Assembly: GCF_964213995.1 (NCBI RefSeq)
Contig: NC_135812.1
Span: 84,940,001-85,004,000 of the forward strand
From: Mustelus asterias
Lineage: Eukaryota
DNA: 64,000 nucleotides
Direction: 5' to 3'
The notes below the pieces were generated by a model that was given only the letters and a program-made list of their open reading frames with translations, made no database searches and was not told the origin of the DNA. A program made the translations under genes and the position numbers. Positions within the stretch are counted from its first letter, which is position 1; every line of letters starts with the position of its first letter. This document shows, one piece after another, positions 1 to 64,000 of the stretch.

Positions 1-73
1 TGTTCTAAGACTTGTACAAACACATTTTTGAACACCACTCTATGAAAGGTGATCACGAATGTCAAAACACTGG

Positions 74-400
74 TGGCACAGTGACGTAGTGGTTAGCACT
101 GCTGCCTCACAGCACCAGGGGCCCGGGTTCAGTTCTAGCCTTGGGTGATTGTCTGTGTACAGTTTGCACATTCTCCCTGCATGGGTTTCCTCCGGGTGCT
201 ATGGTTTCTTCCCACAGTCCAAAGATGTGTAAGTTAGGTGGATTGCCATGCTAAATTGCCCCTCAGTGTCCCAAGATGTGTACGTTAGGGGGATTAGTGT
301 GGTTACAGAGATAAGGCCTGGGTAAGATACTCTGTCAAAGATTTGGTGCAGCCTTGATGGGCCAACTGGCCTCCTTCTGCACTGTCGAGATTCTATGTTT
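74..400 (+). mobile_element. HE1-like V-SINE
   Basis: tRNA-like head, V-core gggtttcctccgggtgct..tcccacagtccaaagatgtg, CR1-type tail. Confidence 0.8.
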
Positions 401-891
401 CCACGGTCTATCAAAGATTGAGGCAAAATGTAGTATGCCAAGTGCTACCAAAATGGTGATATACTAATTCAGCACATTGAACCTCACCCATTTTAGCCTC
501 TGTAATGTAATAGTGCACTGGGCAATGCCTTTGGGGAATGAACAGAAACATTTAAATGCAGTGAATTACATCTTACCAAACAAACATGCTTTAATCTGAG
601 GATGCTTGTCTCACTGAGGTGGCCTCTTGACTCATTGACTTTCTTCAGCTTTAATTGAATTATTTATCATAGTAAAGTGAAGAAATGATCAGAAGAAGCA
701 CGTTGAATAGCACTCTACACATCTTAATTACTTGTGGATGGTACTCAAGATTACACAGCTCAACAACAATGCAACCTCGCAGTGAAAATATTGTCCCTGC
801 TTACATTACTACAAAAATTCATAGGATTTAGAACACACCCAATTTGTCCAAGTCACTATTCTTTTGCTCCACCCAAGCTTCCTCCCATCCC

Positions 892-1075
892 AATAAAAGC
901 AAATTACTGCGGATGCTGGAATCTGAAACCAAAAGAGAAAATGCTGGAAAATCTCAGCAAGTCTGGCAGCATCTGTAAGGAGAAAAAAGAGCTGATGTTT
1001 CGAGTTAGCTCTTTTTTCTCCTTACAGATGCTGCCAGATCAGGTGAGATTTTCCAGCATTTTCTCTTTTGGTTCC
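892..1075. repeat. Palindromic interspersed repeat (second pseudo-LTR or MITE-like family)
   Basis: aaccaaaagagaaaatgctggaaaatctca...tctggcagcatctgtaaggagaaaaaagagct is inverted against the right arm; related halves at about 2560, 49765, 51045, 53190 and 54490. Confidence 0.65.
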
Positions 1076-1431
1076 TCCCATCCCAAACCTCTCTCAGCTT
1101 ACACTTCGATTCTTTTCCATCTCCTGTACTTACCTAGCTGTTCCTTAATTCTTTCTAGATTATTTGTCTCAGCTACAAGTTCTACACTTGAACCAGAGTG
1201 GATTAAGAAGTTTCTCCTGAAATTGGCTATTGGATTTGTTGGTGGCTATCCAATATTCATAGCCCCTAATTATGGACTCCTCCACAAGCTGCAACATGAT
1301 CTCTACATCTATTGTCGATGTATGCTGCATCCTGCATTGTATTGCAAGGGAAGAATTCATCCCCACCGTAACAATTTGTTTTCCTTTTCTTCTCTTCAAG
1401 AATAGTTGGCTATTCCAATATCGATGGTAGT

Positions 1432-1853
1432 CATGATGTGGAGATGCCGGCGTTGGACTGGGGTAAACACAGTAAGAAGTTTAACAACACAGGTTAAAGT
1501 CCAACAGGTTTATTTGGTAGCAAAAGGGTTCATATCACACTATCTGTAATCCCCACAGCTTGCCTGGACTTGCAGAATTTCACTGGCTGTCCTGTCTGGA
1601 GACAACACACATCTCTTTAACCTGTCTTAATGCTCTCTCCACTCACATTGTTTGTACCTTTAAGACTTGATTAGCTGTAAGTATTCGCATTCCAACCATT
1701 ATTCTGTAAATTGAGTTTGTGTCTTTATATGCCCTGTTTGTGAACAGAATTCCCATTCACCTGAAGAAGGAGCTTAAGGCTCCGAAAGCTAGTGGCTTTT
1801 GCTACCAAATAAACCTGTTGGACTTTAACCTGTGTTGTTAAACTTCTTACTGT
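1432..1853. mobile_element. Penelope-like pseudo-LTR with inverted terminal segment
   Basis: The arm cagtaagaagtttaacaacacaggttaaagtccaacaggtttatttggtagc is inverted relative to the right end; the body matches the 3' end of 53238-54488. Confidence 0.8.
1758..1794 (+). ncRNA. Minimal type I hammerhead ribozyme motif
   Basis: CAC-CTGAAGA-A-GGAGC(ttaag)GCTCC-GAAA-GC-TA-GTG. Confidence 0.65.
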
Positions 1854-4324
1854 ATTCCAATATCCACAGGGCATGCGAGAGAGCTACGTCTTTGTGCCAT
1901 TTCTGCCTCCATAGCATTGCCAAAATGATTAATATTAAATAGTGAGCCCATCTGTGATTAATGAAAATTCAACAGTATGGTCATCAAAATTGGGTTTTTA
2001 TTGGTCCCCGCCCAATATGCACAACCACATATGTGTACTTCCAACAGGGTTAATGGGTAACATCAGAAATAGAAAGCATGGCTCTCCCCAGGGCCAGGGA
2101 AGGCTAAGTCCAACTCTTGCACAGTCAGAGTGTCTGAGACAGATGTACATCTTCCTGCCCACTAGATCCACTGGCAGAAGCTGGCAATGTTGTATTTTCT
2201 TTTTCCAGAATGACATGTTGAAATCAAACTGTTTTTAACCCAGTTTTACACATTTGAACAAACAGTATTCTTGACATCATTTGTTACAAACAATAATTTG
2301 TATTTAAATCAATTCATTTCTTCTTTAGATACAAAAAAACACATTTACTATTTCAATTGTTATGGTTCTGCCTATCAATTGAACTGAGTCTCTCTTTGTA
2401 CACAAATTGTCCATGTTATTTACCCTTGGCCAATCATGTTTATTTTTGCCAAGCAAATGTACTGACCTTTAACATATCCTGTTGACCACTTCTTTAGTCG
2501 TGGATATAAAACAATATAATTATCTGTACATACAATGAGGCACCCTTGTTATGTCTCATCGGAAATGTGAAACAGTGATTGCGAGGAATACACAACAGGC
2601 CAGTCAGCATCTGTAGAGAGAACAGACAAGCCAATGTTTGAGGTGCAGAGTTCTGGCTTTGTATTATGATTTACAGTGCCGTGTTAGCTTCATTGTATAT
2701 TTTACAGTTTCACATTCACTTTGATGTGTAATAGTCAAGCTAATTATTTTATTTCCTTCAATTTAATGTTGGACTTCTAAATCATAACCAGATATAGCCT
2801 TCATGACCTAATGTCTTTGTTTAAAGTTCAATTCCAGAAAGCCAATTTTCTTTTAATTTATCCTTATACTTTGTAGTGATAATTTATTGATTTTGCCACC
2901 AGTCAAGTCTCTTTAGCAATCTGACCATTGGATTGTTTTATAATGTAACAGATTTACATTGTGATGCTGTGATCTGTATCTATTGTAAGTGGAGTACAAG
3001 GAGAATTGCTTAATTTGAAAAAGATTGGCAAGATTCCAAGCTCAATACAAAGTGCTAGGGTGTAAGTCTATTAGTTCAAGGCAATGAAAAATGATCACTT
3101 TATAAATGTAAGTTTTCAATAGGGTTCTTGCCATACGCAAGTCAGATTTCATGGGGGAAAGACTCATTCACACAGTACCACTTTAATTGACGCTATGTAG
3201 ACTTACAGCAACTCCCCAGGGGAAGACAGCGCCATGGGCCACCAACTGCACAGCCTGCCTGAGTTTCCATACTGGTATCATTGTAGAACACTGCTCGGGG
3301 CACAGTCTGTTCCCAGGGAATCAATGCAAACATAAGAAATTGAAGACCATTCTGTCCCTGGAGTCTGCTTTTAACCATTTAATATGATCATGACTAAGCT
3401 CAATGTCAGAAACCTGGGCCATACCTGCACACATAGCCGGGAAATGTTATACTGATTAATACCTGCCCTAACTCAGTGATTAGCCAATGTAACTCAACCG
3501 AGCACCACAACCAACACCCCACGGTCACTAACCCTAACCTGACTCCCCCTGACCCAACTATCATCCCAACCGGGTCCAACTACTGCTGACCCAACAACGT
3601 TCCTGACCCAACCTGACTAGCCCCTTTTCCACTCACCTGACTACTCACTCATTCACCCATTCATTCTCTCACTGATCCACTGAAGGACTTCAGACCCTTT
3701 AAAACTTACCTGAATGTGGCAGGTAATGTCATGAAAAAGAGGCATGCCCTCTCTTCATTCAATTTTTCTTTTGCTTGTTGATTTAGATCTGGGCTCTAAT
3801 GATTTTCCAACTGCCCAATTACCATGGACTGGATTTTACAGATGCTGACATCCCTGCGCCCCTAGCTAAAAAGTCGGAGTGGCTGGGGCATCTGCCCATG
3901 ATCCCAACAGCTATCCCTTTGAGCAGCACCAATTGCTTTAAGCCGAGTCTTCACCACTTTCTCGGGAGGAAGTCCCACTTTGGAGAGTTGCCAGCCAATT
4001 GGATGGAAAGTAGCTCAGCAGCTCCCAGCAGCTGGGAACGATAGGCAAGATTGGGTCTACTGGCAGTCCCACCACGCTGAGGAGCCCAGGTAAGTCCGAA
4101 GTTGGAGGCCAGATTCAATGGCTATTAACTGACAACTTAAAGACTTCAAACCCACTGGCATGGGAGCGTAAAGTCCAGCCCCATGTCTCTAATAATAAAT
4201 TGCAATATTTTGCCTACTACTGATGTTAGGCTAACTGGCCTACGTTTCTTCATTTTCTCTTTTCCTCCATTGTTAAAAGCAGTAACGCATTTGGTACCTT
4301 CCAATCCTTTGGAAGAGAATGCGT

Positions 4325-5255
4325 TAGGTGATAATTTAGGAGGCATGGTTAATAAGTTTGCAGATGACACCAAGATTGGTGGCATAGTGGACAGTGAAGA
4401 AGGTTATCTAGCATTGCAACGGGACTTTGATTAATTGGGCCAGTGGGCTGATGAATGGCAGATGGAGTTTAATTTAATTAAATGCGAGGTAATGCATTTT
4501 GGTAGATCGAATTAACACAGGACTTACTCAGTTAATGGTAGGGCATTGGGGAGAGTTACAGAACTAAGATTTCTGGGGCTACAGGTTCATAGCTCTTTGA
4601 AAGTGGAGTCACAGGTGGACAGAGTGGTGAAGAAGGCATTCGGCATGCTTGGTTTCATTGGTCAGAACATTGAATATAGGAGTTGGGATGTCTTGTTGAA
4701 GTTGTACAAAACATTGGTAAGGCCACACTTGGAACACTGTGTACAGTTCTGATCACCCTATTATAGAAAGGATATTATTAAGCTAGAAAGAATGCAGAAA
4801 AGATTTACTGTGATGCTACGGGACTTGATGGTTTGAGTTATAAGGAGAGGCTGGGTAGACTGGGACTTTTTTCCCTGGAGTGTACGAGGCTTAGGGGTGA
4901 TCTTATAGAGGTCTATAAAATAATGAGGGGCATTGATAAAGTAGATAGTCAACATATTTCCCCAAAGGTAGGGGAGTCTAAAACTGGAGGGCATAGATTT
5001 AAGGTGAGGGGGGAGAGATACAAAAGGGTCCAGAGGGGCATTTTTTTCATACAGAGGGTGGTGAGTGTCTGGAACGAGCTGCCAGAAGTAGTAGTAGAGG
5101 TGGATACAATTTTGTCTTTTAAAAGGCATTTAGACAGTTACATGGGTAAGATGGGTAGAGAGGGATAATGGGCCAAACACAGGCAATTGGGACTAGCTTA
5201 ATGGTAAAAACTGGGCGGCATGGACAAGTTGGGCCGAAGGCCCTGTTTCCTTGCT
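4325..5255 (+). mobile_element. CR1/HER1-like LINE 3' fragment
   Basis: KFADDTKIGG...RPHLEHCVQF...RGDLIEVYKIM...QRVVSVWNELP. Confidence 0.9.
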
Positions 5256-5258
5256 GTA

Positions 5259-5610
5259 GGGCGACACGGTAGCACAGTGGTTAGCACTGCTGCTTCACAG
5301 CTCCAGGGACCTGGGTTCGATTCCCGGCTTGGGTCACTGTCTGTGTGGAGTTTGCACATTCTCCTCGAGTCTGCGTGGGTTTCCTCCGGGTGCTCCGGTT
5401 TCCTCCCACAGTCCAAAGATGTGCGGGTTAGGTTGATTGGCCATGCTAAAAAATTGCCCTTAGTGTCCTGAGATGCGTAGGTTAAAGGGATTAGTGGGTA
5501 AAATATATGGGGGTAGGGCCTGGGTGGGATTGTGGTCGGTGCAGACTCGATGGGCCGAATGGCCTCTTTCTGTGCTGTAGGGTTTCTATGATTCTATGAC
5601 CTCTATGATT
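5259..5610 (+). mobile_element. HE1-like V-SINE, young subfamily
   Basis: Near-identical to 46078, 48411 and 38067. Confidence 0.88.
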
Positions 5611-6242
5611 CTTTGGATGAGATTTTACGACCTCACTCGGGCGAGACCACAAATTCCCACCTGGCGTCAATGGAAATTTCCGTTGTCGGCCCCTCGCCCG
5701 CTCCGATTCCGTGACGGGCAAGGTGGTAGAGTTCTAGCCAATGACTCTTAGTGTTCTGGAATCTAAGTAATTCCGAAAGATCCAAACCAATGCATTCACT
5801 ATCTCTGCAGTTACCTCTTTTAAAACCCAATGATGCAGGCCGGCAGGCCCAGGGGAATTCTTCTGCCATTTTGTTCCATAAATTTTTCCAATACTATTTC
5901 TTTACATATACTGTTTTCTACAAGTTTCTTTAATTCTGCGATATTTAAATTCCGACCCTGTCATGTCTACAGCCATTTTCTGTTGCTTGTTTTCTCACCT
6001 CTAATTATTGCCTCCAATTCCCTTATTTTGGTGCTTATGCTAAGTTCATTGCAGTTTAATATGCTCCTGTTTTTCATTACTCTTCCTCAACAGATATTGT
6101 ATTATTGCTTTCTGTTTGGTGAGAATTTGTGTTCTCTTTATCTCTTTTTGTACTTTGACCTTATTCCTCAACCATTTTTCTTATCTTCACGTCACTAATG
6201 CTACTGTCCAAACCCTACTCTTTTTTTCTAATTTCAAGCCCT

Positions 6243-6580
6243 GGAGATATTATCGCTAGATTATTAATCCAGAAACTCAGCTAATGTTCTGTGGATCCGG
6301 GTTTGAATCCCGTCACGGCAGACGGTGGAATTTGAATTCATTAAAAAATATCTGGAATTAAGAATCTACTGATGACCATGAAATATTGTCGATTGACGGA
6401 AAAACCCATCTGGTTCATTAATGTCCTTTAGGGAAGGAAATCTGCCGTCCTTACCTGGTCTGGCCTACATGTGACTCCAGAGCCACAGCAATGTGGTTGA
6501 CTCTCAACTGCCCTCGGGCAACTAGGGATGGGCAATAAGTGCTGGCCCAGCCAGCGACACCCATGTCCTATAAAAAAAAT
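6243..6580 (+). mobile_element. tRNA-derived SINE family 2
   Basis: B box ggtttgaatcc; body ctggaattaagaatctactgatgacc...; tail shared with LINE 37430-39480. Other copies at 12172-12520, 24783-25162, 35230-35575, 59975-61215 and 63945-64000. Confidence 0.82.
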
Positions 6581-6683
6581 TCTTTAAAGTGTTTTTGATG
6601 TCCTTTTTATCCCTTCTGTTACGAACTTGCTCCCCCCGAGCCTGGTTCAGCACCCCCACCCCGCATTACAACTCCATCACCAT

Positions 6684-7015
6684 GGGCAGCACGGTGGCAC
6701 AGTGGTTAGCACTGCTGCCTCACAGCGCCAGGGATCCGGGTTCAATTCTGGCCTCAGATGATGGTCTGTGTGGAGTTTGCATAATCTCTCTGTGTCTGTG
6801 TGGGTTTCCTCCGGGTGCTCTGGTTTCCTCCCACAGTCCAAAGATGTGCGGGTTACGTTGATTGGCCGTGCTAAATTGCCCCTTAGTGTCAAGGGGACTA
6901 ACAGGGTAAATATGTGGAGTTACGGGGATAGGGCCTGGCTGGGATAGTTGTCCGTGCAGGCTTGATGGGCCAAATGGTCTCCTTCTGCAATGTGGTTATT
7001 CTATGATTCTATGAT
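6684..7015 (+). mobile_element. HE1-like V-SINE
   Basis: Head, core and (attctatg)n tail. Confidence 0.85.
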
Positions 7016-7099
7016 GTCTGCAGCTCATGTACTCCCTGCCTTTAGCAGTTGATCAATCAGGGGCACTCTATCTGATGATCTGCTGCATCCAGTTATACT

Positions 7100-7200
7100 C
7101 AGTAAGAAGTTTAACAACACCAGGTTAAAGTCCAACAGGTCCAACAGGTGTTGTTAAACTTCTTACTGTGTTTACCCCAGTCCAACGCCGGCATCTCCAC
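7100..7200. mobile_element. Minimal inverted Penelope pseudo-LTR remnant
   Basis: Same arms as 1432-1853; flanked by the direct repeat catccagttatact. Confidence 0.7.
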
Positions 7201-8449
7201 ATCCAGTTATACTAACAGCCTGGTACAGCCATGCTCCCTCACAGTCTACAAGCCAATGTTCTCATATTTCCTGCTGCGTGATACAAACTCCTTTGAAGAC
7301 GCCAGCAGCCAAAATAGGAAAACTAAAGGAACCAGGAATAGTTTAATTTATTCTCCCCCACTTTACACGCACAAACAGCGCTAGATAGTAATATTTTTGC
7401 ACTGTAATTAGGTAGAAATACAAGCCAAATCTAAACTTACTTCAGTTTCACATTTGGAAGACAGTCGCCTGATACCAAAAGCACAATTGTAGCGCCACCA
7501 AGTATTTTCGTGTGATCACTCCATCCCACTGTGAAGCCAAACAGTAATCTGCTGCAGGCATCAGCTATTTATTTATGCAACCAACTCAGAGCACAATCAG
7601 ACAGACAGTTTAAAGTGCACGGGAAGCAGCGACTGAAGATTAGATCTTCTGGGAGGTAGTGGTGAGGTTGAATGAGATGATAAACAATTGCAAACAACAG
7701 AATCAACAGTGAACCAACACAGTGCAAAGGGGAGTGCCATGCCTTTTGGAACACCCTGCTGCAGTGATCAGAGGTGTTAGCCAAATGTCTGTGCTTTTAC
7801 TTGTTTGTGACTTTCGCTCCAGCAACAGCAGCTGCTGCTGGAGAGAACAGTGACATCATTCAGAAGGAGGGTGTATGCTGATTTCCCACAAGATGTCCAA
7901 CGCTGGAAAGAATCTCAAAACATCAGCAATAGCTCGAGATGCTTGAAACCAGTCCAAAGCTGGGAAATCAAACAGACTAGACTCGGAGAAAATGGCTGAT
8001 AATGCCGTGGTTCTCCGTGGACGGCAAGAAGAGTTCGTCAATCAGAATAGAGAGTCTGAGTCTTGATCTTCCAGGCAGCAAGGCTTTATTCGCTAATACA
8101 AGTCAACAAAGCCGGGATTTCCGGATGAATCCAAAGAATCAGCGCGCTTACAGTCATTTTTATACACTTTTTAGCCTCATACCTCATCATTCTTATCTCA
8201 CAGTCAAGGCTATTTTTGCAGACCCCAAGGCCACTTTTCGTTAGCCACCATGGTTTACTAGACCTACGTTATCTGCCTTCTTTCTGATTGGTCACCAATG
8301 AATATGCTATGATATCATTGTGGTTCCATCTTGCCTTCCTATCTGAAGTTTATTATCTAATCAGCCAAGGTTGTTGTTTGTTCAACCATTGTGGGGCATC
8401 CTGCTATGCCAAGACTTTTTTAAAAGATGTGTGTTTCTTAGGTTTTAAG

Positions 8450-8800
8450 AAATTACTTTCAGCTTCTCGGCCTTTTGGCTAAGATCAAGTGTAGTATGGT
8501 CGGCAGCCCATGGTCGGCCGCACTTGGTTGAGGTCATTGGGTTACACTGAAGCTTCATATGTTTCATATGAAGCAATTTTTTAAAGCAGCATCTCGGCCT
8601 TTTGGCTAAGATGCAAATGAGCTCAAGTCTTGGAGGAGGAACCTCCCCCTTCTCCAATCAGCTTGGCTCATGTAGATCAGGCCCAGGACAGGGTGGTTTG
8701 GTCGCTCGCCCTGTCTTGTCAGCCTGGATCGGAAATGTCTCAACTTGTTGAGACTCTGAATTGGATTTGATTTGATTGAATTGGAAAAGTATTTTTAAAA
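8450..8800 (+). mobile_element. U2-headed structured insertion (candidate U2-derived SINE or non-autonomous retroelement)
   Basis: Two U2 stem-I copies (8462, 8592), several hairpins and a GATTT-like repetitive 3' tail; interrupts a solo LTR. Confidence 0.6.
8462..8497 (+). ncRNA. U2 snRNA 5' fragment (about nt 4-39, stem I and branch-point recognition sequence GTAGTA); not a full U2 gene
   Basis: GCTTCTCGGCCTTTTGGCTAAGATCAAGTGTAGTAT matches the vertebrate U2 5' end as I recall it, then diverges. No Sm site or 3' domain. Confidence 0.9.
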
Positions 8801-9029
8801 ATTTATCTCTTACTTGTCCTAATAATTATTCCTTCCAATATATGTTATCTTAATGATTATTCCTTACAATAACAACAGACCTCTTAGTCCAAATTGAGAT
8901 AACTTAACCACATCCACGAGATTCAAGTTTTCTATACTGGGTACATCATTGGAGCATAGGATCCCTACAGTACCGAAGGAAGCCATTTGGCCCATTTAGT
9001 CTGCACTGACTCTCTGACAGAGCATCTTA

Positions 9030-9948
9030 AGACCATAAGATATAGGAGCAGAATTAGGCCATTCGGATCATCGAGTCTACTCCGCCATTCAATCATGGCT
9101 GATATGAATATCATTCCCATTCTCCTGCCTTTTCCCCGTAACCCTTGATCCCCTTATTGATCAAGAATCTATCTATTTCTGTCTTAAAGACACTCAATGA
9201 CCTGGCCTCCACTGCCCTCTGTAGCAATGAGTTCCACAGATTCACCACCCTCTGGCTGAAGGAATTCCTCCTCATCTCAGTTTTAAAGGAGCGTCCCTTC
9301 ACTCTGAGGTTGTGCCCTCAAGTTCTAGTCTATTCCACTAGTGGAAACATCCTCTCCATGTCCACTCTATCTCGGCCTCTCAGTATTCTGTAAGTTTCAA
9401 TTAGATCCCCCCTCATCTTTCTAAACTCCATCGAGTATAGACCCAGACTCCTCAACCGCTCCTCATATGACAAACCCTTCATTCCTGGGATCATTCTGGT
9501 GAACCTCCTCTGGACCCCTTCCGAGGCCAGCACATCATTCCTTAAGTATGAGGCCCAAAACTGCTCACAATATTCCAAATGGGGTCTGACCAGAGCCTTC
9601 TACAGCCTCAGCAGGACATCCCTGCTCTCGTATTCTAGCCCTCTGAAATGAATGCTAGCATTGAATTTGCCTTCTTAACTGCCAACTGAACCTGCGTGTT
9701 AACCTTAAGAGAGTCCTGAACCAGGACTCCCTAGTCCCTTTGTGCTTCAGATTTCTGAAGCCTTTCCCCATTTAGAAAATCGTCTACACCTCTATTCTTC
9801 CTCCCAAAGTGCATAACCTCACACTTTCCCACATTGTACGCCATGTGCCACTTATTTGCCCACTCTCCTAGCCTGTCCAAGTCATTCTGCAGCCTGTCCA
9901 CTTCCTCAACACTACCTGTCCCTCCACATATCTTTGTATCATCCGCAA
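9030..9948 (-). mobile_element. CR1 LINE 3' fragment inserted in a V-SINE
   Basis: EYCEQFW..QRRFTRMIPG..RGDLIETY; TSD ATCTTA; the host SINE is split into 8957-9029 and 9949-10225. Confidence 0.88.
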
Positions 9949-10806
9949 ATCTTACCCAAGCCCTATTCCCATAACCCCAAGTATTTACCCTGCTAATCCC
10001 CCTAACCTACACATCTTGGGATGCTAAGGGGCAACTTAGCATGGCCAATCCACCTAACCTGCCCATCTTTGGAGTGTGCAAGGAAACCGGAGCACCCGGA
10101 GGAAACACACACAGACTCGGGGAGAATGTGCAAATTCCACACAGTCAGTCACCCAAGGCTGGAATTGAACCCGGCTCCCTGGTGCTGTGAGGCAGCAGTG
10201 CTAACCACTGTGGCACCGTGCTGCCTTTGTTAGCACATTGTAAAAAATACATGTAACCCCCTGCTGACAACTATATGCTCTGACCAGCTGAGTTAAGTAA
10301 AGCTGTACCTGGGATGTGCTTGATGTTATAAGGGGCTACTATGTAAATGTTCAATTAACAGGATCCTGAGTTCTTAGCGGTTGGTGTTGAGCTAGGCTAA
10401 ATTTCCTATTTACCAATAAATGTCAGTTCAGGCGTGAATGAAAAGGATTAGTGTATGCAGTTGCAATCTAGAGTAATAACCTATTAATAATAGTGCGGTG
10501 CCTCCTAAAATGGTAAGTATGTAAACCTTATAATAAGAAAAGATTCAGGACAACCATACAAAAGGAATAACAAAAATAAATTAATTTTCTTGCATTGTTG
10601 CGTCTCATAAAACAGGTAAAGAGTCCCAAACTAAAGATTTTTCATTTAAACAGTTTCAACCTTGAGAAATGTTCAAAATATTACCAAGTGCTTGGATTTA
10701 TAAATGTTGGGGCCCATACGTTGGTGCACATATGAAGAAAACACGCCCTGAACAACACACTGCTGATGCTGTTCAGTGTCTGATAGTATAGTCTCCAGAT
10801 ACTTAC

Positions 10807-10953
10807 GCAACCACAACACACACAGTCCAGAAGGGTCTGCGAGCGGGAAGATGATGCAGCAGGAAAAATAAATGCAGCAAGCTGTCCGTGTAGTGACGTA
10901 GGTCCAGTGCGCTGAAGTCTGTCCTCCTCGACAGTGCTGCCTTTCACTTCAAA
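10807..10953 (-). other. Candidate internal exon (147 nt) of the unidentified minus-strand gene
   Basis: Acceptor cgttttttccag and donor TGC|GTAAGT. Open only in phase 0 (FEVKGSTVEEDRLQR...DCVCCGC). Product not recognised and may be 5' UTR. Confidence 0.45.
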
Positions 10954-11140
10954 CTGGAAAAAACGAGTTACTAAACTGCGACAAACACGAGCTTTAACTG
11001 CACAGTAATATTTGTGCCCATACTGTGAAGTATGTTAGTCTACAAATATTACTTGCCTCGACGTTAAAACTGGGTTTTTACCGCATGGAAACAGCTCCTC
11101 TTCCCCACGTGTGTCTCCCCACTGCAGCTTCCTCTGCCTC

Positions 11141-11214
11141 CCGCCATTTTTCTTTTTCCCTCCCCCTAAGTAATCTGATTGGCTTAAAGTGCAGCTCTCT
11201 AGAAAACGGATTGG
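11141..11214 (-). promoter_or_regulatory. Promoter of an unidentified minus-strand gene: two CCAAT boxes 32 bp apart and a YY1-type AAAATGGCGG
   Basis: ATTGG at 11178 and 11210 (AGCCAAT on the minus strand); CCGCCATTTT at 11141-11150; locally CpG-richer non-repeat sequence. Confidence 0.55.
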
Positions 11215-14200
11215 CTTAGCTTACATCACTCAAACAAACAGTATCTGTTCAAGGTATTTGGCCCAGTAAACAGGATATTGAAACTCACAAGAAAACAAAG
11301 AACAATGGGAAATGTCTTTTTCATTAAATTTACCCATATTTCAAGAAAACACACTCTTTTCATTTTTCTTGCATTTATCCTTTTTTTTCAGGCCCCTACA
11401 TACACAACATTTTTATATTAAGCGCAGGGATACCAGATAGCATATCATCCAATTTATCAGCTTGCTTCTTACATAGCACTTGATTCTGAGTCAGATGATT
11501 GTGGGTCTAAGAACCATTCTTTGGGCGGGATTTTTCCACCCTGCAGCGTTGATCGAGTAGCGTAGCGGGGTGGGAAATATGAGCGATTTCTCACCTCTCC
11601 TGATATTGCCAGCCCCATTCTACCGATCAGGAGGCTGGTGTTTAGGGGGCCCACAATCAGGAGGCCGGCGATCAGGGAGCCTGCGATCGCACTGTTTGAT
11701 AAAGATCAGAGAATTCCCCCAATATCCACTCTAACATTGGTCTCTTGAACAAAAATGAACTAGTTACTCAGCATTTCTACCGGTCTTCACATCTTCGGTA
11801 CATCAGCTGAATCCCCTTGTACATTGTGGAAGTCTGGTCACATCAGATGTCCATTGTTTTGTGGGATGTTCTGCTCGGCTTGTATGGGACAGTACTTCTG
11901 TCAAACCTTACAAGGCAAACAACAGACCGAAACTGGAGCACCATCTCCTAGACCCCAGTTGGAGCCCAGCGCTGTAGTGGTGGTACGCCCAAAACAATTG
12001 GACATACTGGTCTCTACAAGATTACATATGAGCCTCACCAGCGGGGTCCTGAGCTAATAAGCAGATCAGTTCCATGGGCAGGGACCTTTTGGTGGAAGAT
12101 GGGAGAGATGGTGGGAGAGCCTGTCCAACTATTCCCCTAACAGAAAGCGTTCAAGCTCACTCCGAGAGTGAGGGGAGGCAGTGGCGTAGTGGTATTGTCG
12201 ATGTATTAGTAATCCAGAGACCCAGTGTAATGCTCAGGGGTCCTGGGTTAGAATTCCACCGTGGCAGATGGTGAAATTTAAATTCAAATCAAATCTGGAA
12301 TTAAAAGCCTAATGATGACCATGAAACCATTGTTGATTGTTGTAAAAATCCATCTGGTTCACTAACGCCCTTTAGGGAAGGAAATCTGCCACCCTTACCT
12401 GATCTGGCCTACATGTGACTCCAGATCTACAGCAATGTGGTTGAGTCTTAAATACCCTCAGGGATAGGCAATAAGTGCTGGTCCAGCCAGCGATGCCCAC
12501 ATCCCATAAACATGTAAAAGAAAAGTGGATTTATCAGAAATAAAGGACTTGGATTTCTCCAACGCCATTTACTATCTGGAGGGACCTTTGGATGGGAGAT
12601 GTTGTAACATGTTGGGTCCTATTCAGTTGGTCTTAATGAAGTGTTCATGGTCTTAGATTAACTGCATGTATTTCTTAACTATGAAAACTATGTACATATA
12701 TACAGTAAAGTGTTCAAACTAGGAGCTGTTTCCATGCTTGCTTGTGCACTCAGCTCTGTCCAACACCAGACTGACCTCTAGGTTTGGGTCATCTGTTCTC
12801 TGACATCCAGAACGTCCCTGGCTCTGTGTTGCTTAACTAACTGTGCCACAGTTTGCTTTTTCCACTCAAAGTGGACCTAGCTGCAGACGGAGTTCTGACT
12901 GCCTCACAATTTGGATAGCTTTCTCCAGGGTTAGGTCTTTCTTTGCTTTTGCAGCATGTCTCAGAATGCTGCTCCTACAACTATTCTATCCCCGAAAAGT
13001 TCAGCTTTTCACAGCTTCGGCCATCCTGTGCAGATTATTAATGAACAAATTGCAGATTCTCCTGGCTGCTGGACACCTTTATTAAATGTAGCCCTTGCGA
13101 GGAATTTGTTATTTCTTAGGTCAAAATCAGCATTGAATGATCTTAGTACTTCCCCAGATTTAGCAGATGATTTTCTGATTCTCTGCCCAGCAACAATGCC
13201 ATCCGTTATTGGGTCCATCAAATAAAGCAGTGTGTTATCTTGTTCAGCTTCTGCCTTTCCATCCAGACCTGAAGCAATCATGTATCTAAGGAATTGTTTT
13301 CTCCAAATTCCCCAATTATGTGATTGATCCGGCCCTGGGATATGACCAAATTGATCTGCTAGAATGGATTTCTGATCCATGGTTAAAAAATATTAAAGTG
13401 CAGATTCGGCTTTAAGAAGTTGTTGAAATTCAAGATGGCGCCGCTGTTTGGTTTACCCATGCTTGCTGGCTTTGGTAGGCTCCTGCTGCAATGGTACTCG
13501 TGCTCAGCTGCAGACTTCCTCACTTCCCCTCAAGGTCACAGAAGCATCGATATCTCTCTCTTGCTGGTCTTTAAAGCTGATTCTTTAGTTGTAACTGTTC
13601 CAAATAATTTTTTTTTCCTTCTTGGAGTGAGCTTGAACTTTTCCCATTCCGTCCACCATGGGAATCGTAGCAGGCGGGGGAGGGGCGGACCATGAAAAGG
13701 TCCATTGACCTCAGGTGGGATTTTCTGGTTTCGGGGCGAGGGCGGCCAGAAACTCCCAACCCATGCGTTCAGGTGCCAACAGAGGGAACAGGTTTCTGGT
13801 TTTTAAATGGCAATTTTGAACCATTGAGTGACTTAACAGTTTCTCAGTACTTGCTGTTTCCTAGGGTGGGATTTTTTGCACCCCCCCCCCCCCCCCACAC
13901 CCCACCCCACACCCCACCTCCCCCCGTGCATGACTTGTAGCAGTGGGGGCAGCTTGCCATTTGCTGGTGGTGGGATCTTCCATTCTGGCGCTGTCAACAG
14001 GTTTTCCCATTGTTTGCACCTTCTAGCGCTGGGCACTGTCGGAGGGACAGGAAGGTCCCATCAACGAGAACAGCTGCAAAACTTTGGCCCTAAAAATTTT
14101 AGCTCACTGCTGCTAGGTCTACTGACTCCGCACTCTGGGAATTGAAGCTGGACTTCCAAGAAATCCTATGGAGTTTTCTGCTGCAGTAAGGAATTTTAAA

Positions 14201-14558
14201 TTCCTGCTGTTTTCCGGCTTTTAATTTAAACACTTGTATGCATTCCAGTTTAATGAAACAAACACGAACAGTAATTCAACTATTCCTTTATTTAATATTT
14301 CTGGTACCAACTCAAATATAAACAGTTGCAACTCATTAACTCTCAACTGAACTTTAACTCTTGACTGCACGTTAACTTTAACTGAACATCAACTTCACTT
14401 ATTTAACTGAAAATAGATACTACCAAGTTTAGGAAAAACCCTGGCCAAGAAATATCCTCGATGTAGAATCTATTTTCTTCTCTGAGGGAAATTCCTTCAG
14501 GGCACATGTCTTGCAATGGTTAGTCTCTTTCGAGTTGTCGCTGGCAAACAAAGGCTGG

Positions 14559-14675
14559 GTAAGAAGTCTCACAACACCAGGTTAAAGTCCAACAGGTTTA
14601 TTTGGCAGCACGAGCTTTCGGAGCCTCAAGCTCCGTCTTCAGGTGAGTGAGGAATCGTGTTCACAAACAGGCTGC
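14559..14675 (-). mobile_element. Penelope pseudo-LTR fragment
   Basis: gtaagaagtctcacaacaccaggttaaagtccaacagg... family sequence. Confidence 0.7.
14609..14645 (-). ncRNA. Minimal type I hammerhead ribozyme motif
   Basis: Reverse complement CAC-CTGAAGA-C-GGAGC(ttgag)GCTCC-GAAA-GC-TC-GTG. Confidence 0.7.
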
Positions 14676-15479
14676 ACATGTCTTTTATCCACAAATCCTC
14701 CACTTGCTTCCAGAAGATTCTCTGTCATCCAGCCAGCTGTGTAACCAGAAACCGGTCACATGGCTCAAAAATCCAATGAAATTACTTGCAAACGACGCCA
14801 TTACACTTAGTTCATTTGATATGTTCCACACATAACAGTAATAAATCGAAGCCACAATCTCTAATGTAAATGTAAACAACTTCCCTTATTTGGTCAACAC
14901 AGGAAGCTTCAGATCACAGCCTACTATTAATTTGGTCAACAATTATAAGTTGACCAAAGATCCCAGCATGTTTAACTCACAGCCCAAATAGCCATTTTAA
15001 AGCCACTATTGCCATTATTGTTGTTAAATCATTCTTGTAGCCGATCTTTCTCCGTCCACCTTGCCTTCCGCTTCTAGGCCTTTCTTTGGACCTTTTCCCT
15101 CGTGATTTTCTTCTGCACATCTACTTCTTGAGCTTTTCTTCAGATCAAAATGTTTTTTTGAATATTTCTTTAGTCTTTCAGAATTTTCTGCATTTTTGCG
15201 AGGTTTTGCATTTTTCCATTCGCTGCTGCCATTTGTATGTTATTGGATACTGTTTGGTAGGTCTTAACGACATCTTCATAGTCTTAAGTAGGTTAAATGT
15301 AAGTATTTATTAACTACAAGCACTAATTACATATACACAGTAAAGGGTTTACGCTAGGAACTTTCTCCATCCTTGCTTGTACACACAGCTCTGTCCAATA
15401 CTAGACTGACTCTTAGGTTTGGGTTATGTGTTCTCTTACATCACTGTGTGGGTCGTATTGGACTCATATAACCCTATAT

Positions 15480-16290
15480 GAGAGATATGGGGAGAGTTAC
15501 AGAACAAAGAGATCTGGCTATGGCATGTGCCCTGGGTTGGGAGGAACCTCACTTGGAGCCAGGGAGGATTGGAGAGTCGACGTGTATTCAGCTATGTTCA
15601 TAGCTCCTTGAAAGTGGAATCACACGTGGACAGAGTGGTGAAGAAGGCATTCAGCATGCTTGGTTTCATCGGTCGGAACATTGAATACAGGAGTTGGGAC
15701 GTCTTGTTGAAGTTGTACAAGACATTGGTAAGGCCACACTTGGAATACTGTGTACAGTTCTGGTCACCCTATTATAGAAAGGATATTATTAAACTAGAAA
15801 GAGTGCAGAAGAGGTTTACTAGGATGCTACCGGGACTTGATGGTTTGAGTTATAAAGAGAGGCTGGGTAGACTGAGACTTTTTTCTCTGGAGCGTAGAAG
15901 GCTGAGGGGTGATCTTATAGAGGTCTATAAAATAATGAGGGGCACAGATCAGCTAGATAGTCAATATCTTTTCCCAAAGATAGGAGAGTCTAAAACTAGA
16001 GGGCATAGGTTTAAGGTGAGAAGGGAGAGATACAAAAGTGTCTAGAGGGTCAATTTTTTCACACAAAGTGTGGTGAGTGTCTGGAACAAGCTGCCAGAGG
16101 TAGTAGTAGAGGCAGGTACAATTTTGTCTTTTAAAAAGCATTTAGACAGTTACATGGGTAAGATGGGTATAGAGGGGCATGGGCCAAATGCAGGCAATTG
16201 GGATTAGCTTAGGGGTTTAAAAAATAAGGGCGGAATGGACAAATTGGGCCGAAGGGCCTGTTTCCATGCTGTAAACCTCTATGACTCTAT
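15480..16290 (+). mobile_element. CR1/HER1-like LINE 3' fragment
   Basis: ORF 15527-16045 RT C-terminus; tail ctctatgactcta. Confidence 0.9.
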
Positions 16291-16468
16291 ATGTGCCAGA
16301 CCCTTATACTACAGGAGGAAGTGCTTGGATTTCTGCTTTCCTTGATATATATTAATGACTTAGGTTTGGTGTACAGGACACAACTTCAAAATTTGCAGAT
16401 GGCACATAATTTAGAAATATTTTGAACTGTGAGGAAGAAAGTGACAGATTTCAAGAGGACATGGACAG

Positions 16469-16737
16469 TGCGGTAGCGTGGCCCCTTTAAGGTGGCAATC
16501 CCTGAGGGCCGCGTGATCGGACTGGACTCTATGGAGAGGCAGTGCAGGAAGCCAAGCCAATCAGATGCAGAGGCATGTGCTCTGGGTTGGGAGGAACCTC
16601 ACTTGGAATCAGGGAGGATTGGAGAGTCGACGTGTATTCAGTCCTGTCAAGACCCTTGTTTGAATGTATCAATTTATTGTTGGTAATAAACCAGTTATAA
16701 CTTTAAGCCAATACAAGTAGCCTTCAAGATCATTACA
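16469..16737 (+). mobile_element. Solo LTR, family B
   Basis: TG...CA ends; 5-bp TSD GACAG; CCAAT and AATAAA inside; splits the CR1 codons QEDMDR|LVEW. Confidence 0.8.
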
Positions 16738-16934
16738 GACAGACTGGTTGAATGGACGGACAGGTAGCAGTTGAAATTTATGCAGACAAATGTGGAGAAT
16801 GAGGAGAGCCAACATAAAATAAAGGGTGCAATTCTAAATGGGGCAAAGGAATAGAAGGACCTGGGGGCATTTGTGCACAAATCATTGAAGGTGGCAGGGC
16901 AGGTTGAGGAAGTGGTTAGAACTTGATAAATAAC

Positions 16935-17152
16935 ACAGTAAGAAGTCTCACAACACCAGGTTAAAGTCCAACAGGTTTATTTGGAATCACGAGCTTTCAG
17001 AGCGCTGCGCCTTCCTCAAGTGAGTGAGTTCCTCAGGTGAGAGGAGTAGCGCTCAGAAAGCTTGTGATTCCAAATAAACCTGTTGGACTTTAACCTGGTG
17101 TGTTAGACTTCTTACTGTCCCCCCACCCTAATCCAACACCGGCATCTCCACA
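16935..17152. mobile_element. Head-to-head Penelope pseudo-LTR palindrome nested in an old CR1
   Basis: About 65-bp inverted arms ending gagctttc / gaaagctt. Confidence 0.75.
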
Positions 17153-18870
17153 ACATTTATAAATAGAGGCACAGAGTACAAAAGCAAGGCAGTAATGATG
17201 AACCTTCAACTTCCACTGGGGCACTGTGTCCAATGCTAGGCACCACACTTTGGCTGGGATGTGAAGGCTTTAGGGAAACAAGTTAAGAGAACAGTTCCAG
17301 GAATGAGTGACATCAGTTACATGAGAAAAATTGGAGAAGCCAGGTATTATCCTTAAAGAGAAGGTTCAGTAGAGAATTTGGTAGAAGTATTCAAAGTCAT
17401 GAGAGATCATGAGAGAGAGTTGATAGAGAGAAACTGTCCCCATTGGTAGTGGGGTTGGGAACCAGAGGACACAGAATTACAGTGATTGGCAAAAGAACCA
17501 ACACCGATATGAGGACATGAGGTTCCTCCCAACACAGCAGCCAGAATTTTCCAGTCCCCTTCCCCAAACCCAACCATTGAAATCTCCGTTCACACCAGCA
17601 GGACCAGAAGATCCCGCTGGAAAACTCCAGCCAGCGCTTGGTTAGAATCTAGAATGCACTACCTGAGAGTGTGGTGGAGGCACATTCAATCCTGGGTTTC
17701 AATGGGGAACTGGATAAGCACCTGGAGGGAAAAGCTTTGCAGGGCTTTGGGGGAAGGTTTGGTCTCACTAAGTTGTTCTTGCAGTGAGCCAGCATAGACA
17801 CAATGGACTGAATAGCTTTCTTCTGTGCTGTAACCATTCTCTGATTCCACACTGGCTGGTACCCCCAGTAAAATGGACCTCATCAAGGGTCCATGTGGAC
17901 TAAAGTAATGGTGTGCAGGATTAGCATGCAGAGCGGATTAGAGCAGTGGCATGGTCGGGTGGTCAGTTATGAGCATATTGGAATCTAGACAATGATTATC
18001 AAGGGGGGCTGACTGACTTAGTTCCCACTGACTTAGGGCAGATGGGCAACATAGAGGCTCCCAATTTTCTTGCCCCAAACAAAGGAAGTGCCCACATATC
18101 AACCTCCAGCACTGTCCATTGGCTACTATCCCAGTGCAACTGCTGGAGTGGCTACCCATGGAAATGCATGGCCAATGTCAAAAGAATCTCACAGAGGGAA
18201 AAAAGAATGTACGCCAAGCCTTTGTTGGGTCAATGATAGTTCTGAGGAAGCTAGGGAAAGTTGAGAATGAAGCATCAAGAGAGGGTTTTGAGGAGGATGG
18301 ATCCAGTGAATAAGGCCAATGTAGCTGAGAGCCCTATCAGGGAGGGTAAGGAGGGTAGAGCTGGAAAGTGGATAAAAAGAAACAATTTGCATTGATATAC
18401 TGCCTTTCTTGTCCTCAGTATATCCCAAAGTAATTTATCATGAATGGATTACTTTTCACATGCAGTCATTCTTGTTACGTAGACAAACATTGTAGCAAAT
18501 GTGTGCACAGAAAGGTACCACAAACATCAAAGGGATGTGACTAAATCATCAAAAGTTTGAAGCCAAATGGTTCAGGACAGGACAAGGCCTGGGAGAGATT
18601 TCTATATGAAGACAAAAATTTAAAATCAATTCATTGAGGAGTAGAGTAGGAGGCAATTGGGAGGGATTGGAAACTAGTTGAGCATGTGAAGCTGGGAGAT
18701 TATGAGACATTTGTGGACATTAGAGAGGAAAGATAGATTAGATACGAGTGATAGTTGAAGAGTATAGACAAGTTAAAGGTAGATTTGTCAACAAGGTGAG
18801 ATGATGGCTATTCTGAAAAGGAAAGAAATAGTGTAAGAGGAAAGGGCCATGCTGGTAGCACCCACATCCT

Positions 18871-18947
18871 AGCCGGAAGGTCGCACCCACATCCTAGCCT
18901 TGACTTTACAGGAGTCAAGGCTAGGATGTGGGTGCGACCTTCCGGCT
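18871..18947. repeat. Perfect 35-bp inverted repeat with 7-nt loop
   Basis: agccggaaggtcgcacccacatcctagccttgact-ttacagg-reverse complement. Confidence 0.95.
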
Positions 18948-19507
18948 CTTCACACCGGCAGGATCTTCTGGTCCCACCGATGGTGCACCCCCACCACATG
19001 TTCCCCGCAGTGTGGGGTGGAATCAATGGGAAATCCATTGCTAACAGCAGGAACCGAAGATCCCACCACCTGCCAACGGCATGCCACTTCCTGCTGCCAA
19101 GAAACACTGGGAGGCCCATTGTTTTTTCCTGTGGAATTTTCACTTATGTAGTGCTGGGTTGGAAATAAGTGTGTGTTCTGGGGAAGGAGATCAGTGGAAT
19201 TTGTCACATCTGTTTGTTTCAAAACAGATAATTATGTGAGCATCGAGTCCATCATCCACAATGTGTTGCCATTTGTTCTGGCAAATTACTTCTTTGTGCT
19301 GTTTTGTGGTGTGTCTGCATAGTTGGGGAAGGAGATCAAAGGGCTCAGTGTAAATTTTCCCAAACGGCTGTTTCTAAAATAAGCTTCCTAGAATTTTTAT
19401 TGAAAGAGAAATGTTACTTTGTTTCGGGAAAGACGAGTGTGAGACATCTTTCAATGCGTTAGCATGCAATACGGTTAGTAGCCTGATTTAGATGCAACTG
19501 AATTTTT

Positions 19508-19770
19508 ATAGAATCATAGAATGCTACAGTGCAGAAGGAGGCCATTCGGCCCATTGAGTCTGCTCTGACCACAATCCCACCCAGGCCCTATCCCCATAAC
19601 CCCATGCATTTACCCTAGCTAGTTCCCGTGACACTAAGGGGCAATTTAGCATGGCCAATCCACCTAACCCGCATATCTTTGGACTGTGGGAGGAAACGGA
19701 GCAGCCGGAGGAAATCCATGCAGACACAGGGAGAACATGCAAACTCCACACAGACAGTGACCCAAGCCAG
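19508..19770 (-). mobile_element. HE1-like V-SINE, 5'-truncated
   Basis: Core and tail on the minus strand. Confidence 0.8.
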
Positions 19771-20254
19771 GATAGCCAGGATATGAAATAGCAAAGCACA
19801 TAGCCCCAATTTTAACATCCCAAGCCTGTGGAAGATGGGATTCAAATAGAGGCAGAGCACTTGCCTTCCTGTCCAGGCTGCAGTGCCAGCCTCTATTTTA
19901 ACTCGCATGTTTTGAGAGGTGAATGAAGACCTCGCTCCCGGCTGGTAAGGGTCGTGTGCAAGTCAGCTGCCAGGGTTAAATGATGTCATGCAAATCATGA
20001 GAGGAATTGAACCCTTAATTTAATTTTTATGGTGTCTTAGTGGACCAGAAGGTGCAGAAATGCTCTTGTCTACACATGTCCCACATACAGGCCTTGAGCC
20101 TCCACTGACTCCACTGCCCAGAGCTTCTCTACTCTCCCCTGGCCAGGATTGACTCGTGATGCAGGGCATCCAGCCCACTAACCAATCTGTTGGGGGTTAA
20201 TCCCTCGACTCAACAGCAACAGAACCCAATGGCTAAAATCCCCATCCCGCCCAT

Positions 20255-21040
20255 TGAACAGTGACCACAACACCACATAACCCTGCCACAGCAACCTCTG
20301 CAAGACGTGCCGGATCATCGACATGGATGCCATCATCTCACATGAGAACACCATCCACCAGGTACACGGTACATACTCTTGCGACTCGGCCAACGTTGTC
20401 AACTTGATATGCTGCAGGCAAGGATGTCCCGAGGCATGGTACATTGGGGAGACCATGCAGATGCTACGACAACGAATGAATGAACACCGCTCGACAATCA
20501 CCAGGTAGGAGTGTTCCCTTCCAGTCGGGGAATACTTCAGCAGTCAAGGGCATTCAGCCTCTGATCTTCGGGTAAGCGTTCTCCAAGGCGGCCTTCACGA
20601 TACACGACAACGCAGAATCGCTGAGCAGAAACTGATAGCCAAGTTCTGCACACATGAGGACAGCCTCAACTGTGATCTTGGGTTCATGTCACACTATCTG
20701 TAACCCCCACGACTTGCCTGGGCTTGCAAAATCTCACTAACTGTCCTGGCTGGAGACAATACACACCTCTTTAACCTGTGCTTGGCCCTCTCTCCACTCA
20801 CATTGTCTGTACCTTTAAGACTTGATTACCTGTAAAGACTCGCATTCCAGCCATTATCTTGTAAATTGAGTTTGTGTCTTTATATGCCCTGTTTGTGAAC
20901 ACAAGTCCTCACTCACCTGATGAAGGAGCTTGAGAATCCGAAAGCTAGTGCTGCCAAATAAACCTGTTGGACTTTAACCTGGTGTTGTGAGACTTTTTAC
21001 TGTGCCTACCCCAGTCCAACGCCGACACCTCCACATCACT
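20255..21040 (+). mobile_element. Penelope-like element, 5'-truncated (GIY-YIG fragment and pseudo-LTR)
   Basis: Same family as 53238-54488 (NVVNLICC..WYIGET..RMNEHR), with premature stops. Confidence 0.85.
20914..20950 (+). ncRNA. Minimal hammerhead motif with weakened stem II
   Basis: CAC-CTGATGA-AGGAGCTTGAGAATCC-GAAA-GC-TA-GTG. Confidence 0.55.
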
Positions 21041-21117
21041 CTAACCAGCTGCAGTGCATGGCTTGGACTCAAAAAGTAAAAAGCAATAGTTAGTTGAGGA
21101 CATTGCATAATGTCTCT

Positions 21118-21215
21118 GTTAAACGTTAATCGGATCCACTTATTACTAAAGTGCACACATGACGTTTCCAAAATGTCTATTATCGGATGGCCGGATAGGG
21201 GGTGGGACTATAAAA
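21118..21215 (+). promoter_or_regulatory. FABP1-like proximal promoter: HNF1-like palindrome and TATA box
   Basis: GTTAAACGTTAAT (21118-21130) resembles the HNF1 consensus GTTAATNATTAAC. TATAAAA at 21209-21215 lies about 70 nt upstream of the ATG. Confidence 0.6.
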
Positions 21216-21279
21216 CAAAGTAGAAAGGCTACAGGTTCACATCCATCACATCTGCGACATGACGCAAGGATCTTCCAAT

Positions 21280-21347
21280 ATGTCCTTTTCTCGAAAATAT
21301 GACCTTGAGAGTCAGGGGAATTTTGAGCCATTTATGAAAGCAAATTG
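21280..21347 (+). pseudogene. FABP1: FABP1-like exon 1 (MSFSRKYDLESQGNFEPFMKA...)
   Basis: Similar to [22 protein letters not shown]; donor G|GTGAGT at 21348. One extra A (GCAAATTG) makes it 68 nt, phase 2 instead of phase 1. Confidence 0.85.
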
Positions 21348-22004
21348 GTGAGTATAACCCATTGGCCCTGGGGCAAGTAGAACTTCAACACAAAAAAAAA
21401 CTTGCTGTTCTTAATCAAAATCACCCTTTGACAGATTACTGCTTATTGCTATCGATCCAGAAACCCACAAGAAAGGAAATTATTATTAAGGCCATGTCAT
21501 CCCTGAGCACCATTATCTGAAATAACCTGTGCACCTTGGAGTTTACAAAACTTTTTAATTTGTTAACAATTTAAATAGACCTGTTCCTTATCTGTCTGTA
21601 AGTATTAACTACAAATTTTGCCTTCTTAGATATCAATGCTTATAATCTGAAACTTCTGTTATTTGTGAATTGGAAACCAGGCTGGATTGGATAAAAATCC
21701 AACTTGCATTCATGAAATGAGGAGAAGGAACTTTGTGGAAATATTGGCAGAAGAAGCATTTTAAAACCAATGCTCACATAACAAATATTGCTTGATTTCC
21801 TCCAGGTATTAAATTAATCGTTATCTTGTCCTTTTTGAAATTGCAGCTTCTTTACTTCAGAATAGCCACATGTGACAATATTAATTACTTTCTCTGACTC
21901 ATTTACACACCATATTGTTATAGGGACTGGGACTGAAAATGATGCCAACTTAAACCGCAGCTGCTTTTTTAAAAAAACCGGCTCCAACTTTCACCTTCTG
22001 AGGT

Positions 22005-22252
22005 GAATTCACCAAGCGTTGGATTGTCCACCCACTAATAGGGAATGTGAGCTGGGTTTAGACCGTCGTGAGACACGTTAGTTTTACCCCATTGATGATT
22101 ACAAAGTGTTGTTGCAATAGTAATCCTGCTCAGTACGAGAGGGACCGCAGGTTCGGACATTTGGTGTATGTGCTTGGCTGAGGAGCCAATGGTGCGAAGC
22201 TACCATCTGTGGGATTATGACTGAACGCCTCTAAATTAGAATCCCACCTAAA
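22005..22252 (+). pseudogene. 28S rRNA 3'-domain fragment including the sarcin-ricin loop, in FABP1-like intron 1
   Basis: GAATTCACCAAGCGTTGGATTG...GAGCTGGGTTTAGACCGTCGTGAGAC...CTCAGTACGAGAGG...GGATTATGACTGAACGCCTCTAA; flanked by TTCTGAGG at 21996-22003 and 22253-22260. Confidence 0.92.
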
Positions 22253-22401
22253 TTCTGAGGAATTATGAATCTTTTCAGTTCTTGGAGAAGATTTATTCTT
22301 TACATCACAGGTCCTTTCCAATATTTGCATCAATGCTAAATACTTCCACCTGCAAATTTTAAAGTGAAAGCCATAACTAGCACTGGCAGCGAAAATACAC
22401 T

Positions 22402-22527
22402 AGGGGCGGAATTTTCCTGTCCCGCCCGCCACGGGAATAGTAGCGGGCAGGACATGGACCGTGCAAAGGTCCGTTGATCTCGGGCAGGATTTTCGGATTT
22501 GGGGCAGACAGGACTGGAAAATCCCAC
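22402..22527. mobile_element. ~125-bp MITE with GGGCRGRATTTTCC-type terminal inverted repeats (Harbinger-like)
   Basis: Related copies at about 5615, 13630, 31780, 49625, 58022 (split by a SINE), 59455 and 63808. Confidence 0.65.
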
Positions 22528-22589
22528 TCAAGATGTTTGGCCTGTGGACAATGTACCATATTAAAGGAGGTTTTACCAAAGGACAGGAG

Positions 22590-23660
22590 TAGAACATAGA
22601 ACATAGAACATTACAGCGCAGTACAGGCCCTTCGGCCCTTGATGTTGCGCCGACCAGTGGTACCAATCTAAAGCCCCTCTAATCTACACTATTCCAATAT
22701 CATCCATATGTTGATCCAATAACCACTTGAACGCTCTCAACGTTGACGAGTCCACCACTGCTGCAGGCAGGGCATTCCACACCCTTACTACTCTCTGAGT
22801 AAAGAACCTACCTCTAACATCTGTCCTATATCTCTCACCCCTCAATTTAAAGCTATGTCCCCTCATGCTAGCCAACACCATCCGAGGAAAAAGGCTCTCA
22901 CTATCCACCCTATCTAATCCTCTGATCATCTTGTATGCCTCTACTAAATCACCTCTTAACCTTCTTCTCTCTAACGAAAACAACCTCAAGTCCCTCAGCC
23001 CTTCCTCATACGATTTTCCCACCATACCAGGCAACATCCTGGTAAATCTCCTCTGCACCCTTTCCAACACTCCCACATCTTTCCTATAATACGGCGACCA
23101 GAACTGTACGCAATACTCCAAATGCGGCCGCACCAGAGTTTTGTACAGTTGCAGCATGACCTCCTGGCTCCGAAACTCAATCCCTCTACCAATAAAAGCT
23201 AACACACCGTACGCCTTCTTAACAACCCTATCAACCTGGGTGCCAACTTTCAGGGATCTATGCACATGGACACCCAGATCCCTCTGTTCATCCACACTAC
23301 CAAGTATCTTACCATTAGCCCAGTACTCTGTATTCCTGTTACTCCTTCCAAAGTGAATCACCTCACATTTTTCCGCATTAAACTCCATTTGCCACCTCTC
23401 AGCCCAGCTCTGCAGCTTATCTATGTCCCTCTGTAACCTGCCACTTCCCTCCGCACTGTCTACAACTCCACCGACTTTAGTGTCATCCGCAAATTTACTA
23501 ATCCATCCTTCCACGCCCTCATCCAAAACAAAGTGGCCAAAACAGATCCTTGCGGTACACCACTAGTAACTGAACTCCAGGATGAATATTTCCCATCAAC
23601 CACCACCCTTTGTTTTCTTACAGCGAGCCAATTCCTGATCCAAACCACTAAATCACCTCA
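22590..23660 (-). mobile_element. CR1 LINE 3' fragment with long open RT ORF
   Basis: ORF 22684-23526 KFADDTKVGG...; GVPQGSVL upstream; (tatgttc)n tail. Confidence 0.92.
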
Positions 23661-24304
23661 CCTGTGTAGGCCTCACACAGCCCCTTCAGCCTGTGCCCCA
23701 TTAAATTAGATCATGGCCGATCTGCATCTTAACTCCAATTTTCCTCCTTTGATTCACTTACCTTAATGCCCTTAGATAAAGAAACTTGATCACTCTCAGA
23801 TGTGAAATGTTTAGCTGATCTAGTCTCAACTGCATTTTGGAGCCTAAAATAGTCGGAAACTTGGAAGAACAATAGTATAATAGGGCAGGACCATCCGGCC
23901 AAAACATCATAGACATCAGCAGGACCAGAAGATCCCGCCAGCAGCCAATGGCGAGCTACCACTGCCGGCAGGAAATACACCGCGGGGGGTCAGAAAAATC
24001 CCGCCACATGTTCATTCTAGAATCGTGTATACAATTTTTGCAGTAGATAAACATTTTCAAAATAGGTTCCTGGCAGGGCAGTAATTTATACCAGAAATTT
24101 GATGTTACTTGCGATCAATCATTAGAAAAGAACTGGCATCCTCCTTCAGTGCAAGTCACAGTTTGTTTTTGATTATCGCTGAATTTGATGGGATTTAACT
24201 AAATAAAGACAAAATACAATAATATGTGGATTATATTGTTAGGATACACAGGGGAAAGGCTTTGTTTAATTAATTACTTTGAGCACCTATAAATGGGAGA
24301 CATC

Positions 24305-24455
24305 TCAACCATGGCTCAGGGGTAGGTATCCCTTACCTCTGAGTCAGAAGGTTGTGGGTTCAAGCCCCACTCAAGAGCACATAATCCAGGCTGACACGTC
24401 AGTATGGTGCTGAGGGACTGCTGCACTGGTGGATGAGAAGTATAAATAGGGGACT
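24305..24455 (+). mobile_element. Ancient Deu-domain SINE (SacSINE1/AmnSINE-like) remnant
   Basis: ctgagtcagaaggttgtgggttcaagccccactc..gagcac..aggctgacac..ctgaggga.tgctgcactg. Confidence 0.55.
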
Positions 24456-24555
24456 GCTAGGACACTGAGATAAGAATGGAGTGTTGAGACTGAACAAAGT
24501 TAATAAACTCTCTAATAAACAAAACACAGGGTGGAATTTCCCCATATGGGGACTA

Positions 24556-25260
24556 AGTGTGGCACAGTGGTTAGCACTGCTGCCTCACAGCGCTCGGGTT
24601 CGATTCCAGCCTCGGGTGACTGTTTGTGTGGGGTTTGCAAGTCCTCCCTTTGTCTGCATGGGGTTCCTTCGGGTGCTCCGGTTTCCTCCCACAGTCCAAA
24701 GATGTGCAGGTTAGATGGATTGGCCATGCTAAATTGCCCCTTAGTGTGTCCCAAGATGGATAGGTTAGGGGGGTTTGTGGGGAGACGATGGCCTAGCTGT
24801 ATTATAACTAGACAATTAATCCAGAAACTCAGCTAATGTTCTGGATTAGAATCCCGTCACGGCAGATGGTGGAATTTGAATTCAATAAAAAAAATCTGGA
24901 ATTAAGAATCTACTGATGACCGTGAAACCATTGTCAATTGTTGGAAAAACCAATCTGGTTCACTAATGTCCCTTAGGGAAGGAAATCTGCCATCCTTACC
25001 CGGTCTGGCCTGCATGTTACTCCGGAGCCACAGCAATGTGGTTGACTCTCAACTACTCTCTGAAATGGCCCAGCAAGCTACTCAGTTCAAGGGCAATTAG
25101 GGATGGACAATAAATGTTGGCCCAGCCAACGATGCCCACATCCCATGAACGAATAAAAAAAATACGTGGGGTTACGGGGTTAAGATGGGATGCTCTCGAA
25201 GAGTCAGTGCAGACTCAATGAGCCAAATGGCCTTTTTCTGCACTGTAGGGTTTCTATAAT
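24556..25260 (+). mobile_element. HE1-like V-SINE with nested tRNA-SINE family 2 (24783-25162)
   Basis: The V-SINE resumes at 25163 after the nested element's A tail. Confidence 0.8.
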
Positions 25261-26009
25261 TATAAATCCTGTGGCGGGGCGGGAATCTAGAGTGTTTCCC
25301 ACTGTGGAGGCTGGTGGGAAAACATGTCAAGTCCTCTGGCCTGCACATCATTATTTACGTACCCAGGTGCTTTGCACTGTATACTGTGGTGGGGCAGGCC
25401 CGGATAGCATGTTGTCTGCTGTCCTATCCAGATGCCATATTGCAAAGGCACTTAACATCACTGACTCACTATTGAAGAAAGAAGGTGGAATTGCTGATAA
25501 AAGAAAATGGATCTTCAGGAACATTCTGAGGCTGGAAGATGAAACCCCCTCCAGGACACTGAATCTGGAAGGTCCACCTGCAGATGCTGCCCCCACCCAC
25601 TGCTGTAGTGTTCTGGGCTCTAGGGTTGCTGATGGCCTCTATCCTGAATTCCGAAGGCAGCCCCAGGCATTGTTCAGATCTGTCCTGACATTGGCACGCC
25701 ATGGTGTTCCCATCCCATTAGCAGACTGCAAATTAATTCCAAGCTGGCCTCCAGTGGGTTTCCGATCTACTATGGTGAACACCAACAAAAGATCCTGTGG
25801 GAAATTAACACCAGGATAAAACCAATATTCGGGCCTCCTGCCAAATTCCCCTCCCCAACTCACAACCCTACCCATCAGCGAAGCCCGGGCAGAGGCTTGG
25901 GAGAATTCCACATGCTATATCTTGGTTTCAACTTCACCAATCGGCTTGGATGCTGTTAACACAGGACGATGGAGCTAAATCTCAAGTTTTTCTCCCTTTT
26001 TACCTCCAG

Positions 26010-26182
26010 GGATCCCAGATGAGCTGATTGAAAAAGGCAAAGACTTGAAAAGCATCACTGAAATAGTTCAGACTGGAAATGACTTTAAAATCACAATAAC
26101 AATCAGAAGTAATGCGATTCACAATGAATTTACCTTTGGGCAGGAAACTGATTTTGCAACAATAACAGGGAGCAAGATCAAG
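26010..26182 (+). pseudogene. FABP1: FABP1-like exon 2 (GIPDELIEKGKDLKSITEIVQTGNDFKITITIRSNAIHNEFTFGQETDFATITGSKIK)
   Basis: Strong pyrimidine tract plus CAG at 26007-26009; 173 nt as in FABP1 exon 2; similar to [23 protein letters not shown]...[20 protein letters not shown]. The donor reads GCACAA. Confidence 0.9.
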
Positions 26183-26219
26183 GCACAATTTGTCGACTCC
26201 ACATTTGCCATAATCACAA

Positions 26220-29200
26220 TTAGAGTCATAGAGGGTTACAGCATGGAAACAGGTCCTTCGGCCCAACTTGTCCATGCCGCCCTTTTTTTTTAAAACCCAT
26301 ATGCTCGTCCCAATTGCTTGCATTTTGCCCATATCCCTCTATACCCACCGTACCCATGTAGCTGTCTAAATGCTTTTTAAAAGACAAAATTGTACCGCCT
26401 CTACTACTACCTCTGGCAGCTTGTTCCAGATACTCGCCACCCTCTGTGTGAAAAAATTGCTCCTCTGGACACTTTTGTATCTCTCCACTCTCACCTTAAA
26501 CCTATGCCCTCTAGTTTTAGACTCCCCGACCTTTGGGAAAAGATATTGACTATCTAGCTGATCTGTGCCCTTCATCATTTTATAGACCTTTATAAGATCA
26601 CCCCTCAGCCTCCTATGCTCCAGAGAAAAAAGTCCCAGTCTATCCAGCCTCTACTTATAACTCAATCCATCAAGTCCCGGTCGCATCCTAGTAAATCTCT
26701 TCTGCACTCTTTCCAGTTTAATAATATTCTTTCTATAATAGGGTGACCAGAATTGCACACAGTATTCCAAGTGTGGCCTTACCAATGTCTTGTACAACTT
26801 CAACAAGACGTCCCAAGTCCTGTATTCAATGTTCTGACCAATGAAACCAAGCATGCTGAATGCCTTCTTTGCCACTCTGTCCACTTGTGACTCCACTTTC
26901 AAGGAGCTATGAACATGTACCCCTAAATCTCTTTGTTCTGTAACTCTCCCCAATGCCCTACCATTAACTGAGTAAGTCCTGCCCTGGTTCAATCTACCAA
27001 AATGCATCACCTCGCATTTATCTAAATTAAACTCCATCTGCCACTCGTCAGCCCACTGACCCAGTTGATCAAGATCCCGTTGCAATTGGAGATAACTTTC
27101 TTCACGTCCACTATGCCACCAATCTTGGTGTCATCTGCAAACTTACTAACCATGCCTCCTATATTCACATCCATGGAAAGAGTCCAAAGATGTGCGGGTT
27201 AGGTTGATTGGCCATGCTAAAAATTGCCCCTTAGAGTCCTGAGATGCGTAGGTTAGAGGGATTAGCGGGTAAATATGTAGGGATATGGGGGTAGGGCCTG
27301 GGTGGGATTGTGGTCGGTGCAGACTCGATGGGCCGAATGGCCTCCTTCTGCACTGTAGGGTTTCTATGATTTCTAAATCATTAATATAAATGACAAATAA
27401 CAGTGGACCCAGCACTGATCCCTAAGGGACACTGCTGGTCACAGGCCTCCAGTGTGAAAAACAACCCTCTACAACTACCCTCTGGCTTCTGTCAAGAAGC
27501 CAATTTTGTATCCATTTAGATACCTCACCCTAGATCCTGTGAGATTTAACCTTATGCAGCAACCTACCGGATGTATTCCCTCTCAGTATGGATGTGATGT
27601 TTTCCTGATCAAAAGTGCAACTCCCCCTCCTCTCTTACCTCCTGTTCTTTCATGTGCATTTTGTCAAAGGCCTTGCTAAATTCCATATAGACAACATCAA
27701 CTGCACTGCCCTCATCTATCTTCTTGGTTACCCCTTCAAAAAATTCAGTCAAATTTGTGAGACATGATTTTCCACTCACAAAGCCATGCTGACTGTCCCT
27801 AATCAATCCTTGCGTCTCTAAATGCCTGTAGATCCTGTCTCTCAAAATACCTTCCAACAACTTACCCACCACTGATGTGAGGCTCACTGGCCTTAGTTCC
27901 CAGGCTTTTCCCTGCAGCCGTTTTTAAACAAAGGCACATTTGCCACCCTCCAATCTTCAGGCACTGCACCTGTGACTATCGATAATTCAAATATCTCTGC
28001 TAGGGGACCTGCAATTTTCTCTCTAGCCTCCACAATGTCCTGGGATACAAAGATCGAGGGATTTATCTACCTTGATGCGCTTTAAGACTTCCAGCACTTC
28101 CTTCTCTGTAATATGTACACTCCTCAAGACATCACTATTTATTTCCCCCAGTTCCCTAACATCCATGCTTTTCTCAACAGTAAATATTGATGAGAAATAT
28201 TAATTTAGGATCTCACCCATCCCTTGTGGATCCACACGTAGATTACTTTGTTGATCCTTAAGCGGCCCTACTCTCTCCCTTGTGACTCTTTTGCTCTTTA
28301 TGTATTTGTAGAAGCTCTTTGGATTCTCCTTTGGCTTATCTGCCAAAACAATCTCGTGTCCCCTTTTTGCCCTCCTGATTTCTCTCTTAACTCTACTCCT
28401 ACACCCCCTATACTCTTCAAGGGATTCACTTCATCCCAGCTGCCTATGCATGTCATGTGCCTCTTTCTTCTTCTTGACCAGGGCCTCAATATTCCGAGTC
28501 ATCCAGGATCCCCTACTTCTGCCAGCCTTGCCCTTCACTCTAAGAGGAATGTGCTTAACCTGAACTCTGGTTAACACACTTTTGAAAGCCTCCCACTTAC
28601 CAGACGTCCGTTTGCCTTCCCACAGACTGCCCCACTTAACTTTTGAAAGTTCCTGCCTGAAACCATCAAAATTGATCTTGCCCCAATTTAGAATTTTAAC
28701 TTTTGGGCCAGACCTATCATTCTCCATGGCTATCTTAAAACTAATAGAATTATGGTCACTGGTCCCAAAGTGATCCCTCACTAACACTTCTGTCACCTGC
28801 CCTTCCTTATTTCCCAAGAGGAGGTCAAGTTTTGCCCCCTGTCTAGTCGGGCCATACACATACTGAATGAGAAATTCCTCCTGAATACACTCAACAAATT
28901 TCTCTCCATCCAACCCTCTAATACTATGGCTGTCCCAGTCAATGTTGGGAAAGTTAAAATCTCCTTCTATTACTACCCTATTTATCTTGGAGCTATCTGT
29001 AATCTCCTTACATATTTGCTCCTCAATTTCCCGCCAACTATTTGGGGGCCTATAATGCAACCTTATCAAAGTGATTTCCCCCTTCTTATTTCTCAGTTCT
29101 ACCCATACAGACTCAGTGGCTAAACCCTCGGATGTATTCCCTCTCAGTATGGCTGTGATGTTTTCCTGATCAAAAGTGCAACTCCCCCTCCTCTCTTACC

Positions 29201-29345
29201 TCCTGTTCTATCTTTCCTATAGCATCTGTACCCTGGAACATTGAGCTGCCAATCCTGTCCCTCCCTTAACCATGTTTCAGTAATTGCTATAATATCCCAG
29301 TCCCACATACCCATCCATGCCCTGTGTTCGTCTGCCTTGCCCGTC
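26220..29345 (-). mobile_element. CR1/HER1-like LINE, most of ORF2 (APE endonuclease and RT), disrupted
   Basis: DIIAITETWL, YRPPN, GDFNFPNIDW, SDHN, SQHGF..KSCLTNL, FSKAFD, LGPLLFVIYINDL, LVRPHLEYCVQFWSP; nested SINE at about 27181-27375. Confidence 0.92.
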
Positions 29346-29429
29346 ACAGAGAAAATATTTCCTTCATGTTCGACAGTTTACCAAAGGGTTTACAATCTCA
29401 TAAACAAATAATCCACCATGGTTTTCACA

Positions 29430-29680
29430 AAAGGATCCAGAGGGGCAATTCTTTCACACAGAGAGTGGTGAGTGTCTGGAACGAACTGCCAGAGGTAGTA
29501 GTAGAGGCAGGTACAATTTTGTCTTTTAAAAAGCATTTAGACAGTTACATGGGTAAGATGGGTATCGAGAGATATGAACCAAACGCAGGCAATTGGGACT
29601 AGCTTAGTGGTTAAAAAGGGTGGCATGGACAAGCTGGGCCAAAGGGCCTGTTTCGATGCTTTAAACCTCTATGACTCTAT
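29430..29680 (+). mobile_element. CR1 3'-end fragment
   Basis: QRVVSVWNELP..FKKHLD plus tail. Confidence 0.8.
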
Positions 29681-30827
29681 TATCACTTTACATATTTTTT
29701 AACTGTGTCATATGGTCCAAAGGGCAAACATTACTCCAATATTCTTTTCATTCCAATACTAAATTTGGCTGTAAAGTATTTTGTGATGTCCTGAGTTCAT
29801 GAAAGGTGCTATGTAAATGCACTTCTTTACTTTTATTCACTACCTATATCAAATTTTGATATTCATCCGCTAGTTTATACTGTAGAATAACCTTTACCTC
29901 ATAATCTTCCTGCAAATTGTTATATGAGTATATAAAACACAAAAGGAAACCATGAATAAATACACAAAAGTATGTTTGCTGGGAGAGTGAAGGACAGTGA
30001 AAGATAACGATGGAGCATCCAAGCTTTTTCCATTTCCGGCACCATTCTCTGGCTGCTCAGTTGTTTGAGAGAGTTTGTCCTCCGTGCGACATTTTCTATA
30101 GTTTCTTGCCTCCTGGCAACTTTAATAACTTCTCCTCCTTATCGGTGGGACACAAGAGCATCAAGTCTGCAGGCACTCTCCGCCATTTAATCTTCCCGAT
30201 AGATTAGAAAGACCCAGGTCCTCAAGACACAAGAGTTCAGTGGCTTCTGTGTTGACAACCCTCGCCAGCACAAGCGGATGAGCTTTATCAGAAGTAATTG
30301 GAGTTAGTGAGCAGAAGATCTGACATTTGGAACAAGCCTCGGCCATTCAGCCAGAGTCAAATCGATATTTCAGACCCACCAATTATTCAAATTATCAAAA
30401 TAATTTTGATGTCCTAAAAGATCTAAGTGTGGATAAACAATTATGTTCTCCTCAATTTTCTAAATAGTTTTGTGGTTTCATAAAGGCTCAGCCTGACAGA
30501 ATGCATGTAAATTCTCAGACATCTACACCTGGCATATTTTATGACTTTGAAATTATTTTGAAAATCATCTGGGCCGCAGCTGTGTGTATGTCAGAAATCC
30601 CTGATCATGGAGTGTCAGGATGTAGGAACAAAAGACGGTCCCATAACATCCCTCAAGCTTGTGTAGCCAGACAGTTAGATCATGGCTAATCTCTGAGCTA
30701 AAACGTTAAACATTTATGACACAGAGGAGGGCCGCTCGGCACATCAAGCCTATCCAGACCCAGAGCTAATCCCACTTTCCAGCTCTTGATCCGAAGCCTC
30801 CTGGGTTACAACGCGTCAAGTGGTATC

Positions 30828-31105
30828 TGATGCGCGATTGATTCACACGGGAGGCTAGGACGTACCCGGGAATAAAGGCTTTTATTCACAACAAAATTGG
30901 AGCACACTACTTAACAATACTATCCCAGACTAAGGGCTACTAGGAAGTAGCAGTGACCTTTATACTCCTGTAAGAAGGCGGAGCCTAACGGAGTGTACCA
31001 CATAAACAATGATAACAGGTGGAACACCCCAACCCTAACCCCAACAGTAACAAGAGTAACATATGTACAAGTATCCATAGTGGTAACCATCTATGGTTCA
31101 CCACA
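30828..31105 (-). mobile_element. Solo LTR, family A
   Basis: TG...CA ends; 5-bp TSD GTATC; inserted in a CR1 3' remnant. Confidence 0.85.
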
Positions 31106-32878
31106 GTATCCAGGTCTCTTTGAATGTGATGAGTGTTTCTGCCTCTGTCAGCTTCTCAGGCAGTGAGTTCCAGACCCCCTTCACCCTCTGGATGAAATAG
31201 TTTCTCCTCACCTTCCTTTTACTTCTTCTGCCAGTTATTTAAAATCTATGCCCCTAGTTACTGACCTTTCCGTTCGGGGAAATCAGTCCAACCATCCAAC
31301 CCATCTAGAATTTATTGCAAAAATCTCAAGGACTGTGGCTGTATATGGAGAAATCCCTGTTCAAGGAGTAAAGGAAAGCAGGAACAAAATAAGGCCAGTC
31401 AGCCCCTCAAGCCTGTTCCATCATATCATAAATTGTATAATCTCTCCTCTTTTCCGAAGAAAACAATCCCACCTTATCTGTAATGTATTCATTGATTTGC
31501 TGTGTATCTTTTATATCTGACTTATCTCAGAGCAATGTAGAGGTAACAATAGTTCTAAATCTACAACATGTTTATTTACAGTACTTTAAAATATCTTAGT
31601 AATCACAAAGGATTTCTACACACACCTGATCTGAGCTCAGATTCTGAAGCCTTCTGAATGACGTCAGATACATAGCTCCCAAGCTCCACCTGCAGTCTTA
31701 AGCAATTAAGCACAGTGAACATGGATCAGTGAACAGACTAATACAATCAAAAATAGATCAATTAAACCATTGAACACTATGGGGCAAATATTCCTGTCCC
31801 ACCCACCATGGGAATCGTAATGGGTGAGGGGCAGACTATGGAAAGGTCCATTGACCTTAGGCATGATTTTCTGGTTTCAGAGCGAGCACAGCTGGAATTT
31901 TGCTGGATGCTTTGATTATTAGAAATTAAAGGGGGCCCAGATTGTTTTACTGGAAAGAAGGTGCATGGCATTTACACTTGGTAACAATGGCAGCAGCCTG
32001 TGTGCCAACAATGAATAGATCATGAATTCCAAAGTCCCAGAAAAATGTTGAGAATGTCAGCATGTGAACAGTCACCCTTTAAACTGACCATTTCCTTCCA
32101 AGATAAATGAGAGTTGTGGGTTCAAGAACGGTTATTCAACATTTCTACCTAGATATAAAGCCCATGTGATTCCGGTTGCAAAGGAGATGGATTTTAAGAA
32201 GGGGTAAGTCTTGGATATCCCTGGAAACTCACAGAAAAATTTAGTCTGCCAGGATCCAGGAGAGAGAGGGCAGCTCTCGGCAGAAAGACACTTTGGTTTA
32301 CCATACAGGAATGCAGATGGGAGCTCAAGCTCGGATTTAAAAGACAAAATTCATGAGGAGTCAAAATGAGGCTGGAAGATTTGCAGTGGAGGGAGAATTT
32401 CCAAGGGGGGAGAAACACATTGTGAAAGATAGTTCTGAATTTAAAAGTTCTCAGGCTAAGAAAGGAAAAGAACAGAAGCAAACCTCTGGAGGTAAGAATC
32501 ACCTTGGACTGACTCCAAGTGAATTGAGTGTCTACTCACAGTGTATATCTGTGAAGTGTGTTTTCACTTGTGCTAAGGCATAAATGGGATTTTTTTTGAT
32601 TTCAGGGATAAGTTGCTTACAAAAAAGTGGGGTTCAGTTGGGGTGAGGGAGTTGGTAGTTCAATGGATCCCACAAGAGTCGGAAACATGTGTGTGGGGTG
32701 ATTTAATTAGGCAGGAGGCGAAATTTCGAACATCAAATCACGTGTCATCCTTTCACCTGTTAACTGGAAGTTCAGATTTATTTTTTTAAGTTATCAGATT
32801 TTGCTGAGATTATAGCAAATTCCACATGTATATTAAAGAGCAGATATGAAGCTTTACTTTTGTTCTGTTTTGTTTCAG

Positions 32879-32970
32879 TCTGTGTGAACATGGATGGTGC
32901 AAACAAATTCATTGTCAAGCTAAATTCAGTAACATCCGTCTCTGAGCTGAGCGAAAACAAATTGCTTGAT
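32879..32970 (+). pseudogene. FABP1: FABP1-like exon 3 (S-V-VNMDGANKFIVKLNSVTSVSELSENKLLD)
   Basis: Acceptor ttttgtttcag and donor GTAAGT at 32971. It is 92 nt, one short, so phase 0 reads TCT GTG TGA. Similar to [31 protein letters not shown]. Confidence 0.85.
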
Positions 32971-33554
32971 GTAAGTACTTCTTCATTCGTTTCACTAAGA
33001 AACTAATTCCTGTTGTGTCAGCTCCTCAGTCTTAATGATTGCACACTGAGTAGAAACTTTTAAAGTACCAAAGAACTTGGCAAGTTACCAATTCAAACCC
33101 GGTTTTAAGTTTCATACCTCTATATATTGCCCTCTCACAGTTTTGTGGCAGTACTCAGTTTCCGCTGCCTCTGTCTGAAACATTGAAGCAAGGTGCTCAC
33201 TGAATCAGCTGATGGATGAAGAAATAGGGAGGAATTTTCTCTTTTATTGATGTGTCGTGTCAGGCGGGAAAGGCAATGTATAACCCGCTGGCCTGACTGC
33301 TGACTTTTCCGGCCATATTTCTGGACACATTTCAGAAGAAATCCTGGAGGCGGATCCCAAGACCCAAAGTGAGATGAGCTTTGAATCTTGGCCCCTAACA
33401 GATCATTTAAAGGGCGCTCCAATCTGAAAGCAATAAAAATAACAATAGAAAGACAAATAGCCTACAGCCCATGGATCAGAAACCCCCTTCCCCCCCCCCC
33501 CCTCCCCCCCCACAGACTGGGATCTCCCCTCCTCCCGCAGGGAACACCCTCCCC

Positions 33555-33862
33555 AAACATCCCCACGCACTCCGGACATTCTCTCTTCCACCTTTTCCCA
33601 TTGGGAAAAAGACACAAAAGCCTGAGGTCTCATACCAACCGACTCAAGAACAGCTTCTTCCCTGCTGCCATCAGACTTTTGAATGGACCTACCTCGCATT
33701 AAGTTGATCTTTCTCTACACCCTAGCTATGACTGTAACACTATATTCTGCACTGTCTCCTTTCCTTCTCTATGAACGATATGCTTTGTCTGTATAGCGCG
33801 CAAGAAACAATACTTTTCACTGTATCCCAATACATGTGACAATAATAAATCAAATTAAATCA
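33555..33862 (+). mobile_element. Rex1-like LINE 3' end
   Basis: PTHSGHSLFHL.P.GKRHKSLRSHTNRLKNSFFPAAIRLLN plus (aaatc)n tail; other copies at 44950-45285 (-), 45740-45855 (+) and 49340-49510 (-). Confidence 0.7.
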
Positions 33863-34776
33863 AAGGAAGCCTCCTTAGCAATGCCCAGGCACTGCGCCCT
33901 GCCAAGATATTGCCAAGGTACTGCTCAGGCATCACTCTCTCCCACCTCCCTGGAGTCTGTACTCATCCGTGTCCCCCCTGCAGGGATTGTTGCTGGGTTT
34001 CCGTTTATCAAAACCTATTGTCAACCCCGCCGATGTGGCATCCTTGTGGGGGCGGTGTGTGTGTGTTGGGGGGGGGGGGAGGTGATGATACAGCGGGGAA
34101 GACTGCTAATGGTATTTTAATGTATGGTAATGGAGTTCCCGACCTTCCATGGAGGGAATCCCATTACGTCATTAGTGGGGAGTGGGGGGGGTGGGGTCAA
34201 TCAAGGGGGGAAATCCCACTGCTGTGAAAACCCTGGGCCCTGTCACCATGGATGGGAAATCCCCACCCCCCCCCCCCCAACCCCATTCACTTTACCAAAT
34301 GCTTTCTCAGAGTGCATAATGACATAATTTTCAAAAGTAATCACAAATATCTGAAAAATACCCAGGCCGTGGCTAATATTAACTCGGGAGATAAAACGTT
34401 TCATTGAATACTCTGATTAAACATCTTGAAATGAAGAAATACAGAAATTCTGGAACATGGCCACCAATCTGGCAATTTTAAATGGAGCATAGATAATGTT
34501 AGCAAAGGGAATTTGTGCTACACTACAGTGGAAATTGTCTTCAAGATTACCTTTATAGAGAACAGCCTCTTTGTAGTTTGCAGTTGCCACCTAATGTGAC
34601 ATAAAATGTATTCATTATTCAAACTTGAACCTGCTTTAGTGAACGCTAGATATTCATAAGGAGTACTTGATAATAATCCGAAATGTCCTCTATTCAGAGG
34701 TTTCACAGCAATTCCCAAATATCATTTTTTCTATTTAGAAAAACATTCAGCAAAAAATATATTTTTGTTCTTTCAG

Positions 34777-34827
34777 ATACTCACTATTGGCGATATCACC
34801 CACAAGAGAATCAGTGAAAGAATTTAG
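34777..34827 (+). pseudogene. FABP1: FABP1-like exon 4 coding part (ILTIGDITHKRISERI*)
   Basis: Acceptor tttttgttctttcag; matches the FABP1 C-terminus TMTLGDIVFKRISKRI*. Confidence 0.9.
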
Positions 34828-34870
34828 GTAGGCTGCTCCATCATTAGTGTCTCAGTCCTGAGTTGCTTCA

Positions 34871-34895
34871 AATAAAGCAAGCATACAACAATAAA
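34871..34895 (+). terminator. Two AATAAA polyadenylation signals of the FABP1-like gene
   Basis: AATAAA at 34871 and 34890, 44 and 63 nt after the stop codon. Confidence 0.65.
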
Positions 34896-35579
34896 GTTGT
34901 CGCATTGGTCAATTTTGTAAAAGAACAAACCAATGAGTTACATCAGAGTGGTCACTTACATTACCCTTGAGTGACAGTAACAAAGGGTGGAAATAGCAAT
35001 GGCACATTCTCCCCGTTTCTGCATGGCTTTCCTCTGGGTGCTCCGATTTCCTCCCACAGTCCAAAGGTGTGCGGGTTAGATGGATTGGCCATGCTAAATT
35101 GCCCCTTAGTGTCAGGGAAACTAGCTAGGGTAAATGCATGGGGATAGGACCTAGGTGGGATTGTGGTTGGTGCAGACTCGATGGGCCAAACGACCCCCTT
35201 CTGCACTGTAGGATTCTATGTCTACGTTCTATGGCCTAGTGGTATTATCACTAGACTATTCATCCAGAAACTCAGCTCATGTTCTGAAGACCCGCATTTG
35301 AATCCCACCATGGCGGAATTTGAATTCAATAAAAAAATAGCTGGAATTAAGAATCTACTGATGACCATGAACCCATTATTCATTGTCAGAAAAACCCATC
35401 TGGTTCACTAATGTCCCTTTAGGGAAGGGAATCGGCTGTCCTTACCTGGTCTGGCCAATATATGACTCCAGAGCCACAGCAATGTGGTTGACTCTCAACT
35501 GCCCTCCAAGGGCAACTAGGGATGGGCAATAAATGCTGGCCAGCCAATGACGTTCAGGTCCCATGAATGAATAAAACCT

Positions 35580-36102
35580 ATGATATGGAGATGCCGACGT
35601 TGGACTGGGGTGGGCACAGTAAGAAGTCTCACAACACCAGGTTAAAGTCCGACGGGTTTATTTGGTAGCACGAGCTTTTGGAGCGCTGCCCCTTCATCAG
35701 GTGAACCTGATGGTTCCCGTTTATCAAAAGCTATTGTAAACCCCGCCTATGTGGCATCCTTGTGGAGAGGGGGGGGTGGGGGTGGGGGGGGGGGGGGTGA
35801 TGATACAGCGGGGAAGCCTGGGAAGCCTCCATGGTATTCCCCCTTTCCCCCCTTGATTGACTCTACCCCCAGCTCTCCCCCCCCCCCCCCCCACCCTTCT
35901 CCCCCTCCATTGAAGGTCGGGAACTCCATTGCCTTACATTTAAATACCATCAGCAGGCTTCCCCGCTGTATCATCACACCACCTCCCCCCCCCCCACCCC
36001 CAACAAGGATGCCACATCAGCAGGGTTTACAGGGTTTAGCTTTTGATAAACAGGAACCCAGCAAACAAAATAAACCTGTTCAACTTTAACCTGGTGTTGT
36101 GA
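35580..36102. mobile_element. Penelope pseudo-LTR arms enclosing an inverted duplication of another repeat
   Basis: Outer arms at 35630-35665 and 36066-36101; inner inverted pair at 35712-35820 and 35830-36058. Confidence 0.65.
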
Positions 36103-37429
36103 AAAAAAAAATCGATACTTAACTGCAATCACAGTGGTGCAAACTGATCAGTTTTCATCTCTGGAGATCAGAGTTCTGATGTGTCGGGTGAGGGAGGAAA
36201 GAGAGAGGAAGAACAGGGCAGTTGGTAAGGAAAAGAGAAAGTAAAGAGAGCAATGAAAATAGGAAATGAGGATAGAAAAGCAGGCTGGAGTCAAAAGGAG
36301 AGAAAGATCGAAATTCCTTTCACTCTGATTATTTAGATCTCTAGTTCATACTCCTGCCCAAATGTCTTTGCTCCTGTCACAACAACACAATGACAGTACC
36401 ATCTCACCTTTATATCCATCCACTGCCCTAATGAAGATGATAGCTGTCACTTATGGAAAATGGAACACTTTTCAGAATTTGGTGATAAATGTTAGCATTA
36501 AGCACACCCTCACTATGCTACTGAACAATGCACTCCCTCAGCTTAGTAATGCATCTTTTAAGTTTAAGATTACTTATTAGTGTCACAAGTAGGCTTACAT
36601 TAACACTGCAATGAAGTTACTGTGAAAATTGTCCAGTCACAACACTCCGGAGCCTGTTCGGGTACACTGAGGGAGAATTTTAGCATGGTCAATGCACCTA
36701 ACCAGCACGTCTTTTAGACTGTGGGAGGAAACCGGAGCACCCGGAGGAAACCCACGCAGACACGCGGAGAAAGTAGACAGTGACCCAAGACGAGAATCGA
36801 ACCCGGGCCCCTGGCGCTGTGAGGCAACAGTGCTAACCACTGTGCTACCCTTTTATTTAAACTGTAGATGTGTGTCCACTCACACTGCTGTGATTTTTTT
36901 TTCATCTCCAACAGAAGGCCCCTTTGTAAATTCTCTCTGAGACACTGATGACTTTTTTTTTTGTGCTGTGGGCCCAGACCCATCAAAAACAGAGCTGGGA
37001 TTCTAAACATAACCATTTACAGTAAGGGAGGAAAGAGATTTTCATCTCACCAGTCTTGTCTTGCTCCAAACCCACTGTCCGAAAATAAAACATCTCACAT
37101 GACCCATCAAAGAGACATCCAGCAGAGAAACAACAAAATATAAAAAAATCAGAGTGTGAAGACCAATGTCATTCCTGGGGGAGAATCTGACCAAAAAAAT
37201 CCTAAGGGCCAAACGAGTGTGAAAACAGGAGAGAGTGGCACCCATTTTTTTGGTGAGCTCTCAGACACGACTTATGCCACTTAGTGCAAAAAAAGGGGCA
37301 AAGTGTGATTCACGCCAGTACGGGAGTGAACAGTGTCTATTCAGCTGGAAAATTGGTTGCTGACAGCGAGAGTGTGCCATTGCACATGAGCTGATCTCTC
37401 CGTGTTCTGTGTACAATTGTACAATTAAA

Positions 37430-39480
37430 CAACTCACTGGATGGAGGAGCCCAGCACATCAGTGCAAAAGATAAGGCTGAAGTATTCGCAGCAATCTTCA
37501 GCCAGAAAGTGTCGAGTGGATGATCCACCTCAGCTCCTCCAGTGATCTCCAGCCCCCAGCCAATTCAATTCACTCCACATGATATCAAGAAACAGTTGGA
37601 GGCACTGGATACTGCAAAGGCAATGGGCCCTAATAACATTCTGGCAATAGTACTGAAGATTTGTGCTCCAGAACTTGCCGCGTCCATGAGCCAGGTTCTT
37701 CCAGTACAGTTACAACACTGGCGAGTACCCAACAATATGGAAAATTGCCCAGGTATGTCCTATACACAAAAAGCAGGACAAAACCAACCTGGCCAATTAC
37801 CACCCAATCAGTCCATTCTCAATCATCAGTAAAGTGATGGAAGGGGTCATCAACAACACTATCAAGCAGCACCTGCTCAGCAATAACCTGCTCAGTGATG
37901 CCCAGTTTGGGTTTTGCCAGGGTCATTCAGCTCTTGACCTCATTACAGTCTTGGCTCAAACATGGACAAAAGAGCTGAATTCGAGAAGTGAGGCAAGCGT
38001 GACAGCCCTTGATATCAAGGCCGCATTCAACCGAGTGGGTATCAAGGAGCTGTAGCGAAATTGGAAATCATAGAAACCCTACAGTGCAGAAGGAGGCCAT
38101 TCGGCCCATCGAGTCTGCACCGACCACAATCCCACCCTACCCCCACATATTTACCCGCTAATCCCTCTAATCTACGCATTTTAGGATTCTAAGGGGCAAT
38201 TTTTAACCGGGCCAATCAACCTAACCCGCACATCTTTGGACTGTGGGAGGAAACCGGAGCACCCGGAGGAAACCCACATAGACACGAGGAGAATGTGCAA
38301 ACTCCACACAGACAGTGACCCGAGCCGGGAATCGAACCCGGGACCCTGGAGCTGTGAAGCAGCAGTGCTAACCACTGCGCTACCGTGCCGCCCTAATTGG
38401 AATTGGAATCAATGGGGGCAAACTCTCCGCTGGTTGGGGTCATACCTGGTACACAGGAAGATGGTTGTGGTTGTGGAGTGTCAGTCATCTCAGCTCCAGG
38501 ACATCTCTGCAGGAGTCCCTCAGGGTAGTGTCCTAGGCCCAACAATCTTCAGCTGCTTCATCAATGACCTTCCCTCCATCATAAAGTCAGAAGTGGGGAC
38601 GTTCGCCGATGATTGCACAATGTTCAGCACCATTCGCAACTCCTCAGATACTGAAGCAGTCCATGTCCAAATGCAACAAGATCTGGACAATATCCAGGCT
38701 TGGGCTGACAAGTGGCAAGTAACATTCGTGCCACACAAATGCCAGGCAATGACCATCACCAATAAGAGACACTCTAACCACTGCCCCTTGACATTCAATG
38801 GCGTAACCATCACTGAATCCCCCACTGTCAACATCCTTGGGGTTACCATTGACCAGAAAATCAACTGGACTCACCACATAAACACAGTGGCTACAAGAGC
38901 AGGGCAGAGGCTAGGAATAGTGCGGCAAATAACTCACCTCCTGACACCCCAGAACCTGTCCACCATCTACAAGGCACAAATCAGGAGTGTGATGGAGTAC
39001 TCCCCACTTGCCTGGATGGGTGCAGCTCCAACAACACTGAAGAAGCTTGACACCATCCAGGACAAAGCAGCCCACTTGATTGACACCACATCTACAAACA
39101 TTCAATCCTTTTACCACCGATGCTCAGTAGCAAGATGCAATGCAGCAATTCACCAAAGATCCTCAGACAGCACCTTCCAAACCCACGACCACTTCCATCT
39201 AGAAGGACAAGGGCAGCAGATACATGGGAACACCACCACCTGCAAGTTCCCCTCCAAGCCACTCGCTACCCTGACTTGGAAATATATCACTGTTCCTTCA
39301 AGTCACTGGATCAAAATCCTGGAATTCCCTCCCTAATGGCATTGTGGCTCAACCCACAGCACATGGACTGCAGTGTTTCAAGAAGGCAGCTCACCACCAC
39401 CTTCTCAATGGCAACTAGAGATGGGCAATAAATGCTGGCCAGCCAGTGACAGCCATGTCCCACGAATGAATAAAAAAAAG
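37430..39480 (+). mobile_element. Second CR1-group LINE family (RT region and 3' tail), interrupted by a V-SINE
   Basis: KAMGPNNI, QFGF, GVPQGSVLGPTIFSCFINDLP, FADD, YKAQIRSVMEY; tail gatgggcaataaatgctggcc...aatgaataaaaa. Confidence 0.88.
38067..38394 (-). mobile_element. HE1-like V-SINE inside a LINE
   Basis: TSD AATTGGAA. Confidence 0.88.
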
Positions 39481-39628
39481 TGTACACAGAACAAAAAGAT
39501 CTGTCACTCCCCCCAACTCCCTGGCCCGCTGCACCCCCCCTCCCCACCTGAACATTGCCCCCCCCCCCCCACCCCCGATCACTGGCTTCCCTTGCCCATT
39601 GCTGGTCTGATACCTCCCCCACCCCATC

Positions 39629-39917
39629 CCGGATGATCGCTGCCCTGATACCAATCCTTCTCCCGGCTGCCCCACCCCCCCCCCACCGGATGATCGCTGC
39701 CCTGATACCAACCCCTCTCCCGGCTGCCCCACCCCCTTCCCCCCCACACCGGATGATCGCTGCCCTGATACCCACCCCTCTCCCGGCTGCCCCACCCCCC
39801 TCACCCCCCCACCGGATGATCGCTGCCCTGATACCAACCCCTCTCCCGGCTGCCCCACCCCCCTCCCCCCCCCCCACCGGATGATCGCTGCCCTGATACC
39901 AACCCCTCTCCCGGCTG
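39629..39917 (+). repeat. GC-rich minisatellite, 5 units of about 57-65 bp
   Basis: ccggatgatcgctgccctgataccaacccctctcccggctgcccca(c)n repeated. Confidence 0.92.
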
Positions 39918-41231
39918 ATTGCTGCTCCGATACCCACCTGCCAATTGCTGCCCAGCCGAACTACGATTCCAGGCTCTGCAGCTCCCAACACCCCCCCCCT
40001 CCTCCCCCCCTCCCCCCACCCCACCAGCCTCACCTTAGCCTCGCCCACGACTGGCCCCACCTGCTCCCTTGGCCCTGCTCCTCAGCACTGACCAGTGCCT
40101 GGTGGGCACTGCGAGGGCGCCAGGCTGGAACTGTCAGGGTACCAGGCTAGCACTGGCAGCGTACCAGCCTGGCACTGCCAGGGTCCCAAGGAGCACTGTC
40201 CCTCCTGCCCCCGACCATCCAGGGGGCCACAATGGCCTCTGGTCCCACCGGCAAGGCCATCACATCGGGTCCCTATTGTTGGGTGACCATACATGATCCT
40301 CGCCAGTAAGGACCTCCAACGGCTAGGCCACCAAGGCAAGTGAACCCAGACGATAGGGACTCACGCTCATGATGATATATTTAAGTAAGAATTTAACCCA
40401 TCCCAGGCGCAATGCTGATTTCACTGGTTTCAGAGTGTCGGTAAGATCGTGAAAGGCGAGAAACCGGGCGCAAAGTTGTTTTTTTTGCCTCGCTAGCGCT
40501 CTGACCGGCTCACAACACCGGTCAACCGATGGACGAGCCGGTAAGATCGGCCCCCTTCACAGAGTGGGCAATAATCCATCTAACAAAAGTTTTGAGAAAC
40601 ATGTGCCTGCCCAATTCTGCAATGATCGAGCCTCTGTCACACAGTCCCTCTTCATACTTATTTAGTTTAAATAAATCATTGGACAATTATTGACAAAGAA
40701 GGGCTATCACCTAGTCACCATTTTCTATTGTCCATATTTGACTTGACAAAATCTTGGATTTGTGGACTGCTTTCCTGGAATCAGATAGTTCAGCAGGACT
40801 GAAAGGGCAAAGATGGAGTATAGATGTATATAGATGTATATGGGTGTATATTATTCCAGAAGATTGTATTCAGAGATTAAATCTATGGAGAAAGAGTACT
40901 TTTGAGCAAAATATTTTAGAATTTGCTTTCTGAGTGTTCTAAGTTCCAATCGAATTCCTGTATTCTGACCTCCACTCCTCCAGTGTAAATTATAGAACCA
41001 ATAGTGCATTCAACATTAACATTGAAGAGGATTTATTGCCTCATTTCGGAATTAGAGCAGCTTTGCTGCAGGCCCACTTTTTTGCCAAGATTGGAACTAT
41101 TTGATCTGTGCCCCAGCTGCTTAAGCTTTATACATCTCTTGATATCTGGATTCACATGTACCATCTAGCACTTCAGCTAACTGCTATCATTCTGGTCAAA
41201 TAGAACAAACCCCAACCCGGGCCTACGTTAT

Positions 41232-42120
41232 GGGCAGCATTTTGCACTCTGTGGCTGAGCCGAGAAAACCGGCGTGCAGCTTTCCAGCTGCACAGCCGAG
41301 ATTTCTCTCCAGATTCTACGGCACTCTTTTCACAGATAATCTGGAAGTGTGGTTTTTGCCATCATGCTGGTGGGGTGGGTAGAGCCAGCAAAACCGGCTC
41401 CATAGAGATTGGGGAGCTGTTTTTAAAGAGCGCCCCAAGGTGCACTGTAAAGAATATTCCAACCCCTCCCCCCACCAAAGTTAAGGGGAACAACCCCCAC
41501 AAGCAGCAGAGCAACCCCTGTGCCTCATTGAAATGGTGACCCTCCTCGCAAGCACTGGAGTAACTGCACCTCGCTCCACGGATAAGGGGAACCACCCCCA
41601 TGAAGCTCCCCAGAGGGCCCACTGCTGGCACTGTCCCCTGGCAGGTAGACACTGCGAGGTTGGCATGGCCAGGTTGGCATAGACAGGTTGAAAGTGCCTT
41701 GCTGGCACTGCCAGGGTAGTACTGCCAGTGTGGCACTGCCAAAGTGGCACTGCCAGGGTGGCACTGCTAGGGTGGCACTGCCAGGGTGGCACTGCCAGAG
41801 CACTGCCGGGGCATTTCCCTCTCCCCCGGGGTCTATGCTTACTTTTATGCCCCTGGCAGGTTTCCCTCAACTGTTTGACATTTCGCAAAAGCAGCTGCAA
41901 ACTTCAATGTGACGTCACATTGATGAAGAGGGAATTCTTAACGTAGAGGGAACATATGGCAGAGAAGTCCGATAATTATCTTTAAATGAGGTTCCCTCCC
42001 TTTCTGAAAACCAGAAAATGAGATCTTTCTGGCCAGAATCTTGTTTTCCAATTCTTGCAAAATTTTATGCCCACATCTCCATTTGTGCTCAGAGCTAACA
42101 TGGGCACAAAATCATCCCCT
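41232..42120. mobile_element. Non-autonomous DNA transposon-like element with internal TGGCACTGCCA tandem array
   Basis: Imperfect TIR gggcagcattttg / caaaatcatcccc; related sequence at 37150-37400, 39480-40555 and 55640-56230. Confidence 0.5.
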
Positions 42121-42469
42121 GTGTTACCTCTATTGACCATTTGATATGCCATATCACTTGAGTTCATTCAGGTTTTGGCAACACTTTGATCTTCAACACT
42201 GCCATATAATCACCTTTAACGTAAGATACTTAACCATCTAATAATCCATAATGTGTACGGTTGCTATTCAAATGCAATAATGATGGATAATTCCATATTA
42301 ATAAATAAAGTGCCATTGTGTATTTTCTGTTAATAACTGAATATTAAATTAAAGAAACACTTTTTATTGTAAATATGTGTTTCAACATCAACACATCAAT
42401 GCAATTTGTGTCAAACCATATAATTGCACTGGAAAATGACGTGCCACTTACAAGTGACAAGATGACAAT

Positions 42470-43800
42470 TGCCATCCCATCAGTTTACTCTCGATCATCA
42501 GTAAAGTGATGGAAGGGGTCATCAACAGCGCTGTCAAGCTGCACTTACTCAACCTGCTCACGGATGCTCAGATTGGGTTCTGCCAAGGTCACTCAGCACC
42601 TGACCTCATTAAAGCCTTGGATCAAACATCCACACAAGAGCTGAATGCCAGAGGTGAGATGAGAGTGACAACCCTTGACATCAACGTAGCATTTGACCAT
42701 TTGGTATCAAGGAGCCCTAGCAAAATTAGAGGCAATGGGAATCAGGGAGAAACCCCTCCGCTGGTTGGAGTGATACCTGGCACAAAGGAAGATGATTGTG
42801 GTGATTGGACGTCAATCATCTCAGCTCCAGGACATCACTGCAGGAGTTCCTCAGGGTAGTGTCCTAGGCCCAACCACCTTCAGCTGCTTCATCAATGACT
42901 TTCCTTCCATCATTAGGTCAGAAGTGGGGATGTTCACTGATGACTGCACAATGTTCAGAATCATTTGTGAAGCCGCAGGTACTGAAATAATCCATGTTCA
43001 AATGCAGCAAGACAATATCGAGACTGACAAGGGTCAAGTAACATTTATGCCACAAAAATGCGAGGCAATGACCATCTCCAACAAGAGAGGATCTAACCAT
43101 TCCCCCTTGACATTCAGTGGCATTACAATCGCTGAATCTTCCACTATCAACATCCTGGGTTTACCATTGACCAGAAACTGAACTGGACTAGCCATATAAA
43201 TATTGTGGCTACCAGCATAGGTCAAAGGCTAGGAATATTGCAGCAAAAAGCTCACCTATTGACTCCCCAAAGCCTGTCCACCATCAACAAGGCACAAGTC
43301 AAGAGCGTATTGGAGTACTCTCCACCTGCCTGGATGGGTGCAACTCCAAAAACACTCAAGAAGCTTGACGGCATCCAAGAGAAAGCAGCCCTTTTGATTG
43401 CTACCCCTTCCACGAACATCCAATCCCTCCATCACCGACGAACAGTGGCAGCCATCTGTGCCATTTACACGAAGCACTACAGGAACTCACCAAGGCTCGT
43501 TAGGCAGCATCTTCCAAACCCACAATTACTACCATCCAGAAGGACAAGAACAGCTGATACCTGGGGATGCCAACTCCTGGAGGTGCCCCTCCAAGTCACT
43601 CTCTGTCCTAACTTGGAAATATATTGCCGTTCCTTCACTGTCTCTGGATCAAAATCCTGGAATTCCCCCCTTAACAGCACTTACCCCTCAGGGACTGCAG
43701 TGGTTCAAGAAGGCGGCCCATCAAATTCTTCTCAAGGGCATCTAAGGACAGGCAATAGATGTTGGTCTGGCCAGGACACCCACATCACATAAATGAATTT
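42470..43800 (+). mobile_element. Second copy of the same LINE family, more diverged
   Basis: GVPQGSVLGPTTFSCFINDFP, FTDD; similar tail. Confidence 0.85.
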
Positions 43801-43929
43801 TTTAAACATTCTATTGCTAATGATGCATGGTTGTTTTGGTTCTTCTGTTAAGCGCAGTAGCAAAAAAACTTCTGTTCAAGTTCCACTTGTGATTTAGTTT
43901 GCTTATGATGAGGATATCAGTGAAAGATA

Positions 43930-44236
43930 TGATGCGCGATTAAATCACTCGGGAGGCTAGATTGTACCCGGAAAATAAAGGCTTTTATTACTAACAAGAA
44001 TGGAGCACACTATATACAATACAATCCCAGGCTAAAGGGTCACCAGGCAGTGCAGTGACCTTTATATTTCCCCAGGTAGGCGGAGCCAACTGGAGTGTAC
44101 CACAGAACAATATCAACAGGTAGAACAGCCCAACCCTAACCCCAACAGTGACAACAGTAACATATCTACAAACACCCATAGTGCTGACCATCCATGGCTC
44201 AGCACTCATAGTGGTAACCAACTATGGTTCACCACA
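43930..44236 (-). mobile_element. Solo LTR, family A (second copy)
   Basis: Homologous to 30828-31105; own 5-bp TSD AGATA. Confidence 0.85.
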
Positions 44237-46077
44237 AGATAATAATAATAATTTTGCTGGGTGATGGTAACCTAATCTGTCCCTGCGGGGAAGGGACAGG
44301 ATCAGGTTGAAGGTTGGTTTTGCAAACGGACTGATGTTGCTCCAGGTTGAAGGAGGCTAAATTCGGACAGGGTGTAAAATTTATTTTCAGCTTGATCCTG
44401 TCCGGTTGGGTTAACTGAAAATTACTGCTATAAATATCTTTTTTTTTATGTCCTGACCTCATAATTATTTTCACTGGCAGTCGAATACATGCATCCTATG
44501 CAGACAGTCAGGGATAGTGAGGCAGTAAATCTTTGCAGCCCTCACTAAAAATGGATTTTCAAGTCCGTAGCCTCATTTCAGTTTAAAAGATGTGAACTTG
44601 TCCTTGCCACATGGGAGAACAATGGATATATTTCCAGTTCTGCAATTAATTTCATAAAAGCATCTCAGTGCGTCTGTAATAAGGGTACAACAAAATTTCT
44701 AGCTTTTTTTCAACTGAACAAAAATTATAGCCATGTCCTTTTCCAAAAGTCTCTATTCTACTGATATTCCCAAATAATTTGCCTGCCAAACAACTTGGAA
44801 AGAGAAGAAGGCACCAGAAATAATCAATCTAGAAGTTTTACCTGGAATCAGCTAAAGGAACACTGTATTCTTAGCATTCAGTTTGTGATTATATACCTTC
44901 TAACTTCCACTAAGTCCAGACTGGACTGGGAGCAGACGCTTTTAGGTTTAAGATTGATTGATTTAAGATTGATTTATTATTGTCACATGTATTGGTATAC
45001 TGTGAAAAGTATTGTTTCTTGCATGCTATACAGACAAAGCATACCATTCATAGAGAAGGAAAGGAGAGAGTGCAGAATGTAGTGTTACAGTCATAGCTCA
45101 GGTGTAAAGAAAAATCAACTTAGGTCTGAGGTAGATCCATTCAAAAGACTGATGGCAGCAGGGAAGAAGCTGTTCTTGAGTCGGTTGGTACATGATCTTA
45201 GACCTTTGTATCTTTTTCCCATCAGAAGAAGGTGGAAGAAAGTATGTCCATGGTGTGTGGGATCCTTAATTATGCTGGCTGCGGGAAGTGTAAATCTGTG
45301 ACCGAACAATGGGACATATTCAAGAAGGAAACAGAGAGAGTACATGGCCAACATTTTCCAGCAAAGGAAAAGGATGAGACCAACAAATCGAGTGAACCTC
45401 GGATATCGAAGGATATATAGCATTGGGTAAAGAGAAAAAGGGAGGCTTATGGTAGATATCGAGGGCTCAAAACAGCAGAAGCCCTAGAGGAGCATAGAAT
45501 TTGAAAGAGGGAACTTAGAAAGGAAATTGGAAGAGCAAAAAGAAGACATGAAAGGATACTGGCAGGTAGAATAAAGGAAAATTTCAAAGTTGTTTTACAG
45601 GTACATTCAGGGTAAAGAGAGACAAAAAAAGATGGCGCTGGATCATGGCATCTTCTTGCGAGCTGTCCCCAACATACCCTCTAATTCCATCTTCTATGCT
45701 CTTAAAACTTAACCCTCACTCTTTTAAAATATTCTGCACCCTATCCTTTCCTTCTCCCCTTCATACTCTATGAACGGCATGTTTTATCTGTATAGCTCGC
45801 AAGAAATAATACTTTTCATTGTATTCCAATACATGTGACAATAATAAATCAATTCATGTGATGTCCGAATGCTGAAGGGCTGGAAAATGGTGTTGAGTTG
45901 TTTTAATCAACTAATGACCTTCAATGTCTGAGATTCGCTCTCAGTGGACCGTTGAGGTCAATGCTTCCATTCCCGCCTTGCTGAACAGACAGTGCTTCCT
46001 GTTTTGTCGAGGGGGTTAACAGCCTTCCTCTTTCAAGTACAATAAACCGTCAATTAACTTCTCAAGGTTAATACCTT

Positions 46078-46426
46078 GGGCGGCACGGTAGCACAGTGGT
46101 TAGCACTGCTGCTTCACAGCTCCAGGGACCTGGGTTCGATTCCCGGCTTGGGTCACTGTCTGTGTGGAGTTTGCACATTCTCCTCGTGTCTGCGTGGGTT
46201 TCCTCTGGGTGCTCCGGTTTCCTCCCACAGTCCAAAGATGTGCGGGTTAGGTTGATTGGCCATGCTAAAATTGCCCCTTAGTGTCCTGGGATGTGTAGGT
46301 TAGAGGGATTAGCGGGTAAAATATGTAGGGATATGGGGGTAGGGCCTGGGTGGGATTGATGTCGGTGCAGACTCGATGGGCCGAATGGCCTCTATCTGTA
46401 CTGTAGGTTTTCTATGATTTCTATGA
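46078..46426 (+). mobile_element. HE1-like V-SINE
   Basis: Full length. Confidence 0.88.
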
Positions 46427-47600
46427 TAATACTGTAAACAACCTGCAAATGATCTGAAAGGCCATGGTCGGTTTCGCATTTACCTCAGTGAAAAGGAAAA
46501 TGAGCAAACTAGCAGAACAAAGGAGGCAGAGGCTGAGTGCGATCTGATAGAACTCAAAACGCTGAGGCGAAATATTTTGAGTGACATCAAGAATTGAAAA
46601 TAACAAAAAGACTATGGAAACCGGGAGAGTGTGAATGGGTTCATCCGATCAGTAAAACAAAAAAGCACACTGGCTTTTATACTGAAATAATTGCTGCAGC
46701 CCTCTTGTTAATTAGATATTCCCCGTACAAGTTCAGAATCTAATCAAAATGTGCATTTTGAAAATATGATGAAAAGGGAGATTCATGTATTTGAATCAAA
46801 TATTCTGTGAGTGTCTTGTCTCATAACTGAGTGTGGAAGCTCCAGAAGCCCTAATCGGCCTTCAAAAATGTTCAGCTCATTTCCACAATTCAACAGTCAA
46901 TTGAATTAAAATAAAGTGAACATTACTGAAACCCACAGATAATTAATCCTCTTTCTGCCGTATTTAATCTTTGCCATTTTTCAAACAATATTTTTTGAGT
47001 TCCCATGTATCCAGTTTTACACATGAACCATAATTCCTGATTAGAGATGCAATAAAGTAAAATTTAATACATTTTAATGATAGGCTGCTTGATGCATTTT
47101 AGATTTCCCATCATGATTTAATAGGTGTTCTGATACACTTAGATGAGTTTTCAAGTTTTGAATCATATCTACTCAGATCCTTCTGCACGCAACACAGAAC
47201 ATATAAATTGCAAAGCGATTGTGTCCAAAAGTTGAGCTCCTCTTTACTATCTTAACAATGTTGTTTAAGCTATGGCCCCTTTACTACAGCAATGTGCCTT
47301 TACTAGCTCACCAAAGTTACTTGAAATGAGGACTTGCACCTTGGACTTTTTTCCAAACACAGTTTTCCCTCAATGATTGGACGTGGATCACTCTGAGTGA
47401 TTCTTTGGTCAGAATTCTCCTATGCCCTCACCGGCAGGTTCAATGGCAGGTGGGGGGTTCAGTGGTAGGTCCAAAAATTGGTTTTACATTGGCGTGAATT
47501 TCCCATAGGATCTCCCGCTCGCGCCTGCCATGGCAGATCAGGAAACCCACTGGCATCCGGTGTGAAACTGATACGCATCCTGTCAATGGGATGCAGATGT

Positions 47601-47935
47601 GGACGGCACGATGGCACAGTGGTTAGCACTGCTGCCTCACAGCGTCGAGGGCCCGGGTTCAATTCCAGCCTCGGGTCACTGTCTGTGTGGAGTTTGCACG
47701 TTCTCCCTGTGTCTGCGTGGGTTTCCTCCGGGTGGTCCGGCTTCCTCCCACAGTCCAAAGATGTGCGGGTTAGGTTGATTGGCCTTGATAAATTGACCCT
47801 AGTGTCAGGGGGAGTAGCAGGGTAAATATGTGGAGTTGCAGAAATAGAGCCTGGGTGGGATTGTGATCGGTGCAGACTTAATGGGTTGAATGGCCTTCTT
47901 CTGCACTGTATGGATTCTAAGAAATTCTATGAACT
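47601..47935 (+). mobile_element. HE1-like V-SINE
   Basis: Full length. Confidence 0.85.
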
Positions 47936-48410
47936 CTGTGTAGACCTGACCAGAATCTAGATCCCCAACACCCAATTCTCCACAATGCCGGCAGGAAAAC
48001 ACGTTGGCCCAAATTATGTCTAGAACAACATGGTGTACAGAATTTGGGCCATTACCTGAATGATGCCTGGGTGGCCTACGGAGTTCAGGATGAAGGTTGT
48101 CAGCAACCTAGACCCTGGAACACCACAGCAGTGGGTGGAGGGTGCATCTATCAGTTGGGTCTTCCAGCTTCAGAGTCTCAAGGTGGTCCATCTTCTTTCT
48201 TCAACGATGGGTCAGCGATGCTGGGCGCCTTTTCAATATGACACTCAGATATGACAAGGGGGACACGCACAATCAAGTCCGGCCCATGATAGAATACAGC
48301 TCTAAACCCCAGATGCATATTTCATGAGGTGAGGGCTGGAATATATGGTGTGGTCTCTCGCCAGCCACTGCAGCAGGAAACACTCCCCATCCCCACTTCC
48401 ACCATTCCGT

Positions 48411-48750
48411 GGGCGGCACGGTAGCACAGTGGTTAGCACTGCTGCTTCACAGCTCCAGGGACCTGGGTTCGATTCCCGGCTTGGGTCACTGTCTGTGTGG
48501 AGTTTGCACATTCTCCTCGTGTCTGCGTGGGTTTCCTCCGGGTGCTCCGGTTTCCTCCCACAGTCCAAAGATGTGCGGGTTAGGTTGATTGGCCATGCTA
48601 AAATTGCCCTTAGTGTCCTGGGATGCGTAGGTTAGAGGGATTAGTGGGTAAATATGTAGGGATATGGGGGTAGGGCCTGGGTGGGATTGTGGTCGGTGCA
48701 GACTCGATGGGCCGAATGGCCTCTTTCTGTGCTGTAGGGTTTCTAAGTTC
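48411..48750 (+). mobile_element. HE1-like V-SINE
   Basis: Full length. Confidence 0.88.
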
Positions 48751-50291
48751 TAAGTTTCTATTCCAGATGGGAGATTTCTGTCCTTTGCAATTTGGCACAC
48801 TACAGATTACATGGCATTTGAGTCGTTTGCCCACTTTGTAATGATAGTGAACAGTCAAATTAATGTAGGATTCTCTTTACATCCCCCTACCAATTAAAAT
48901 ACCAATTATCAATGTCACCAATGTGAATGATAAGTTTATTTACACTTCAAACATATATGCAAAATTACAAATATTAGACATATACTAGAAAGTGTAAGAT
49001 GATATTGTCATACAAAACAGAAAGGTTTTGTCTGGTAAAAGAACAACTTTTTCTTTCCAACTATTTTTTCAGTCTTTACAAAAGACTTCAAGAGGCTGGA
49101 ATGATTTGTGATTAATACATGGAAATGAAGAATCTTGTTGTATAAAGTTCTTGGTACACACCATGAAGCAAATTGCTTCCATGCAATAGTTACCTTCTGA
49201 CCTGGTATAGCCAGCAAGCTGGTCAGTTAAGATTCCAGTAATGACTTTATCCATATAGTATTGCAGAGTGTTACAGTTTAAATATCACATTTTATTTTAT
49301 GAGATTAGCGATGCAATGCAACTGACTGGGTAATAAGGTTTTTGATTTGATTCGATTTGATTTATTGTGACAAGCATTGATATACAGTGAAAAGTATTGT
49401 TTCTTGCACGCTATACAGACAAAGCATACCGTACATAGAGAAGGAAAGGCGTGGGTGCAGAATATAGTGTTACAGTCATAGCTAGGGTGTAGAGAAAGAT
49501 CAACAAGCTAACACAAGGTCTACAGTGATCGCACAAAATCATAAACAATTGGCCTGTTTTGAAAGCCAGACACAAATGCCACAATCATCGTAAACCATAA
49601 TTCTCTCTGGAATAAGAAATACAGAGGGTGAGATTTTTCCTTCGCGTCCACCCCAAGACCTCAAACTCCCACCCGAGGTCAATGGACCTTTAAATGGTTT
49701 GTCAAATTTACCATGCCACCTGCAACGATTCCCGCGGCGGGTGGGTCTGGAAAATGTACCCCAGTGTGTTTCTCTCTCCACAGATGCTGCCAGACCTGCT
49801 GAGTTCATCCAGCATTTCCTGTTTTTATTTCAGACTTCCAACAAGGTAGTACTGACACTACCCTTAAGGCATCTCTTTTTTTTATTGTGTTCCCACCAAC
49901 AATACCTAGGATGCCAGGCCCTTCTGACTTCACTCTATCATGCCCCCGACAGACACTGCTGTGTCCACTGAGTCCACTCCACAGTATCCTGTCTGGAGAG
50001 TGGTGCTATACACTCACCTAAAAAAAAAGCCTCGAGACAATGAAAACATAAATGAACATTCTGAAGCTGCTTAATGAAGCTGTAGACGCAATTAAAACCT
50101 CCAATGTAGAAACCAACTTGAAACTCATTTCAGCCTCTAGTTTGGCAACAACCAGATCTCTGTAATGTTCATGACAATTTCTTTTTAATGAACACTAACA
50201 TGAGGGATATTCTGGTAAAAACTCAAATCAACTGGAAATGGAAATTATTTCAGTTGTAGTTTTTGACCGCGACCAGGAAGGATAACCTTCC

Positions 50292-50607
50292 CGTGGCACG
50301 GGTGGCAAGGTGCACAGTGGTTAGCACTGCTGCCTCACCGCGCCAGGGACCCAGTTCGATTCCCGGCTTGGGTCTGTCTGTGCGGAGTCTGCACGTTCTC
50401 CCCGTGTCTGTATGGGTTTTCTCTGGGTGCTCCGGTTTCCTCCCACAGTCCGAAATGCGTGCTGGTTAGGTGTATTGGCCATGCTAAATTCTTCCTCAAT
50501 GTACCCGAACAGGCGCCGGAGTGTGGCGACTAGGGAAATTTCACAGTAACTTCATTGCAGTGTGAATGAAGCTTACTTGTGACACTAATAAATACATTTT
50601 AAACTTT
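50292..50607 (+). mobile_element. V-SINE with an alternative (non-CR1) 3' tail
   Basis: Same head and core; tail ttcacagtaacttcattgcagtg...cttgtgacactaataaa. Also at 36563-36850 (-), 55108-55382 (-) and 62455-62590 (+). Confidence 0.8.
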
Positions 50608-50654
50608 CTCACTGCTTTCAGCATTAGTGTTTCGGAGAGAGAACAAATGTTCTG

Positions 50655-50987
50655 AAATCATAAGTATCATAGAATCCCTATAATACAGAGAGCCATTCGA
50701 TCTGTCGCACCTGCACTGACAACAATCCCACCCAGGCCCTATCCTCATAACCCGATATATTTACCCTGCTAATCCCCCTGACACTAAGGATCAATTTACC
50801 ATCGCCAATTAATATTTGCCTCATATCTTTGGACTGTGGGAGGAAACCGGAGCACCTGAAGGAAACCCACGCCGACACAGGGAGAATGTGCAAACTCCAC
50901 ACAGGCAGTGACCTGAGGCCAGAATTGAACCCGGCTCCCTGGCGCTGTGAGGCAGCAGTGCTTACCACTGTGCCACCGTGCTGCCCC
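50655..50987 (-). mobile_element. HE1-like V-SINE
   Basis: Full length, diverged. Confidence 0.82.
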
Positions 50988-53237
50988 ATGGATCAGTATG
51001 ACATGCAATTCATAGGAACAAGTCGTTACAATTTGATTTATAAAACAGGAAATGCTAGAATTACTCAGCAGATCAGAGAATATCCATTGAGAGAGAAACA
51101 AAGGGTGGTGGGGGAATTATTTGGAGCCCACGAGAGGGGGAATCATTGCAGGCAAATGATTCACTTTGGCAAGATGCAAAATTTTGTTTTCCCAACTGTG
51201 GGTTGAGATGCAGCGATTAAGTCAGTGACATGTTTATGGCATTATGCCAGCCAAAATAGAGATTTTACATGCCATGAATACTCAATAACGTAAAACTTTA
51301 AAAAATGATATCTTACTTTAAAGGGAAAGTTAGTGATGCAAGAGACTCGATACCTGGCTCGCAATTGTTTAAAGGTTGTGTGTGCTGGTTGGTTTTCTGC
51401 AGTTATGTGTAAGGCCAGCAGTTTTCCTTCTTTAACTCGAAGGCACAAGGGAGGAGAATAGGAGAACGGCAACTTGCATAGAAGCTCAGCATCCACAAGT
51501 GTCAGTCAGTGATGGTGGGGGAGGGCTTTGTGTAGTGGGCTCAGTGGACACAGCAGTGTGGGTCGGGGGCATGATAGAGTGAAGTCAGAAGGGCCTGGCA
51601 TCCTAGTTATTGTTGGTGGGAACACAATAAAAAAAAAGAGAGGCCTTAAGAGTAGTGTCAGTACTGTCCAAACATATGTTGATCTCGGGGTGTTGGCTGG
51701 CAGAGTCTTTACAGGGCTTTGAGTTCACCATCAATATTTCAATTACCCCATTGACAGTTACCTTGGACAATATCCTCTACAATGTATGGAAAGTTAGGAC
51801 CAGCTGAGTCTGCATGTTCAGCCACGCCCCACAGAGTGATGAATACCAAACTGGACCCTAACAGGAACATTCAATAAAGAGTGAACAAAAAAACACAAAA
51901 TTGTTTCTTCCACACTAAAAGAAATGTCCCTGACACCCCTGTAACCATCAATGCGCGCCAACTATCAGGCATGCCAGTACATTTAGCCCTCTGACTAAGC
52001 TAGTCTCAACAAAGAACAGTGATGCCAACATGAATGTAGTGAAACCGATGTAAGGCGTAATATTTATAAATGAAATTTAATTTTGAAAACATCCCTGCCA
52101 GCTTTGTGCTTTGGGTCTTATGTCAATGGTGATGGAGTTGGTCAGGAAAGTTGTGGGTATAAAGCAGAGACTTCCTGTTTGACCACGAGGCTCTTTAACA
52201 GACTACCCGTGGGTGCAGCATTGTCAGCTGAACGTAGATTTGACCAATGAAAAGCTTCCCCTGTCAGTAAATTGAACATGTTTGCCGTTGGCGCTTTGCA
52301 TTTTAATGATAATCACATGGGAATAGGCAAAAAGAGAGAAAGGGTAAGTGGCGTACTGTCCTGGTTATGACATCAGGAATGGCACGATGTTGACAAAATC
52401 CTGGCCAAAGTGACCATTTTAGATCAGCAACACTTTGTTTAGTTATGACAAAACTTCACTGAAATATTGGGCTGGATAATAATCCACCGGGACCATGGGC
52501 GGCATGGACAAGTTGGGCTGAAGGGCCTGTTTCCTATAAACCTCTATGACTCTATGACCAGTGGGGTTTGGGTCTTGGGATGGTGCAGTGGGGCGGGGGG
52601 GAAGTGGTGAAAGTTAGTGAGGAATGGGAACTCTGATACAGGCACTTCCCCGCACACTATGCAACAATGTGCATGCAGAAACGTTGATTTGGCAATCAGT
52701 TGAATGGGGTGCAGTTCATTGGAAACCACACAAGGTGGTTCATGTGGAGCGGGAGGTGTTAATGCAGAATAGGAGCGAAATCATGAAAGAAGAGTAAACA
52801 TGGGGTCAATCTGGGGACGCCAGGGCCCCACGATAGGATGGTGGTCTTGGGGAGTGGTTGGGAGCAGACAAGAAGGCAGTCACGCAGCAGATAAAGAAAA
52901 AGACACTTGCAAGGTCGGTCACTGCTGGGTTTCCCAGGACATAAGAAAGCTGGTTGTTCACAGTTAAATTTCAAATGTTGTGTAACAATTAGTCTCGCAG
53001 CCTAATTATAATATTTAAATTGCCAATCCATCTCCTTAAAGTGAGTTTGTTACCGAGCCTCTATCACCCCTCCTCCATCTTTACGTGTCGGCAGGTTAGA
53101 AGTGTGATTGTGTCAGGATTCATGTTTTTGACACTTTAGCCTCTCAAGCAAACCATATTCTTCGGGGTTTTTTTAGTTTATAACTCTCCCCGTTAATTCT
53201 GTTTCTCCCACCACAGTTGTTGCCTGATCTGCTGAGC

Positions 53238-54488
53238 CATCCCCTACGGACAAGCCCTCCGTATACACAGGATCTGCTCGGATGAGGAGGATCGCAACAG
53301 ACACCTCCAGACGCTGAAAGATGCCCTCATAAGAACAGGATATGGCGCTAGACTCATTGATCAACAGTTCCAACGCGCCACAGCGAAAAACCGCACCGAC
53401 CTCCTCAGAAGACAAACACGGGACACAGTGGACAGAGTACCCTTCGTTGTCCAGTACTTCCCCGGAGCGGAGAAGCTACGGCATCTCCTCCGGAGCCTTC
53501 AACATGTCATTGATGAAGACGAACATCTCGCCAAGGCCATCCCCACACCCCCACTTCTTGCCTTCAAACAACCGCACAACCTCAAACAGACCATTGTCCG
53601 CAGCAAACTACCCAGCCTTCAGGAGAACAGTGACCAAGACACCACACAACCCTGCCACAGCAACCTCTGCAAGACGTGCCGGATCATCGACACAGATGCC
53701 ATCATCTCACGTGAGAACACCATCCACCAGGTACACGGTACATACTCTTGCAACTCGGCCAACGTTGTCTACCTGATACGCTGCAAGAAAGGATGTCCCG
53801 AGGCATGGTACATTGGGGAAACTATGCAGATGCTGCGACAACGGATGAATGAACACCGCTCGACAATCACCAGGCAAGACTGTTCTCTTCCTGTTGGGGA
53901 GCACTTCAGCGGTCACGGGCATTCGGCCTCTGATATTCGGGTAAGCGTTCTCCAAGGCGGCCTTCGCGACACACGACAGCGCAGAGTCGCGGAGCAGAAA
54001 CTGATAGCCAGGTTCCGCACACACAAGGACGGCCTCAACCGGGATATTGGGTTTATGTCACACTATTTCACATAAATATTTCTGCTTTTTTCCTCCTGAG
54101 TCTTTATCATGCGATCCTAGAATCAGAATTTATGTCACACTATTTGTAACTCCCACAGTTGCGTGGACCTGCAGAGTTTCACTGGCTGTCTTGTCTGGAG
54201 ACAATACACATCTTTTTAGCCTGTCTTGATGCTCTCTCCACTCCCATTGTTTTGTTTCTTAAAGACTGGATTAGTTGTAAGTATTCGCATTCCAACCATT
54301 ATTCATGTAAATTGAGTCTGTGTCTTATAAGTTCTGTTTGTGAACAGAATTCCCACTCACCTGAAGAAGGGGCTCAGAGCCTCGAAAGCTTGTGTGGCTT
54401 TTGCTACCAAATAAACCTGTTGGACTTTAACCTGGTGTTGTTAAACTTCTTACTGTGTTTACCCCAGTCCAACGCCGGCATCTCCACA
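53238..54488 (+). mobile_element. Penelope-like element 3' part: RT C-terminus, GIY-YIG endonuclease and pseudo-LTR
   Basis: Open frame IPYGQALRIHRICS...CKTC...NVVYLIRC...WYIGET...RMNEHR up to 54075; TSD CTGCTGAGC (53229-53237 and 54489-54497). Confidence 0.9.
54358..54394 (+). ncRNA. Minimal hammerhead motif
   Basis: CAC-CTGAAGA-A-GGGGCT(cag)AGCCTC-GAAA-GC-TT-GTG. Confidence 0.6.
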
Positions 54489-56000
54489 CTGCTGAGCATG
54501 TCCAGCATTTTCTGTTTTTATTTCAGATTTCCAGCATCCACAGTATTTCCCTTCAATGTGATTATTGCCCTGTCCACACGATCCCATTCACCTTAACTTA
54601 ATTCCTCATACTAAGCGGTCTGTTCTAAATTCATAATTTTCATCAGACTAAACAAATGTTTTTTTTCAGACAAGTGGTTTTAATGCTGCAATAATCACAA
54701 ATATTCACAGAAATTAGATCTTCAGAATCTATGGCAAGACAAACAATGGCATGTGAATGCAACTTGACTATTTCTACGCACAACTGTCTCGCTTAGTCTA
54801 CCCAATGCAAGCATGCTGCCATCCAAAGCTCTGCTGCCCGTGTCCTTACTTGCCCCAAGTCCTGTTCACCCCTGTGCTAGATGACCTACATTGGCTGCTG
54901 GTTAAGCATTATTATTTTTTAAATTCTCACCATTGTTTTCAAATTCTTCCATTGCCTTTCCCCTTCCAGAATTCTGTAATCTCCTCCAACCCTACCAGCC
55001 TCCAAGATATCTGCATTCTTCTCATTTGGGCCTCTTAGGCATTCCTGATTTAATCCGTCCACCACAAGTGGTTGTGCAATCAGCTGGCTGGTCCCTGACA
55101 GTTTTTTTTAAAGTTTCTTTATTAGTAAGGCTTACATTAATGCTGCAATGAAGTTACTGTGAAATTCCCCTAGTCGCCACACTCTGGCGCCTTTGGGGTC
55201 AATGCACCTAACCAGCATGTCTTTCAGACTGTGGGAGGAAACCAGAGCACTCCGAGGAAACCCACGCAGACACGGGGAGAACGTGCAGACCTCACACAGA
55301 CAGTGACCCAAGCCGGGAATCAAACCCAGGTCCCTGGCGCTGTGAGGCAGCAGTGCTAACCACTGTGCCGCTGTGTCGCCCTGGAATTCCTTCCATTAAC
55401 CTCTCCACCCTATTAGCTCTGATTCCTGCTCCAAGATGCTCCTTAAAACCTACTTCTTTGACCAAATTTTTGATCATCTGCCCTAATATCTCCTTATGTG
55501 CCTCATGTCAAGCTTTGTCTTTTATGAAATGTCTAGGGACGTTCTATTATGTTAAAGGTACAGTATAAATCTCAGCTGTTACATGAGAAATGAGCAATGG
55601 TAATGGCAATGTTATATGGTTTGTATATAATGCTAATTCAGTGGGCGGACACAATCTGCGAGATCATCAGCGGGGGCTCAAGATCTGGCGAAACATGGAA
55701 ATCGTGAACCTCACCACCGAGATCACGACCTCTAATTTTTGCCACCCCTCGTGTTAACCTGATTTTAATACATTTTAATAAATTTAAATGTAATCAAAAA
55801 CCCCCACCGCCAGATTCTCCCCCCCACAAGATTTTTATACCTCGCCGCCATGATCACAACAGGTTCACCCAGACGTGAACCTGTTGAGGGGATCCCTCAA
55901 GGGGTGCAAAGGCCTGTATAGCCCCTGGAGGGGAGGGACATGGCCAGACACTGCCCTCGCAATGCCCCCAGCACTGCCCTGGCACAATTTGGCACTTTCA

Positions 56001-56071
56001 GTTGGCACTGTCAAGTTGGCACTGCCAGGTTGGCACTGCCAGGTTGGCACTGCCAGGTTGGCACTGCCAGG
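56001..56071. repeat. 14-bp tandem repeat GTTGGCACTGCCAG x5
   Basis: Read directly; a similar array lies at 41700-41810. Confidence 0.9.
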
Positions 56072-57404
56072 TGGGCGCACTGATCTCTGTGGAGTCTGTT
56101 CCCAGCTCTAAGAGCCCCTGCTCTGCTAGCGTGATGACGCAAACCATGCCCACTCTTTTTTTTGCAGTTAAAGGAAGAAGATCCAGAGAGAAAACTGTCC
56201 AGTGGAGCTGGCGACTTCCACACCAGTTTTCTCAGCAGAGCTGACACTTTGCTAAATACTCGTTTTATGTTTATCTTGCATAAAGAGAATACAGCAGTAT
56301 CACAATACGAGAACATTGTCACACAACAAGGGAGTGCAATAATTCAGCATTTCTGAAGCAATGGAAAGTCAGCAGAAACTATGGACGCCATTTTCCAGCC
56401 CTGCCCGCCACTGGGATCATCCAGTCTTTTGGCTGGGCTACTGAATCTCCAGCAGCGAGCGGGTCCCACTGCAACAGGGCCGGAAAATCCCAGCCTGTGT
56501 CATAAAATTTATGAGACTGTGTAAAAAGTGGGAAAGTAGAGACAATGCTGAAATCAAGTGGCAGGACTATGGAAGTGATGTTGCATGATATTACATCGCA
56601 GAGGTGGCCAACTTGATTTTTCACTCCTGCCAAGACCGGGATAGGAGGAAACTTGCAGGGAAAATCCTGCACCCTGTAACACTGTTTTGATATTAAAAAG
56701 ATAATGGGAAGCTTATGAAGAGCTTGAGGTTGACTTCAGGAAACAACATTTATATTCTGATGGTCACAATTCAGACCATTGAAACCCGAATAGCTTATTG
56801 AAGCCACTTATGTTATGTTGCATGTTATATATGGCGTTAATACTTTAAAAAGTGAAAGTTAAATTCCACCACATGGCTCAGTGGGAAGGGCGATTCCTGC
56901 CCCATGCAAACCAGGAAGATCCCAAGTTCAATCTCACATCTGTGAGAATACACCCCAGTGTTATTTTTCACGATGACATTCACTAGCTAATGCCAAACAT
57001 TAGAAACAGAATAAAGTTCCTTCAGTCACACCTCCACAGTGTTTGTATTTGAAAGAAGAGCCGTAATTTAGCCTAATGCAATGTTTAGGGTTGGCATTTA
57101 TCCAGCTCAATAGCTTATATATCACATCACGGGTAGTCAGCCTGAAAAGAAAGGTACCAAAATCAAGACCAATCCTGATGTGATAAAAACCTTCTTCATC
57201 ACTGTTGGCTGTAAGGACCCTATTTGAAATTATTCTGAGCAGTTTCATCTAGATGCAGAAGATTGCACTCTTCTGCAGATAAAGCAACACTGTTGAGATT
57301 GGGCAGAGAGTCCTTTACTCTGCCTCAGTCTTGTGCTACATTTGATCATGACCAACTGGTTTCACAATTGGAACTTGCTCTATCCCCAGAACTGACATAA
57401 ATCA

Positions 57405-57790
57405 TCCAGGGTGACCTGCTCGAGGTAAACAAGATTATGAGAGACATGGACAGAGGGGATAAGGAGCAGCTGTTCCTCTTAGTTGAAGGATCAGTCACGA
57501 GGGGACATAGGTTCAAGGTGAGTGGCAGGAGGTTTAGGGGGGATGTGAGGAAAAGCTTTTTTACCCAGAGGATGGTGACGGTCTGGAATGTGCTGCCTGG
57601 GAAGGTGGTGGAGGTGGGTTGTCTCACATCCTTTAAAAAGTATCTGGATGAACACTTGGCATGTCATAACATTCAGGGGTATGGGCCAAGTGCTGGCAGA
57701 TGAGATTAAGTGGGAGTTCAGGTGTTTCTAATGTGTTGGTGCAGACTCGATGGGCTGAAGGGCCTCTTTTGCGCTGTATGATTCTATGAT
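57405..57790 (+). mobile_element. CR1 3'-end fragment
   Basis: TRGHRFKV..FFTQR..WNVLP. Confidence 0.85.
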
Positions 57791-60194
57791 TTTCACAGCA
57801 TGTGTTCACATACTGTGCTTTCAGTGTGTTATTTGTTTTATTTAAATCAGTCCATATTAAAGATGGCTGCCAGATTCCAGAAGACAAATAACATCTCCAC
57901 CTTTCTGTAATTTATTGAAAATACTCTGCAGGTTATGAAAAAAACAGCCTTACACAAATATACTTTTGCACGATATAATTTGGGTTATTTTTTGCATAAA
58001 TAGCACGTGTCGAATAAGATTTTGGGCGGGATTTTCCGGCTGCACTCACCCCAGAACTGGAAAATCCGGCCCGAGGTCCAAAGATGTGTGGGTTAGTGGG
58101 TTGGCCATGCTAAATTGCCCCTTAGGGTCAGGGGGACTAGCTAGGGTAAATGCATGGAGTTATGGGGATAGGGGCTGGGTCGGTTGTAGTTGGTGCAAAC
58201 TCGATGGGCCGAATGGCCTCCTCCTGCAGTGTAAGATTCTATGATTCCATGAGGTCAACAGACCTTTGCATGGTCCGCTCCCCCATCCGCTACGAATCCC
58301 GCGGCGGGCGGGAAGGGAAAATTCCACCCATTATTTTGAAAGGGAAATCAAGCGGAATTAAACCCATGGTCAAAATGGAAATCAATATAATTACAGGCAA
58401 CTTATGGTGCTATCTGTAGTCCAATTAACATCCACATAAAAGGGACTGATACTTAAGGCTTAAATTGGATAAGTTTCCATTTTACTGAATCATATTTTTA
58501 TTTGCCCATCAATTCACAAAACTATAGTGGAAAAATTACAGGTTGATTAATGTAGTTTGCGCATGCAAATGTTGTATGTTAACTTTGTTACAGTAGCAAA
58601 CTCTAGTCTAAATTTACCAATTAGGAATGCTAGACGTTAGAAGATGCAGGAATGGCAGCTGCCCAGCCTTTAGTGTGGAGCGCCCATTATTGTGATTCTG
58701 TGATCAGCCTCAATACAAAAAGGAAAGTCCCTGGCTTTGTAAAGCCCCGTGATTGAGAGTTTGTCCATTTTAAGACTGGAAATTGAGTCTGCAGAACTTA
58801 AATGGCCAGCTCTTGTGGTTTGTTTTTAAGGCAGTGAGCTTCCTTGGAATTTCCCAACATCTGAAAGATGTTCAACAACATGCCCTACTTTTCAGATGAT
58901 GCAGTAGAACTTGTGCCAAAGGAAGTGGCACGCAGGACAGCTGAGAACAGCTCTTTTTAGCTTGAAGTATCACAGGACCTTGATGTGAACTACATAACGA
59001 GAGTTGCACAAAATAGCTACCAGCTTGAATGCCACAAAATAGGCTACACATTATGATAACAATTATGTCCATAAATGTAGCAGGGTTCACTCTGCTTCCT
59101 GCCAAGTTGAAGCAGTTAACTGGAAGCAAGCATACAGATGAGCCCCCTACATTCGTGAACAATAAATAGGCAAGGATTTGGCCGTGGTGCCTCACTCTGA
59201 TTTCTACTAAGTTTTGACCAAGTAATGTTTATTTTTCATGTGGACCAATTGGAAAAATCTAAGCTTAAGTGCTGGACGGCTTTGCTGTTGCAGAAATTGA
59301 GTTTGATAAATGAATATAATCTGTTTCGTTTCAAGGTCACAATTCTTTTGGCTAAAAAGTGAATAGAATTACAACAAAAAGAGTTGACAGAAAGACTGAC
59401 AAACAAAAAGAAAGCTATTTATTTAATGGGAATCTCCAGGGATCTTAGGCATTAGGCAGAATTTTCCCTTCCCGCCTGACACGGGAATCATAGCAGGTGG
59501 TATACGGACCATGCAAAAGTCCGTTGACCTCGGGTGGGATTTCCTGTCCTTGGGGTGAGCGCGGCTGGAAAATCCCGGCCATTACCTCTGTGAGTAATTT
59601 CAATGTAACTAGCGAGGCAAGTGGAATAATAGTTTTGCACCCCGTCCAATATTACTGTACAATGAAGTCAATTATGTTATGCTGTGTGTTATAAATGATG
59701 TTGGTACAGTATTTGAAAATATAAAAGTTGAGTTTCCCCCCACGTGGCTCAGTGGGCAGGGAGGCTACTGCCCCATGCAAACCAGGAAGGTCCCAAATTC
59801 AATCTCGGAGTTGTGAGAACACATCCCCAGTGTCACTTTTCATGATGACATTCACTAGCTAAACTATAACATTAGAAACAGAATAAAGTCCCTTCAGTCA
59901 CACCTCCACAGTGTTTGTATTTGGAAGATGAGCCATAATTTATGTTTAGGGCCTTTTAAGGCCAAGTTAAAGGGAAGGCGATGGCCTAGTGGTATTATCG
60001 CTGGACTATGAATCCAGAAACTCAGCTAATGTTCTGGGGACCTGGGTTCGAATCCCGACATGGCAGATGATGGAACTTGAATTCAATTTTTTTTTAAAAT
60101 CTGGAATTAAGAATCTACTGATGACCATGAAACCATTGTCGGAAAAGCACATCTGGTTCATTAATGTCTTTTAGGGAAGGAAATCTGCCGTCCT

Positions 60195-61071
60195 GGACTT
60201 GCGGATAGCGAAGAGCATTGTCGGGCAATACAGCAGGATATAGATAGGCTGGAAAATTGGGCAGAGAGGTGGCAGATGGAGTTTAATCTGGATAAATGCG
60301 AAGTGATGCATTTTGGAAGAAATAATGTAGAGAGGAGTTATACAATAAATGGCAGAGTCATCAGGAGTATAGAAACACAGAGGGACCTAGGTGTGCAAGT
60401 CCACAAATCCTTGAAGGTGGCAACACAGGTGGAGAAGGTGGTGAAGAAGACATATGGTATGCTTGCCTTTATAGGACGGGGTATAGAGTATAAAAGCTGG
60501 AGTCTGATGATGCAGCTGTATAGAACGCTGGTTAAGCCACATTTGGAGTACTGCGTCCAGTTCTGGTCGCCGCACTACCAGAAGGACGTGGAGGCGTTAG
60601 AGAGAGTGCAGAGAAGGTTTACCAGGATGTTGCCTGGTATGGAGGGTCTTAGCTATGAGGAGAGATTGGGTAAACTGGGGTTGTTCTCCCTGGAAAGACG
60701 GAGAATGAGGGGAGATCTAATAGAGGTGTACAAGATTATGAAGGGGATAGATAGGGTGAACGGTGGGAAGCTTTTTCCCAGATCAGAAGTGACGTTCACG
60801 AGGGGTCACGGGCTCAAGGTGAGAGGGGCGAAGTATATCTCAGATATTAGAGGGATGTTTTTTACACAGAGGGTGGTGGGGGCCTGGAATGCGCTGCCAA
60901 GTAGGATGGTGGAGGCAGGCACGCTGACATCGTTTAAGACTTACCTGGATAGTCACATGAGCAGCCTGGGAATGGAGGGATACAAACGATTGGTCTAGTT
61001 GGACCAAGGAGCGGCACAGGCTTGGAGGGCCGAAGAGCCTGTTTCCTGTGCTGTACTGTTCTTTGTTCTTT
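60195..61071 (+). mobile_element. CR1 LINE 3' fragment inserted in a tRNA-SINE
   Basis: ORF 60276-60998; TSD GTCCT (60190-60194 and 61072-61076). Confidence 0.9.
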
Positions 61072-61862
61072 GTCCTAACCTGATCTGTCCTACGTGTGAC
61101 TCCAGAGCCACAGCAATATGGTTGACTTTCAACTGCCCTCTGAACAAGGGCAACTAGGGATGGGCAATAAATGCTGGCCAGGCAGCGACGCCCATGTCTC
61201 ACGAATAAATAAACAAATGGAATGGAGTTCAAAAGGAGGATGACAACTGGCTCCATGGCTTAGGTTAAAATTGCCCCCTCTTGCCAGCAACAGAACAGAC
61301 TCTTTGCCGTAATTGCAGGGATCCCGTCCCACAAGGATTCTTGTGCATTGCAACTCAGATAATTACAGACACTAACTCACTAATCTCCTAGTCGTCTCAT
61401 ATTTTGACAGCACAATACTAATTGGACATGCAGGTTATAAAAGCAGGTTGCTTGAGTAGGTGTAGTAAAATATAACCATACTGATCTTAGAGACCTTAAT
61501 GGCAGCTACAGAAAAGAGCAGGGGGGTTTGAAGCCTCACTGTGTTCCCTGGAAGAACAGAACTCCACAACAGAGATCATTCTAACAGTCTCTGTGATACT
61601 ACTGAAGCATGCTGGAGCCAAAAAAGAGCCACTAAAATGAATTCAACTTTCTGAGCTTTGGGAAGGGCAGCTTCATACTACTAACAATGGAGCTAAAAGG
61701 ACATACAAAGCAGCTCAGAGGATTTCAGCTACTATAAATCAAGATAAGAGACATGAAACAATTTTAAAAACAGAATCCTGGAGTTTCCCTTCGATGGGCT
61801 TCCTTATTGTTTTCTAATAACAGTCCCATATTAACTGAAACATTGCTTATTTAGTTGTTCAT

Positions 61863-62413
61863 TCATTTCTCACTGCTTGGTTTAATCAGGTAGCCATTAA
61901 AGGTGATGTAAGTATCAAAGCCATCACTGAAGATGGCGTTCTCCCGTTCTCCCTTAAACAAACGAACCCAGACTTCATCATCCTGTTTCAGATCTAACAT
62001 GATGCTCTGGCTTTGCATGATGCTGCGGTCACTGGGCTGAGCATAGAGAATGACAATCTCCTCTTCATTCTTCATGATGTGCATGTAGGTTTCCTTCTGA
62101 TTCCAGGTGTGGACATTCAGGCCAAAGTGATAAATGCCTGGGATGGAGCAGTAAAACTTCCCTGTGAACATGTTAAATTGATCGTACAGGTTGACATGCA
62201 CGGTATCAAACACCAATATCTGGTAGTAATTGTTACTGTGTAGTTCTTTCTTTCGGCCAACGGAGAAAGCAGCGTAGTATACTTTGCATGGCTCCCCAAA
62301 CTTTCCTGTATTTCCCTTTGCACCTTTTGAACCCGCTGGACCCCGCATTCCAGGCCCTCCTGGTTTTCCATTTTTGCCATAAGATCCTCGTAGCCCGTTA
62401 TCACCCTTCTCAC
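61863..62413 (-). CDS. C1QTNF1: Last coding exon of C1q/TNF-related protein 1 (CTRP1): 14 Gly-X-Y collagen triplets plus globular C1q domain and stop
   Basis: Acceptor tatttatttttag|GT GAG AAG at 62414/62413 (phase 1). Reads (G)[55 protein letters not shown]...[15 protein letters not shown]...[15 protein letters not shown]...[22 protein letters not shown]. These motifs match CTRP1 better than CTRP6/8. Upstream exons lie beyond 64000. Confidence 0.9.
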
Positions 62414-62719
62414 CTAAAAATAAATAAATAGTATGTTATAAAGCAGTAAATGATCACAGTCTGAAAGACCCGCTGGTTAGGTGCATTGACCCGAACAGGC
62501 GCCAGAATGTGGCGACTAGAGAAATTTCACAGTAACTTCATTGCAGTGTTAATGTAAGCCTTACTTGTGACTAATAAATAAACTTTCTTTGACCACGTAT
62601 GTCTAACTGTATTCCTTTTCACTAGTTTAAGGTGCAACTATTGGAATCAAAAATTCAAGTTTAAGTGGAGTAATTATTAGATTCAACACCAATCTCCCTC
62701 TGTAAAGCGCTAATAGCCC

Positions 62720-63040
62720 AAAGCCCAAAGGTAGGGAAGTCTAAAAATAGATGGCATAGGTTTAAGGTGAGAGGGGAGAAAGGCAAAAGGGCCCAGAGGG
62801 GCAATTGTTTCACACAGAGGGTTATGAGTGTCTGGAACAAGCTGCCAGAGGCAGTAGTAGGGGCGGGTACAATTTTGTCTTTTAAAAAGTGTTTAGACAG
62901 TTACATGGTAAGATGGGGTATAGAGTGATACGGGCCAAACGCGGGCAATTGGGACCAGCTTCGTCGTTAAAGAAAAAGGCGGCATGGACAAGTTGGGGCG
63001 AAGGGCCTGTTTCCATGCTGTAAACCTCTATGACTCTCTG
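62720..63040 (+). mobile_element. CR1 3'-end fragment in the C1QTNF1 intron
   Basis: Same tail as 15480-16290. Confidence 0.8.
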
Positions 63041-64000
63041 GCTAATAATAGTTCTCGATGATTAAAATAGTAGACACTGTGCTACCTCATCCCCCCTCCC
63101 CCTCACACCAAAAACATCAAGGGCAACATCTTCATGACTTATGTAATATTTTTCTTTAAAGTAGGGACCAAAAATGTTCCTTTAACAAATGTTCCAGTGG
63201 TTTCCTACAAAGTCAACAATTTATTTGTTCATTCACCTTTATTTGCTCTGAAACAGCTGGCTGATTTTGTGCTTTGCGTTGGATTTACTAACGTCATTTG
63301 TGCTATTTACCTGTCAAAAAAGATGAGATCTGTATACCCAGTGATTGATCTGGATTTTAATCGATGGATAAACAAAGATTAGAACAAGTCAACATGGTTT
63401 TATGAAATGGAAATCCTGTTTGACAAATTTATTAGAGCTTTTTGAGCATGTAACTAGTAGGGTAAGTAGTGGGGACCCAGTAGTATATTTGGAAAGACAT
63501 TCAATAAGGTGACACAAAAAGGGCTATTACACAAACTAAGGGCTTTTAGAGTTGGAGGTGATATATTCGCATGAATAGAGGATAGGTTAATGGACAGGAA
63601 GCAGAGATTCGACATAAATAGAGCATTTTCAATTTGACAGGCTATCACCAGTAAAATGCTGGAAGAAGTAGTGCTGGCACCTCAACTAACTCAAACCTAT
63701 AGTAATGACTTAGAGGAACTGACAGAGATCTGGCTTTGCTGATGATGCAAAGCCGGGTAGCAATGCAAACAGTTAGGAAGAAACAAAATGGCTCCAAAGC
63801 GATATAGGGAGGGATTTTCCAGCCACACTCGCCCCAAAACCAGAATATCCCGCCCAATGTCACTGGACCTTTGCATGGTCTGCCCCACCCCGCCCAATAC
63901 AATTCCCGTGGCAGGCGGAACAGGAAGATTCCCCCATAAAGTGAGTAGTAATCCAGAGACCCAGGGTAATGGTCTGGGGACCCGGGTTCAAATCCCACCA

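Follow-up and report, generated by a model that had tools for sequence, protein, structure and literature searches.

A U2-headed retroposon family in Mustelus asterias and its probable mobilisation by a resident Keno-type LINE

A retroposon copy within a solo LTR-like repeat

The window analysed here, a stretch of 64,000 nucleotides from Mustelus asterias (contig NC_135812.1, positions 84,940,001 to 85,004,000, forward strand), carries at 8462..8801 on the + strand a whole retroposon copy of 340 bp. Its ends are common to dispersed copies 97-99% identical to it, its 5' end lies 3 nt short of U2 +1, and it differs at three positions from the majority of 60 young copies of its subfamily, the youngest one. 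The copy begins with a first U2 head (8462..8497), identical over 36 nt to U2 nt 4-39 of the genome's own U2 gene and ending at the Keno/Utopia insertion position. Next comes a subfamily-specific variable loop, recognised in alignments, which forms a small hairpin in the youngest subfamily (8498..8519), and an antisense "mask" strand predicted from folds to pair with U2 nt 11-34 (8520..8543; helix 1). Read on its opposite strand, the mask resembles the U2 target site. A perfect hairpin with 10-bp arms and a 3-nt loop (8552..8574), evident both in the sequence and in the folds, has only 5 bp in the oldest groups of the family and is longer in younger ones. The second U2 piece (8589..8614; helix 2) covers U2 nt 4-27 with one change (23/24 counted from 8589, with 21 nt exact at 8592-8612, U2 nt 7-27); it forms an extended hairpin closed by 6-bp arms and does not include the branch-point recognition sequence. 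Two long hairpins are then predicted, one with a variable apical loop (8617..8671; helices 3-4) and one that holds the sole two-sided pair change of the family (8675..8730; helices 5-6). The 3' hairpin (8737..8754), nearly invariant across the family, has 8 complementary bases per arm and folds as 7 bp with a 4-nt loop. Pentamer-like repeats followed by a short T/A tail (8758..8801) complete the copy; they resemble the last 20 nt of a LINE described below, the best match being weak (E about 0.09). An earlier note on this DNA, made from the sequence alone, had described the 36-nt U2 match, the second U2 piece in its longer hairpin and the two perfect hairpins, and all of its coordinates check.

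The copy is not a U2 gene or variant: the Rfam U2 model matches the window block at 44.5 bits (E 2.3e-7), below the 46-bit cut-off and nearly all from the head, against 178-190 bits for true U2 genes of this genome. In the same scan U2 stem II, the 3' domain and the rest of U2 were absent, and among known Rfam families nothing other than U2, ribozymes included, was found in the body at E<=10, which leaves the self-cleavage raised in the earlier note without a candidate. The predicted fold of the block is very stable (-146.5 kcal/mol against -102.2 +/- 5.4 for 100 shuffles, z -8.2), and none of the 100 shuffles was as good.

The host is a solo LTR-like repeat. Its left part (8003..8461) starts with TG and is preceded by a 4-bp duplication at 7999-8002; its right remnant (8803..8868), which follows a deletion of about 170 bp, ends in CA and is bordered by the same duplication at 8869-8872. 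A search for this repeat gave 326 candidates, of which the 40 scored reached 92-100%, and several are paired 7-14 kb apart. All nine other host copies examined lack the block at the corresponding site, so the proposal that it arrived by insertion into the LTR stands. The insertion was not clean, however: about 166-170 bp of the host are missing at the joint (measured against two host copies), a 6-nt microhomology forms the 5' joint, and the window copy has no target site duplication (TSD), the empty sites in host copies showing a deletion instead. The same comparison marks a 6-nt TSD candidate as chance.

Elsewhere in the window, two adjacent 28S rRNA fragments at 21985-22261 (+), corresponding to positions 2885-2984 and 3008-3160 of the Rfam LSU model and with a T/A run just upstream, are probably a retroposed rRNA piece. 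Short tandem arrays lie at 41633-41826, 55975-56098 and 39613-39936, with periods of 14 bp (7-bp subunit) and about 63 bp.

A dispersed family with nested subfamilies

The window block is almost certainly one recent copy of a dispersed U2-headed retroposon family of some 6,000 members. A 28-mer starting at the 3' hairpin has 4,598 exact matches in the genome and 5,973 with two mismatches; its reversed control has none. A 30-mer from the head has 2,231 matches, true U2 genes among them, and a motif spanning the variable loop of the youngest subfamily has 527 exact matches. A DNA search with the block gave 2,265 candidates, and the 40 best-scored places, on many contigs, were all 97-100% identical over about 340 nt. 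The 60 young copies studied, the first of the 527 motif matches, have a median divergence of 1.6% from their majority. Thirty-eight of them start at U2 nt 1-5 (the motif lies near the 5' end, so that this sample favours full-length copies), the commonest start being U2 +1 (18/60). TSDs of 7-20 bp (median 14) flank 45 of the 86 copies having a 3' end; the other 41 show none under the rule applied, or are stacked on an older tail and were not counted. The A tail is short. Most copies are dispersed and promoterless, and few lie within U2 genes. Copy number, shared ends and the TSDs of sister copies thus bear out the suggestion that this is a mobile element, non-autonomous and with two pieces of the U2 5' end.

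From 83 copies collected, 73 near-full-length ones were aligned and 70 were sorted by eye into eight groups, 300-332 nt long and differing mainly in their loops. At one locus (L063:3603-4151) the first half of the element occurs three times in tandem ahead of one full 3' half, a reiteration of the monomer via the second U2 piece. The last 30 nt of the element match, at about 90%, a pentamer-type satellite beside a U2 array on contig C21 (L109, L110, L113). The 3' end may derive from that satellite; chance similarity between simple repeats is the alternative.

Fold, sequence variation and A>G changes

The majorities of all eight groups fold stably (z -5.2 to -9.8) with U2 nt 25-34 always paired, which predicts that the head is sequestered by the internal antisense strand throughout the family; in the youngest group U2 nt 35-38 are predicted to be open. 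Across the eight groups, 29 of 177 paired columns vary against 53 of 119 unpaired ones. In an alignment of 30 copies, 98.3% of the cells in helical positions can pair, but only one of 72 pairs changes on both sides, and 428 of 500 shuffles do as well; a separate count found one two-sided change in 85 pairs. The structure is therefore conserved but unproven by covariation, and the covariation test put forward in the earlier note gave a weak result that cannot serve as proof of structure.

The earlier note had also considered a U2-mimic RNA. On that reading the family would be the pseudogenes of a host-functional mimic or decoy that modulates splicing, and both the very stable fold of every group and the lower variation of stems than of loops would agree with it. 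However, the conservation of stems is equally expected under selection on a mobile RNA, the subfamilies turn over rapidly, the U2 parts beyond the 5' pieces are missing, and the predicted fold buries the head against the antisense strand, so that the mimic reading finds no support; we give it almost no credence.

Substitutions in the copies lend the fold some backing apart from covariation. A>G changes are in excess on the sense strand, 111 on 65 A sites against 55 T>C on 90 T sites, which is a threefold excess per site; 40 of the 65 A sites are hit and 23 of the 90 T sites. When recurrent sites and two chimeric copies are dropped, A>G still outnumbers T>C (46 against 21, p 9e-6), and G>A and C>T are balanced. 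Four single copies hold clusters of 14, 11, 7 and 6 A>G changes, and A preceded by G is hit least. In 22 LINE segments used as control there is no bias (A>G 26, T>C 32), which lends no support to a general error bias of the reverse transcriptase as the cause. An excess that is absent from the LINE points to editing of the RNA before insertion, and ADAR-type editing before reverse transcription is the probable explanation. Against editing, A predicted to be unpaired took more changes per site (37 on 23 sites) than A in predicted pairs (32 on 42 sites). One older copy (L062, - strand, 4414-4742) shows dense A>G along most of its length.

These data also bear on how the head is acquired. Template switching from a headless RNA onto U2 snRNA could supply it afresh with every insertion, which would make the copies independent chimeras. 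U1 and U2 were added recurrently at the 5' end in SINEU (Kojima, 2015; PMC4494074), and one LINE copy here (L204) has a short U2 piece on its truncated 5' end. However, the joint between head and body is constant within each subfamily alignment, every one of the eight groups has in its body a complement of the head, and in edited copies the A>G changes extend into the head, so that a single folded RNA probably comprised both. Repeated template switching is accordingly a very unlikely origin, and a head inherited with the body is preferred.

U2 gene arrays and their resident LINE

The true U2 genes form tandem arrays on contig C24 (type A), and a second gene type on C21 (type B) is identical to type A at 168 of 191 positions, in a 448-bp unit. 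The two types (L111-L114 against L031-L050) have unrelated upstream regions, and their array units measure 448 bp and 1,833 bp. An 8,035-bp unit on C24 contains a LINE with two ORFs; its 3' end runs into U2 from nt 38 and its 5' end bears U2 nt 5-35. The same LINE has densely colonised the type-B array on C21, and in both arrays its 3' ends are flanked by U2 nt 38 onward. ORF1 encodes a ZCCHC3-type RNA-binding domain and CCHC domains, and ORF2 APE, RT and zf-RVT domains. The genome holds 602 exact 3' ends of this LINE. Open frames of 1,138-1,150 aa hold 8 of 137 matches. Among 10 copies examined, a 1,144-aa ORF2 with all catalytic motifs, endonuclease and YMDD included, is present in four and the whole 470-aa ORF1 in one; none of the 10 has both ORFs whole.

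The U2 site is given for both Keno, with an APE endonuclease, and Utopia, with an RLE endonuclease (PMC4640811). Since the resident LINE combines the U2 site with an APE domain, it is taken to be a Keno-type Tx1 element, an assignment made by site and domains. The earlier note had linked the block to Keno and Utopia alike. The Keno half of the link is upheld by a shared site and by stacking of the elements, described below; Utopia was not found as a partner, the U2-site LINE being of the APE type.

Three further features of the arrays may be mentioned. In the 8,035-bp unit (L051), a broken LINE with another SINE inside ORF2 has been amplified within the tandem U2 unit at least 14 times. In some array U2 genes (L055:2625-2831 and 4474-4680), short tandem duplications of the stretch around nt 18-37 replace the normal sequence; they may be scars left by endonuclease cuts. 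LINE 5' ends at L054:3630-3720 and L208:1640-1735 are preceded by similar upstream DNA, which at L054 is followed by an apparent U1 5' end.

Shared insertion sites of the family and the LINE

The family is very likely mobilised by the resident Keno-type LINE. Both occupy U2 genes at the same site, nt 37/38, and seven 3' ends of the SINE run straight into U2 nt 38+, with none in the control. Twelve of the 60 young copies have a family copy, a U2 head or a LINE piece within 70 nt (chance about 2e-4). Conversely, a SINE or U2 head adjoins 7 of 29 distinct LINE 3'-end loci read by eye, and the SINE abuts 6 of 10 LINEs chosen solely by ORF length, two of the six looking like duplicates. At two loci (L057 and L068) SINE and LINE come in alternation around a single TSD that is repeated. 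Three of the 60 young copies, and a fourth seen from one side, lie in antisense orientation inside an older copy's mask strand.

The dispersed insertions tell the same story at the level of the nick. The mean match of 42 nick sites to the U2 site exceeded that of matched background in all 5,000 resamplings, with the U2 base enriched at -6 (24 sites), -3 (19), -2 (19), +5 (18) and +6 (19), and a pyrimidine at -1 in 40 of the 42. L1-type TT/AAAA targeting is rejected, TT before the nick being at background level (4/42). Judged by these sequences, the dispersed targets are relaxed U2 sites rather than L1 sites.

The body of the element does not come from the LINE. Sensitive BLASTN of one against the other found the U2 piece and the weak tail match, and no other significant similarity. 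An internally deleted LINE (SIDE) is thereby rejected, as the 5' and 3' parts are not LINE-derived. The weakness of the tail likeness, together with the majority of copies lying outside U2 genes, would favour another L1- or Tx1-type LINE of the same genome as the source of the machinery, the Keno-type family being the only one surveyed. The exact use of the U2 site, the nicks shared with the Keno-type LINE and a target consensus that is U2-like and not L1-like make such a source highly improbable, and the Keno-type LINE is retained as the partner.

Transcription of the family

Transcription by polymerase III is unlikely, by the argument applied to SINEU (PMC4494074): the element lacks a B box and its body contains T runs of 4, 6 and 4. 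The second U2 piece contains the single A-box-like match. A classical polymerase III SINE can thus be set aside.

Transcription from U2 promoters, in turn, seems reasonably likely from the genomic context, since members sit at +1 of two U2 gene types and U2-array DNA is found inside the TSDs of three dispersed copies. In the C24 array, an internally deleted copy (L057) starts at +1 after type-A upstream DNA; in the C21 array, another (L076/L112) occupies +1 after type-B upstream DNA. Five further copies, no two with the same loop, lie behind type-B upstream DNA on C1, C6, C8 and C14. TSDs of 16, 18 and 10 bp (at the C6, C14 and C1 loci, respectively) enclose U2-array DNA together with the SINE, indicating that array transcripts containing the SINE served as templates. 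These 5'-extended copies show read-through from further upstream and not initiation at that promoter; initiation at U2 +1 we infer from the 5' ends of ordinary copies.

Several observations weigh on the other side. A transcript of an occupied U2 gene is expected to continue through U2 nt 38-191, a flank kept in only seven copies. The array-resident copies could be passengers: the type-A one is internally deleted, and L076 matches its nearest dispersed copies at 97% rather than 99-100%. Exact-motif searches found no promoter-linked source gene for the youngest subfamily; they also missed L076, which has one mutation. In line with these points, the family might be a SINE of the same LINE whose RNA is read through from upstream LINE or host promoters and then processed to U2 +1, its U2-gene copies being mere passengers at the site that the LINE prefers, and the 5'-extended copies, with spacer and upstream U2 sequence, prove that read-through RNAs were templates. 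The prevalence of starts at U2 +1 and the lack of a match to any ribozyme family speak against such processing, and five loop variants behind the same type-B upstream DNA are expected if successive subfamilies lived there. Read-through with processing is on balance unlikely, and transcription from U2 genes remains the preferred reading.

A proposed cycle

The following cycle would connect these observations. U2 genes are occupied at nt 37/38, as the DNA shows, so that the first bases of the gene act as the head. RNA polymerase II would transcribe the occupied gene into an RNA starting at U2 +1, in which the head is predicted to pair with the internal antisense strand and so to hide most of the bases that pair with U6 and the branch point. 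ADAR-type editing would turn some A into I in the folded RNA, as the changes in the DNA suggest. ORF2 of the LINE would nick U2-like sites with relaxed specificity and reverse-transcribe the RNA in place, and the few copies landing in U2 genes again would become new sources. As a whole, the account of a recent copy of a family of about 6,000 U2-headed members, with transcription from U2 genes and copying by the Keno-type LINE both likely, appears to us fairly probable.

A bolder version, which we offer tentatively and hold to be somewhat doubtful, is that the element is a self-renewing parasite of snRNA genes. It would home into U2 genes for their polymerase II promoter and fold its head away, sparing splicing; ADAR editing would supply subfamily variants, and the mask strand would be a decoy target for the endonuclease of the partner.

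Comparable elements and significance

The closest described counterparts are the crocodilian SINEU-1, -2 and -3, which are partnered with Tx1-Mar and whose mode of transcription was left as an open question (Kojima, 2015; PMC4494074). Like SINEU as described there, the Mustelus element is a short non-coding retroposon (here 300-332 bp and dispersed, thus under 500 bp) with a U2-derived head (36 nt exact), repeated U2 pieces, an A tail and TSDs. It further shares oligo-T runs incompatible with polymerase III, insertions in tandem around a single TSD, and a Tx1-clade partner LINE that itself bears a U head and uses the same targets. The likeness is judged from the published description. SINEU is reported there only from crocodilians and prefers Mariner-N4_AMi, whereas the Mustelus element prefers U2-like sites and is set apart by its copies at +1 of U2 genes, its predicted masked head and its A>G marks. 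The partner LINE is similar to Keno in having APE and RT, two ORFs and insertion at U2 nt 38/39, the Keno/Utopia site (PMC4494074; PMC4640811), but its 602 3' ends show that it inserts widely outside U2 too; the element itself is no deleted LINE. The R2 and R2/R1 SIDEs of Drosophila rDNA are also non-autonomous residents of the multicopy host gene of a LINE and use its transcription (PMC3414825), the latter part being conjectural in Mustelus. However, the SIDEs are internally deleted LINEs with a 5' ribozyme, described at rDNA sites (PMC3414825). In the Mustelus element the body is not of LINE origin, no ribozyme was detected, the head consists of host-gene bases, and copies are spread genome-wide. 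U2 retropseudogenes and U-snRNA/LINE chimeras likewise have a U2 5' fragment in front of a retrocopy, but are described as one-off events (PMC4494074), in contrast to the Mustelus family, whose body is fixed and whose subfamilies are nested. For cartilaginous fish, a search of the open literature, which left Repbase, Dfam, subscription journals and supplements aside, found no paper on a U2-headed SINE; two papers in that literature carry SINEU family names, and the main text of a paper on elephant-shark SINEs (PMC5499810) does not contain "snRNA", "Tx1" or "Keno".

The element is a real, young, U2-headed retroposon. With it, the class of snRNA-headed SINEs would extend beyond crocodilians, probably by independent origin, and would gain a link to a LINE that targets U2 and has copies with an open ORF2. 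The named U2-gene loci allow homing into U2 genes to be tested as an answer to the question on transcription raised by Kojima (2015). If the editing reading is true, the strand-specific A>G excess preserves in the genome the editing that a mobile RNA underwent. An endonuclease with relaxed specificity for the U2 site and a 330-nt passenger is also relevant to insertion tools based on retrotransposons.
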